A stretch of 64,000 nt of DNA from Fimicolochytrium jonesii (taxonomy: Eukaryota): positions 1,488,001-1,552,000 of the forward strand of contig NW_026515668.1 of the NCBI RefSeq assembly GCF_025526975.1, in the 5' to 3' direction. Positions 1 through 64,000 of the stretch are shown here, one piece after another (within the stretch, counting starts at the first letter, position 1; every line of letters begins with the position of its first letter). The notes beneath the pieces are model-generated. The model searched no databases. It was given only the letters and a program-made list of their open reading frames with translations, and was not told where the DNA came from. A program made the position numbers and the translations under genes.

Positions 1-442
1 TTTCCGTAATCTCTTGCGCGATGATGCACAATGACGTTAGCGCAGGAAAGTAGTGCAAGCCTGCTATCTTCGTCATGTTGTAGAAACACATCTCAATGAA
101 CGTAATGTACGGCCATTTGTTGTTGAATGCGCTTGAGGAGATGCCGTTGTGCATGCACTATGAACAACGTCAGATGCGGGTATTGTCAGCGAATGGGGAA
201 AACGTCGAGCACGGAAGACAGATGAGGACATCCGAGTCCCAAAAGCGTACCAGAGTGGCCACATCCTTGTCATGATGATATATCCACTGCCGCTCAGTTT
301 GTGCAGTCTCGTCCGTTTTCCTCACAAGTGCGAGATCTGGCTCTTCGGACAGGACGAGGACACTTCCTGAACCGGATGCTTGTACCATTCCTCCGGCTAG
401 CTCGATGGCGTCAGCCATCGTATGCACCTCCAACGCCGACAT
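1..442 (-). CDS. LRRC9-like leucine-rich repeat protein, 5' part (runs off the left edge)
   Basis: ATG at 442, exon 442-251, GT-AG intron 250-158. Exon 157-1 reads CMHNGISSSAFNNKWPYITFIEMCFYNMTKIAGLHYFPALTSLCIIAQEITE, which resembles the LRRC9 N-terminus as I recall it (LC..NG...LEMF...I.GL..FP.LTSL.I.AQ.I.EI). Confidence 0.7.
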
Positions 443-2495
443 AGTCACTTGAAAAGCTGGGACCGACGGCCCCTTCCAAGTATTGAGCCCGATATACCTG
501 GGCCAGAGCTCCAGACCAGGCGAGAGGCGGACTGTGTGCTCTGAAGAAAATCAAGCCAAAAAGCGCTTAACAGATTGGTATCCAAGTGCAATATGGATTG
601 CTCAATCGGTTCGGAGCGCCAGGTATGACGGATGAGCCTTTTTCCTGAACTTCAGTCCTACATCCATCGTGATTGCAGGGACTGTCCAAACGCTGTCAGA
701 AGCGGAAAAGTACGCGGTCCAATATTACCTAAGCGAATTGGAAGCCACGTTCTGACGGACCGCATGAAATGCACTCCAGTGCTCCATTCAGTAAACCATC
801 AGCCAAATAGAAAGTGAGGTCTATGCGATGTATTTCGGCAATGTATTGTAATGCAATGTATTTCAGGAGCGCCTGGTACAATGAGTTCCATGCCACGTTC
901 AAAAGCCCGCACTGAATAATCCCAGATCAACAACAGCTCCATAATGGAGCATAACGGTCCCGAATACTACGAAAGGTGATGGTGCTGTTGTTATCGAACT
1001 CGTCCATCAACCGGAGGATGTTGGCGCAATGCAATGCAATGTTGAATCACTTTTGTTATGTCTCATGTTTAGAGAGAGCCGAGATGGGTCGCTCGCAGAA
1101 CCGCCGCGTGCGGCCCAGAGCATGGGCCCACTCTGGTCAGCAGGCAGCTCGGAGCGGCAGTTGGACATGCCCACGGCTTCGTATGCGTTGATGGCGCACG
1201 GAATTGTCGATCGTCCGTTGCCAGTGGCGTGCTCGATGAAGACCTTAGCACAACGGTTCGGCGGCATGCTTTCCAAGCAGAACAATGTCCGTGTTCCAAG
1301 TCTCTTGTACAAGAGACTCGCCCAAGAGTAGTGGCTTTGACCGCTTTGCCTATCGCAAAGCTGGCTTCCTTGGGTTGGGTGTAAAGGCGTGACGAGCGAT
1401 CGCTGGTTACGGAAAGAGACATAGCCTGAACTTCTGATAACGGCCTTGGAAAATGAGCCACACCCCGAGCATCGAGGCTCCTCACAATGAGGAATCAAGG
1501 TGCCCGCCAGAGCCAGGAAGTAAATGACGTGATAGGCATCCCTTGAGTTGGCGGATGATGGAAGCTTACCGGTCAGACGGCTGTAGAGAGTGAGCGACCA
1601 CTCCTCGCTGTGAGACATCTCACACGAGATGGCGGGGCCGCTCACCAACAATGGACTATTCCCAAACCTCCGTCGGATGATTTGGATTGAAAGGTTATTG
1701 AGTACCTTTACCAACGTCATTTGCGTTTTAGAACGTGCATCACCACTTGGTTGCGGCGACAATGCAACAGGTGCTTCCAGGCCGGCAGCCGAAGTCGCAT
1801 GCTTTCCTTATCTGACGTTGTCTTGAGGTCCTTGGCTTGGAGGCTGAAGATGCCGTATGGACGGGGGGGACAAATCTGGGGCGGATGCGAAAGGAAAGCA
1901 GGCGGCAAGTCAGATCCCGCGCGTTGAAGAGAGAACGGAAGGGTTGAAACGCGTTGGTTTTGTCGAGGGCATTTAATTGGAGAAGTGACTTCCCTGCGAG
2001 CCCACGTGACCCCGCATCGATTGTAATGAAAGCGTTTCACTCCACACGCGACATGCACACGCTGTGCTGTACAAAACGCTAGTCAACCGCTAAAGTAAGC
2101 GGGGGCATCTCATCCCATTTGCCGCTAATCATCATCGCCCGTGTGGATCCAGAATTCCCACAACGGACCAACACCAACAACTCATCGGCAAAAGGCGCTT
2201 TCTATCACTTCTTAACCTCACAGAAAGCGGCCAACTCTATCGTCCTCTTGCTGGATTGTGTAGACTGTACGGAAGCACCAGTTGTCGGCTCATCAGTACT
2301 CCTGGCAAACTTGTGCGGAGCATCCCCCGGAAGTTCACTTTAACTCCCTTTCGAGGCTTCCAATACGAGGCGTCCATACGAGGCTTGTCGTGCCTTGGCC
2401 TCTGCGCAAAGTACAGTAACTCCGACCGGACGACCAACGGCCACTCACAGGCCGTCGATATCCTCCGTAATTACTATTGTCTTTAAAGCAAAGCG

Positions 2496-3281
2496 ATGGG
2501 TCTCTTCAAAAAGACCAACAGTCCGTATGGCGCTGGCGCCACCCAGGGCAACTCCACATTGCAAAACCTCCAATTCTGGAAACAGCTGAAAAACGACTCT
2601 ACACCGAATATCACCACCGCACGCACCGTCGACTCCTTCAACACCACCACCTCTAAACCCCGCGCAATTGCACTGTCTGTCGACCTCGAAACCCGAAAAG
2701 CACATACTATTGTGCTGGGGCTGGTGGTACTCGATTTCTTGATATCGCTCGCCGCACTTTACGAAGCCCTATACGACCCAGCCTCGCCGTCAGCACTCGA
2801 CCCACACCTGAACGTCACAAAGACGCTGCATACAAGCAGAGCTGGGTTCACAGGCGCCCGTGTTTTCCTATTCGCTGCGTCGCTCTTGATCAGGACAGCG
2901 TTCCTAATCGAAATCATCTTCCGCCTCCTCGCCACCGGCGCATCCACCTACCTCCGCCTCCCCTACAACATCTTCGACGCCCTCATCGTCCTCCTCGCAT
3001 TCTTCCTGCACATGACACTCCCCGCCCGCGAAGCACTCATTGTAAACCCCATCATCCTCTGCCGATTATGGCGGGTGATCTTCTGGGTCCGCTGCTTTGA
3101 ACGAGAACTCTCTGCGCGATTCGAGCGGGATGTTACGAATATGCGCCGAACCTGCGATATTGAGATGGGACAGGTTGTGGATCGGAATAGGGAGCTGGAG
3201 AAGAAGTTGACGGTGAATGGGGAGAAGATGAGGGTGCTGTTGGGTGATGTTGGGATTGTGGATATGGATATCACGGCGTAG
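2496..3281 (+). CDS. Voltage-sensor-domain protein, Hv1 proton-channel-like
   Basis: Four TM segments: S1 LVVLDFL (Asp), S2 FLIEI, S3 NIFDALIV, S4 RLWRVI. Coiled-coil C-terminus and no pore domain. Confidence 0.7.
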   Translation: MGLFKKTNSPYGAGATQGNSTLQNLQFWKQLKNDSTPNITTARTVDSFNTTTSKPRAIALSVDLETRKAHTIVLGLVVLDFLISLAALYEALYDPASPSALDPHLNVTKTLHTSRAGFTGARVFLFAASLLIRTAFLIEIIFRLLATGASTYLRLPYNIFDALIVLLAFFLHMTLPAREALIVNPIILCRLWRVIFWVRCFERELSARFERDVTNMRRTCDIEMGQVVDRNRELEKKLTVNGEKMRVLLGDVGIVDMDITA

Positions 3282-3697
3282 GCATCCCGCGTTAGGGGCG
3301 GGGCTATTTCCCCGCACCAGAATGCGATTTCCGGCGTAGTCAACGTGTATTTGGGACGCTTGGGTAGAAGAGGGGCTTGATGTCCCTCATTTGCGTTGGA
3401 TTTTGCAGTTTTTGTGTTCCATAGACGGTGCCAAGAGGCGTATTTGTAGTTGTTTGACGAGATTCTCGCCCTTTGTACATATACAGATCATCAGTATCAC
3501 TCCCTTGTTATTCCATTTCCATTCAATATAGAAGTACCATCTGTTTTCCTCAACGTTTTCCGAATGTTTTTCTGTTATTTGTGAGAGGGCTCATATATTC
3601 ATGTGAACATCCGCTTCAGTCACACTCAAAAAGATAAGAGTGGGTACATCTGTAAAGTCCAGGTCATCTACGCTAATCTAACACACCATCTAGCCCA

Positions 3698-6600
3698 TTA
3701 CTCTTGCTCCTGCTCCTGATCCCACTCTTCCGGAGTTGGCGGCCGTGGTTCAGCAGGGACAGGGGGAGTAGGCACCCGCGGAGGTTTCGCGACCGTCTCT
3801 CCAGCCGGCGAACCGCTCACAGCACTCCCCAAACCAGCGCCAACCGCCCTCGCATGCGCCAGCGACCCAAACGTGTTCGCCGTAGGTACATCCTTCCTCA
3901 CCGTCGCCGAATACGCCGCCTTCGCCGCACCCACCCCCAGCGTAAGCTTCGGTTTTTGGCCCCAAACGACCTCCCCACCCGCCGTAACTCTACACAAAAC
4001 AACCTCCTTCGCCCAACTATTCCCCAAAAACTTGTTGCGGACTTCACCCTCCAGGCCCGCGAGCAGCGCTTCGACATCTTCGGGGGTGAGCTTGTTTTTG
4101 CTTTCGGCGACCATCACGGCGTCGGTGTCGCTGACGAGCTTGACGGTGATAGTTACGTCGGTGCCATAGACGAAGATGGGCTCAAGGAGGAGATGGAGGT
4201 CGCGCGCGTCCATGCCGTAGCCGAGGGAGGAGAGGTAGAGGGCGTTGAGGGGTTCGCGGCGGAGGATGCCATTCGTAGAGGCACTGGTGGATGCGGCGGT
4301 TGCTGATTTGGCCGTTCCAGCAGTGGCGCTCTTGACAGAAGATGCAGCAGGTTTGGCCAAAGCGACGGTGCTGAGGAGGACTTGCGGGATCACCGGCACC
4401 TTCGACGCCGTCTTGCGAACGACCGCACTCGCTAAACCTTTCCGGTCGGCATCGACGATCGAGCCGACGAGATCGTAGTGTTTCGCTAATTCGATGACAC
4501 AGTTGTTGTTGATCGATTTCCCACTCGGAAAGTGCAGGACGCGTTTCGACGCATCCTTAACAAATGCGTCGAGCTGCTCTTCAATCTGTTTGACGGCAGC
4601 GGCATTCAGGCTCGCGTACTTGACAAGAACGTCTCCGTAATCCGGGATGTTGACCGAGGCGGGTGTAGCCGGAGCCGGTGTGATGTTCAACGCCGCAGCC
4701 AGCTTCCTGTTCCGCTCCAAGCGCTCACACGACTCATCGCAACTCAGAACGATAGACTGCGAGTTGCCCATGCTTTCCTTCCATGCCAGACACACAATCT
4801 CGGCTGTCTTGTTCCCGCACCGGCACTGCTGCGCAAGCATGGCTTTGCAGGGCTTGTCCTCGGCGCAGAACTTTTCGCCGTGGCAGGGAAAATTGCACGT
4901 ATGTCCGCAGACTGAACGCACTCTGCCGCATTTAGATGTGCAGGCGTGCTCGGAATCGACGCAATTGCCGGTGTGACAGCAGCGCTTGCAGGAGTGCCCG
5001 CACACCGGCAGGATGAGTCCACAGGTCTCGCCGCAGGACGGCAGGCCCTGTCGATAGCAAGGGATGTTCTTCATGGTCCTTTTGCCGCATGCGCATGGCC
5101 GTTCGACGAAAATCACGCAGGGTGGGCAGGGCTCGTTGTCTGGGTGGCAGTTGTGGTTGCTTGTGTGGTGTCCGCAGGGGAGTTCTCGACGGCAGGGGTG
5201 TGTGCAGATTGGTGGTCGGGTGCCGCATGGGATGGGCGGATACATGACAGTCTCTCCGCAATGACATGTCAGCTCGTCGAAAGAAACACCGACAACGCAG
5301 TCGTGGCATCTCCCCTCGTGCCCGCACGGCAGTTGACATTCATGCTGCCCACACCGCAGAGTCTTGGCGCAGAGCTGTTCGCAAAGATGAAACTCGACAT
5401 TGCAGCATTTGTCCTTGCATCGATGCCGCTTGCAGTGGCGAAGCGCCGAGCAAGGCCGGTCACAGAGGGGCGGAAGGATCTGCCCGTATGCATCTCTCAT
5501 CAAATCCTGACAAGTGGTATCCATCACGGCCTTGCCGCATCGACATGGCACGGTCAGTTCCTCGGCGCATGGCAAGCAAGGGCCAGTATGACACAGTGCC
5601 GAGCATTTGTGGCCGCAGTCCAACGCTTTATTGCAGACGTTTCCGCAAGTGGGTATCTCTTGATCGCACGAGGTGCGTCCTTCCGGTCCCAAAAGCTTCT
5701 CGACAATCTCTGCTCCACATGGACAGCGCTTCACAATCGAGGGGTCGTATGGACAGACTAATCGATGTTCCTTCGCATCGTGACATGGCCTGTCGCAGCT
5801 GTGATGCCCGCATGGGAAAGGTGTGCCGCAGATTTTGTCGCATCTGAACGTGCTTCCGCCCTCTCCACACGGCACATCCTTCACCGTCTTTTGGCATAAG
5901 CAGATCGTCGTCTCAACGATTGGGCACGGTCCACACGGCCCTTCGTGGCACAGTAGGGCGCAAGAATGCGTTCCGCAATCCAGCATCCTTCCGCAGACTT
6001 GTCCACATGACTTTGAGAACGTATCGCTCGCAATCTCGCTACACCGTACCCGGAAACTAGTCTTGCCGCAGTTGCAGGCCACCGGTGGGGCGAGCGACTC
6101 GCAAGGTCGGCACGGCCCTGGATGACACTGCATTCCACAGGGATGCACACAGCTCCGATCGCGTCCGCAAGTCTGTCCACAGGTGTGTGGCGTGAGGAAT
6201 CGGTTGTGAGGCGGGTCGATGCATTTCCCGCAAAAGCATCGATATTCTTCGGGGATCGTCTTGGAGACTGTCTGACATCCAGGGCATCGCCAGCCGGCCG
6301 GTGGACCCGGATGTGCAGCGCCTTCCTGAGCGGCGGACTTGCGGCCCCATTTGCCCACGCATTTCAGATGAAACACAGCGTAGCAAACAAGGCAGCTCCA
6401 CACGGGGACCCTCGATTTGATGGTATCGTAGCAAATCATGCATTCGTACTCCCCGCTCGTCAGCTCTTCCGTCAACGAGCCGGTCAGATCTTCTGCGGCC
6501 TCCTTCGTTATAGCTCCATTCGGCCCTTTGACGACTTTGTTTCGCGGCCTCCTCCGGCGCGGCGGCTTCACCGTGCCCTCCCCATCGTTCTTCGCGCCAT

Positions 6601-7036
6601 TTTCCGTCGTCAAAGCTGCATCGCTCTGTGGCCCACTCGCGTCTGCAGGAGTCAGAGGGATCTTCGGTCGTTTGTTTTGCGGTGGTCGTCTGGTGTTAGC
6701 GCTGCCAATAGCGCTGCCATTCGGCCTGCTATTAGCGCTGCCATTCGCGCGCCTTTCGCCATTTGAAGCTGGGACATGTGCAGTTGCTGATGCCGGTGAT
6801 GTAGCTGCAGATGCTGCGTTCTTCAGGGTCGAACTGCCGCTCCCGTTCTCACGACTGGCTGCTGGCTCCCCACCTTCCTGCTTTGGCCCCCCCCTTCCGT
6901 TCTTCGGCGGGCCTCTTCGATTTTGACGTTTTGCGCTTGGCCCGCGTTGGGCGGCTGACGACTGCTGGCCGTTTGTTGCTGGCGCTACGGAATTACCCAG
7001 GGATGCAGGAATGAACGGCGGAGCGCTGACGTTCAT
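3698..7036 (-). CDS. FAP1: NF-X1-type zinc finger / RING protein (NFX1/FAP1 family)
   Basis: 1112-aa single-exon ORF with RING CMIC...FHLKC...WRCPGC, many CG.H.C...CH.G.C repeats and a degenerate R3H region. Confidence 0.9.
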   Translation of the reverse strand: MNVSAPPFIPASLGNSVAPATNGQQSSAAQRGPSAKRQNRRGPPKNGRGGPKQEGGEPAASRENGSGSSTLKNAASAATSPASATAHVPASNGERRANGSANSRPNGSAIGSANTRRPPQNKRPKIPLTPADASGPQSDAALTTENGAKNDGEGTVKPPRRRRPRNKVVKGPNGAITKEAAEDLTGSLTEELTSGEYECMICYDTIKSRVPVWSCLVCYAVFHLKCVGKWGRKSAAQEGAAHPGPPAGWRCPGCQTVSKTIPEEYRCFCGKCIDPPHNRFLTPHTCGQTCGRDRSCVHPCGMQCHPGPCRPCESLAPPVACNCGKTSFRVRCSEIASDTFSKSCGQVCGRMLDCGTHSCALLCHEGPCGPCPIVETTICLCQKTVKDVPCGEGGSTFRCDKICGTPFPCGHHSCDRPCHDAKEHRLVCPYDPSIVKRCPCGAEIVEKLLGPEGRTSCDQEIPTCGNVCNKALDCGHKCSALCHTGPCLPCAEELTVPCRCGKAVMDTTCQDLMRDAYGQILPPLCDRPCSALRHCKRHRCKDKCCNVEFHLCEQLCAKTLRCGQHECQLPCGHEGRCHDCVVGVSFDELTCHCGETVMYPPIPCGTRPPICTHPCRRELPCGHHTSNHNCHPDNEPCPPCVIFVERPCACGKRTMKNIPCYRQGLPSCGETCGLILPVCGHSCKRCCHTGNCVDSEHACTSKCGRVRSVCGHTCNFPCHGEKFCAEDKPCKAMLAQQCRCGNKTAEIVCLAWKESMGNSQSIVLSCDESCERLERNRKLAAALNITPAPATPASVNIPDYGDVLVKYASLNAAAVKQIEEQLDAFVKDASKRVLHFPSGKSINNNCVIELAKHYDLVGSIVDADRKGLASAVVRKTASKVPVIPQVLLSTVALAKPAASSVKSATAGTAKSATAASTSASTNGILRREPLNALYLSSLGYGMDARDLHLLLEPIFVYGTDVTITVKLVSDTDAVMVAESKNKLTPEDVEALLAGLEGEVRNKFLGNSWAKEVVLCRVTAGGEVVWGQKPKLTLGVGAAKAAYSATVRKDVPTANTFGSLAHARAVGAGLGSAVSGSPAGETVAKPPRVPTPPVPAEPRPPTPEEWDQEQEQE

Positions 7037-7749
7037 ATTTGAGGGTATCTGCTTTGTGGAAAGCGTGGTGCTGTCTATTGTTTTGCTGTTTGACGGTCGG
7101 TTTCCAGAGAGCTATTTAGGACAGCGGTGAAGTGAGTGACAAGGCCGGAGATGGGGCTCCAGTAGACGCTGTGCAGTGGAGGAACTCACCTGTTCGAGAC
7201 AGCAGCCTATCAGCTACGAAAGGTGCGACAGATATATGTCGGTGCGTATGAGTTTCTTTCTCGAAGCGGACGAAGGGATGCTCTGAGACGTATTTAAACG
7301 AAGGCAGCTGTCTGTCTATTGATAAGCGATCGCTTGGCGGGGTTGGGGGGCAAAACAAGCGAGGAAGGAAAAGTGGAGGCCAAATGCCTTTCGTGTGGGC
7401 AAGCGTGGGTTAGTTATCCGTGACGTGCAATTTCAAATAGCCGCCGACCGTGTTTCTTAACCGTGGTGGTGGAGCAGCCATGACGCATTTCAGTCTTCCT
7501 CACGAAACGCGCTTGCGAATCTGAGCTCTCACCTAAGGACCAAACTGGGCTCTAGAAGCTATGCCGTTAAGTTTACTGGGACACTTTGAGATAACTACAA
7601 AGTGCTGCGGTGGTTCGGTCGCTTGTGGACTGCTCCGTCCACCTCAAAGCAGACGGCTGTGTTGGATAATGCGTAGGAATACCCCGATCGTGCTCCCAAG
7701 GAGTCCTTCTTTTCTTGACCGCGAAGTGGGAGTCGTGCAGTTGTGGTAA

Positions 7750-7986
7750 GGGTGCAGTTTAGTGGGCTCTCGAATTTAAGGTACCCGGTTAAGGGTTCCC
7801 ATTTAAAAAATATATTAATTTTCAACAAATTACCGACCCCCCCTAACCCCCACCCTCCCTAACCCCCACCTAACCCTAACCCTAATCCTAACCAGGGGGC
7901 CGGTGACTTACCCTAACCTCAACCTAACCTTAAGTCACTTTAAGTTCACGCGTAACTTAAATTCGAAAACCCACTAAACTGCACCC
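7750..7986. mobile_element. MITE-like element with ~30-bp TIRs and internal telomere-like repeats
   Basis: Left end GGGTGCAGTTTAGTGGGCTCTCGAATTTAAG versus reverse complement of the right end GGGTGCAGTTTAGTGGGTTTTCGAATTTAAG. Flanked by TAA and TAG. Internal CCTAAC/CCCTAA repeats at ~7841-7930. Confidence 0.8.
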
Positions 7987-8695
7987 TAGCCGCAGTTGTG
8001 GCTAGCAATTGGGTCACAGAGATATGTTACGTTTCCGTGCGACTTGAATGTGGACCACGGAAACATGGCTGCCCGGCCAGAAGTGACAGCCAGAGTAGCA
8101 ATGGCAGGGGGAAGAAACGATAGCGCAACAACGAGCTCGTACTGCTTTGATGTCTGTCCGTCTGTTGTGCCAACCCCTCTTCCACCCACGTAACCGTCTG
8201 GTCCCCTCTCCGCATCGAAAATGGCTTGCCCCCAGAGCCCCGTTGCATAATACGGCACGTTTACGACTGACTGGCTGACTGACTACTGTAGCGAATTCAT
8301 AGTCGCGCTATGAAGTTCGAGCTACCCTGTTTCTCCCTCTCTGATCTCAGCTTGGTCGCTTGCATGCCATATATTGTAGCATCCTCTCCGGTGTTTCCAG
8401 TGAGTGACAATGATGAAAGGTAGCTTGAACGCCTCGGGGTAGGTTGCCGAGGCTTGAGGAGAAACCCAAGTTGCCCAAGCTGCACATGCATGGGTAATGT
8501 ACTGTACTGTACTGTATGTACGTGTACATATCATGGCGTTTGCTTACGTGATTCTAAATGAAGGAGATCTGGCGATGGACAGCCCGATATGATACGGGAA
8601 TACCCTGCCCAACCTCGCCTTCAGGCATACCCGTTGGCTCAGCTATACCATATACCCTTATTACACGGCACAAGCGGATCGTCCCTATAATCGCA

Positions 8696-9960
8696 ATGCC
8701 AGTCATCGGTTGTGCAGTGCTGCCCCACTCGGTAAGTAGACTCTGTCCTCATCCTTGTGCTGAGCGTCGTAACTCACCTCTCCCCAACAGGCCATGGTCT
8801 TGGACCCGAAAGCGCCAAACTGCCCCGAAGGCATCCAGGAAATTCATGACGGTTGCATAGCTGTAGGAGAGGTCATCGCTGCCTGGGAGCCAGAGCTTAT
8901 TGTATTTCTGACCCCGCATGGGATTTCTGTGAGTGGTATTGCCCGCCATTCCGGTTCGGACCCGTCCCAATTGATAAACTTCTGACTTCATACGATTTCG
9001 CAGGCCCCGAAAAGCCCTAGACCCGGAATATACCTCACACCCTCTGCGACTGGCTTGCTGGAGGACGAAGACAGCGACCCGAACAATGGCAACTACGAAC
9101 TTGCCATTCAGATCGATGCCGATGTCGCGACGGGATTCTTAGATCATCTCGGGTCGGCAGGGGTTGCATGTATGTGGCGGTGATAGTCAGCGGGCAGAAG
9201 AGTCCCCCGTTTTATTCACGAGCGAGGTGAAAGGTATGGAAATTAATCCATGTTCGGCGTACAGGCGTCAAGATCACCGGCACAGAAGCACCACTGTCAA
9301 GCTCCGAGATCATCCCATTATGGTTCATGCGCCGAGTAGCCCTCCTCAAACGAGCACCCAAATACATGCTCCTATCTCTCCCCACCCCCGTCGGCGGCTC
9401 TAGCTCAGTGCGCTCTCAGACGGCAAAAGAGCGCATCCCAGACCTGATCCAGTATGCGCACCACCTGCATAAATATCTGAACTGGTTACCGCACCGGTCG
9501 GCGGTTGTGTTGTCGGGAAATCTCGCGCATACCCATGCGACGAGGTGCAAGGATCCGAGGTTCATTCCGAAGCCGGACCAGAAATTACCGATTTCTGATG
9601 CGGCTGCTGTCTTTGATGGGATGGTGGAAAAGTGAGTTGCATGTGCAAAGTCTTATGTTCGGCGAAATCATCCTTGTACTAACGTGCAATTTCTGAACCA
9701 GATGGGCAAGCACACTCAACGGCAACTTCCTCCTCCAAGACGCCGCCGCCCTTGTCAAAGAAGCCATCTCCTGCGGATTCGACGGCTTAGTCGTCCTACA
9801 AGCGATAATTGAACGGGAAGGCAAATCGAAGTTTTCCTCCCACGTGTTTGCACGCCACCGCCCAACCTACGTTGGCATGCTCTGCGCCGTTTTCCAAGCC
9901 GACCGAAGAGTTCCGAATCCGGAATTGGCATTCCAGAGAGTGCTTGTTGATGAGTATTGA
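8696..9960 (+). CDS. Extradiol dioxygenase class III (LigB/Memo-like fold) protein, multi-exon
   Basis: Spliced exons give MPVIGCAVLPH..., PELIVFLTPHGI, VVLSGNLAHTH, FDGMVEKW, AISCGFDG and PTYVGM, which match LigB-family motifs. Several GT-AG introns; stop TGA at 9958-9960. Confidence 0.7.
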
Positions 9961-10379
9961 CATAGGACTTAGGGTTTAGTAGTTGCTTGACTTTCATCTC
10001 ACGTTTTTTTTGACTTCGTACACCTATATAACCGTACATTCCTACCTGTCTCCCAATCCCCATTCCCCACCACCCTTTTACCCCTTATTGTGTACATAGT
10101 ATTCCCCTTTCACCTCACGCCCGGTGCGGCGTAAATTGCGTACGGTGTGATACCCGGACCGGACCTTGCTTTGTGAACATGTCGCCCTCCTACCACACCT
10201 CGACATTCGACCTCGAACATGAATTGTTATCAAACAAGGGTTCAGATGAATTCACTCATTGGAAGCTTCGAAAATAATCAGCGTTGTTTTCACTACTCTA
10301 TATGAAACAACCTTCTAAATTAAAAGGTCGGAGCAAACAGGAAAACGCTATTTGCACCCCAAAAGACTTTCAAGACCCC

Positions 10380-11578
10380 TCAATCACTCCGAGCAATCTG
10401 CTCGACCTCCTCAGCGCCCTCCGTCGCCTTCCTCCGCTTCAGCGTCTCCCCACCCGCCGCAATTGTATCACCACCCAACGCAACAAACGCAGCCTTCTTC
10501 ACACCGTCTACGACATGCGCCGCATCCTGCTTTTCGGGTCGGTCAAAGAACATCTCGTGCTCGAGTTGTTCTGATGGCCGTTTGTAGGAGCCTCCTATCC
10601 TGTCCCTGGAAATTGAGGGGATGTGGGATTAGGATCCTGGGCTTGTGGAGATGTGCAAGGTGGGGCTATACTCACCATAATGTTGTATATTGACCGAAAT
10701 TGTAGTTGAACTCGAGGTGATGGACGGTGTGATGTGCGGTGCTGTTCAAGACGGTGCTTTGTGTGAAGTACGCCCTGCAGGTGGATGGGAATTCAGTAAA
10801 GTGGTCTCCACCATTCAATTGCAAGCTCCTGCATCTACTCACCCATCATGGATACTGATCGTCCAGAACTGAACCAGAACGAAGGCGAGAAGGTAAGCGT
10901 ACACGTGCATTGGGACCATGTAGACAAACAGGTGGTACGGGATGGATTGGAAGTACCCGTCCTGAGATGAACATTGAGTGTTAGCAAAACCCTTCCACAT
11001 CCGGCGCCAAAAATCTCCGCTACCAAAGGCCTTGCGGGAGATCCACTCACCAGCGGATGAAAAGCAAAGCTTGCAAAAGGCGTCGAAACCTTCCACGCAT
11101 GATGCTGCTTATGCAACCACGAATACAACTTCGGGTGATGCTCGAACCGATGAATCCAATAAATGCAGCAGTCCGTGAACGCCAAGAACATCACGATGCT
11201 CGCCACCAGGTACGGCCACCCATAGTCCTCAACCTTATAGTACAGCTTGCTGTACCCATTAACTTCGTAATAGAACCACGGCACGGTGACCGCGGCGGTG
11301 ATGGGGAACGAGGTGACGGAGAGCGTGATCTCTTTGCGGATTTGGTTTTTGAGGAATTTAGGGTGTTGCATTAGCCGGTGGTCGAAGAGAAAGTAGTAGG
11401 AGAGGGTGGAGAAGGAGAAGTAGAGGAGGTTGACGCCGACGAGGGCGACGAGCCAGAGGGAGAGGCATTGCCGGACTGGGTTGTCCCGAGCGGAGACGTA
11501 GGGCGTGATGGAGGCGGGGGCATGGGAGTAGAGCGAGTCGAGGGCGTAGCGGTCCGCTAAGTCGAGGATGATATCCAT
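10380..11578 (-). CDS. ERG3: C-5 sterol desaturase (fatty acid hydroxylase superfamily), multi-exon
   Basis: His boxes HRFEH and HKQHH, motifs [20 protein letters not shown] and [12 protein letters not shown]; three introns. Confidence 0.92.
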
Positions 11579-13406
11579 TTTGTTGAACGGATTTACGCTT
11601 CGTTTCGGTTGGGCTGTGGCTGTCGCCTCTGTCGTCTTATGCTATGGGTTCCAGCTTTCCGACGACGGTCACTTATGGTCGTGATGCCGAGCTTCCACTT
11701 TTCACACTTTGCTGGTGATCCCGCTTCCTACAGCAATTTTGGCAGACGGATGACAGAGACCCTCTTGCACATAAAAGCACAGACCGCAAGAAAGGATGTT
11801 GCTCGCCGGCGTCGCCGCTCTAACGAGAGACTTTGCGGGTGCACAACTCGTCCGTCACCAGGTGGGTGGAAATAAGGTGCCAAAAGGAAGGGTTAGTAGT
11901 AACATTTGTGAGTGAGCCCACACGCGCTCCGCCCGCACAGCGATGAGTCGCGGAGGAGTCGCGTCTCCTGATGCCAGCCAAGCCATGCCAAGCTTTCTTC
12001 CAAGAATCCAAGCCAAAGCAACCATGCAGGGGCCGGCGGCGGCCGCAGGGCAGAGGTTCGCCAGAGAGCTCCTCACTCTCACAGACTCCGATACGAGCTC
12101 CCAGGCAAGCCCTGAGGTCTCGCTCGCTTCACAGCGGCTTGCCTGTGCCTATGGAAAGCAAAGAATCTTGGCCGTTTTAGGCAAATTGACGGCATTGACA
12201 GCACGCCGCTGTCGGATTCTGCGATTTGAAATTCAACCGGGAACTCGGCTCAAGTACAGGAGTAAACCCGCCAGCAGGAAGACGCATCGCATCCGCAAAG
12301 TACAGTATATATGGCAGCTCGACGGCGAGAGGATATCTCAGACTAACTATGGCCAAGATGGGGTAAGGGTGCAGTGTGCCAAGATGGATCTGGAGGCTCG
12401 CTTCCCTTGGCCAGTCGCGAAAAGAGGATGAGGCTGATGAGGGAATCCGAGTCGATCGGAACGCGGGAGGGGAAGTAAGCAGCCGAGCCTTCTCTCTCCG
12501 CTCTCGGATTTCGGAGGCGCCAACCTTGAACCAGGCGCCAACTCCATTACGCCGCGGCAGGCAAATGAATCCATGTCCAGGTCCACACCTCGCTCCGAAT
12601 GAAACTGGCCAAAACTGCACAAAACGTCGACAAAACCGTGGGGTTGATGGCAGACTCACATACTCCGCTCTGGCATCGACTTCCACTTGGTTTGCTTCTG
12701 AGGTGTTTGCTCTTCCCCAGTGATAGTCTGGTAAAACTGCGGTGCGTTCCGAACCAACTCCCAAGCTCCGTATCGAGGGTGCCTACAGTACGCGTGGAGG
12801 TGGACTAGCAGTCCGCAGACAAACCGACGAACGAAAGCTCCATTTCAAAGAGCAACGACCTTTCCACAGAGAATCACGTCCCTTGGTTCCTTCAGCAGAA
12901 GCAGCAGGGGTCAACGGGTTACAGAAGGCCCCGGTCCAACGTTGTGGAGCCAACTTTCATTGGGAGGACTCCTTTGTCTGCGTCTAGGTGAGCAACGCCC
13001 ATTCTGTAGACGTGTGGAGTTGTTGAGAGCGCAGCGGAGCCTAGTGGGGCTCGTGGGCACCAGGTTCCCTGTTGAGTGAGTGTGGGCTGCCACGGTTGGC
13101 AACAATGGGAAGGCAGAGACTCTGGCTGAGACTCGTCGTCCAGAGCCCATTTTGACGTGGGAAAAGCCATTAACGCAATCACTTTACTTCAGTGCGCTAC
13201 ATTGCAATAACGCCACTCACTTCCGGTGGAGCTGATACTCTGGGGACGCCGACCTCCACATACTCACTCACGTTCGAATAGGACATCGACTTGAGGGGTC
13301 AATTCGATAAGAAAATCCGGAAGCGGGCTCAGTACAAGACCGAGGGTCTTTCGGCGCTTCGGGAGAAACGGAAGCCGGTTGATGAGAGATCTCAGCTAAC
13401 CGTTCA

Positions 13407-16400
13407 ATGGGGAAGCGAAAAAATTGGTTCGGTGGGCGGTCTCGACTCTCGTTGAACGAGGCATCATCCCCAGCAATCCTACCCGACCCAACCGCGGCCA
13501 CACCACAAGGGATCGCAGCTGCTTCCGACATCAATGCCAAACGACGCATCTACATCAACACACCTGTGCAGCCACCATACCTCGATACCAACACAAACAC
13601 GCCGGTGGTGCAATATCCCTCAAACAAAGTCCGCACATCCAAGTATGAGCCGCTCACATTTCTGCCGAAGAACTTGTTTGAGCAGTTCCGTTCGGTGGCG
13701 AATTTCTACTTCACGTCGCTGGTGATCTTGCAGTTCTTCAAGCCCTTTCTTCTGGTATCGCCTGTGCTGACAGCGGCGCCGGTCGTTATAATCATCTCTG
13801 CCACGGCGCTGAAAGATGCCGTCGAAGACTACAAACGACATAGAGCTGATGCCAGCGTCAACAAAGCTCAGGTATATCTGCTGGAGCCGTGGGAAAATGT
13901 GAATGCAGTGGAATATAGCGGATGGAAAGTATCTGCGCGTCGAGTCATCAAGATTTTCAAAAAGACGTGTATGCAAATCCTACGGCTCTGCTTCAATACG
14001 GTGATAGGACTTGTCACTAGAAAGCGGAAGGAGGTATCGAAAGGACCTGCTAGGCCGGCGGAACTAAAGGGTGAAGATTACATTGACGTGGACGGGTCGT
14101 CGGACGCTAGAGGGACATCACCGGAGGGTGACGGCAGTTCGCCGTCCGCGGTTTTATCAGCCGAAGCCGATGGGGAGAAGGAGCCGGTTTGGAAGCTGAG
14201 GAAATGGGAGGACGTTCGTGTAGGGGACTTCGTTTTCCTGAGGAACAACGATCCAATTCCTGCCGATATCATCATCATTTCGACTTCCGAGCCGGATTCG
14301 GTGTGCTATATCGAGACGAAAAATCTCGACGGAGAGACGAATCTGAAGGTTCGACGTGGGGTTCCCGCTTTGGAGTGGGTGAAGGCCCCGGCAGATTGCA
14401 CGAGGGTGAAGGCATATCTGGATTCTGAGCCACCAAACAGTAACCTGTACGCCTACAGCGGAGTTCTGAACGTCATCGACACTGAAGCGGAGAACAAAGA
14501 TGCTTCAGACGGGGCGCGCGGAACATCGATAAAATCACATGCTCCCGGCGAGATGATACCCTTATCACCCACGTCAATCCTCCTACGAGGATGCGTCCTC
14601 CGAAACACACAGTATCTCATCGGAATCGCCGTTTACACCGGATCAGACACCAAGATTGTCCTCAACTCCGGCAAAACCCCCTCGAAACGGTCGCGCATTG
14701 ATAGACAGGTCAATCCCCAGGTGCTTGTGAATTTCATGCTCCTAAGCGCCATGTGCCTGGTGTGTTCCGTAGTGGCGGCCATTTACAGTGCGACTTTCGG
14801 ATTGGAAGGCGCTGTGTTTGCTGGGGTCAATTTCGATGGCTTTCTAACGGACTTTTCGGATTATGAGACGTGAGTTCTGGATATTTGCATCTGCGTTCGG
14901 ATTAGTTTGGTCTTACATATTGCATCCACTTTCTAGGCCTGGTTATACGGCGTTTGTGACATTCTTCACTTGCATGTTAATTTTCCAGGCGATCATTCCG
15001 ATCGCGTTGGTCATCAGTGTGGAAGTCGCGAAACTGTTCCAGGTGAGTTCTATTCCGTATGATAGCGAAGATTTTTTTCCTGGCTTCATTTCCTTACATT
15101 TTGTTTCATAAAGAGTTTCATGATCCACCTGGATGAGGAAATGTACGACGCGGACACAGATCGACATGCCGAGCCCCAAGCGTGGAACCTGTGTGACGAC
15201 CTCGGACAAATCGAATACATCTTCAGCGACAAAACGGGGACTTTGACCTGCAACATGATGGAATTCCGCAAATGCACAATTAACGGGGTTGCATACGGCG
15301 GCAGTTTCGTCTCCGAAGCGATGGTCGGTGCTGCCGAGCGGGAGGGCACGGCTGTTGACGAAGCGGAGAACACGGCGCAGCGGGAGGAGATTGAGCGCGA
15401 CATGAGGAAAGGGTTGAAAGAGTTAGGCGGCGACAAGTACATGGCGTCGAAGCTCAGCTTTGTAGACAGCGAGATCGTCAAGCATTTGGAGGAGAGCAGT
15501 GTCCAGGCACGGCGGATTCGTGAGTTCTTCACGCTTCTTGCCGTGTGCCACACTGTTTTGGTCGAGAAGCCAGATCCGGAATCAAATTTCCTCGATTACA
15601 AAGCTCAGTCGCCTGACGAAGCTGCACTGGTTGCTGCTGCGAGAGACGTGGGCTTTGCCTTTTTGAAGCGAGAGGACAACCGGGTGTCTGTGGACCTGAT
15701 GGGCCAATCCAGGGTGTACACCATCCTGAACGTGCTAGAGTTCAACAGCGACCGGAAACGGATGAGTGTCATCATTCGACGACCTGAGGGGGAAATCATC
15801 CTGCTGTGCAAGGGAGCCGACAGTGTCATTTACGATCGGCTGAGCAAAGACAACGACCAGGACCTGCTCGATTCGACGTCTACGCACTTGGAGAACTTCG
15901 CGAATGAGGGTTTGCGGACACTTTGTTTATCCTTCCGCACGATAACCGATGAGCACTACAAGCGGTGGTCAGAGCGCTACAAGGCTGCCCAAAACCTCCT
16001 CGAAAACCGTGACCGCGAAACAGACTTGGTGGCGGAGACCATCGAGCGCGACCTCACCTTGATGGGCGCCACGGCCATCGAAGACAAGCTCCAAGAAGGC
16101 GTACCAGAAACCATCGCGACGTTAGCCAAAGCGGACATCAAAATCTGGGTGCTGACCGGCGACAAGATGGAAACCGCCATCAACATCGGATTCGCCTGCA
16201 ATCTCCTGCGCAGGGATATGATCCTCATCGTCGTCCGAAGTAATTCGCTGGACTCGACGTTTCGCCAGCTGACGGAGGCGCTGGAACGCTTCTGGACGAG
16301 CGATGGGAAACCGACGAGTGGTGAGAGTCCGGAGGGCAGTTACGATGGGAGCACTCCTCTTGGCGGGACGCCGACGTATGCGTTCGTTATTGATGGCGAA

Positions 16401-19061
16401 AGTTTGAAATTTGCATTGGAGCCTAGATGCAAAGCGTTGCTTTTGGAGCTGGGATGTCGGTGTTCGGCGGTTGTGTGCTGTCGTGTTAGTCCCTTGCAGA
16501 AAGCTATGGTCGTGCAGTTGGTTCGAAAGGGACTGGTGAGTGGATGTTACAGATGGTGTCTTTGTTTTCATGTTTCGATTTTTCTGATGTCTTCCGCGAC
16601 CATTTTCAGGGAGCCATGTGCCTTGCCATAGGCGACGGAGCGAACGACGTGTCCATGATTCAGGAAGCCGATATCGGAATCGGAATCGCTGGGAAGGAAG
16701 GTCTCCAGGCCGTCATGGCGGCTGATTACGCCATTGCTCAGTTCCAATTCCTCGGCCGCCTTCTGCTGGTACACGGGCGGTGGGCATACATGCGCACGGC
16801 GGAGATGGTACTGAACTACTTTTACAAGAACGTCGTGTTCTTGTTTGTCCTGTTTTGGTTTCAGTTTGACAATGGGTAAGCGTTTCCTGGACTGCGAAAT
16901 GTGCGCTATTATGACAGAAGCTGATTTTCCATCCTCAGGTTTTCCGCATCGACCGTCACCGATTACACATACGCTATGTTCTTCAACACTCTTTTCTCGC
17001 TTCTCCCTACGATCGCCCTCGGCACATTGGATCAGGACGTCAACGATCGCATTTCTATGATGGTCCCACAACTCTACGTCAAGGGAATTCGTCAGGAACT
17101 CTACACAATGGAGCGGTTTTGGATGTACATATTGGACGCCATCTACCAATCCGTCGTCATTTACTACTGCTGCTTCTTCATCTTCCGTGACGCAATACCG
17201 TACGGGTCCGGATTTGACGGAACAAAGGACGACATGGGCACCGTGCTGGCGATGTGCATCATCATCACCGTCAACCTCTATGCGGGCATGTCGACATACA
17301 ACTGGACTCTCCTCACCCACGCGGCGATGTGGTTGACGTTTGTGATATGGCTGGGATACTTGATGGTGTTTGTAAACACGCCGACTAATCCGCAGTATGG
17401 ACAACTGAAAGTGTTGTTCCTGAGCGCCAATTTCTGGTTGGCGATTGTCGTCAGCGTCGTTGCCGCCCTGCTGCCTCGGTTCGTCTACAAGTTCGTGTCT
17501 GCCTGGTTCTGGCCTTCGGATACGGACCTTGTCCGCGAGATGCAGTCCCAGTGGAAGGAAGGCGATGCTCTCAAGCTAGACGGAAGCACACCGAAGGAGC
17601 GGTCACAGGCCAACTTGCGCGGCGGAGCGATCAGCGAAGTCGACATCAAGGTCAACCCGCCAAGCGACACTGAGCTGAACGGGCCCACCGACATCCAACT
17701 ATCTCCGCCCACTCGTAACCTGAAAAAGACGTTCTCCGATAATTTACTGAGTCGAAGGGCGAGCAGCAGCAAGAGCGTGCTTTCAGACTCGGAGCGTAGG
17801 CGGGTGCATTCCGCCAGGCCCGACAGCAGCGCTGAAATGGTCGTTCCGCCGCCGTTGCCTTCTGGTCCCGAAGGCAGCGGGTCTGCCAACGGCGGACTTG
17901 AGCGGCCTCCAATGGCTGAACCAAAGCAATCGTGTGATGGGTTCGGGGACGGTCCGACGCGTCGCAAGCCTAACCTCCACCTTCAGACCGGGACAACGCC
18001 GCGGATATCGGAAGCTACGGGCAATGGAGGGGCTGATGCGACCGCAGAAGGACCTCGTATGCGTCGTGGATCCGCATTCAGAGCGCGTTCGATTTCAACG
18101 GCAGTCAAGGAGGTCGGAAAGAAAATGGGCCACATGGTCTCGCGGATGCGTGGCCGTCATGGGCGTCTCGGCGAACATGCGCGGAATGGGAGTCTGGTGA
18201 TTTACATGGGGAATGAGGGCCCGGATGCTATGAGCCCGAACAGAGGATTTGCGTTTTCGCATGACGAGGGGATGTGTTCTGTTATCACTCCTACCAGGTA
18301 TGCTTCATGTTACTCGTCCTGGCATGTCCGTGCAGTGACTTACCGCTTGACTCCCTCCTGACAGACCCCCGGCCCCTCCAAGAACGGACTCACAAAGTGG
18401 CTATAATATGTTCCCTTTCCCGATACCCAACAGCAGCCCACTGATCCCCAACCCTCAACCACGCAACATCACCCCAAATCCCGTTCAACGTCTCGTCGGA
18501 TCTCTCCGACCTTCCTCGACGACGAGCCTAAATCCGCTCAACTTCGCGACAGGCAGCCGACGGAGCAGTAGCCACCAGAGTATGCCCGCTCATGGCGGTG
18601 AGGCTATGGAAATGGAGAGCAGAGGTCACAGCTCAGGCACATCCCTAGTGAATGTCGGCATCGCGGGTGTTGTAGTCGGGGCGATTGGGGCCGCGGTCGG
18701 AGGTGCTGTTCGAATCACCGAACCCAGCGCGACACCATTCAGCGCTCAACCCCACGCCAGACAGCCTCCCCCCCAGGAGCAGACAAGCGATGACGGCAGG
18801 AATACCAGTTCACGCTCGCTAGGACACCGTGGCGGGTCATTATCACCGCCATCAATCCTGCCCACCGGCTTGTCACCAAACGCGCGACGAACGGGCAACA
18901 GCCAGCTCTCATTAAATCCGGGAATTCCGGAAGACACCATACCTGAACACGGAGTGTGGAACGCAGAACAGCACTCTGATACACCTGCTCCCGCCACCAA
19001 CCTCGTACCCATCGAAGGAGAGTTGCAACCCGACAGTCCGTGGCACCGGCCGCCGATGTGA
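13407..19061 (+). CDS. P4-type ATPase phospholipid flippase (Dnf1/Dnf2-like), multi-exon
   Basis: Motifs [56 protein letters not shown] and GFAFS, followed by a long disordered C-terminal tail. The 3' end is approximate. Confidence 0.93.
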
Positions 19062-19864
19062 CACTGACCGCCGTCGTGCATAAGCTAAATCGTGATTTCC
19101 CTTCGAAGAGTTCCTCTATGCGTATGCCACGCCCTTCCCCCTTTTGGAACCTCAAAACCTGTATTTCATCACCTGTTGTCTTCTCTACCGCCGAACCCGT
19201 TCTTTCGCGAGTATTTATCCCTCTATTTGTACCTAGCTTCTGTCTTCGCGTATTATCAGCCAGTTCTTTGGCTTGATGCCATTTTCTTCTCGGCAAAGGT
19301 TTTGGTGGTTTTCTTTTTTGCTCGTGATTGGGAGATGGAGGTTCCATGTCCAGACCGTCCGTAATTTTGCATGTCTTTGTACCGACCTTCTTAGGAAACA
19401 TCGACAGGGCAGTCCAAGCACAGCAACTGGCATTTCTTCTCCTTTCGCTTCCTTGCTATATAGGCGACAAACCTTGGTTCCTCCGCATTGTGACAAGCAA
19501 ACGGTGCATGTCCGACCGAAGAACTGGTGAGACTCTTCCCATGAGGTCTACCTTGCCCTTGGGCATGGATTGGACGTAAATCCCGAGGTACCTCTCTGGC
19601 ATTTGGGTCACCCAGGGGAGCAATGTCAAAATGCTGTCACCGCGTCATACACGAAATTACGTCCGGTAACACGCCTAATCATCCAAATGAACTTCTCGAG
19701 GTAGCGCATCGCATTCTTTCCTGAAAACGACCAAAAGAAGTACGTGCTATACCGACATTAACACACTTTCCATATCTAGCACACATATATTCTGAGAGCC
19801 TGCTAAGCCAGCTGTCTCAATTCTCCCCTCCGCCGCTCCCGAGTTATTCTTCGTCGCGATCGCT

Positions 19865-22775
19865 ATGGCCATTGGACAAGTCAGTGCCAGCGACGCTCTG
19901 ACGGCCTTGCTGGTCGTTGGCATTGCTGTTGGTAGGTTATTTGAGCTGGCCTGATTGCACTAGCTGATTCTTAATGCAACCGACGCTTATTCCATCCTAA
20001 TCACCTTTAGTGATCATGTTCCAAAAAGCACTTGACGTTTACCCCGACTTCCCGGTCTCCAAATTCTGGGACCAGGTAAGGGACCATGCCTGTTATCATG
20101 TTTTGAGGCCCTGTGCTAATGACCCGCTCATTAATCCCCCATCTAGACCGAGCGCACCAATACCCGCAAAGAAGGCGAAAGCGTCGTCTTCCGAAGCCGC
20201 GTTGCGACTTCAGGCTTCCTCGACAACGCGAGCACCGGCTACGAGATGTTCTGGAAAGCCGTTGAAAAGCACAAATCGAAAAACTACATTGCTCGCAACG
20301 TCAATGGCGCGTGGGCGTGGCTCACCTTCGAGGAGTTTGGCGCTCGCGTTAAATATGTGGGGTCTGGGTTGCTGGTATTGACGGGTGTTGAGCCGACCGG
20401 CGGCGTGGAGACGAGGGATGATTTGAGTGTGGATGGATCGCGCCTTGTCGGGTTGTACTTGCCTAATTCGATTGAGTGGGTGCTGACGGATTTGGCGTGC
20501 TGCAGTTATGGGCTCGTCACGGTCCCGCTGTACGACACGTTTGATACGGATTCGTTGAGGCATATCGTTAAGAGCACCGGGATGTCGATTATCATCACGG
20601 CCCAGAATCATTTGGAGAACCTGTTTGAAGTGGTCGGGGAAGGCACGGCTCTGAAGACCATTGTCGTCTCGGATCTGGCCACGATTCCGTCGGAACTCAA
20701 ACAACGCGCGGAAGCTTTGCATATCCGGTTGTCCACTTTCAAGGAAATGGAGGCTACTGGAAGCGCTGACGTGAAGGACACGGTGGCCCCAAAGTCCGAC
20801 GATCTATTCACGATCTGCTTCACATCCGGTACCACATCGCTCCCGAAAGGCGTCATGATAACCCACGGAAACCTAGCGAAGAACGGAGCCGGCGTCATCA
20901 GCTCATTCCCGCAGGGCTACAAGATCACCGAAGCGGACCGCCACCTCTCTTACCTTCCGCTCAGCCACATGTTTGAGCGCACCGTTTTTCATACTCTAAC
21001 TCATCTGGGCGTGGAAATCGGATTTTACTCCGGCAACATTGCCAAGTTATTCGACGACATCAGTTCGTTCAAACCATCGTTATTCCCGACCGTCCCGCGT
21101 CTCCTTGTCCGTTTGCACGACAAAATCTTGGAAGCCATCGAGACCTCCACCCCAATCAAGCGAGCGCTATTCAAAATGGCGTACGCTTCGAAGAAACGCA
21201 TGTTGGCTCGTGGGTGCGTCACCCGCACATCTATCTGGGACTCGCTGGTCTTCGGCCGCATCCAGAAACGGGTCGGAGGACGCATCCGGATGATGCTCAC
21301 CGGCGCCGCGCCTATTGACCCCGTAGTCCTCGAATTCTTTCGAATTGTGTTCGGTTGTCAAGTGCTGGAAGGATACGGGCAGACTGAAACCTGTGGTGCA
21401 GGTTTCACGACTGCTGTCGGAGACTATTCCCGGCCGTTTGGGCATCATATTGGAGGCCCGATTGCGGGTGCAGAGGTCAAGTTAGTGGATGTGAAGGATA
21501 TGGAGTATCTTGCGACGGATAAACCGTATCCTAGAGGCGAGGTGGGTTGCGACTTCTGCACGGGATGGGATGGCGCCGCATTCTCGAGGATGCGCGGACC
21601 AAGTGCTGGTGTTTCTGACCCACTAAGGATGATCCTACTCTTTCCAGGTCTGTGTGAGAGGCCCTCACGTCATGAAGGGTTACTTCCGGGATGTTGCCGC
21701 CACGAAGGTGAGCTCTCCGGTCTTCACTATGATGCGATGGCAATACTCCGCCGGATCTCCACCCGTCTTCAATTTCTCGCCCGCTAATTGAAGATCTCCT
21801 TCCAGGCAGCCATCGACAAAGACGGCTTCTTACATAGTGGAGATATTGGAGAGCTTTTACCGAATGGTACTCTGAGGATCGTTGACCGCATCAAGAACAT
21901 TTTTAAGCTGTCCCAAGGAGTGCGTTTTCGTGCTTGCTTCGTGGGTCGATGTTTATGGCACCGCTGGCTGACATCATTACACTTACGTAGGAATACGTCG
22001 TGCCTGACAGGGTGGAGAGCAAGATCAAGCCTAGGTATGTTGACGTCTGTTTGCATGACAGGATAAGGATGTATACATGGTGCTCTGTCGCTCATCTGCC
22101 TTCTGATTGCAGTTATATACAACAAGTAAGGGTCCACCTCCCCCTTTACGGCCGTCTGTCGGATGCCAATACCAACCGCGGACGAGACTCATTTTTCATG
22201 TATCTCAACCAGGTTTTCGTCTACGGCGATCCACTCCGATCATCCGTCGTCGCGATCCTCGTGCCCGATACTGAGGGCCTCTTTGGCGAATGGTGCGTAC
22301 GCACACAATTCATAGTGGATTCATGCAATACCTATCCTAACAACGTCGCGGATATCTTAGGCTCCGCCAACAAGCCTGGGATGGCACTTTTCGAGATGCA
22401 TGCAAGTCCGAAGGGGTACAGCGCGCTGTGCTAAAAGAAGTGACACGGCTAGGGAAGCTGGTAGGTGTACCTTTCATTTGTCGACGTTGGCTTCCCCACG
22501 CTCACATGGGATGTTTCAATCTGCGTAGAATGGATTACATGCATTTGAGATCCCGAAGGCGATCAGACTCATGCCGGAGCCAATGACTACAGAGAATGGA
22601 CTTTTGACGCCGACATTCAAGATAAAGCGGTATGCATTGAACGAGCTCGCACGGATGTCATTGGAGGTCCTAAACTTCGACGCGTCATGACTGACAAACG
22701 GACGGCAACAGACATCTAGCAAAGAATCGCTATAAGCCCCTTCTCGACACTATGTACGATTCCCTGCACAATTGA
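19865..22775 (+). CDS. Long-chain fatty-acid-CoA ligase, multi-exon
   Basis: Motifs [47 protein letters not shown] and [11 protein letters not shown]-terminal hydrophobic anchor. Confidence 0.9.
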
Positions 22776-23192
22776 AATTTGTTGTGGAGAGTCCAGCGTT
22801 TGAGGGGAAGTGGTACCACAAATGACAGCGAAAGGAGAGAGTTTTACAGTGATAGTATTTTCCCCACGTAGTTTTGAGGAAGATGGTGGAAGTTCCATAG
22901 TAGTGCATGGCGTATTTCAGCGTTTAGAATCGATTCCAATGCATGTTGTAACGTGGTGGGGAAGGGAAACCTGTATCCGGTGGTAGCCCGCAGATGTTTC
23001 AACATGATACTTGGCCAAAAACTTCGGGGAAACATAGAACGCAACATAGAGCGTCGTTCTTTCCAAATTTCGAGAATTGCCGTGGTAGGTGGCGCAGGCG
23101 GCGAAACTCCAACCTGGCAAGTTCCCCACTGCAGCAGCATCGACGCATTCCCACGCCAGCTTCACAAACCGCCCACAAACAGCCTCAGCACA

Positions 23193-23444
23193 ATGGTCCG
23201 AGCAAAGTGGAAGGGTCCCTTCTTCGTGCCCATGCCTAAAGTCGCCGGCAACGAGCCCATAAAAACACAAGCACGATCCAGCACCATCCTCGCCTCGCAC
23301 ATCAACAAAAAGTTCCTGGTGCACAATGGGAACTCCTACCTGCCAGTATTCGTGACGGAGCAGATGGTGGGGCGGAAGCTGGGGGAGTTTGCGTTTACGA
23401 GGAAGCCATTTTCGTTCAGGAAGAAGGATGATAAGAAGCGATAG
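23193..23444 (+). CDS. RSM19: Mitochondrial ribosomal protein S19 (uS19m)
   Basis: MVRAKWKGPFF...ARSSTIL...VHNGNSY...MVGRKLGEFAFTRK. Confidence 0.92.
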   Translation: MVRAKWKGPFFVPMPKVAGNEPIKTQARSSTILASHINKKFLVHNGNSYLPVFVTEQMVGRKLGEFAFTRKPFSFRKKDDKKR

Positions 23445-24188
23445 GAGGGGAAGTGTGGGACTTTCGAAAGGAGGAATTCAGGTACTTTGATGCGTTTACT
23501 TTTCCGAATGGCATATCCGTCGTGTATCTGATCCCTAATATACTACTTCAGGCGACAATCACTTGCACACCTCTGTAACTCTCGAAGCGAAGCTCCGCGG
23601 TACCGAGCACGAGTTCTCTCCTTGACTCGGTAGTACCACGACGCCATCATGATACAGTAGTACCCCGGGACAACGTCGTGGAATCATGGAATCTCGCAGT
23701 TCTTCGGAAAGCAATAGAGAAAGCGGACTCGAAGGGTAGCGGTGACATCTGCATCAGAACTCCAAACTAGCTTGTTCAATTCAATTCCTTTTCTGGAGAT
23801 CTTGCGAGGTGTTGGTGGTAGGATTCCGATCTTGATCTTCGGAGGAGCCATGGATGGGCACCAGCGACGTATGGGCGGAAACTCGGAGATCGAAGAGCTC
23901 ACGCCGAGTGAATGATGATACTTTCACTTCAGAAGACAAAGGGCAGCAAAGGAGCTTTCGTTGAGCAGAGGCAGCCGTTGAGAGAAACACCTTCCCATGA
24001 CTCCGGAGGGCCAAAGAGCGTACAGGTTGGGGCGAATGACATCAGACCACTCATTGTTGTGAATCCCCGAGTCTCCGAGCTCCCTGTGCCACAGTTTGAA
24101 AAGTCCACGTGCATATGCACACACGTACAGCACTACGGGATATTCCTCCCTTCCCCCAGCACATCACCTTCCATCGAAAAGCCAGCCT

Positions 24189-25728
24189 TCAGCAAACTCC
24201 GCCTACAATGCTAATAATACCAGACGTAGCACCGGTGCCGGCAGCTGCAATACCCAACATGGCAGGGGCGAGAGAAGCACCTGCTGTGAATGGAGCTGCC
24301 AAAATGCCGGCAGCGGCGATAAAGCCGCCCAAAATTCCCAGAGCTCCGGACGCGATGTTGCCCGGTTTGACTTGGCAGGCGGCGGCGTTAGGAGTCGGGG
24401 GAGGGGGGGCAGCGGCGAACCCGGTCTGGAAAAAGTCAATCTTGGAGTAGGATTGGTGGTCGAGGCCAACGTATGTGACGACGCTGGCAGATTGCGGGAA
24501 GTTTGCATCTGCCTGGGGAACGAGAAGAAGAGGGACAAGAAACGTTGGTTGTATCCCCTTTCGTACTCCAAAGCGTCGCGTCATGCAGGTGAAAGTGTAA
24601 GCTCTCTTTTCAGGGGAAGGATATGAGATACTCACGTCGAAGGCGGTCCCCTCCGCGACGTCAACGGTTTCGAAGTAGTTTGCCGCTGGATTCCCGTTAT
24701 AGTGGAAATCTGGAAGGCCTGGAAAGCCTGATTCATCGAATTTGGTTGCTGCATCCACGGTCCAGAAAAGGTTGGGGCCGTTGTTTTGCACCTGAGCCGT
24801 GAATGAATACGTGTTGCCCTGTTTATCCTTGAAGCTTTGCTCGTACGGGGCGATTTGTCCTATTTGCTGGTTAGCAGCTTCAAGTCTGTTCCTCAAACCA
24901 CGCACCAGCGAAGTGTAGGGCCCTTCTGATCGTTGTATGGTTACTTGATTACTGCTATACACTGCAGCAGTGACAATATGTGGAACGTTGGAGCAGGTGT
25001 AGAGACGCCAACATTCCCAGCTATGAATGAGCGACAAAATTTTAGCAGCGGCTCCATTCGGTTTCAAGCGTTGCTTTGGCAACGTTTCCATGTGGTACAA
25101 ACCCGTTGAAAAAATCGACACGGTTGTCCGGGGGAGTAACATAGCAGGGAAGGTTGATGTTCTCCTGTTGAGTATTTCTCAGAGAACCGACCATGAATCC
25201 CGCCGACCGTGAATGAGCGAGCTTTTCGAGGGTGAGTTGATAACGAGCGTTGGTCGATGCGTCCGTGACGTAAACATTGGCATTGCCTTCCCAGAAGGAG
25301 TTCCCAGTGGGGTCGGCGTAGAACTTGGCGCTGGGGTCCCTGAAATCTTGAGAGGAGGGGGCGTTGTAGGTCCAAAACTGATGAGGGAAGAGAGGTCACG
25401 ACAACTTGACTTTCATGCCGGAACGATGTGTGACGGATGTGTATCATACCTCATTTGTTTTTTCGCCAGTGTTGGAATTTTTACCTGCAAAAACATAAGG
25501 TTAACGGAAGCGACCGAGGTTTCCGCTCAGGCGCCGCCATAGCCCCCAAGAAATAGCGGACATCAAAAATACAGACGCAGTGTCAATCACGCGCTCACAG
25601 TTAACGACAGCCCACTTTGTATTCTGGAAACTACTCAGTCCCACGTTGATGTATTCCGTATCTTCAGCAGAAACGCAGGAAATCACGAGGGAGACAGCGA
25701 CGAGACCGATGAACTTCCTTGAAATGAT
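24189..25728 (-). CDS. Putative secreted protein with a C-terminal Gly/Ala-rich hydrophobic hairpin (start codon uncertain)
   Basis: Signal-peptide-like IISRKFIGLVAVSLVISCVSA. Frame-preserving GT-AG introns at 25598-25485, 25449-25378, 25102-25021 and probably 24635-24513. C-terminus GILGGFIAAAGILAAPFTAGASLAPAMLGIAAAG. Confidence 0.6.
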
Positions 25729-25854
25729 GTCCTCGAGCTTTGTGGGTAGATAGAGGAAAACCGCAGCAGAGTAGGTCAGCCCGCAATTGTGACCAGCGCT
25801 CTCTTTCCGTTGGGCTTGGGGCTTTTGAGTGAGGGGAAAGGTCTGAAAACCCCG

Positions 25855-25898
25855 GAAATGCTGTTGAAATCCTGTTGAAATGTTGTCGAAATGCTGTC
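25855..25898. repeat. 4 x 11-bp tandem repeat (GAAAT(G/C)(C/T)TGT(T/C))
   Basis: GAAATGCTGTT GAAATCCTGTT GAAATGTTGTC GAAATGCTGTC, read directly. Confidence 0.8.
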
Positions 25899-27892
25899 AA
25901 GATTCAAATTCAGTGAGTAGCAAGTGTGGCGTCGAGCCAGAAAACGATTGAACCTCAGATTGAAGCTCTAAAAACCTATGCAGGTTCGTGGTGAGACTGA
26001 ATGTTATTGGTCACAACGCTCTATCTTGCACCCACGTACATACATACCTGTCGCTGTATACCAAGAATGCAAGTATTTAGAGAAAAAGATGCTGATGGAT
26101 TTCATGGACTCAACAGCGTAGAGATTGAAGGCTTTTGGCTTCGGGAATCGCTCTTTATATATCCGGACGCCGTCCTTCGCATGGACAACCAGAAATAACA
26201 TCCCTCAAGATGTCTCCGGTGCATAACCATCGGTGGCTCTCAATCTTTATCAGAGACGGAGGGCTGGCCGGGGGGCCAATCAGGTAGAGCTTCAGGGGTT
26301 CTTCGCAAGGGGACGGGAGGGAGAGGCGGGAGGGTATGGAAAAGCGACACCCGCGTGGAGGGCTTGATGTGGCAGAGGATGCACTCAAGAAAGTTACTTC
26401 CGAAGCAAAAGTCGTGCAAAGTGATGCTGGGCGGCGCGCAAGTGCTCGTGGGCTAAGTGTCTCAGTTTTTACTCGTACTAATGATTTGCTTCTTAGGCAA
26501 ATATAATCAGAGAACAAAAAGATTCTTACGGCATGTTTTACTGCAAGTCCATGCGGTCAATGAGACGAAGTGCGCTGTTCTCATCATCATTCTGCACAAC
26601 AATTCTGATGGCGGTTGATCCCGGAGAGCGTGAGATGGATCAGCACCCTGCAGGGTGCCTGCGTCCATCAAATCTTTCGTGTATTTTTAGTCATTGGCGG
26701 AAACACGCCTTCAATACGGGCAGATTCGGGCCGTCAGCCAGTGATCTTGAGATGGGGCACAGCGGGGATCAGATCCACCCCGCACCTTGTACAGCACAAA
26801 ATTGGATTGGCTTGCGGGCATCCCTTGCACCTGGACGAGCGCATTGTTGGGAGGATGGCCTTGCGACGTAGGTGACTGCTGAAAAGATCTTTTGTAAAGA
26901 CGTGCTCTTGGACAGGAGCAACTGCTTCTACATACTGTGACGAATCAGTTGCTTCTGTTTTAAGTGGCGGTCGGCCGACCCTACAATGCCGCATTCCGCT
27001 TCAAGCGTATCAAAACAGCCGGCAGCGAATGGATGTGCGATCGAACGAACATAAGCGAGCGCAGACGCGACAACGCATCATTGGAATGCAACTAGAGAGG
27101 CTGTGCGGATGTGCGATGATAGCATAGCAAATAAAGCGGGAAAAGCGGGAGAGGTCTGACTGGAAGCGTTGGCGGCATAGTTCGTGTAGTCCTGATAGCG
27201 ATTCGTGAAAGGAAATCTTGGCGCTTGAATGAGATGTGATTGATGCGCTACTGTTGATAACTGTCTGATGTTTCGAATAGGACTGATGATCGCAATGCGG
27301 GAAAAGGAACCGGGAGTGTTGGTGGGTCAATGAAGGGAGAGCTCAGAGCTCCAATATCGGTCGCGCCTCCGTATACCACCTTCACGCTGCTGTACTCAAC
27401 TAAACTAGCCGGGGTCCTTCTCTCTCCGCGTCTTTCAGAAGCATAAGTCGACGCATATATGCTGTCGAGCGAGGTCCCCGCCCCGGTTTTCTTTTCTTCG
27501 CATGCGTTGCGCGACATCCAGTCCCCATCCCACATCCATGTCAGCCCAACTCTATTGCCATCGATTTCCATCACTCAAAAGAACACCCACAGCAAAACGG
27601 AGCAGTTGCCAAAATGATGTTCTCAAAAGCCTCGATGAAGCTGCTTGCTGACAATTTCCAATGATCTATGCTGGGAATTCGCGGGCGGTAGCTTCGCCCT
27701 GTATATATAGAGTTCCTATCTCGGTATGTCGAAGTCGCGGCCCGCCCGGCGTGAATCTACAAGGGATTCCTTGCTGAAGGTCCGACGCGCTGTCGAAAGT
27801 TGTCATTTTCGACATGTCGTCGGAACTCGAGTTCAAGTTTCACCCGATTAGGAGCAAATCTAATAAGTTTACAATTCTCACCTTCCAGCAGC

Positions 27893-30071
27893 ATGTCCCA
27901 ATCGCAAGAAAAACCACCATCGGTCATTCCCAGCGCTGAAGTCAAGCAATGGCTAACGGAACTCGCCAACCGGGCCGAGCCCGCGAAGCAAGCCGCGACA
28001 TCGACCCACCTGCTTACCCTTCTCCGCCCACCCTCCTATCGCCCCGTCGTCGCAGACGACTTGACAATCGCCAAGCCCGAGAAAATGAAGATCTTACTGC
28101 TCCTACGGTCCGATCTTCATTCCGCGGACATCGTCGAAGCCGGCATCTTGCTCATCCTCACCTTCATCCGCAATGGCAGCGGCAGCGACAGCCCGCTAGC
28201 CGCCACCGCGCGCCGCAATACACTGCTCGACGCCTACGCCCGCTTAGTAGCCCTGTCCATAGACATCACCCTCCCCAGCGGACCACTAACTGCCGTCATG
28301 CGCTTCTGCGCCGACTGGGCTTCCGCGGCCGGTAAAGAAGGACATCAGGTGTTTTGCGAACCCGGGGAGGACACGCAAGCGACGCCGCTCCGCTCATGCA
28401 CGACAATTTTGACCCGCCAGTTTGCGCGCTCGATGGGCCCGCGGTATTATGCCATTGAGGCGCTGCTAGCAGTTGCGAGAGTCAAGGAGGTCCGGCCGGT
28501 GTTGGTGGATGCGAGTGTGTTGCAGATTATGGCGGATGTGGTTGGGGAGATATGTTGTGATGGGTGTGTGGCGGGTACGGAGGACGATGAGAGGGAGATT
28601 TATTTGCCAGGGTTGTTTAGAATAGCGGTGATGTTGTTGAGGAAGTTAAGTGCGCATTCAGAGGAGGGGAGGAAGGTGAGGAATACAACTGTGCGCCGTT
28701 GGAGGGTTTGCTGCAGTTCCAGAAAACATGTGAGGCTAGTACTGAGCAGCAGTGTTTATCTCGCAGTACCTGGATCAACGAGAGACGTGGAAGAGCGTGC
28801 TTTGGCTGATACGGCGACCTGCACTTCTTGACGTGCAGTTAGAGGTATCCGTGCACTTTGGTATGCGTTCATGTTGTAAAGAGCGTGATAACCTATGCCT
28901 CGCCCGTTCGTGTTGACAGGCCCTGCATCTTTACTCCAGCCTAGCCATGTCACCCTCACCAGGCCCCCACGAGGCGATAGGAGACATCATTTACCTCATC
29001 GAGAACAGCACATCAACTCCGCCCCTGGAAGCCGCTCTTCGATGTTTACGAAACATCCTCGTCCGCGGCGGAGACCACGCCGCCAAAAAGGTAATGAAAC
29101 ACAAAGGACTCGCCGCTCACAATCCGCATGTCCGATCGCCCGACCCACATATCCAACTACACTCACTCATTTGCTTGACGATGCTCTCCTTCCTGCCAAC
29201 CTCGCGGGCCGAGATCGCAAAGGACAACCTAAGCATTTTACTCCAACTCCTAGCCTCCGAAGAAGCGTCTCTATCCTCCCAAACCCACTACGCCCTCTCA
29301 ATCCTCACCAACCTCGCCCTCACCGACCGCCTTGCGCAAGACATCGCTTTGAAAGGCATCCCAACTCTCTTCACCAACATCTTCCGCATCTTCTTCGCTG
29401 ATCCACGCGATGTCACCGCCTTACGCCTTCTCAGCAACCTCTGCATCGACAACGCATCATGTATCACCATCACCTCCCTCGGCGGGGCCCACTTCCTCGA
29501 CACATTATGCGGGACACCCTCAACCGCCGTGCGCGAGCATATGGTCGGGATCGTCCGCAATCTCGTCCAACAAAGCACGTTCTGTAATAACACGTACTGG
29601 GAAGCTAGCGGGTTCATCGAGGAGGTGATTGTGGACGTTACCGCATCCGATGCCGATCTCCAACGGCATTCCGTCGAGATCCTGTGGGCGTTCATTGAGG
29701 AAGATAAAGCCAGGGTGCCCGTGTTGGCTGGGATGGATGCGATGAACGCTCTCCTGTTACCGATGGAAAAAGGCGGGAAGGTTGGTGAGCTGGCGACGAA
29801 ATGTTTTGCGTTGATGGAGATGGCGACGGTTAAGTCGGATATTTGGGAGAGGATTTTGGCGGAGTGGCGGGCGGAGGATGAGGAGAGGGGAAGGCAGATT
29901 GAGGTTGCAAAACGGGCGTCGAAGGGAAGGGTGAAGAGGCAGGCGATGGGTGGGAGGGTTTCATCTCGGTCGGGGAAGGCGAAATCCCCGAAAGCTGCAC
30001 GAAAATCCGCGACTGACGGCAAAGCAGGGATTGGAGGTCATGGCAATCGTAGAAGCGTCAGATTTGAGTAG
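27893..30071 (+). CDS. Armadillo/HEAT-repeat protein, multi-exon
   Basis: Helical repeats AALRCLRNI, ALSILTNLAL, ALRLLSNLC and GIVRNL; introns between ~28.68 and 28.92 kb; basic C-terminal tail. Confidence 0.7.
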
Positions 30072-30710
30072 ATTTTGCCATAGAAAGTTCGGTGCCTGTT
30101 TATGTATATGCGTATCGAGTGTATTGTGTAGCGCAGGTTGTTGTGCAAGAGCACTTGCTTTGATTGGTCTCCTCTGAGCATGCGATGGAGGTCTCCTATC
30201 AAGATGGTGCATATGGGGACATCAGACTTATTAAAGCCTGCGCAACGCTCACGTGATGAAACCCACGTGATGGAACGCTCTCTCGGACGCTCTTTTGGCC
30301 ACCTGTACCGTAACAGTACACGGTACTACTGTAATTGCATTCTGACAACACTGGCGCTTTGGCACAGTTGAATACTGCTCTCCTTGCAGACGTGCAGGTA
30401 GCAAGTTCAATTCCCACTCCCAGACAACTTCTTTGTTTGTTCAGATTATGACCCCTGTCGCGCTAGGCGCGGCATGGTAACTACTGTTGCGCTCGGCGCT
30501 TCGTGGGTGTTAACTGAACAGCACAACTAAGTATCGCAACAGAAAGCAACCAAAATGCGCCTCAACCAATCCTCCAGTCCTTACCCGCTCTCAAACAGCT
30601 CGATGCACGACCATTTTTGCTCTGCCTCACGCTCCTTTTCGTTTTATTCCTCCCGTTTCACACAGCTCCATCTCTACGGGGCTCTAGGGAAACCACCAAC
30701 ATCGCTCATT

Positions 30711-30762
30711 GCCGAGCGTGAAGGGCGTAAGGCCGAGCGTGAAGGCTGTAAGGCCGAGCGTC
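30711..30762. repeat. ~2.5 x 21-bp tandem repeat (GCCGAGCGTGAAGG..GTAAG)
   Basis: gccgagcgtgaagggcgtaag gccgagcgtgaaggctgtaag gccgagcgt. Confidence 0.8.
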
Positions 30763-30808
30763 AACAACCCTAACGGGCTTTGCTTCCGTCTATTCTCCGC
30801 CACGCTGT

Positions 30809-30880
30809 CGGGGGAACGATTTTCGCCCCACGCTGTACTAGTCAGCCCTCAATGGATTTTGGGGAGAAAATCGTCCCCCG
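30809..30880. repeat. ~21-bp inverted repeat (hairpin with ~29-nt loop)
   Basis: CGGGGGAACGATTTTCGCCCCA versus reverse complement of 30860-30880, CGGGGGACGATTTTCTCCCCA. Confidence 0.8.
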
Positions 30881-31079
30881 CACGTCAAACCGGAACGTGC
30901 CTGGGCACCGTGCCCCGTCTATTCTCTGTGTAGGCGCCGGATGTTGGAACGTCGCCGCGGCTTTGACACTCTCATGGTGATTTGTCTGGGGAATGGAGTG
31001 TACGTGAGTTAGTTGGGGTGAAATAGATAGCAGGCAGCGTGGGCATGGGAGTGGGAGTGGGTTGGTAGAATGGGGCCAG

Positions 31080-31194
31080 CGCGAGTGCCCAAATCCAGGC
31101 TGCACCTCAAGCGATTGCGGGAGTCCAGAGAGCGTCCCGAGAGCGTCCCGCGAGTGCCCAAATCCAGGCTGCACCTCAAGCAATTGCGGGAGTC
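31080..31194. repeat. Direct duplication of a ~46-bp unit at 69-bp spacing
   Basis: CGCGAGTGCCCAAATCCAGGCTGCACCTCAAGC(G/A)ATTGCGGGAGTC occurs twice. Confidence 0.85.
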
Positions 31195-32160
31195 GAGAGC
31201 GGTTGTGCTCAACATGGGCCGCAAGATCAGCGTATAGCAAGCGCGCCCAGGCAGCGCATCCCATGCAGGTCGACCTCCCGCAAGCGGCGGTCGTGCTCAG
31301 CATGGGCCGCGTGCCCAGGCGGTCAACACAGGCGCCCACAGCTACACCGCAGCCACTCACCTTGTCGGCGCTGAGCGTGCTCAGAGAGTGCTCTGCGTGA
31401 GTTGCCGGGCTTGAGTTGGAAGGAGGTGGGCGTTGGCCAGGGGGATGAGGGGGCTGTCGTCCGCTGCGAGCGCTTGACGTTTCCATGCTCAGAGTGTGCT
31501 CTGCATGAGTTGCGTGAGCTGCGAGCGCTTGATGTTTTGTGTGAGAGGAGGAGAGTGTGGTCTTGGAGATGCGGCGATCAGCAGTGGACAAGCCAAAATC
31601 AACCTCAGAAGCTACCCTAGCTGCCCAGCTAGCTGCCCTGGAAGCTACCCCACATCCAAAGAACCTGGGGATCCTCACTCTACCCGTCCTCACTCTTAGC
31701 GCCCCTCATGTCTTGATTGCACCTCATCATGGCCCCCAATTACATACCAACTGTTATGATCTCGACAACGGAGGCGGAAGCGAAGTAGAGAAGTCAGGGC
31801 GAGAGTGATAGGCGACCAGAGATTGTATTGGCGAAACAAGAAACAAGGACTAGAACAGGAGATGAGAAGAACTGGTGTTGATCTGCTGGGGAGGAAGGGA
31901 ATGGACGAAGAGAGGCCGGCTATTTATAGATAGGCAACCCAGCAGATCAGAGAACAACAACAACAAGAGGGGACTGGGGGGGCGCCAGCTATGCTCCTAG
32001 AGCGTGCGTGGCGAGCGTAGAGAGCATTGCTACAGCTGCTGGCTATGGGGAAGTAGTGGGGGGTGTGGAGAAGCCGAGGGGGGATTGGCGAAATGAGAGG
32101 AGAGAGGAGGAGTGGCGATATTGCGGGAGGATTGGCGAAATGAGATGAGAGAGGGGGAGT

Positions 32161-32236
32161 GGCATTGACATTGACATTGACACTGACATTGACACTGACA
32201 TTGGCGTTTGACATTTGGCGGTTGACATTGGCGGCT
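32161..32236. repeat. Degenerate (CATTGA/CACTGA)n hexamer array grading into TTGGCGG(T/C)TG units
   Basis: cattgacattgacattgacactgacattgacactgacattggcg..., just upstream of the Fanzor gene. Confidence 0.75.
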
Positions 32237-32452
32237 GTCAGTGGGTAAGCTTATGGTATGGGCGCGTCATCCATAACACCAACGCAATTGTGAGCAGTAA
32301 GCATCCCCGTTTTCGCCTTCAACCGCCGCCAGGTAACAACCGCAATTCCTCACCGTTCTCAGCATCATTACCACAGCACTGACACAAGTTCTTTGACACA
32401 CAGCTATCACGGCAATCACCTGCAACACCTGTCTCGGCACAGCACAGCCATC

Positions 32453-35262
32453 ATGCCATCACACCAGGCGCTCCAGGGGCACCTGTGGTGTGGCATCTTT
32501 ACTGGAGCAACCACACCACGGCGGAAGAGGAGGAAGGTTGCTCCGGTTACCCCACGATTGCCCATACGTCTGCCAGCCACACCATTGCAATCCCTGCGAT
32601 TCGAGCTCCCACCTTCTGTCCAGCGCCACTTGCCCCAAGCAATTGCAGACATGGTTGGCAAGAGTTCCGGTGATGAAGACGGGCAGCAGCACCAGCAGCG
32701 AGGGCTTTCACCAGTGGACAGGGGTCTGCAGCGTCCGTTGAACCTCTCCGCTCCCATCCCTTTCCTATTTCCCAGCACACCGGGTGGATCCCTGGTGCTT
32801 GAACCCCCGCCACCACCACCCGCTCAACGACCCCAGCAGACACATGTAAGCACCAAGGTTTCGCTTCACCGAATCCATAATCAAAATCAAGTTCAAAGGG
32901 AGCGCCTGACAACATTCATCGGCAACGTTCACATCCTTGCGCGCCACACCACCTTCTTTCTCAAGTACTACCTTGGTGAGTTTTCGAGGTACACTACACT
33001 GTATATTTCCCATGAAACAATGCCCTGCCTACTATGTCTGTCCACCACAGCTGATCATCCTCTACACAACTTCCCGGACATCACTGACAAGCACATCAGT
33101 GTGATGTTTGAGCTGCTCAACAATCCACGCTACAACGGCAATCCGGTCATTGCGCAAGAGTTGCGTCCATGGGTTCAAGACTACTGTAATGTTCACGGAT
33201 TCGCCCCTATCCGCATGCAACATTGCCAACAGACCGCAGCGTACACGGCTTCAAGCATCTTCACAAACCTCAAAGTCAACGTACAAGAACATTTCATTCA
33301 AATGCTTCTGCGCTATGTCAATGAAAGGCTTGGTTTGAAGCAAGTGGTACTGCATCTCCATAGAGCTGGGGTCAACCGAGCGCAGCGGCGACACTATTAT
33401 CAGTGTGTCCATCAGTTTACAAAGTATGCGACATTTGAAGAGTTTCCAACCGAAGAAGAGCTTGCGCGCCTCACACAACTTGAGCGGACCGTCCTCGACA
33501 AGTTATGGGCTCTGTTTCCTCCCCAGGATGAGCCGCTTGCATACAGCCTTGCGGTGGACGCAATGCCATATTTAGGTGAGTTAGTATATTCCCCCCCCCC
33601 CCCCCCCCGCGGTGCGCTCTTTTGTCTAATCATGGTCGACACCTGCCTCATCACAGGTGCCTATTGTGAGCTCTCACGCCTCTATGAGCGCCGTGGAATG
33701 CGGCTGTTTGCCGCTATCCCGCTGCGCAAATCTTGAATCCAGTCATCTGTTCGGATCGACACGCTGATCCTAGCCACCCATATCCTGGGCTTGAGCCGAC
33801 GTCGCATGGGGACTTTCACCGATCAACGCAAGCAGGAGCTGTGGGGGCAGTTTCTCAACGTGAATGTAAGTCTCTATCCTTCTGCGCTTATTTCAATCAC
33901 CTCGCTGAATGACGCATTGCAGGACAAGGTCTTCAAGCATCGAAAGAAGCTTGGTCTTAAATTTGATGGATCAATCAGCACAAACGGGTATTCCGCTACC
34001 ATCCACTTCAAGAAGCCAGGGCTCAAGTATGGGCATCGGGCCCGGAAGTGCAGCAAGGCCCAAATGCGGGAAGAAGTCAAGCAGCTGTATTTTGAGCACC
34101 ACATCGCCGAACGACGGGAGGCTCCAAACATCGTCAGCATTGATCCGGGCAAGCGTGACCTCTTGTTCTGTCGAGACATCAAGAAGGAGCGGCCATTTAG
34201 GTACGTTTCAGTTGATTACTACTGCCCTGCTGTCCCCGCTGTCCCTCCCCGCTGTCCCCGCTGTCCCCGCTGTCGCCGCTACCCCGATCAACGCCTCCCT
34301 CAACCCTGTCCCCGTCCCCATCCCCACCATCCCCCCCGTCACCATCCCCACCATCCCCTTTGTTCGACATTCCGTTGCCGCGTTCTCACAATGCACCACC
34401 CCATACCAGATACACATCCAATCAACGGGCAGTCGAGACAAAGTCTCCGTACTTTCGAAGAGACATGACAAGCGAAAGATCAATGCCGGCATTGCTGAGA
34501 TGGAATCACATATTCCGTCGCACAAGCGCATGAACATCGAGGCGTTCTCAGCGTTCATTGTGGATCACGTACATGCGGGTATGATGTATCATGCATTGTC
34601 TTCAAATTTGGTAACATGTGGGCTGACATCTATATCCCAGATCCCGCCCTGGATGAGTTTTACCAGGATGAGATTCACGTCGCTCGCAGATTCAAGGCGT
34701 TCTCACTGCGGCAAAAGTCTGAGAGCAAGCTCATCAAAAACATGCGACGCCTGTATGGAAAGCATTTTTCGGTCATCTTGGGTGATTGGAGCGACGCTGG
34801 AAAAACCATGCGCTTTCAGGAGTCATCAAAGACCAAAGGGTGAGTGACCATCATTGTTTTTCATGTATTATAATACGCTCACTCATGGGGGGAAACAGAT
34901 TCCGCACACTCTTTGCGAGAAACGGCATTCCATGCTACTTGCTGGATGAGTATCGAACGTTGTCCGTGTGCCCACACTGCCATGGGCGTGTGAGGAAAAA
35001 CATCCGACGCCGGCTGTCACCTCGGCCGTGGCAAGCTCAAAAGGGAAGAATGGAATTCGTCCATGGATTGGTGGGTTGCCCCAACCCCGAATGTATCAAC
35101 CAAGACTGGACGCCATTTGAGATTCCTGGAAGACGACCACTACGACTACGGATGAAAGTGCACAATCGGGACATCCTAAGCACCAAGAATTTCGTCTCGA
35201 TTGTGCGTTCGGTGGTGTTTGGCGATGGCCGCAGACCAGACGCATTCTCCCGTAACCGGTAG
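32453..35262 (+). pseudogene. Fanzor (Fanzor1-like, TnpB-derived RNA-guided endonuclease), six introns, disrupted
   Basis: Spliced product contains PLRKS*IQSSVRIDT, ELWGQFLN, FDGSISTNGYS, RuvC-I VSIDPGKRDLL, YTSNQR..ET, ILGDWS, RuvC-II LLDEYRT with CPHC, HGLVGCPNPEC, and RuvC-III HNRDILSTKNF. Introns at 32976-33050, 33576-33656, 33866-33922, 34201-34409, 34579-34640 and 34840-34898. TGA at 33734-33736 and a frameshift at ~34456. Confidence 0.88.
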
Positions 35263-35410
35263 TCTAGAATTTTCACCCTATTCCATTTTCCGTGGTGGTT
35301 ATCTGCCATCCACATCATGGTACCTCTGCCTGAGGCGTCGCCGATGATGGCAACTTGTATGGATAATGTCTGAGGTCACCGCATCAATTGGCAGGTTCAC
35401 GATTACCGTT
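35263..35410 (+). ncRNA. Candidate Fanzor omegaRNA scaffold plus guide
   Basis: Lies directly 3' of the Fanzor stop. Stem-loops at 35292-35313 (GTGGTGG...CCATCCAC) and 35313-35349 (CATCATGG...CCTC/GAGG...CCGATGATG). Boundaries are inferred. Confidence 0.5.
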
Positions 35411-35731
35411 ACCCATCATATTGACTTATGTTAAGATATATGGAGGAGTACCAAGAGGGGGACGAGGGATGGGATGGGATGCTATCACCGAGTAAAAGGG
35501 ATGGGTGACAGACAACAAACAAGGGAACATAGGGCTATAAGACAAGAAAATGGAGGAGCCTAATAAACAGGGGGCGCCGAAAGAGGAGCTCGGGTAGCTA
35601 AATGTTTCAGATGATGATTCGGGAAAGGGTTGGGAGAGCGTGGGGATGGTTGCAATTTCGGAAGGCCAAGAAACGAGAGGCCGTGTGCTTCTTGAGATTG
35701 TTCGTCTGGTAAACTATCAGAAGGAGTCCCT

Positions 35732-38700
35732 TTAACGCGGCTTCCTGCTCCGAGGCACCTTGATCTGCCGCCCGCGAGCCGCGACCGTCGTACTAGGGCC
35801 GATATTGAACAGACTTCCGCCTTCAGGGGCCCCAATGGGGTTTGCCGGTGCAGATGGTGCAGCACCGAAAGTGAATGCACCCGTGGACGGACTAGCAGGC
35901 TGCTGGCCAAACTGGAACGGTGTATTACCAAACGTCGGTGTTCCCGGTTGCGGCGTCCCGGCTCCGCCGGCTCCGTTGAAGGTGAAACTGAATCCGCCGG
36001 TACCAGGTGCAGCTGTAGGCGTACTAGGGGCCGGCTGGCCTCCGAAATTGAATGCACCGGCAGCCGCACCAAAGGACGGCGCTGCGGAAGTTGCACCGAA
36101 TTGGGGTGGCACTGCAGCGGCCGACCCTGCGGGTTTTGCTCCAAAGGTGAACCCACCACCGCTTGGGGCTGGCGCGGCAGCTCCGAAATTGAATGCAGTT
36201 GGTGCTGGAGCGGCCGGTGCAGGGTTAGAGGCGGGCGCGCTGTTTCCGAAGTTAAACATGGACGGTGCCTGTGCGGAAGTCGAGGTGGGAGCGGCAGGTG
36301 CACTGGCTCCAAAGTTGAACGAAGGTGCAGCGGGTGTCGAAGTCGCAGGAGCGCCTGCCCCAAAGTTAAGCGAAGCAGGTGCAGAGGCCCCCATTGAAGC
36401 AGGTGCTGCAGCGCCAAAATTGAAACCTTGCGTGGAGGCGGCACCCGGAGCAGAGGTAGGAGCTCCGAACGCCGGAGCGGCAGGCTTGGCTCCGAATGTG
36501 AACGCCGGAGCAGCGCTCGGAGTAGATGTTCCGATATTCGATGCCCCAAACCCAGGGAAACTCTGACTGGACGCGGGTTGGGATGAAGTAGACGCTCCGC
36601 TGGACGCCGGGGTTCCGAATGTAAACGTAGACGGTGTTGAAGTTCCAGGGGCGGCGGCCGGTGCACCGAATGTGAAAGATTGTGCCGGAGTCGATGTGGA
36701 CGTGGAAGTAGTTGCGTTTGAGGCCGGAGCTCCAAACTGGAACGCAGGAGCGGATGAAGTGGCAGGTACCGTGTCCGTCTTGAAACCTGACGCCGGAGGT
36801 GTGCCAAAGATCATCGAGCTGGACCCACCGGATGGGACACCAAACTTGGCATCATTTGAGTTCGCATTTGTTGCAGGAGCACCGAATTTGGGTGGTTCTA
36901 ACGCAGCAGTCTGACCATTGGGCGCCGTTGGCCCCGCGCCAAATGTGAGTGGAGCGGAGCCGGTGGAAGCCGAACTGCCGAAAGTAAACGTCGTTGGAGC
37001 GCCTGTACCGGTTGCAGCAGGCTTGGACGCTTCCGTTGCGGTGTTGGATGGCACGCTGGTGCCGAAGCTTGGGAAAGCCGGCTTTGCGGTCGTATCGGCA
37101 GCACTTCCAGGAGTCGACGCGCTGCTCGCTGCCAGGGCTCCAAATGTGAATGTTGGAGGAGCGGATGTAGGCGCCGCATCGGCCTTGGGCGCGGTGAATC
37201 CAGCACTTGAGGGAGCTGGGGTAACCACTGACGAGTTGAAGTTGAACGGTGCTGCAGTACTGGTACCCGCCGTAGTAGTTGAAGTAGATGTTGGCGTTGA
37301 CCCAAACGCAAACGTTGGCTTTGCAGAGGCATTGACTGAGGTGATGCCTCCCGCAGGCGCGGCGGAGACCACACTCGGCGCGGACGTTGCTCCAAACAAT
37401 GACGCTCCTTGCGCTCCCGCTCCGAAGAGTGCAGTGGGAGGTTTTGTGGATGTCGACTCAAGGGTAGATTCCGCCACTCCGAATAACGGCACTTTCGTTT
37501 CGGAACCTGTGGATGCACCAGCAGGCGTTGATTGGGCGGCGGAATGGAAAACAAACGAAGGCGTTGACGAAGGCTGCGCATCCGCCGATTTTTCGCTCTG
37601 TGGAGACTACAGGAAAGGTAAAAGACGCAAGTCAGAATAATATACTGTGAACAAATGAAGCAATCCGCAACACCCACCTGCTGCGCTGGCGGTTTGAATG
37701 CAAACCCGGAGGAGGCTGCGTTTGTTTGCGGCGGCTGTTCTGCGCGTTTTTGTTCCTCCGCCTGCTTTCTTGCCTGCTCATCCAGCTGGGCTTTTTGCTG
37801 CCGTGCTAGCTCTGCCTCCTCTCTCCGCTCATCGTCAATCTTCCGTTGCTCGGCCGCCCTTCTTTGTTCTTCCGCCATTCGCAGTCCATTCACTCGGTTG
37901 TTTTCCTCTACCACTTTCCGCTCCTCCGCTTCTCGTTGATCACGATACAGCTTTTCCGTATTCTCCAGCAGATTTTTCGCCATTTGATCCGTTTTATCGT
38001 GGTCAACAGGTGGCATTCGAGAAATCAGCCATCTGAGATCTTTGTTGGCGTTCGGGCGGCTAGATTTCAGTTTGATGCGCGACCGAGGAGTGACTTGACG
38101 CTGAGGTGCAGAGGATCTTCGCAATGGGGTGCGAGTCACTACGCTCTCTTCATACTCGATCTGTCGACGTTTGACTGCCACAGGCTGCGAGCTTGGGTCG
38201 AATCTTTCGTACTCATCGTCATCGTCCCTCCCTCTTTTGTTTCCAGCTAAGACGCTCTCATCTACTGTCAACTGGCTGACAGGCATTCGCTTCGGCGTAC
38301 CGGGTGCCAGCGTTGGAAGACGGTTCAATCGCCGACTGGCAGATGTGATCCAACCGTCCTCAGGTCTGAGCTGCTCCATGTACCGCAGTTGGCGTTCGGT
38401 GGGGGTGTTCGGATTGTAGGGCGTCACATTTCGGGTAGGAGTGTGTTGAGCAGGGGTGAACAGTCGCACTGGAGTGTTCGGTTGACGGAAGTCGGGTTGT
38501 GGTCGGATGTTCGGTTGCTGTGTGGGGGACCGGTTATACCGCGGAGAAGGGGCTTTAAACTGTCGCTCCTCTACAGGGGTCGGTGGTACCTAGAAGATGC
38601 AAGCAAAGAAAACGTAAGCTGTTGAACGGCCGGAAGAAAGAGGCAGACGAAGAGAGACGAAGGGGGGCGGTTGAAGTAACCTGCAAAAGGATCTCCAGGA

Positions 38701-38830
38701 GACAACTTACATCCATAGCAGCCAGTCCTCCATCGTCAGTCTTCTGCGGCGTATGTTGCTCGTTAGTTTCTGAAAATGTCGGGGCGCCCGGCACCCAGCG
38801 TTTGATTAGTCTCTTCACGGAGGAAAACAT
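35732..38830 (-). CDS. FG-repeat nuclear-basket nucleoporin (Nup1/Nup153-like), multi-exon
   Basis: Many FxFG repeats (FTFG, FNFG), a basic C-terminus RQIKVPRSRKPR, and N-terminal exons ending at ATG 38830. Confidence 0.85.
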
Positions 38831-39236
38831 TTTCGGTGGTGCCGACGACCGTAAGTTGCAATTGCTATCTGCAAGCGCGAGCTTTTTCGTCTGCCTATGT
38901 TGGGTCGATCACTCGCCGTAGCGTCGGGTTTTGCTGGCAAAGTTTGACCTGGTGCCTTCCCAGACGGCGGCGCTGACCTGAGAGCGTCTATTGCAGCAGC
39001 GAGAGCGGCGGGGGTTTGTTGTAAGCGGCGATCTCCGAGCAGATCAAGGATGTTGGAAGTCGGTCGGAAGGTAACGCTTGCCTCTTTTCCATGACGCGCC
39101 CTGCATAGCTGCTTGTTACTCTTCGGACTTTTTCTCCCGTCGCTCATTTACGGACGGACAGACACACGGCGGACGATGACTCCACTGCTTGACACTCCCA
39201 TTCCGTCCCCATAGCCCCCCTCCACTTCGACGAAGG

Positions 39237-40611
39237 ATGTTCTGGGACCTCAACGTCCCATATGAGCCGCAGGCGGTTGTCAACACAGAGCTAAAGAAGA
39301 CTATCGCCATACTGCACGAATGTAGGTAGGTGGGGGTGTTCTGTTCGTAGGGAGTTTTCTTCGAAGGACCCTCGTACTGCGGTAGACGTTTGGCCGTGGT
39401 GTGCAATAGTGCATTTCCATGTTTCCTCATGCACTCCATCTGACGGGTTTCACTCGTTTAGTTGGGTATGGGGCAGTCGCATACAACGTGACCTACTCCG
39501 GGAAAGAGGCAACTTCAAAGGTATGCTTCGGGGAATGATGAACGCCTACGATACAGGACGTAGCTTATGGACGTTGACCACTATTCTGCACTCCCCTCAG
39601 CCAAATCCCATAAAACCTCTGAAACTAAGCGAGATTGGCATCAAATCCGCCCAAACGACGACCGGTCGCTCGTCCCTGCATCCTATTATATCCGCAAATG
39701 TGGCAGCGGACGGAGGGATTTCAGCAACTGTCTCGACTGACGGTCATTGCTGATGACACGAGCGCGAATTACCAATTGGTAGGCACATCTGAGGGTTCAG
39801 ATAGAGTAGCGGACCAGAATCTAATCATGTCCATCACAGACATCAGCAAACTCCAACCCAGTGTCATATGATTTGATCGCAGTGCAACCAACAAATGAAA
39901 AGCTCTTCCAGTCAGCCTGCAGCCTGTTCGATGTCGATATTGTATCCCTGGACATGTCCAACCGCCTGCCATTTTTCATCAAAGGACCGACGGTCAATGG
40001 GGCATTACAGCACGGGGTTTTTTTCGAAATCGCTTATGGGGCTGCTATTCGAGGTCAGGTAAGGATGATGGATCTCTCGCACAATGTGGTTTGCTGTGGC
40101 GTATCTTCCTGAACCCGGCCTTTGCCTCTTCTGCAGATGCAACAGCACGAAGGCATCTCATCAGCCATGCGGCGGCGCTGGTCCAGGCGACGAAAGGCAA
40201 GAATATCCTGATCACAAGTGAGGCCCAAAAGGCAATGGAGATACGAGGACCTTACGATGTGATAAATCTGTGAGTGCTGCCAGATTGGACACTTTTGATG
40301 AGGGAACTATCAGTGACAATGTTCATCCAGTGCGACCATTTTTGGAATGACTCGCGAACAAGCGAAAAACGCCTTGGACGCAAACTGTCGGGCTGTTGTG
40401 TTACATGCTGGTAAGAAGCACCTTCCCTTTGATACTGAGGACCCTCTTCCGGAAAGAGGGATCAACAACTGATCTACTCTCCTCATATCAAACAGCCACT
40501 CGACGTCAAACTCACCGCGGCGTACTCAGCATGGAGTCTGCCGCATCATTGAGTGCGGCGAGCGCATGGAAGCTTGGGCAGGGTGAAGAGACCGAAGCTA
40601 TGCAGGAGTAG
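39237..40611 (+). CDS. RPP1: RNase P/MRP subunit p30, multi-exon
   Basis: MFWDLNVP, QLSRLTVI, YDLIAVQPTNEKLF, DIVSLD, FEIAY and IRGPYDVINL. Confidence 0.9.
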
Positions 40612-41674
40612 ATGTTAAAACAATAGGGCGTAGAGCTTGATAGCTATACAGTAGTTGGTGATGGATCGAGGTTAACGGTTGCATTAGATCTTATGTGTAT
40701 TTATGAAGAATATGGATGGAAGAGGGTCGGCATAACGGGAATGCTAGTTGTGATGGTGCTCGGACAAATCAAGGAGCATGGAAGGGGGAAAGTTCCTGAT
40801 GCCTGCACGATGCTGCCCAGTTTCCGGCGGTCTAGACGGTATGGCGCTCACTCTCTCCCGTTTCAGACTCTTTCAGCAACAGCCACTCAACCTGTACAGT
40901 ACGTCCTTAACTCAGCGGACATGCTAGGAATCGTTTGGCTGTTCCTTCTGTGTCAGATGCGAGAAGTCTCGAATCCCTCCGACCGACATCGACATGGAAG
41001 CGTAGGCATGCGATATCACGATGGAGAGGTCTTGCGGTGATTCCGACGATGGCTGCCTTCATGTTTATGACATGGACACAGTCCCATACTGCCCATCCTT
41101 TTCCTGTCCTCTGTTCATGCGCCGCAAGACCTAGGGAGGTACGTTTTTCCTCTCTGAATTTAAGGACGGACCATCTCTTGCTTTCCAGGCTCTTTCCATC
41201 GCAGATCACGGCATGTTTTGGACTGGCAAGTATGTCTGCTTCGTACAATCGCTGATGGACACCCGTCTCTTTTCCTTCCCGCAGGCCTCAAGAATGGTAG
41301 GGATGCAATCCGAACAGAGGAACGTTCTCTCTCAAAAGCATGCGCAAGTTGGATCTTTCCTTTTCCTTTGCAGATCCGCGCCGAACATGGACGGGACGAC
41401 AGGTACGTGCATTTGTGGCTTCAATCTCATATTCGCGTCACATTCAAAAGTATTGGAGAGGGGTATAAACGGTTGGCCAGTCGCGGTCAGGGCATCAGCG
41501 CGTCTGTCTACTCGGTAAGGGGAAGAAAAACGAGAAAAGTATGAGAGAACCATGTGAGTGCTTCAGGCTATGTGAGTGTCTACGCCGCACAATATGCTTC
41601 TACGCGCGCAGTGTGATCTATGCTAGAGGAGTGCAGATAAACTCAATTATGAGGAACGTCCTGCCGCACTCAGC

Positions 41675-43276
41675 TCAGTACTCCTTCTTGAGGATCTTAG
41701 CGATAGTCTGCAGCTGCATGTTGGACGTCCCCTCATAGATCGCGCCAATCTTCGCGTCCCTGTAGAACTTCTCAATTCCAAAGTCGCGGGTGAAGCCGAC
41801 GCCGCCAACCCATTCGATGGCTTTGCTGGCGGACTTTTCGGCGACTTGACACGCGTAGAGCTTGGCCATCGCGGCTTGCTTGACAAAATCGCGCCCTTCT
41901 TCCTTGAGACGCGCGGCGTTGTAAGTTAGCAGGCGCGCGGCTTCGAGCTCGGTGGCGACTTGGGCGAGTTGATGTTCGATGCCCTATGGTGAGTCAAAGA
42001 GAGGATGAATGAAACACTCCAGCGGACATTCTGCCGTCTGTCTGGGTCTGACGTTGCAAAGGAGGAGTTGCATACCTGGAAATCGATGATGGAGGTCCCA
42101 AACTGCTTCCTCTGCTGCATGTAGGGAACCGCGATGTCCAGGGATCCTTGGGCAATGCCAATCATCTGGGCAGCAATGCCGATGCGGCCCTCGTTGAGGA
42201 TCTCAATGGCGTACTTGTACCCTTTGCCAATCTCGCCGATAATGTTCTCCTCAGGCACCTCGATGTCATCAAAGGATAGCTCACAAGTGGACGAGCTCCT
42301 GATACCCAGCTTTTTTTCCTTCTTGTTGATCTTCACACCCATCTCCTTCTCCACGGCAAAACAGGTGATGCCTTTATAGCCTTTGCTGGGGTCCACGTTG
42401 GCGAACACGAGGAAGATACCAGCCTCGGCGGAGTTAGTAATCCACATCTTTCCGCCGTTGAGGATGTACTTGTTGCCCTTTTTGGTCGCGGTGGTGCTAA
42501 GGGCAAACGCATCGGATCCGGCGCCGGCTTCCGTGAGACAGAAAGAGCCGACGGTGTCGGTTGCCAAACGGGCGAGGTATTTTTCCTTGAGGGCGTCTGA
42601 AGCGTGCTGACGGAATACGGTGTTGACAAGGGTGTTGTGGATGTCGCAGGCGGCCGACACGGATGCGTCGACGCGGGCGAGCTCTTCGACGGCGAGGATG
42701 GCGGCTGTGAAGGACATTCCGGAGCCGCCCAGGTCGTCCGGAGTTTCGATGCCCATCAACTACGTTACCAAATCGCAAATAAGCAAACTTGGAAAGCACG
42801 GCCATACATGTATCGCACGCCGGCACTCACCCCTTGCTCGAACATGCTGTCGAACAAAGCCTTCGGCATGGCTTCCTTCTCGTCCATCTCATACACCAAC
42901 GGCTTGACGGTCTCAAGAGCAAACTTGCGCACTGCGGAAACATGCAAAGGCGTCGATCAGAGAAAAGGTCGCTCGAGTGACAGCACCAACGGGCCCAGCT
43001 TCATCCCCAGCTTACCAGTCTCACGCAGCATCGTCTCCTCCTCCGTAAAGTTATACAAGGAGTTGGTAGGGCTAGCCTCATTTCGGGTAATCGGCTGGGC
43101 AAGAGCGGCAGCAGAGAACCGTCTAAATCGAGGTTTGTAGTGTAAGTTATCTCGAGAAACGTGAGTGCGGACGGAACGCAGAAAGCTGAAACGACGTACC
43201 TGACGGGAGCAAGCCGGAGGCAGACAGCCGGGCGAGCGACGCCTGCAAGATTGGACCTGAAAAGACCTGCGATCAT
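41675..43276 (-). CDS. Mitochondrial short/branched-chain acyl-CoA dehydrogenase, multi-exon
   Basis: [40 protein letters not shown] and [17 protein letters not shown]-terminal presequence. Confidence 0.92.
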
Positions 43277-44390
43277 CTTGGCGATGCGTTTCGGCGTCTT
43301 GGTGAGCACTGTGGCAGCCTCCGTTGCTGGACGTGGAGGGACCTAGGAGTGAAAGTTCCTCCCATATTCTCAGGCCGGTCTTGTATTTAGAGCTTTGCTC
43401 TTCCGACGCTGGTGTGCACTACTGGGGAGCGCTCTCTCTTTTCAAGTATTTTGGGGGAGAGGACACGCGGTTTGTGAGACCCAAACGTCCGCCTGCGAGG
43501 CCTCGAGACCAGCGACGCGGCGGGAGTCGGTCCAAATGCGACAGCTTCTCCTGCCTCATCCATCCTTCCGGATCCCGGATGTATACATATGTCCGTTGTT
43601 CATTTGCCGCCAGTCCGGCCGACGCTCGGCGGTTCTTGTTTTTTTCGTCTGCATTTGACGGTACAGGATCCATCGGACGCGCGGGAGGCGGCCGGGAGGG
43701 AGTAGAGTCCTCAGTCGACCGACCGATCGGAATTGGGGGTTGTTGAAGCTCTCTCGGAAGGGAAGCCGGCTGCCGGTGGATGGGGAGAAGGTCAAACCTT
43801 CTCACTTGCACAACAGTCGCGGACTGAGGTCCAACAGATCGTGGGGTAAATTCACATGAGGTGTGACTTTGTCCGAATGCTCGCACACAACGCGTCGGAG
43901 GGCGGCCTCGCGTCGCGTGAAGTTTCCCAACGGGTGAGAGTGGGCGTTTTTCTTTGGTCGACCAAGTGAGAGAGGCAGCTGCAACGGGCGGCTATTTCAT
44001 TCGGTCGGTTGACATGAAGGTGTCGCACCAATTCGATTTGCGTTACCCGATGCGCCGACAAGAGACTTTTAGTCTGGTCTTCAGTTTCATGCACACCACC
44101 AGCAACGACGGCATCCCTCGTTCACCTCAACTCCTCCGATGTCGATAGATACACTGTTGCGATGCAGCGCTCAAACACGTCGAGATATCGAATCCTGCAC
44201 GCCAGGTCGTGGTGCATCCCTGAATTTGAAAACAAATATCTAGGGGAATATTTGGTGCGGTATTGGAAGATGCAGATGCGGGATGTCCTCAGGCATCGGT
44301 AGCAAGTCGTCCCTCTCCGGACCTGGTTCGTTGGCGAAATGGAACATGGCAGCCAGACATGCTTTCATGGTCAAGCTGCACTGTTTTTGC

Positions 44391-44656
44391 TATAGATCAG
44401 GACAGCATACCCGACCCAACTTGACCGTCGTAGCTTGAAGGGCATTACCGCGTCGCCGGGGTTATAACTGCTGCGGAATGACAGCTTTGCAGAGCTGTCT
44501 GGGTTGTCTCTGGCTGGGTTAGCAACGGCGGCGAAGTGTTTCAAGCTCTGTTTGTCAACAGCGACGCGTCTAAAGCCTATATATATACAAGAGGACAAAC
44601 AAGAGGACGCCAACTACCACTGTTAAGTCGGGTCGGGTATGCTGTCCTGATCTATA
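44391..44656. mobile_element. MITE-like element with 35-bp inverted repeats bounded by TA(TA)
   Basis: TATAGATCAGGACAGCATACCCGACCCAACTTGAC versus reverse complement of 44622-44656, TATAGATCAGGACAGCATACCCGACCCGACTTAAC (2 mismatches). Confidence 0.8.
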
Positions 44657-45826
44657 CCATGCCCCACTTGTATTTTGATAACGGGTCTGCCATGGTGGTG
44701 CAGGACTATTGCAAAGAACACCCTGCACTTTGCAGATGCACATATGCACGCATATCGCTCTTGCCGCCAAGACTTTCCGGGGCTCTCATCAAATATCGAC
44801 GACGGTGAATCCGTCGACTCTCGAGTCTCGACCCCCGTTTGGGATAGATCATTGACATCCAATTTGTGCATCAATCTGCACCGAACTCCTAGAGAAACAA
44901 AGCCATTCCGGCCCATTCGTCCATCACGGGGCCTCCACTTTGTGACAGGTGGGTGACTTGGAAAATAAGCGTCGCGTGATGCCTGTTGTGGTCGCTCGCC
45001 GCGTACAAAGGGGTTCATATCGATTTGAACGAGACGTCACTTTCGTGGCTTTTCCGGGTGATGTCGTTTTGGCTGCATGCCCAGACTCCCGAGAATCGTC
45101 TCGCGTAAGTCGAGACAGAGCCCATTTCGGCGTAGCGCCGTTAGCATCGGGTCTACGGACCCTTGACGAGACGACGACTCGAAGCTTGTTCGCCGGCGTT
45201 AGTGGAATCCTCTGCTACAAATCGATGGACCACAAGTTCCACAACTCGGTCTATTTGGGCAAATGCAATCTGCGGCTTGACAATTGGGAAGTCAATTTGG
45301 GGCGTTACACCAATCTGACGCGTCATGAACGCGCGCGGCGAGAACTGAGATTTGGGAAATGGCACACCACCCTCTCACATTTCACCACCTTCCTCCGACC
45401 ACACAAACGTCCTGAACGCTGGTGTGGGTGGTCGGAGATCATTGCGGCTTGCTGAGTTGGAAGGGCTTGGTGGCTCACTCTCACAACCGTTGTCGACAGG
45501 ATGAATGGGAGTTTGTGGGGAGATGATCGGATATCCCGCCCCATGGAAAGGAACGTCGTTCGACGGGAATGTATAAATACGCTGGCGAGCAGCCAGCGCC
45601 GAGGCCTCCGGCTTGAATACTGCAAGCATTGTGTTGGCGCCTATCATCCATACCCTTTTTTTCTAGCTCGAACCAAGCAGTGAAGAGCGAAAAGCAGGAC
45701 CTCATAGATAGATTTGCACACACTCGCGCAGACACTCACATCAAGTGTTGAGAAGAAACAGACAACATTGACAGGACGCAACCAGGCAGTATTACTTCTC
45801 GGATAACATCCCGTACCTCATAGCAA

Positions 45827-47747
45827 ATGATGGACGTCCCTCTCTTCCTCTTCGGCCTGACATCCGGCGTTGCCATCGTCTCCACCGTCCAATACCTCGT
45901 CCACACCGCCAAAAAGCTGCGAACCCGCAACGCCGTCGCACCCCACAAGATCGAAGAATCCAGCGATGCCCTCGTCTCCTCCCCGACCACCACCTCATCG
46001 CCCACCCCCGTGACACCGCCGGGCTCCGACTTTGACATGGGCACCTTCACCGCGCGCGCTATGTACGGCGAGCCCGCCTCCCGCAAACCATCCTACAGCG
46101 TCCCCTCCTTCGTCGCCGGCGACGGCACGCTGCCCCGTCTCGAGCGCGAACTCACCGTCTCCTCGCAGAAACTCCACCGGATGGTCCGCCACCTCGTCAA
46201 CGAGATGCGTAAAGGTCTCGAAGCGGATGGCCACACGCTCAAGATGATCCCCTCCTACGTCGTCGCCCGACCCAAGGGCAACGAGGTCGGCTCATACTTG
46301 GCCTTGGACTTTGGCGGGTCGAACTTCCGCGTGTGCATGGTAGAGTTGAGGGGTAATGGGCAGACGAGGGTGAGGCAGAGCAAACATGTTATTCCGGATC
46401 ATTTGAAGAAAGGGACGGGTGGGGCGTTGTTTGATTTCTTCGCGGAGTGTATTGGAAAATTTTTGGAGGATATTGGGGAGGATCCCAAGGCGCCGAGAAG
46501 CATTGGTGAGTACTCCACAGCGGGAGCGGGATCAACATGCCCTATCATCCTCCTATTCGCAGATGCTCACGGACGTACGCTCACCACGTCCCAGGCTTTA
46601 CATTCAGCTTCCCCGTCCAACAAGAAGCCATCAACCACGGCGCCCTCATGCACTGGAACAAGGGTTTCGAAGCCACCGGCGTCGTCAACCAGGACGTCGT
46701 GGCCCTCCTCAACACGTCCCTCCAAAAAGCCGACTACAACCTCACCGTCACCGCCCTCGTCAACGACACCGTCGGCACCCTCGTCGCGCACGCCTACCAG
46801 GACCCGCAGACCTACATCGGCGTCATCCTCGGCACGGGCACCAACGCGGCCTACGTCGAGCGGATCGCGGATATCCCCAAATGGAACCGATCGGGGCACG
46901 GCGCGGTTGAAGCGGGGGGTGAGATGGTGATCAACACCGAGTGGGGCGCGTACGACGAAGCCTCGGTGCTCCCCCTGACATCGTGGGACCACCAACTGGA
47001 CCGCGGGTCCGAGAACCCGCGCAAGCAGACGTTCGAAAAGATGATCTCGGGGATGTATCTCGGCGAAATCGTGCGGTATATCCTCATCGACCTCATCTCC
47101 ACCGGCGAGCTCTTCAAAGGCGTATCCTCCAAGCCCCTGCAGACGCCCTACCTCTTTGAAACGGCGTACATGTCGCGGATCGAGCGGGACCACTCGCTCG
47201 AGCTGTCGGATACGAAGACGGTGTTGGAGGACCTGATGCAGGTGCCGGTGACGACTGCGCAGGACCGCAGGACGGTGAAGCATGTGTGTGAGTTGGTGGG
47301 GATTCGGGCGGCTAGGTTGAGTGCGGCGGGTGTGGCGGCGATTATTACAAAGATGAAGCGGTTTGATGCGTGTACGGTTGCGATTGATGGGAGTGTATTT
47401 GGTGAGTTCGTTTGGCTGTGATGCCGTGTGTGATCATTTCAATGTCGGAAGCGGCGGTTGTTGCATGTTTGAGCTTTGAGACGCATCAACTAACATGCCA
47501 TCAACCCTCACCTCTTTCCATCAGAGCACTACCCGCACTTCGCCAACCGCATGCGCGACGCCCTGCGCGAGCTGCTCGGCATCATGGCCGAGAACATCGT
47601 CTTGGAACAAGTTCGTTGCACATCACGCCTACGTCACACCGTCGGATGACACCAAACTGACTTCCTCTTCTCCAATACTTGTTCTCGCAGGCAAAGGAAG
47701 GCAGCGGAATCGGCGCCTCGTTGATTGCCGCTCTCCACGCGCACTGA
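45827..47747 (+). CDS. Hexokinase with an N-terminal hydrophobic anchor, multi-exon
   Basis: LALDFGGSNFRV, GFTFSFP, WNKGF, VNDTVGT, ILGTGTNAAY, INTEWG, FEKMISGMYLGE, IDGSVF and EGSGIGA. Confidence 0.93.
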
Positions 47748-48104
47748 GTTCTCAGCTTTTGCGCCATATGACTTTCGATACCCATCCCTCTGTGCATATT
47801 TCGTCGCAAGTTCCCCCCAGTTGGTTCAGATAGAAGTGTTACTTTCGGCGTAGACTCGCCGGCGTTCTTCTTCCAGTAGAACTCTCTTTTCTCCTCGTTG
47901 AGCAAACTTTCGGTGCCAGCTTATATGCGCCGGTTTTTCCTTCTTTCTGTCACCATCATGTTGCTTGCCGTTGGAATATGAAAAGTGTATGTCAGATCCG
48001 TTGGTGTATATATATATATAGTTGTGCCCATGGTCTAGAGTACGGGTGAAACAGGGACCATTTTTACGCTACCGCAGACGCCCAATTCATTTCCGCCTTC
48101 CCCC

Positions 48105-49948
48105 CTAACGGCTGATGGAATGAATCTTTTCCACAAACCCAGAGCCGTAGTGCTTGATGCCGCTCCAGAAGGTAGTATTTCCTTCCTGCGAGTCATCCTT
48201 CTCTTCCAACTTCCGGGATGGCCTACTCTCCTTCACTTTCGATGTTTCCGGCTCCCCAGAATCCACCACCTTCGCCCGCTTAACCTTATTGGCAGGATTG
48301 CCAACCTTGCCCTCATAGGCCAGCTGAGCTGCCGTCGGCCGCAGCTCGAACTGCCCCATCTCTTCCATCACCCAGACGCCGTTCGTCAGGCAGCTGTGCA
48401 CATCAATCTCGGAGATCCGAGTCTTGTGCTTGCGAGCGGTATCGAGATCAGCCGCCAGCTTCTCCCTTGATTTGAGGTGCTTGCGAGCGGTATCGGGATC
48501 AGCCGCCAACTTCTCTCTAGCTATGACGAGCTCCGCGTTGAGCTCTGCCTCGACGGCTTGGACGTTCTCCAGCGTCCGCTCGTACTCCTGAATCTCGCGG
48601 TTTCCGTAGGGCGCTTTTGCGGGGTTGAGGTCTATCCGGGCTTCACCCTTTTCGATTGTAATCCGGCAGCGCGGTATGTAGTGTTCGAACCATGATCGCT
48701 CCTCGTTTACGATACTTTGCTCCTCTCGTGTTCGGGTGGTCTCGTCTTTTGTAGCATCCCCTGTTGCGGGCGCTTTGGGGAACACCGTGTCAATAGCTGC
48801 ATTCAAGCGCGCCGAGAGAATGTCGATGGCGGGTTTCACGCTGGCTTCCCTGTCGGCCCGGACGCGCGCTTTGTGCGCCTCTTCTGCTTCGCGGGCCTTC
48901 GGGTAGCTCGCGAGACTCTTTTGCATCTTGGCCAACCTCTTGCTCAAGGCCTTCTCACGTTCATTCAGCTTCCACTTCTGACTGCCCGTTACGTCGTGCC
49001 TATCGGCAAATTGCACGATGTCTACTTTGTTTCCACTGACTGGGTCGTGGATCGGCACGATGGTTTTCTTGTACAACTGACTTTGTACTTGTTCTAGCTG
49101 GTCGAGAATGGAGGGGCGATGCTTTTGTGCCATGCCGTGCACAATGTCATTTGGGTTGTCGACTAGCTCGATGATGGCCAATGGGGCCCTGTCGGACGCG
49201 AGACCGCGGAAACCGTATCTGTGCAATCGTGTGTAGCCTCCCTTTCGTGCTGCATACCGCGCGGCCAGCGGACCGCGCAACTTTTGGAATGTAATTCGAT
49301 CGACCTAAAGGATGGGCGTTTGCCATAGATCAGATATGGGCCGTGCGAACACAGTGAAACCCGGGCGTAAGTCCAACTTACGAATAACAGATCCTGCGCC
49401 TTCTTCAGATCCTTGTCTGTTCCTCGCTTCACGTTCTCTATCATCTTTAGGAGAGAAAAGGTAAGTAAATCTTTTCAAGAAATCTCAAGTAGGAGAGGGC
49501 GGCAAACGCCATAGTTTCGCGCGAAACACAACATCTTCCCACGAGAGGGACAACATAGTCGGAATTCTAGCCAGAAGTACCTGTCCCTACTCCTCCTCCT
49601 CTGTCCGCTTCGCCCTCTGAGACGGCGCCTTCCACCATTCTTGCGCCCTTCCAAGGGCGATTCCCACTGATTTCCCACGAAGTTTTGCCCAACCCCATCC
49701 CTAAACCTCCAAATGCGTGTTTCGCTCACTGCCCTCGCATGCCACCCGCTATTGATTCTTGTCCCCGACAGACTATCGCCCATCCAACTCACCCTATCAG
49801 CAGCCCTCTGGATGAATTTGGCCTTTGCCAGTGTAGTTTCTATGCGTTCGTGGTAAACAAGTTGGGTGAGGAGATTTTTGAGGAGGGCCTGCCTATGAGT
49901 AGGGGTTCGACCCAACTTCTTGTTCCAGAAGCGTACACCGTGCTTCAT
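48105..49948 (-). CDS. Mitochondrial ribosomal protein L17 (bL17m) with a long C-terminal extension, multi-exon
   Basis: MKHG...KLGRTPTHRQALLKNL...HERIETTLAKAK, and RYAARKGGYTR...DRAPLAIIELVD. Confidence 0.9.
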
Positions 49949-50539
49949 CGTGGCGGTTCGTAGGGGCGGTTATGCGAGTGTGGTTGATAAAGTTGGCGAT
50001 GTGGGTTCGGGCCCGGTGAAAGAGTCCCGAGATCTACAGTGGGCTGGTGCGTCCACGCTACTCGAATTTCTCTGCCGCTTGTCCGCAGCTTCCCTCACTC
50101 CGAGTATGTTATTACACTGAGCAGGGTTCGTTTGTGTGGCACTTGAGGTCGAGCCGTTGGCTGTGGATGGTCGCAGCGAGGTGGTTGTTGGGCAATGGCG
50201 AAGGAGTGTTTTCTGGCGTTTCCGTGCGGCGGTTATGAACGGCTTCTTATCCAGCTTCTTATCCAACTGAATTGAATTCGAACGGAGAGGCCACGTGACC
50301 TCCTTTTTTTTTGAATTAGTCATCCCGCTGACTCATGCCGAAATGCACCCATCTCTCGCTTGGGGGGAAAGAACATCCCGTTTCCTCGCTCATCAAGCCC
50401 ATCATCGTGCGTTAAAAAGGACCTGTCCTCCCCATCTCATCAGGTATGCGCCCGTAGGCGTCAGCCTTACGCAGCACTGTCTTCTCCTCTTTCTCTTCAC
50501 CTGGCTCACTCTCGTTCTCAATATCGCAGTCAGACCGTC

Positions 50540-51541
50540 ATGACCGACATACCCACTTCCAGCGACCCCCGTTCCCTCGCTTTCGACACACTCGACGTCT
50601 TCACTAGCGCTCCTTTCGCGGGCAACCCACTGGCCGTCGTCCACCTCCGCAGTGCTGAGACGAATCGCTCGTCTCAGCAGCAGAAGCAGATCATCGCCCG
50701 GGAGTTCAACTTGTCCGAAACGGTCTTCATCCATCATGACGAGAGCTCCCTCAGCAATTATGACACGGAGCACCACGGCACTTGGAAGATCGACATCTTC
50801 ATGACGAATCAGGAGCTACCTTTGGCAGGTCATCCCGTCATCGGAAGTGCATGGTGGCTGGCCCACACCTACGCGGATTTGCAAAGCGCTACGTTGCTTT
50901 GCAAAGCTGGACCGGTGCATATCAAGGTCGATCGAAGCGTGACCCCCTTCCGAGTGGCTGCCTCAATGCCACAGGCGCTGCGGATACTGCAAGCCGGTCC
51001 GAATTTGCAGGATATTCTGCAAATGCAACGAGGATTGGTGCCCCATACATCTGCTCTTCAGAATGCCAGGCCGGGCCAAGAGCGCTTCCCCGTGGTACAA
51101 CTAGTGCCAGGGATGACATTTGCTCTGGTCGAACTCCCTTCCGGAGAAGCCCTTGACACCATTGCCCCAACTCCCACTCGAGTCACTGTGCCAAGTGAAG
51201 AGGGTTTCATTGCGATGTATCTATACACCCTCCGTCGCGAGGCCGCAAAACGTTTCACTCTCCACACCCGTATGATCGAGCAGTTTCTAGAAGACCCGGC
51301 CACCGGGTCCGCTGCTTGCACTCTCAGCGGCTACCTAGCACTCCAGGCGGTGGGCGCCGATGCTTCCGCACTGGCAGACGTGGAAACTCCTTGGGAGTTC
51401 AACATTACCCAGGGCGAGAAGATGGGCCGCAAGAGTGACATTCATGTCAAGGTGTGGATCGATGTGGAAGGGACTATCAAGGAGATCCAGTTGGGTGGGT
51501 CTGCCGTTCAGGTCATGAATGGAACGCTGTGGTCTCGCTAG
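50540..51541 (+). CDS. PhzF / diaminopimelate-epimerase-like isomerase
   Basis: DVFTSAPFAGNPLAVV, EFNLSETVF, ELPLAGHP, EDPATGSA and QGEKMGR; intronless. Confidence 0.9.
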   Translation: MTDIPTSSDPRSLAFDTLDVFTSAPFAGNPLAVVHLRSAETNRSSQQQKQIIAREFNLSETVFIHHDESSLSNYDTEHHGTWKIDIFMTNQELPLAGHPVIGSAWWLAHTYADLQSATLLCKAGPVHIKVDRSVTPFRVAASMPQALRILQAGPNLQDILQMQRGLVPHTSALQNARPGQERFPVVQLVPGMTFALVELPSGEALDTIAPTPTRVTVPSEEGFIAMYLYTLRREAAKRFTLHTRMIEQFLEDPATGSAACTLSGYLALQAVGADASALADVETPWEFNITQGEKMGRKSDIHVKVWIDVEGTIKEIQLGGSAVQVMNGTLWSR

Positions 51542-51890
51542 GTAGTAGATAGGGACAAAATGACGTATGGAGGATATTTTCCCCTTGGAGTAGTAGTAGC
51601 AAGCAATCTGTATCTTGCTGTACAGTACATACCATCATAATGGACATAGCTGGGAGCTGAGCGTATCATAGTATACGGTGGGTATGGAACGCGTTACGGA
51701 GGAAACGGAAAACGCGCTCGTCAATCCTGTTAAATTCCAAAACAGCTTGTCATTTTCGGCATCTGGCATTGCTCCCCTTCCTCCGAGTACTAACAAAAAA
51801 GGAGCAGTAATAGATCACGCAAAAGGAAAAAGTCTCATCGCCAACCCGCTGTGAGAGAGAATCCCATTGCACCCATAGACGTTCGCGGCC

Positions 51891-54800
51891 ATGACAAACC
51901 TCACCACCTACCTAGCCGCAAAAGTCGCCCAAACCCGCAACCCCCCGCCCCACTCCAGCACACCCCGCCCACCCACGACGACCCCCATCGCACCCACCCA
52001 CCACTACACAGTCCCCGTCTCATACCCCTCCCGCCCTTCCTCCGTCCTCTCCTTCGCCTCCCTCGCCTCCCAGCATAATCAGTTCGATGCCCATCACCAC
52101 CATGTGGGCCCGCTCGCGACGTCACCGACACCGACGACGAGGACGATGAGGATCGTGTCGCCTGTGTGCGGCCAAGAGGGGGATGAGGATGAGGAGGATG
52201 ATGAAGATGGGTACAGGGAGGGAACGCGTGGGGAGTCGCCTAGGTTCTCACCGCTGCGGGGTGTCTGGGAGGCTCCTGCTGAAACGGGCCAGCGCACGGG
52301 CGGCGGTGGGTTTGGCTTTGATTTTGATTTTGATGTTGGGGGCGGTCTGGGGGGGTGGAATGAGCGGAAGAGTGAAAGTGGGGCTAGAGTGCGAGGGGAG
52401 GGGAGGGAGGACGTAAGGCCGAGTAATGTTCGGGCGGATGCGGACGAGGAGGAGGAGGAATGTGTGGGTGGTGGGGGTGGCGAGGTGAGTGAGTCCCATC
52501 GCTCTTCAACGTTTCATTGCCGATGACCGACAGCAATGCCTCCATTCCACGTTGAATCCAGATCCTGAGAGAAGGCTGGGTATGGACGCAAATGGCCATG
52601 AACTGGAAACGGGTCTACGCCATCGCCACGAGCTCACCAGGCGACGACGGGGGTGGGTTCTTGAACCAGTACGAGTCTGATTCCGTACGTATCGGAGAAA
52701 CAAGTCTGCCCTTCTATTCACCCTCACCCACACACACGGTGCTCACAGCGAGCTCACATTTTAGGCAATGCAACCCCTTCGCACCCTCCCCCTAACCCCC
52801 TCCACCCTCATAACCCCCCACAAACCCCCCACATACACACTCTCCACCAACCGCCACGAGATTCGCATCTCGTCCCCGGACTCGGTGATGGCAACGGATA
52901 CCATGTCGGATCAGGCGGGGTGGGTCGCGGCGTTGAGGAGCATCACGGGCGTGCAGGGCGGGATGACCGTGATGGAGGAGGAAGTGAGGCCCGTGCCGAG
53001 CGCGCCGGGGTTGGAGGAGATCGGGAAGGGAGAGGGTAGCAGTGGTCCGGACGGTGCGGATGCGACTCACCCACCCGGTACAAGCACCACCCCCAACGAA
53101 ACGACCCCCGTCTTCCGCCGCTCACCCATCCTCTCCCTCCCAACCGCCGCCGCCGCCGACCCCACCCACATGCACACCGAACTCGCAGCCATGAAAGACC
53201 TCCTCGTCAAACTCCTCGACGCGCAGATTCGACACGACTCGGACTCGGCTGCGGACGCTGCGGAGCGGTTTGAGCAGCTGAGGGTGCAGGTTGGGAGTGC
53301 TGCTGATGCTATGCGGGAGGTTGCGGAGGTTACCAATCGATTGCGGGGGGAGAACACGGGGGATGGTATGGGAAAAGCTTCACCGACTGCTGCGTCGGTG
53401 GCGGAGATGGAATCGGCGGTTGCGGAGTTGACCGAGTCGATGGAGATGCGGACGAGTAAGATTGGGAAGATGGTGCATGAGTTGCAATTAAGGAGGGATC
53501 CGGTGCCGGTTGTTGAGGCCTTGTTGGAGAAGGTGGATGGCAACATCCCTTCGGCTGCGCTGCAGACTGCTCTTGACTGGCTGATGAAGACCGTTGGGGA
53601 GTTGAAAGACACAACGCAGGCGAGGGGCGATGGCGAAAGCACGGCGGCGCTGGTCAAAACTATGGCAGAGTCCTATGTCGTGAGTCCAGAGCATCCCATC
53701 GACATGGCTGCGCTGAAAACCACGCTGACACGGCTGGCTGAGGAGACGGGCGGTGTAAAGGGCGAGCTGACGGCGCTGCGCGAAGGCGAGCGAAGGGTGG
53801 TGGAGGTGGTTGAGAAAAGCAAGGGATTGCTCGAGGAGCTCGTGCGAGATGGTGGCGGGAACAGGACCGAAGAAATGAAGCAGCTGACGACGTTGGTGAC
53901 GGACATTGCGACGGCTATCGGGTCCTCCGACACCGATTCGTCCTTACGGGATGGGCTAGCCGACCTACGCGCACAGGTCGGAAGCCTGGACAAGACTCAC
54001 GGCGACAAAACCGCCAGCGCCATCGACACCATCGTCGCCGCCGTAACGGGCACGTCCCAGCAGGTGATTGAAACCCAGACCGGAGAGCTCCGGGCGCTCA
54101 CCACCGCCGTTCAGAACCTCGAACGCGACCAAATCGTCAAATCCGACATGGCGCCGCTACACGAAGCGATCACCGCCCTATCCGCCCAGCTCTCCGCCCC
54201 ATCCTCGCCCTCCAAACCATCAGGCTCCCTAACCCAGGGCCTCGACCGCCCCACCGCGTACATGATCACCTCCATGAACGACAAACTCATCCACCTCGCC
54301 CGCCTCGTCGACCACGTGCAGGAGACCCAAAAGGCCCGGTTCACGAACCTCGAAGACGCCCTCCGCCGGTCCGCGCTCCTCCTCGCCAGCCGCACGCCCT
54401 CCCGCTCCTCGCAGCCCGACGACGAGGAGACAGAGACGGACCAGATGCTGCAGCAGCGGAAGTTGACGGATATCCGCAGCTGTCTGGGCGCGATCGAGGA
54501 GAAGGTGGCGCGGATGGGCAGGGAGGGGCAGAGCTCGAAGGATGTGCTGGATGGGCGGTGGGCGCATGTCGGGGAGCAGTTGAAGTACATGCAGAGGACG
54601 TTGGGGAGGTTGGTGCAGGTCGGGATGTTTGGGAATGGGGAGGAGGGCGAGGGTGTGACCAGCGGCGGCGGAGCAGGATCCAAAGATGCTTCTCGCAATA
54701 CTGGGGGGGCCAACGCCCACATACACACGTCTGCCGTTGCCACCGCCACCGCCCCCGACGCGACGCTGACAGCGACACTGACCGAGCACCGCCACCTCCT

Positions 54801-55797
54801 CGCCCGCCTCCACGCCGACATGGCCGAGATCAAAGACACGCTCTCCGACGACGTCACCGGCGACCGGCTGCAGCATCTCGTGGCCATGTTCGGCATCTCG
54901 CAGGACACGCACGGGAAGGTGGCGGGGGACATGGACGTGCTGAAGGCGCAGGTGGCGCGGATCGTTGCTGCCGTCGACTCCGGTTCCACCCCCCCGACGG
55001 GGACGGGTGAAGAAGCGATGGGGCGGATCGAGACGCAGCTCGCGACGCTGGCCGCAAAGATCCCCACCCCGCCCCCGCTGAAAGACACCGGGCCCCGCCT
55101 GCTCGAATCCATCCACTCGTGTCTGGTCAGCTACCTCCCGCTGGACCTGGACGCGCGGCTGACCGCGATCCAGGACAGTCTCGCCAGCGTGTCGCGCACG
55201 CGCACCGTCCACGTCGTCGAACCCGGGCGGGCCGACTCGAACCTCACGATGCTCGCGGACCTCACCCAGCGCGAACGCGCCACGACCGCCGCGCTGGACT
55301 CCATCCAGCACGCGTTGGCGCGGATGCTGGAGTGCATGGACGCGTGCGGGATCACCCGCGGCGGGAGCGTCGCCCGCTCATCGGTGTCCGCGATGGACGT
55401 GACGGAGCTGAGGGAGATCCGTGCCGCGGTGTGCGAGGTGCGCGAGATGGCCAGGCGCGGGTTGGGTGCTTCGCCTGCATGTGCAGGTTCCACCCCGTCG
55501 GCCGCAGCCCTCGAGTCCGAGACAGCGGCCCTGCGCACAGCCCTCTCCACCCTGCAGGACACGCACGCTTCGCTCGCCGACGAAATCGCTCACCTCCTCG
55601 ACCAGCGCCACGCGCTGGCGAGGGATATCGCCGCCATGGAGTCGCGGAAGATCGAGCTGGGTGCTGATGTGAAGGGCGATGGGAGGAATGGGGGGGCGGG
55701 TGTGCGACGGCCGAAGAGTGGGCATGTGATGGTGAATCGGCGGATCTCGTGTCCGCCCGGGATCAGGGTTGGGGCTGCAGCTGGGGCCAGGATTTGA
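51891..55797 (+). CDS. PH-domain plus long coiled-coil protein, multi-exon
   Basis: Exon reading LREGWVWTQMAMNWKRVYAIA and the downstream DQAGWVAALRS form a PH signature; about 900 aa of heptad-rich sequence follows. Confidence 0.65.
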
Positions 55798-56312
55798 TGA
55801 ACCGGTGGAGGGAGGGAGCCATTAGAACATTTTGTTTTGTGAAGGGTGTTTTTTGCATTCAACCAGATTCGGTTTGTTTCCCTAGCTAAGCACATCCTCT
55901 AAAGGTTCCTAAGTTTTCGATCGATAATCCAGGAGTATAATATGCCAGCGTCTCTCGAAGAAGTTGTTCGTCTGTATCCCGGGATCGTCAGTCAACCAGA
56001 TGACTGTCAAGTCCCGTCACTGTCTGCCCAACATCTGGGCATGAAGCATTCTGACAACTTCCGTGGGATGCACCATATTCCGCTTCATTGTCTGTGATGA
56101 ATATCTCCCCCTTGGGGTGTATGCTCAACGAATGTTTTCCGAAATGTACAGTAGCTCTCTTGAAAAAAGGACCACAGACTCGCAGTAATATAATGTGCAT
56201 GACACGTACGACGGCGCCTAATGCTATCCAAAACGCATCTATACTCCTTGTAACAAAAGAGCGCGACTCTACATCTACCCTCCGCCATTCCATCCCCATA
56301 TATACAGCTTTC

Positions 56313-58676
56313 TCAAAGTCTCTCCTCCAACACGCCATCCCCGCGCCTCGCCGCCTCCCTCGTCACCACCCCGACCACAAGTCCCGCGGTCCGTTGCACC
56401 AGCTCGTTATACCAGTCCATCCCGGCCTCCGAGTTGAAAACGTTCATGTGGGCGTCGATCTCGTTGAGGTAGGGGTGGGTCATTGTGCTGAAGAGGTGCG
56501 CGGTGGCTGGGGGTGGGGGGTTGCAGAAGTGGCGGTGGGTGGGCGGGGTGGTGGGTGTCGGTGTCGGTGTCGGTGTCGTTGTTGGGGTATCTTTTGGGGT
56601 GGGTATATTGGGTGGGTTTGATGGGGTGGGTTCGACGGGTGGTGATGTTGAGGGGGTTGGCGGTCTGGCGGTCTGGGGTGCGCCCTCTGCCGGTATTTTG
56701 ACGGAATCAGAAGGGTTGGCAGGCGCCGTCGATGCCACAGGTACGCTCTCTGATTGTCCCGATGCAGTTGGGGCAAACGCTGTAGATGGGTCGGGTGTGC
56801 TTTGCGATGGTTGCTCAACTGTTGCGGAAGCGTAGGGTGTCGGCAACGTTCGCAATTCGTTAATCACGGTGGTCGTTGTTGTCGTTTCCACGACCTGTCC
56901 CTTCTCATCAATGTCCATCATCTGGACAGTCGCGCTGGCGGCCGACGTTTCTGTAGTAGCTGTGGGAGCAACGGGTGGAGGTGCCGGCTTTGGTGGGGTC
57001 GGGTATGGTGGAAGCTATAAGAAGATGAAAGTGTTAGTTCTTGCCCTTTGCTGGTTTCAAACTCACGTAAAAAACCCGACGAGTACACATACCGCCAAAT
57101 ACAACGCCGAAAATGTCAACCTCCTCCTCCCCTCCATCTCATTCCTCAACATCTGCACCCTCTGATGCATATCCCAATGGGTATTAACAAGCGGGTATAA
57201 AAAATGTAAATGGTCTCGTATATGTTCCGCGCTGGACACTGCGAACGAGGTGGCTACGCCCGAGGCGATCATTGTGGCGGGAATGTATGCTATTGCGAGG
57301 GGTGCGACGGCGTAGGCGGTGGCGGCCATGGCGGCGCCGCCTAGGGCGTACCGGGCCCATGGGGGCACGCGGGATGTGAGGGCGTTTAGGGCGACCATGT
57401 TTGCGGAGGTTGGTTGTGGGGGATCTGGGATGGCGTCGGCGGATGCCGGGAGGCCGTCGGGAGAGGTGGTGGGTGTGGTCGTCGCAGCTGGTGTATTTGC
57501 CGAGTCGGCTGCTGGAAGCGAAGTGTGCGTTTGCAAGGGCACCGTCACATCGGTTGCCTCTGTCGCGGCCGCCGCTGCTGTTGCAGCAGCTTCAGACAGA
57601 GTAGCAGCTCCAATAACCCTCTTCGTCGCATTGAACATCCAGGCGGTGGGTACAGGAACCCTCCCAATCGCCGTCGGAATCTCGACATGCCGTGGGGCAT
57701 AAGCAGACACGGTCTCCAACGCGGTGGGCAGGTACACTTTAGCATTCATGATGCCGTCCGTGACCAACGCCACGGCTTTATTCGTTCCCGCCTGTGTGAG
57801 CACGCTAGCATGCAGACCGTAAAACGGCGAGTCGAATGTGATGATACCCCGGATGTTGACGAGAAGCCGCACGTCAGAGTCTGGGGAGTATTTGTCTGTT
57901 CCTTCGAAACCGTCTTCGGTGGCATTTGGTGGTTTGGGGGTTGTCGTGCCTGGTGTTGAAGCGGCCGATGCAGGCGGTGACGAGGCCTTTGCTAATCGCC
58001 AGCTGCCCAGCCATGACGTTACGGCTTGTAGGCCGGGTACGCCTACAGCTGTCCCTGTTGGGATGGTCGCCTGTGATGTGTTGTTCGGTGTCTCTGCAGT
58101 CTTCTCATCGACAGACTTTTCGTTTCCAGCCTTCTCATCGGCCTTCTTTTCGTCTCCTGTGTTCTGCTTCTCATCGACGGGGTTCTCATCCCCAGCCTTT
58201 CCATTGACATCCATCTCCTTCGCAACCCCATCGCCAGCATCCGCCTTCGTTCCGGTCCCATCCACCAGCTCATCACCCTTCCTCAACCTCTCCTCCACCT
58301 TCTCCTTATGCAACGCATACATATACTGATACGCATCGGCGGCCAACAGCCCGCCCATCGAATGCGCCAACAGTATCACACACTTGTATCTCCCGGTGGT
58401 CGCATGGATCAGCAGCCAGTCAATCAACTTCTGCACGGAACGGGCATTATGGCCTCGGGTGTCGTAGCGCGGGAACAGACGGACTTCGACGTCGCCGGGG
58501 TAGAAGAGGTTTGGGTGGGAGGCGTGGAGGAGGGCGGCGAGGTCTGTTGGGAAGGAGAAGAAGGATTCTTCTGAGCCGAGGAAGCCGTGGATGAAGACGA
58601 GGAGGTATTTGCGGCGCTGGGAGGGGGGGAGTGCGGGGAGGGGAGGGGAGTCGCTGGCGGAGGGAGTTTGCGACAT
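56313..58676 (-). CDS. Alpha/beta-hydrolase (DUF676 lipase-like), two exons
   Basis: VFIHGFLGS, nucleophile elbow LAHSMGG, TFDSPFYG and C-terminal NEIDAHMNVF. Confidence 0.82.
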
Positions 58677-59423
58677 TGTTGGGTGTGCCGGGGTGAGAGT
58701 GCGTGAGACGCCCTTTTCTGTGTGGAGTTGGAGGCCGCTGAGCAAGAACACAAGCCGTGTTGTGAGGGTTCAGTCACTTCAGGAGGGAGCGTTCTCAGCA
58801 GCAGTCGATCGTCTGCGCATGCCTTCAAGGATATTATCGCACTGAGGTGCGTGCGGACGGGAGCGTGATGATGATGAGAACGACGAGCGGACGGGAGCGC
58901 GTCGCTTCTTTCACATGTCACTCCCTCCCTCACTCACTCACTCACTCACCCAGTCCTCAATGTGGCTTGCTTGTGGCTTGCTTGTGGCTGGCTACTTCTC
59001 ACGCCGCGGGTGTCACTCCATCGACACCTCCCTAATGGACTCAAACCGCCGCTTGCTGTCAGTCAGTCGTGTTCCTGTGCAATCGCCTCCCCCCCCTTCT
59101 CCCTCACAATCAATACATCGGAAATCATGTGCCCTCTCGACTCCCCCCCCCCCCCCCAGCCGTTCCATTCCAGGGCTATCCCGCCGATCTCGGATATGCA
59201 AATGATGATTCCTGGTGGTCGATAATATTTCCACACCAGTTGCACAAATGCCACCCAGCCGTCAATGGGGGGGATTCTAGAGGAGGGAGGGGCTTGGGGG
59301 AACGGTTCTTGGCTTTGCAATATGCCTGCATGTGACCCACGCCCCCCCACCCACTCCACCCTTCCTTCCATACAGTACGCAGGACGACCACTTGGCGTGT
59401 GGAGATCCCCCGTGTGCGGGCCA

Positions 59424-59430
59424 TATAAAA
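59424..59430 (+). promoter_or_regulatory. Putative TATA box
   Basis: TATAAAA about 125 bp upstream of the ATG at 59555. Confidence 0.4.
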
Positions 59431-59554
59431 GCAACGGGCACGCCTGCACGCGTATCGAACTGCATAAGAAAGACGAACGAAAGCCCTTCTTCCACCCAGA
59501 ACCACACGCCGCCGCATCACACATAAGCAAACAAAAAGCAGAGCGACAGCAAAG

Positions 59555-60038
59555 ATGAGGTATGTTTCCATCCGTCGAAGAACGCCGCCCAAATACTCGA
59601 AAAGCGAGAACCTAACCCCCTCACGCCGTCTCTTCACTTCCCCACCTGTAAAGAATCGGCCAACACCTCCGCATGAACCCCCCGCTCGTCCTCCTCGCCG
59701 CCGCCGTCAGCTTCGGCCTCGGCGGCGGCCTGTTCATCGCTTCGGTAACGCCTCCCATTGCTCCCATATCTATCCTTTCGGCCGTACTCACCAGCTTGCG
59801 ATTATACGAACCCCCCTTTTTTTAACAGCATATCTTGAAAAACGACCCGACGGTCATGGTCGCGCGCAAGAAGGAGAACCCGTACCCGTGGCTGAACGTG
59901 TCGCCGGACAAGAATCTGAAGCTGTATGCTGTTAACCGGAAGGTACGCGGTACAACGGAAGGGGGTCGGGTCTGTTCACGCACGACGTTGATCTTCATTC
60001 TTTCTTCTGCCCAACCCATGCAGTTCACGCCCGAATGA
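59555..60038 (+). CDS. NDUFA4/MLRQ-like small mitochondrial subunit, four exons
   Basis: Spliced: MRIGQHLRMNPPLVLLAAAVSFGLGGGLFIASHILKNDPTVMVARKKENPYPWLNVSPDKNLKLYAVNRKFTPE. Confidence 0.8.
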
Positions 60039-60572
60039 GGGAACACGATGGTACGGCAGGCAGCTGATGGGTCTAGCTGAGGGGTTCACTCGAATCTTTT
60101 TGTAAATACAGTATCCGGCCTCTGTTTCTTTTTTGTATGCTGGGAATACAAATCTGTACAAAACAACACATTTGGCGGGGAGCAACCACTGGATGGAGTG
60201 GTGGAGAAGAGTGAGACGCCGTCCGCGGGCATACGAGGGGAGAAGTTTATACCCGGTCGGCATTCCCATGTTGGCCAGGCAAGTTCCTTACAGAGATATG
60301 TTGCGTGGTATTTGTGTACAAACATGAAACAGGAAAACGTCCAACTATATACTGGAGGGAGGAGTGAATTGATATGGGGGAGGGGGGTGGCTGCCGTTCT
60401 GATTTGGACCCCGGGGGGGGGCCTGACCAGAAGGGCTCCGAAAACGCACGACGGTCCGAGAAACAGTACAGGGGCCAAAACCTAACAACTACAAGTAAAA
60501 AAATTAACTACATGGGGGTGGCAGATATACAAAAGAGGATGCAGTCCCGTAATGTCTTGTTGGTTGGTTGGT

Positions 60573-61381
60573 TTACAACGCAACGGCAAGGAGAGCGATG
60601 ACAGCAGCGGAGGCCGTCAGCGCGGCGGCGACAGGTGCTGCCCCTGTGCGGTCTCCCGCCGAGGTCGCTCCCGCCGCAGGCTGCGTAGCCGTAGCCGTAG
60701 CCGTCGCGGAGGCGGAGGAGGAGGAGGCACTGGTCGCCGCGGCCGAAACCGTCGCGGCCGGCACATCCGTCGGCACCACCCCACCCATGGTCGTCACGGA
60801 CCCGGTGACACCGTCCGTCGGCACCGGCGCTCCCGCCCCGCCCACCACCGCCCACGCCGTCCGCGAGGTGTGGAAGTACTGGTACGCCTGCGGGTTGACA
60901 CTCGCGCGCGCGGCGCCGTGGATCGCCCACACGTATTTCGTCTGCGCGTCGGAGGTCAGCGACGCCGGGACCGTCCAGTTGTACCCCTGGCGGGTCATGG
61001 AGCCGGTGTTGGGCACGCGGCTCAGGGGGCCGATGTCGTGGAGGAGGGAGGAGGCCGGGAAGCTTGCGGCGAGCGGGCCGGTGGGCGGGTTGGTGAGGTC
61101 GATTGTTTCGTTGCCGAGGGTGGTGGAGGCGGGGGCGTAGGCGAGGGTGAGCGGGAAGTTGGGGACGGGGTCGACGATGCCAAAGTCGACCCAGATGAGG
61201 TAGGTTTTGCCGACGGTGTATTCGGGCTCGGTGCTGAACGCCGGTGCGGCGGAGACTGGGGAAAGACGAGTGAGCAACTGAGGTGCGACATTGACATCCG
61301 GGGGCGCTGAACGCTGGATTTTAACTTACCAGCAGAGACGAGAGCCGCTACAGCGACAAGGAGGGCGTTCAACGACTTCAT
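60573..61381 (-). CDS. Secreted Ser/Thr/Ala-rich, probably GPI-anchored cell-surface protein
   Basis: Signal peptide MKSLNALLVAVAALVSA, one intron, a small beta-rich domain (..GYNWTVPASL..), a T/A-rich stalk and a hydrophobic C-terminus. Confidence 0.78.
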
Positions 61382-63255
61382 ATTTGAGCTTGGGTGGTGC
61401 AGGAGTTCACTTTGATATATGGGTTTCAAGATCTCGCGGGGTACGACTGCGAGTGCAAAACCAAAGTTGTTTCACGGAGGTCCGTCGCAGTGAAGGTAGA
61501 GGGGGGTATATATGCGGTTCGGCCGAGCACCCTGAGACTTTTCGCTGAGTGGTTGTGCCAAGCCTTTGTGAGCAGAAGTGGATGTTGCACGGCCGTCGAG
61601 TGCGCGTAGTTGGAGTAGTTGGAGGGAGGCGGTGCGTGGGGAGCGATCAAGGCGATCACGCCCAATCCGCAGCCAGTGAGTGCCAGACGCGCAGTGCATC
61701 GCGACACCCAAATCCACCGCAGGATCAACGCACTCAAGACTCATGGACATGAGGGGCGGGCATTCGCTTGGGGACCTTCTTCACATTCCAACATGGATCA
61801 GAGAGGGAGAGGGGTGGATGGGGACAGTCCTTGAAGTGAGCATATCAGATGCCAGCCAGGCCTGGGACCCCCGCGGCCAATATTCATGCCGTGATCGGAC
61901 GGACGCCCCCCGGCTGCCGTGCTCCCCAAGTGATATATTCGCCACATGCCTGTGAGATTGTGGATCAAATCACATATCCACTTCCAGTACAGTATACTAT
62001 TTATGATTTCAATGTTCTGTATGGTACTGTACAGTACCTACTACCTACTACAGTATGTATTGTATTTTGCATATCGGATTCGAAGGCGTCGCGCTCTGGC
62101 CACCTTGAAAAGCCTCGAAGGAAGCAGAACGGGAACTCTGCGCGGTGGGCGGAGTCCTCCGCTACCCGTTATCCCACCGCGCCCGATGTGGATCCAGGTT
62201 TTGAAACGTCATGAACGCACACAAGGTTTGGACGTGGAGATCATACGTCTATATGAGCGAGGGGAACGTTTATGGCTGGAAGGGCGGGGACCCCGCAACG
62301 TTTTGTGGCGCAGATTCGAAACGGTCTTTGGGGCTCGTTTTTCCCGAGGTGGGAGAGCGATTCGTTTTTGCATGATGTCCAGGCATATGGGCGACGCGCA
62401 TAGAGGTATCAAGGAAGCGCGGCCTACTCCCACATCCGGTTGTCTATTGAGTGTCTCCCATGTGTTTACGCTGAAGGAAACATCAACACGGTATTCCGAG
62501 CAAATAGCAAGAGCGGAACACGCCGAGAGCCACCCATCGATGTACTGTACGACATGCATACTGGATATGCCGCGCACTATGTGTGTACAGTAGACACCGG
62601 CGGAGCTCGCAACGATGTGCTGCCGGATTCAAGCAACCGAGCGGGATTGACGTTGAGATGCAGTGGATCTAAGCATCCCCCGCTTCATCATCGCTGCTGT
62701 AGCATATCAGATAGGCTACTGAGATACAGTCGTGGAAGTGCGCCTGCTCGTCGTCCGTGGCCGCCACCTCGAAGCACACGATGGTCCACATGTCGGGGGC
62801 GCTGGCGATTTCCGTCAAAAGCTCCACAATCAGAGAGCATTTACATAGATGGTTTTTAAGCAAAGATGGAGGAATATTGAACAGTGGGATGTCAAAAGGA
62901 AGAGACCACAAAGCATTCGCACGGAATGAAAGATAGCAAAAAAATTCGGTCCCCATTACATTACACATTAAACCGTAAGAAAACAAGACATAGGCAGGAG
63001 GTTTGTTCAAACGAGCACTGCTCCACCAACAAACATTCCCCCCCCCCCCCCCGCCCCCCCCACCCCTCCAAGACCAAAGTGAATATGGTAATGATGAAGA
63101 AGAAAGGGGAGTGATTAAGAGCAGGGGGAAAGCATTACAGGCCCACCCAAAACCCCTCCAACAAAGAACATGAGAGGGGAGACCAAAGACGACCCACCCC
63201 GTCTCCCGACCCCCCAACCCACCCCCCACTCATCATCCCCCACACCCATCCCTCC

Positions 63256-64000
63256 TCAAACAATGATCGTCGTAGTAGCAACCCCATACACCGCGGTCCC
63301 TGTCGTCGTGTACGCCGGGAGCGTGCCCGGCTGCCTCCGGACCCTGCGCGGGTTCGGTGCGATGGTGACCTGCGGCAGGGTGGGGAGGGGGATGACGGGG
63401 CCGAGTGGGTCGAGGGTAGCGGTCGCTGTTGCGGTTGTGGTGCCGTCGGTGGATGCGGTGGCGGGGTCTTGGCGACGGCGAAGACGGATGGCGGTGGTTG
63501 CGGGGGCTGGCTCGCTTGCGGGGATGGTGGTGGTTTCGAGCGTGCCGATGGGGAAGAGGGGGAGTTGACGGCCGCGGAGACGGGCGGGCGCGGGGGCGGG
63601 GGCGGTGGCGGTTGCTGTGCCGGTCGTTGTCTCGATGGGGATTAAGGTGATCAAGGGGGCCTGACGTGCGCGAAGACGGGCGGGGGCGATCGCAGCTGCG
63701 GTTGCCGTCGCCGTCCCTGTGGCTGTCGCAGTATCCGTCTCGACGGGGATGGTGTCGATCAAAGGCGCTTGACGGGCGCGAAGCCGAAGAGGAGCGATTG
63801 CAGTTGCCGTGGCCGTTGCAGTAGCGGTAGCGGTCGAAGCAGCCGGAACGGTACCGATCACCCCATCTTGACGCGCGCGAAGACGAAGCGGAGCAAACGT
63901 CGCAGTCGCAGTCGCCGTCGTTCCAGACGCAGTCTCTTGCCGCCTAACCACTTGCACAAGCTTAGCAGCCTCCGTCGCAATGGCAGTAGCGGTCCCGGTC
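63256..64000 (-). CDS. Thr/Ala/Pro-rich repeat protein with recurrent basic-site+Gln motifs (5' part outside the window)
   Basis: Frame is open to the window edge. Units are separated by VRRQ, RLRARQ (x3), RLRGRQ, RLRRRQ and RVRRQ. Confidence 0.75.
   Translation of the reverse strand, partial: TGTATAIATEAAKLVQVVRRQETASGTTATATATFAPLRLRARQDGVIGTVPAASTATATATATATAIAPLRLRARQAPLIDTIPVETDTATATGTATATAAAIAPARLRARQAPLITLIPIETTTGTATATAPAPAPARLRGRQLPLFPIGTLETTTIPASEPAPATTAIRLRRRQDPATASTDGTTTATATATLDPLGPVIPLPTLPQVTIAPNPRRVRRQPGTLPAYTTTGTAVYGVATTTIIV

Follow-up and report, generated by a model that had tools for sequence, protein, structure and literature searches.

The question raised by this locus, which lies on the forward strand of a 64,000-nucleotide stretch of the chytrid Fimicolochytrium jonesii genome (the window; contig NW_026515668.1), is whether a gene scattered over several open reading frames encodes a Fanzor, a eukaryotic RNA-guided nuclease, and whether that gene is still alive. 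The locus (32453..35262) is a 2.8-kb gene with six introns, an intron density of 2.6 per kb (Table 1). An earlier interpretation made from the letters alone (the sequence-only reading) had named a series of motifs, and all of them are found where it placed them: IDPG, DEYRT, CPHC (from 34969), HGLVGCPNPEC (from 35062), NRD (at Asp codon 35170), PLRK and IDT, FDGSISTNG, and PRRKRRK. A seventh intron at the donor-like GTAAGC at 32846 was ruled out, the sequence downstream of it aligning to the start of the WED domain of SpuFz1. The neighboring genes are fungal host genes with introns, so the Fanzor gene sits in a eukaryotic genome; a promoter and terminator scan, with bacterial models, gave nothing.

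Table 1. Features of the Fanzor locus and its flanks, in window positions; counts in the notes refer to predicted gene models of paralogs spanning the feature.
Feature	Position	Strand	Notes
Upstream shared sequence	31244..31400	+	paralog P0019 also has it, upstream of its Fanzor ATG
Solo-LTR-like insert	31752..31956	.	TGT...ACA ends; 4/5 bases of a possible target duplication
Exon 1	32453..32975	+	Pro/Gln-rich extension of ~130 aa at the N-terminus; WED start and first REC helix after it
NLS-like PRRKRRK	32516..32536	+	in exon 1 extension; putative function
Intron 1	32976..33050	+	75 nt, phase 1, in frame, stop-free; junction clean in 15/18
Exon 2	33051..33575	+	REC domain; matches SpuFz1 chain 466-636, E 3.7e-21
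Intron 2	33576..33656	+	81 nt, phase 1, in frame, stop-free, long C run; clean in 17/19
Exon 3	33657..33865	+	WED motifs PLRKS and VRIDT
Premature TGA	33734..33736	+	family majority Arg; 20/23 read through cleanly
Intron 3	33866..33922	+	57 nt, phase 0, in frame, stop-free; clean in 24/30
Exon 4	33923..34200	+	WED FDGSISTNG and RuvC-I IDPG
Exon 4 residues	34142 (Asp codon), 34148 (Gly codon)		SpuFz1 D383, N385
Intron 4	34201..34409	+	209 nt, phase 2, C-rich 9-nt tandem repeats; clean in 32/36
Exon 5	34410..34578	+	bears the frameshift and a private Arg-to-Pro change (34447-34449)
One-base frameshift	34471..34472	+	33/37 continuous here
Intron 5	34579..34640	+	62 nt; clean in 43/45
Exon 6	34641..34839	+	RuvC helices and LGDWS; SpuFz1 chain 857-917, E 2.6e-17
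Intron 6	34840..34898	+	59 nt; clean in 45/46
Exon 7	34899..35262	+	RuvC-II Glu, zinc finger, RuvC-III Asp, stop codon
Exon 7 residues	34948 (Glu codon), 35170 (Asp codon)		SpuFz1 E541, D606
Zinc finger Cys codons	34969, 34978, 35077, 35092	+	in exon 7
Weak omega-RNA scaffold candidate	35289..35359	+	TCC, then hairpin 35292-35313

The identity of the gene was established by comparison with SpuFz1 from Spizellomyces punctatus. In a search of solved structures that took in the exons apart from the second half (40 aa) of exon 5, five exon pieces each match SpuFz1 (8gkh_P) best and in order, with E-values of 1.5e-27, 3.7e-21, 5.7e-19, 2.6e-17, and 1.3e-26 along the gene, well above anything chance would give, and the alignment gaps coincide with introns (chain residues 636/638 at intron 2 and 917/919 at intron 6). 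The 8gkh_P chain is a 1032-residue fusion of the 638-residue protein, and 394 was subtracted to obtain SpuFz1 numbering. After subtraction D34142, E34948, and D35170 align with D383, E541, and D606, the catalytic residues of SpuFz1 (PMC11423790), so that by alignment the D-E-D triad and the zinc finger are in register with those of SpuFz1. Fanzors are defined by a DPG motif in RuvC-I and by an alternative Glu located six residues ahead of the zinc finger (PMC10711439); both are present, as IDPG and DEYRTLSVCPHC. The TDG motif of the WED domain reads TNG in the window and is a variant within the family (24 N and 6 D among 31 cells). Pfam searches with the exons and with full paralogs return no match at threshold, the best relevant one being Cas12f1-like_TNB (E 0.076-0.18); Pfam alone thus fails to recognize the protein, which is why the paralogs are labeled 'uncharacterized'.

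The sequence-only reading had also proposed a structure search, for which the natural full-length paralog P0040 (KAI8821362.1, 761 aa) was folded with a 29-row alignment in place of the broken window copy. P0040 is 86% identical to the window copy when the latter is read with X bridging both of its breaks (755 aa), and its sequence matches SpuFz1 with E 4.6e-149. The model has a mean pLDDT of 76.6, with residues 1-129 mostly under 50. The top three Foldseek matches are SpuFz1, PpFz1, and GtFz1 (target TM 0.86, 0.66, and 0.63), with VIA-align Z scores of 38.7, 34.9, and 23.8, respectively, compared with 8.1 for the Fanzor2 structure 9b0l and at most 11.5 for Cas12 and TnpB proteins; the rmsd to SpuFz1 is 4.6 over 577 residues. 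On homology and fold, with all three solved Fanzor1 proteins ranking first, the protein is grouped with Fanzor1 and not Fanzor2. This assignment by the sequence-only reading therefore stands, but the mark on which it had relied, a catalytic Glu beside the zinc finger, does not distinguish Fanzor1, as it also occurs in Fanzor2 and pro-Fanzor TnpBs (PMC10711439). On aligned sequence and modeled fold, the locus belongs to the SpuFz1 group and is, as had been proposed, a Fanzor1 from a chytrid that has an intron set of its own; the exon matches, the fold of the paralog, and the family clade described next all bear on this.

The family to which the locus belongs comprises 67 records at ≥60% identity, among 124 collected; 65 of the 67 are from F. 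jonesii and are distributed over 32 contigs of different length. At least 46 copies exist, since 45 other records as well as the window cover the column of the RuvC-II Glu. Paralog P0056 is identical to the window locus over the last 213 aa of P0056. Most family records are fragments; coverage of the core reaches 99% in P0040 and 96% in P0041, and 'intact' here means an open predicted frame in gene models. The triad columns are nearly invariant in the paralogs (Asp in 36/37, Glu in 45/45, Asp in 40/40). A quick IQ-TREE run on the window copy together with 22 outgroup proteins and 21 of the other 66 records, using SH-aLRT support only and a midpoint root, unites the 22 family rows in a single clade (SH-aLRT 98), most of the end branches being shorter than 0.1; the tree has several long branches, and its deep forks do not single out a sister group. 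Among named relatives the highest identity, 55% over 250 aa, is to one from Gaertneriomyces. No relatives were found in viral contigs, where none of the 12 and 26 pattern matches was confirmed, and the single match in prokaryotic genomes, 35% identical and on a 3.3-kb MAG contig, is probably eukaryotic contamination.

The flanks were examined for the ends of a mobile element and for its RNA. In the 86 stop-to-stop frames of at least 95 aa between about 22,000 and 46,000, or about 10 kb on either side, no Pfam family of transposases or other mobile elements is matched, and neither is any Rep or helicase family, in agreement with the earlier observation that no recognizable transposase lies alongside. 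A weak tblastn match at 41247-41384 (E 0.005, with stops inside) was taken as chance. Counts of terminal inverted repeats between the flanks are at or below those of shuffled controls, and comparison of 30072-32452 with 35263-35731 gives no inverted repeat with as many as 15 matches in 20 nt or 20 in 30 nt, which may reflect decay or a left end farther away. Because no terminal inverted repeat was found, copy number and dispersal are the only grounds on which the family is taken for a mobile element. The sequence shared with the upstream region of P0019 (tblastn E 2e-7 for 31244-31330, the match on to 31400 being made by eye) is probably part of the element, which would then reach at least 1.2 kb to the left of the ATG. 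The insert at 31752..31956 is considered a putative LTR from its ends only; a relative of it cuts short the gene model of P0008, another paralog, beyond residue 337. On the right, TCC and the hairpin that follows it resemble the start of the SpuFz1 scaffold, and by analogy a weak 75-nt candidate might end at the TA at 35358-35359, its z of -2.35 being the best among 31 windows, each 70 nt long, and not significant. Five longer folds give z between -0.86 and 0.57, and an Rfam scan returns two chance-level matches only. Two further candidates were rejected: a 9-mer common to the 3' flanks of the window and of metagenome locus L004 arises in 183 of 2000 shuffles, and the 3' flank has two matches of 18 bases beyond which there is no similarity.

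At the active site, the RuvC-I motif is DPG in 35/37 family cells, with Gly at the position of SpuFz1 N385. SpuFz1 itself has DPN, in which N385 binds Mg, and the N385A substitution abolishes cleavage (PMC13434818); DPN is also found in 19 of the 22 outgroup rows of the tree. DPG is nevertheless the usual Fanzor motif (PMC10711439), and on the alignment the Gly is most simply regarded as a return to the common state. A division into DPG and DPN as special catalytic classes was considered and rejected; the discussion in PMC11423790 concerns the third position only. Mapping by eye indicates that the TAM contacts Q129, Q130, R291, and Y345 of SpuFz1 are kept in the family, as are WED residues H21 and K25, that the TAM contact N133 is replaced by Ala, and that the REC loop around R96 is shorter, with Gly in 19/21 cells and Arg in the window. 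An altered TAM is plausible from these substitutions. The N-terminal extension is disordered in the model and was found only in F. jonesii records (15 matches). Its motif occurs as PRRKRRKV in 15/67 family records, most of the others lacking the N-terminus; Spu-like proteins also bear an N-terminal basic motif, and a nuclear localization signal is predicted in about 60% of Fanzors (PMC10530073).

Taken together, these results lead us to conclude with considerable confidence that the window holds a pseudogene of a six-intron Fanzor1 from a multi-copy chytrid family, the intact relatives of which are likely to be DNA endonucleases guided by RNA, like SpuFz1. By analogy with known systems, an intact copy would be transcribed and spliced, and the basic N-terminal motif would bring the protein into the nucleus. 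There it would bind an omega-RNA derived from the right end of the element and the flanking DNA, and would cut target DNA beside a TAM that, given the contacts kept and the Ala at N133, is probably CATA-like yet different. Repair of the break from a sister copy could restore or spread the element, the enzyme that mobilizes it presumably being encoded at another site and acting in trans. CpG methylation of the copies by the host is likely, and deamination would then kill them, as the TGA of the window at an Arg position may exemplify.

Two other readings of the family's function were weighed, neither of which we think probable. According to the first, the family is a SpuFz1 relative that has departed from the Spu-1 lifestyle, having gained six introns and a disordered Pro/Gln arm of 130 aa, lost recognizable terminal repeats, exchanged for Gly the Asn (N385) on which SpuFz1 depends for cleavage, and spread to dozens of sites by an undescribed route as an RNA-guided DNA binder or weak cutter and not as a homing nuclease. 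The second, given marginally less credence, sees in the family a DNA binder guided by RNA that cuts little if at all, in which Gly at the N385 position weakens the site and the Pro/Gln arm is regulatory. The Mg-binding role of N385, the loss of cleavage in N385A, the contrast between DPN in the outgroup and DPG in the family, and the family-specific, disordered extension all agree with a binder. However, PpFz1 and GtFz1, the other two solved Fanzor1 proteins, both have DPG, and GtFz1 cleaves in vitro (PMC11423790); outgroup protein P0086 also has DPG, the D-E-D triad is nearly invariant, and most copies are decaying, a poor fit to a maintained host function. The endonuclease reading is thus preferred for the intact relatives.

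The state of the window copy is a separate matter. The sequence-only reading held that splicing alone would yield one protein, and this is not the case: removal of the introns leaves a coding sequence of 2267 nt, a length that 3 does not divide; a TGA interrupts the frame at 33734, and exon 5 contains a change of frame that the paralogs locate as one base missing near 34471. The copy is a pseudogene. Translation would end at residue 375, before all RuvC motifs, so the window copy could at most supply guide RNA; ghost loci supplying guide RNA occur in S. punctatus (PMC10432273). The stop stands where the family has Arg and is a CpG-type change, the kind that dominates the family. In columns where the window agrees with the family majority, with poorly matching stretches masked and P0056 excluded, the paralogs depart from the window's CGN-coded Arg in 174 of 1687 cells (to Gln, Cys, His, or Trp in 154 of these) and from its AGR-coded Arg in 1 of 385 (Fisher p 3e-15, the cells not being independent); non-CpG columns differ at 4.1%. 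These counts come from gene models, in which stops are invisible. As read from the alignment, change across the copies matches the pattern of methyl-CpG deamination. In Spizellomyces 5mC is confined to transposons (PMC12695648), and from the protein changes and this other genus it is likely that the F. jonesii copies are methylated at CpG.

Sequencing or assembly errors could in principle account for the stop and the frameshift in a copy that is intact in the living fungus, and there are only two frame lesions, one a single-base indel, in keeping with such errors. We nonetheless hold this to be very unlikely, as the stop is of the dominant CpG type, the copy carries further private changes, including Pro in place of the Arg seen in 33/33 paralog cells at the position of SpuFz1 omega-RNA contact R414, and the fragmentary state of most family records fits real decay. 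The pseudogene reading is therefore retained.

Six GT-AG introns are present as the sequence-only reading had set out, on the evidence of the alignment gaps relative to SpuFz1 and of recurrent junctions in paralog gene models, which are predictions. The least probable of all the alternatives, that the six inserts are inert insertions in a dead gene that gene models merely route around, agrees with the canonical CTRAY branch motif lying close to the acceptor in only two of six and with three inserts being in frame and stop-free, but all six start GTRHG and end YAG, their removal restores register with the intronless SpuFz1, and the junctions recur in from 15/18 to 45/46 paralog models, so that the family multiplied while carrying them. 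SpuFz1 is encoded by a single intronless ORF (PMC3627910, PMC10432273). A metagenome comparison found 37 loci, of which 13 were examined; among the five closest (L001-L005, 36-46% identical), L001-L004 continue through all six intron positions without insertion, and L005 is uninterrupted at five, with a short break near intron 5. In L001, L002, and L005 (the last in its top-scoring solution only) a putative phase-1 intron lies at residue 273, one that is absent in the F. jonesii family. These alignments are most simply explained if all six introns arose on the lineage leading to the F. jonesii family. Intron-containing Fanzors have been described previously (PMC10530073, PMC3627910), and intron gain in Fanzors is known, up to about 9.6 per kb (PMC10530073).

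The known picture of Fanzor function is unchanged by this family, and the window copy itself is dead. The family is nevertheless a natural ortholog, about 44% identical, of the best-engineered Fanzor1, from which it differs at Mg ligand N385 and TAM contact N133, and the apparently complete natural copy KAI8821362.1 allows a test of a new TAM and of the DPN/DPG difference in the active site. It also gives a tidy example of how a nuclease gene on a mobile element apparently took up six introns within one chytrid order and then wore down at CpG sites.

The family is not hidden from the literature, being already catalogued in print as raw hits. Table S2 of Yoon et al. 2023 (PMC10711439) contains 33 F. 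jonesii rows of the same family among about 2500 raw Fanzor HMM hits. The rows examined (15 distinct) are C-terminal fragments, several of which, such as KAI8816250.1, were also recovered here, and give no introns, ends, or RNA; the accessions of the table include neither the model of the window locus nor the full-length paralog (a positive control was found), and the main text does not name Fimicolochytrium jonesii. F. jonesii was not found in two supplementary files of PMC10530073, where Spizellomyces was not found either, or in the readable supplements of PMC10432273 (nine files, one PDF being unreadable). In the full-text literature, with subscription papers and bioRxiv supplements outside its scope, a search for Fimicolochytrium or Chytridiomycota with Fanzor gave, among the papers listed, a single one, a giant-virus preprint mentioning Fanzor only in a reference, and a search for Fanzor1 with intron gain returned none.

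Among characterized systems the closest is SpuFz1 with its element Spu-1 (PDB 8gkh, 9ceu-9cez; PMC10432273, PMC3627910, PMC11423790), which has the same Fanzor1 domain order and fold; P0040 is 42-45% identical to SpuFz1 over the structural alignment. Both are multi-copy, without an adjoining transposase, and have LTR-type insertions in or near copies. The differences lie in the gene and in the element: six introns compared with a single ORF; an N-terminal extension of ~130 aa compared with ~20 aa; terminal inverted repeats of 30-33 bp in Spu-1, together with a duplicated TA target and a left-hand CATA, compared with no such repeats found at the F. jonesii locus; an element that seems longer on the left than the about 2.1 kb of Spu-1; and copies that mostly look broken, whereas 9/17 Spu-1 copies are intact (PMC3627910). 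By analogy, the window locus is thus a Fanzor1 of a kind expected to work like SpuFz1, but not a Spu-1 element. The Fanzor1 genes of Chlamydomonas reinhardtii (CRe-1,2,3 and CrFNuc; PMC3627910, PMC10530073) are likewise multi-exon, in a multi-copy element without a Spu-1-type inverted repeat, but they belong to another host, have 5 or 10 exons, and are associated with Helitron2, whereas no Helitron features are established in F. jonesii. PpFz1 (Parasitella parasitica) and GtFz1 (Guillardia theta) share the Fanzor1 fold and the DPG motif with the F. jonesii family, although they are only 15-27% identical to its protein, PpFz1 has a long insertion in RuvC, and GtFz1 has Asn in RuvC-III where the F. 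jonesii family has Asp.

Each of the first three introns of the Fanzor gene in the window (32976–33050, 33576–33656 and 33866–33922) has a length that is a multiple of three and contains no in-frame stop, while the lengths of introns 4–6 are all 3n+2. Judged from the sequence, the reading frame would stay open if introns 1–3 were retained.

Features surrounding the gene in the window
Feature	Position	Strand	Remarks
MITE-like element 1	44388–44659		~270 bp; 46-nt inverted arms, 89% complementary
MITE-like element 2	7742–7994		~250 bp; 46-nt inverted arms, 85% complementary
Solo-LTR-like piece	31752–31956		related sequence truncates paralog P0008
Two 51-nt direct repeats	31080–31199		one frame reads ECPNPGCTSS
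More short repeats	30711–30761 and 31199–31513
FG-repeat nucleoporin-like gene	35732–38589	-	label from sequence pattern

The solo-LTR-like piece upstream of the gene, together with its relative in P0008, indicates that this LTR family struck Fanzor copies at least twice. The peptide read from the 51-nt repeats recalls the Fanzor zinc-finger motif GCPNPEC; a Pfam search of that reading returned a weak zf-TAZ match alone (E 0.08). Downstream, the nucleoporin-like gene lies tail to tail with the Fanzor, its end ∼470 bp from the Fanzor stop, and a Pfam search of it gave no match. Comparison of both MITE-like elements, the second of which contains CCCTAA-type repeats, with the Fanzor flanks revealed no similarity.

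Among other Fanzor records, the N-terminus of KAI8823798.1 resembles by eye an OTU-type protease domain. This 1334-aa protein is a Chytriomyces Fanzor hit in row 1813 of Table S2 of Yoon et al. (2023; PMC10711439). A Fanzor1 with 35% identity lies on a 3.3-kb contig within a Bacteroidota MAG (L040, JAZKHM010000081.1), where the contig is probably eukaryotic contamination.

The relative at the metagenomic locus L004 appears to have one intron at most, and identity reaches 46% in its best segment. A 13-bp inverted match (L004:324–336 versus L004:3241–3253) may be due to chance; its right arm ends 76 nt beyond the aligned ORF end and is followed by TA, an arrangement resembling that of SpuFz1.

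Three SpuFz1-group metagenomic loci have in common a candidate phase-1 intron (L001:647, L002:387 and L005:498) at one REC position, corresponding to residue 273 of the full-length paralog P0040, and the GC content of the Fanzors carrying it differs. Possibly the same candidate occurs in L003 near 719. In contrast to L001, L002 and L005, SpuFz1 lacks this candidate intron, as does the F. jonesii family.
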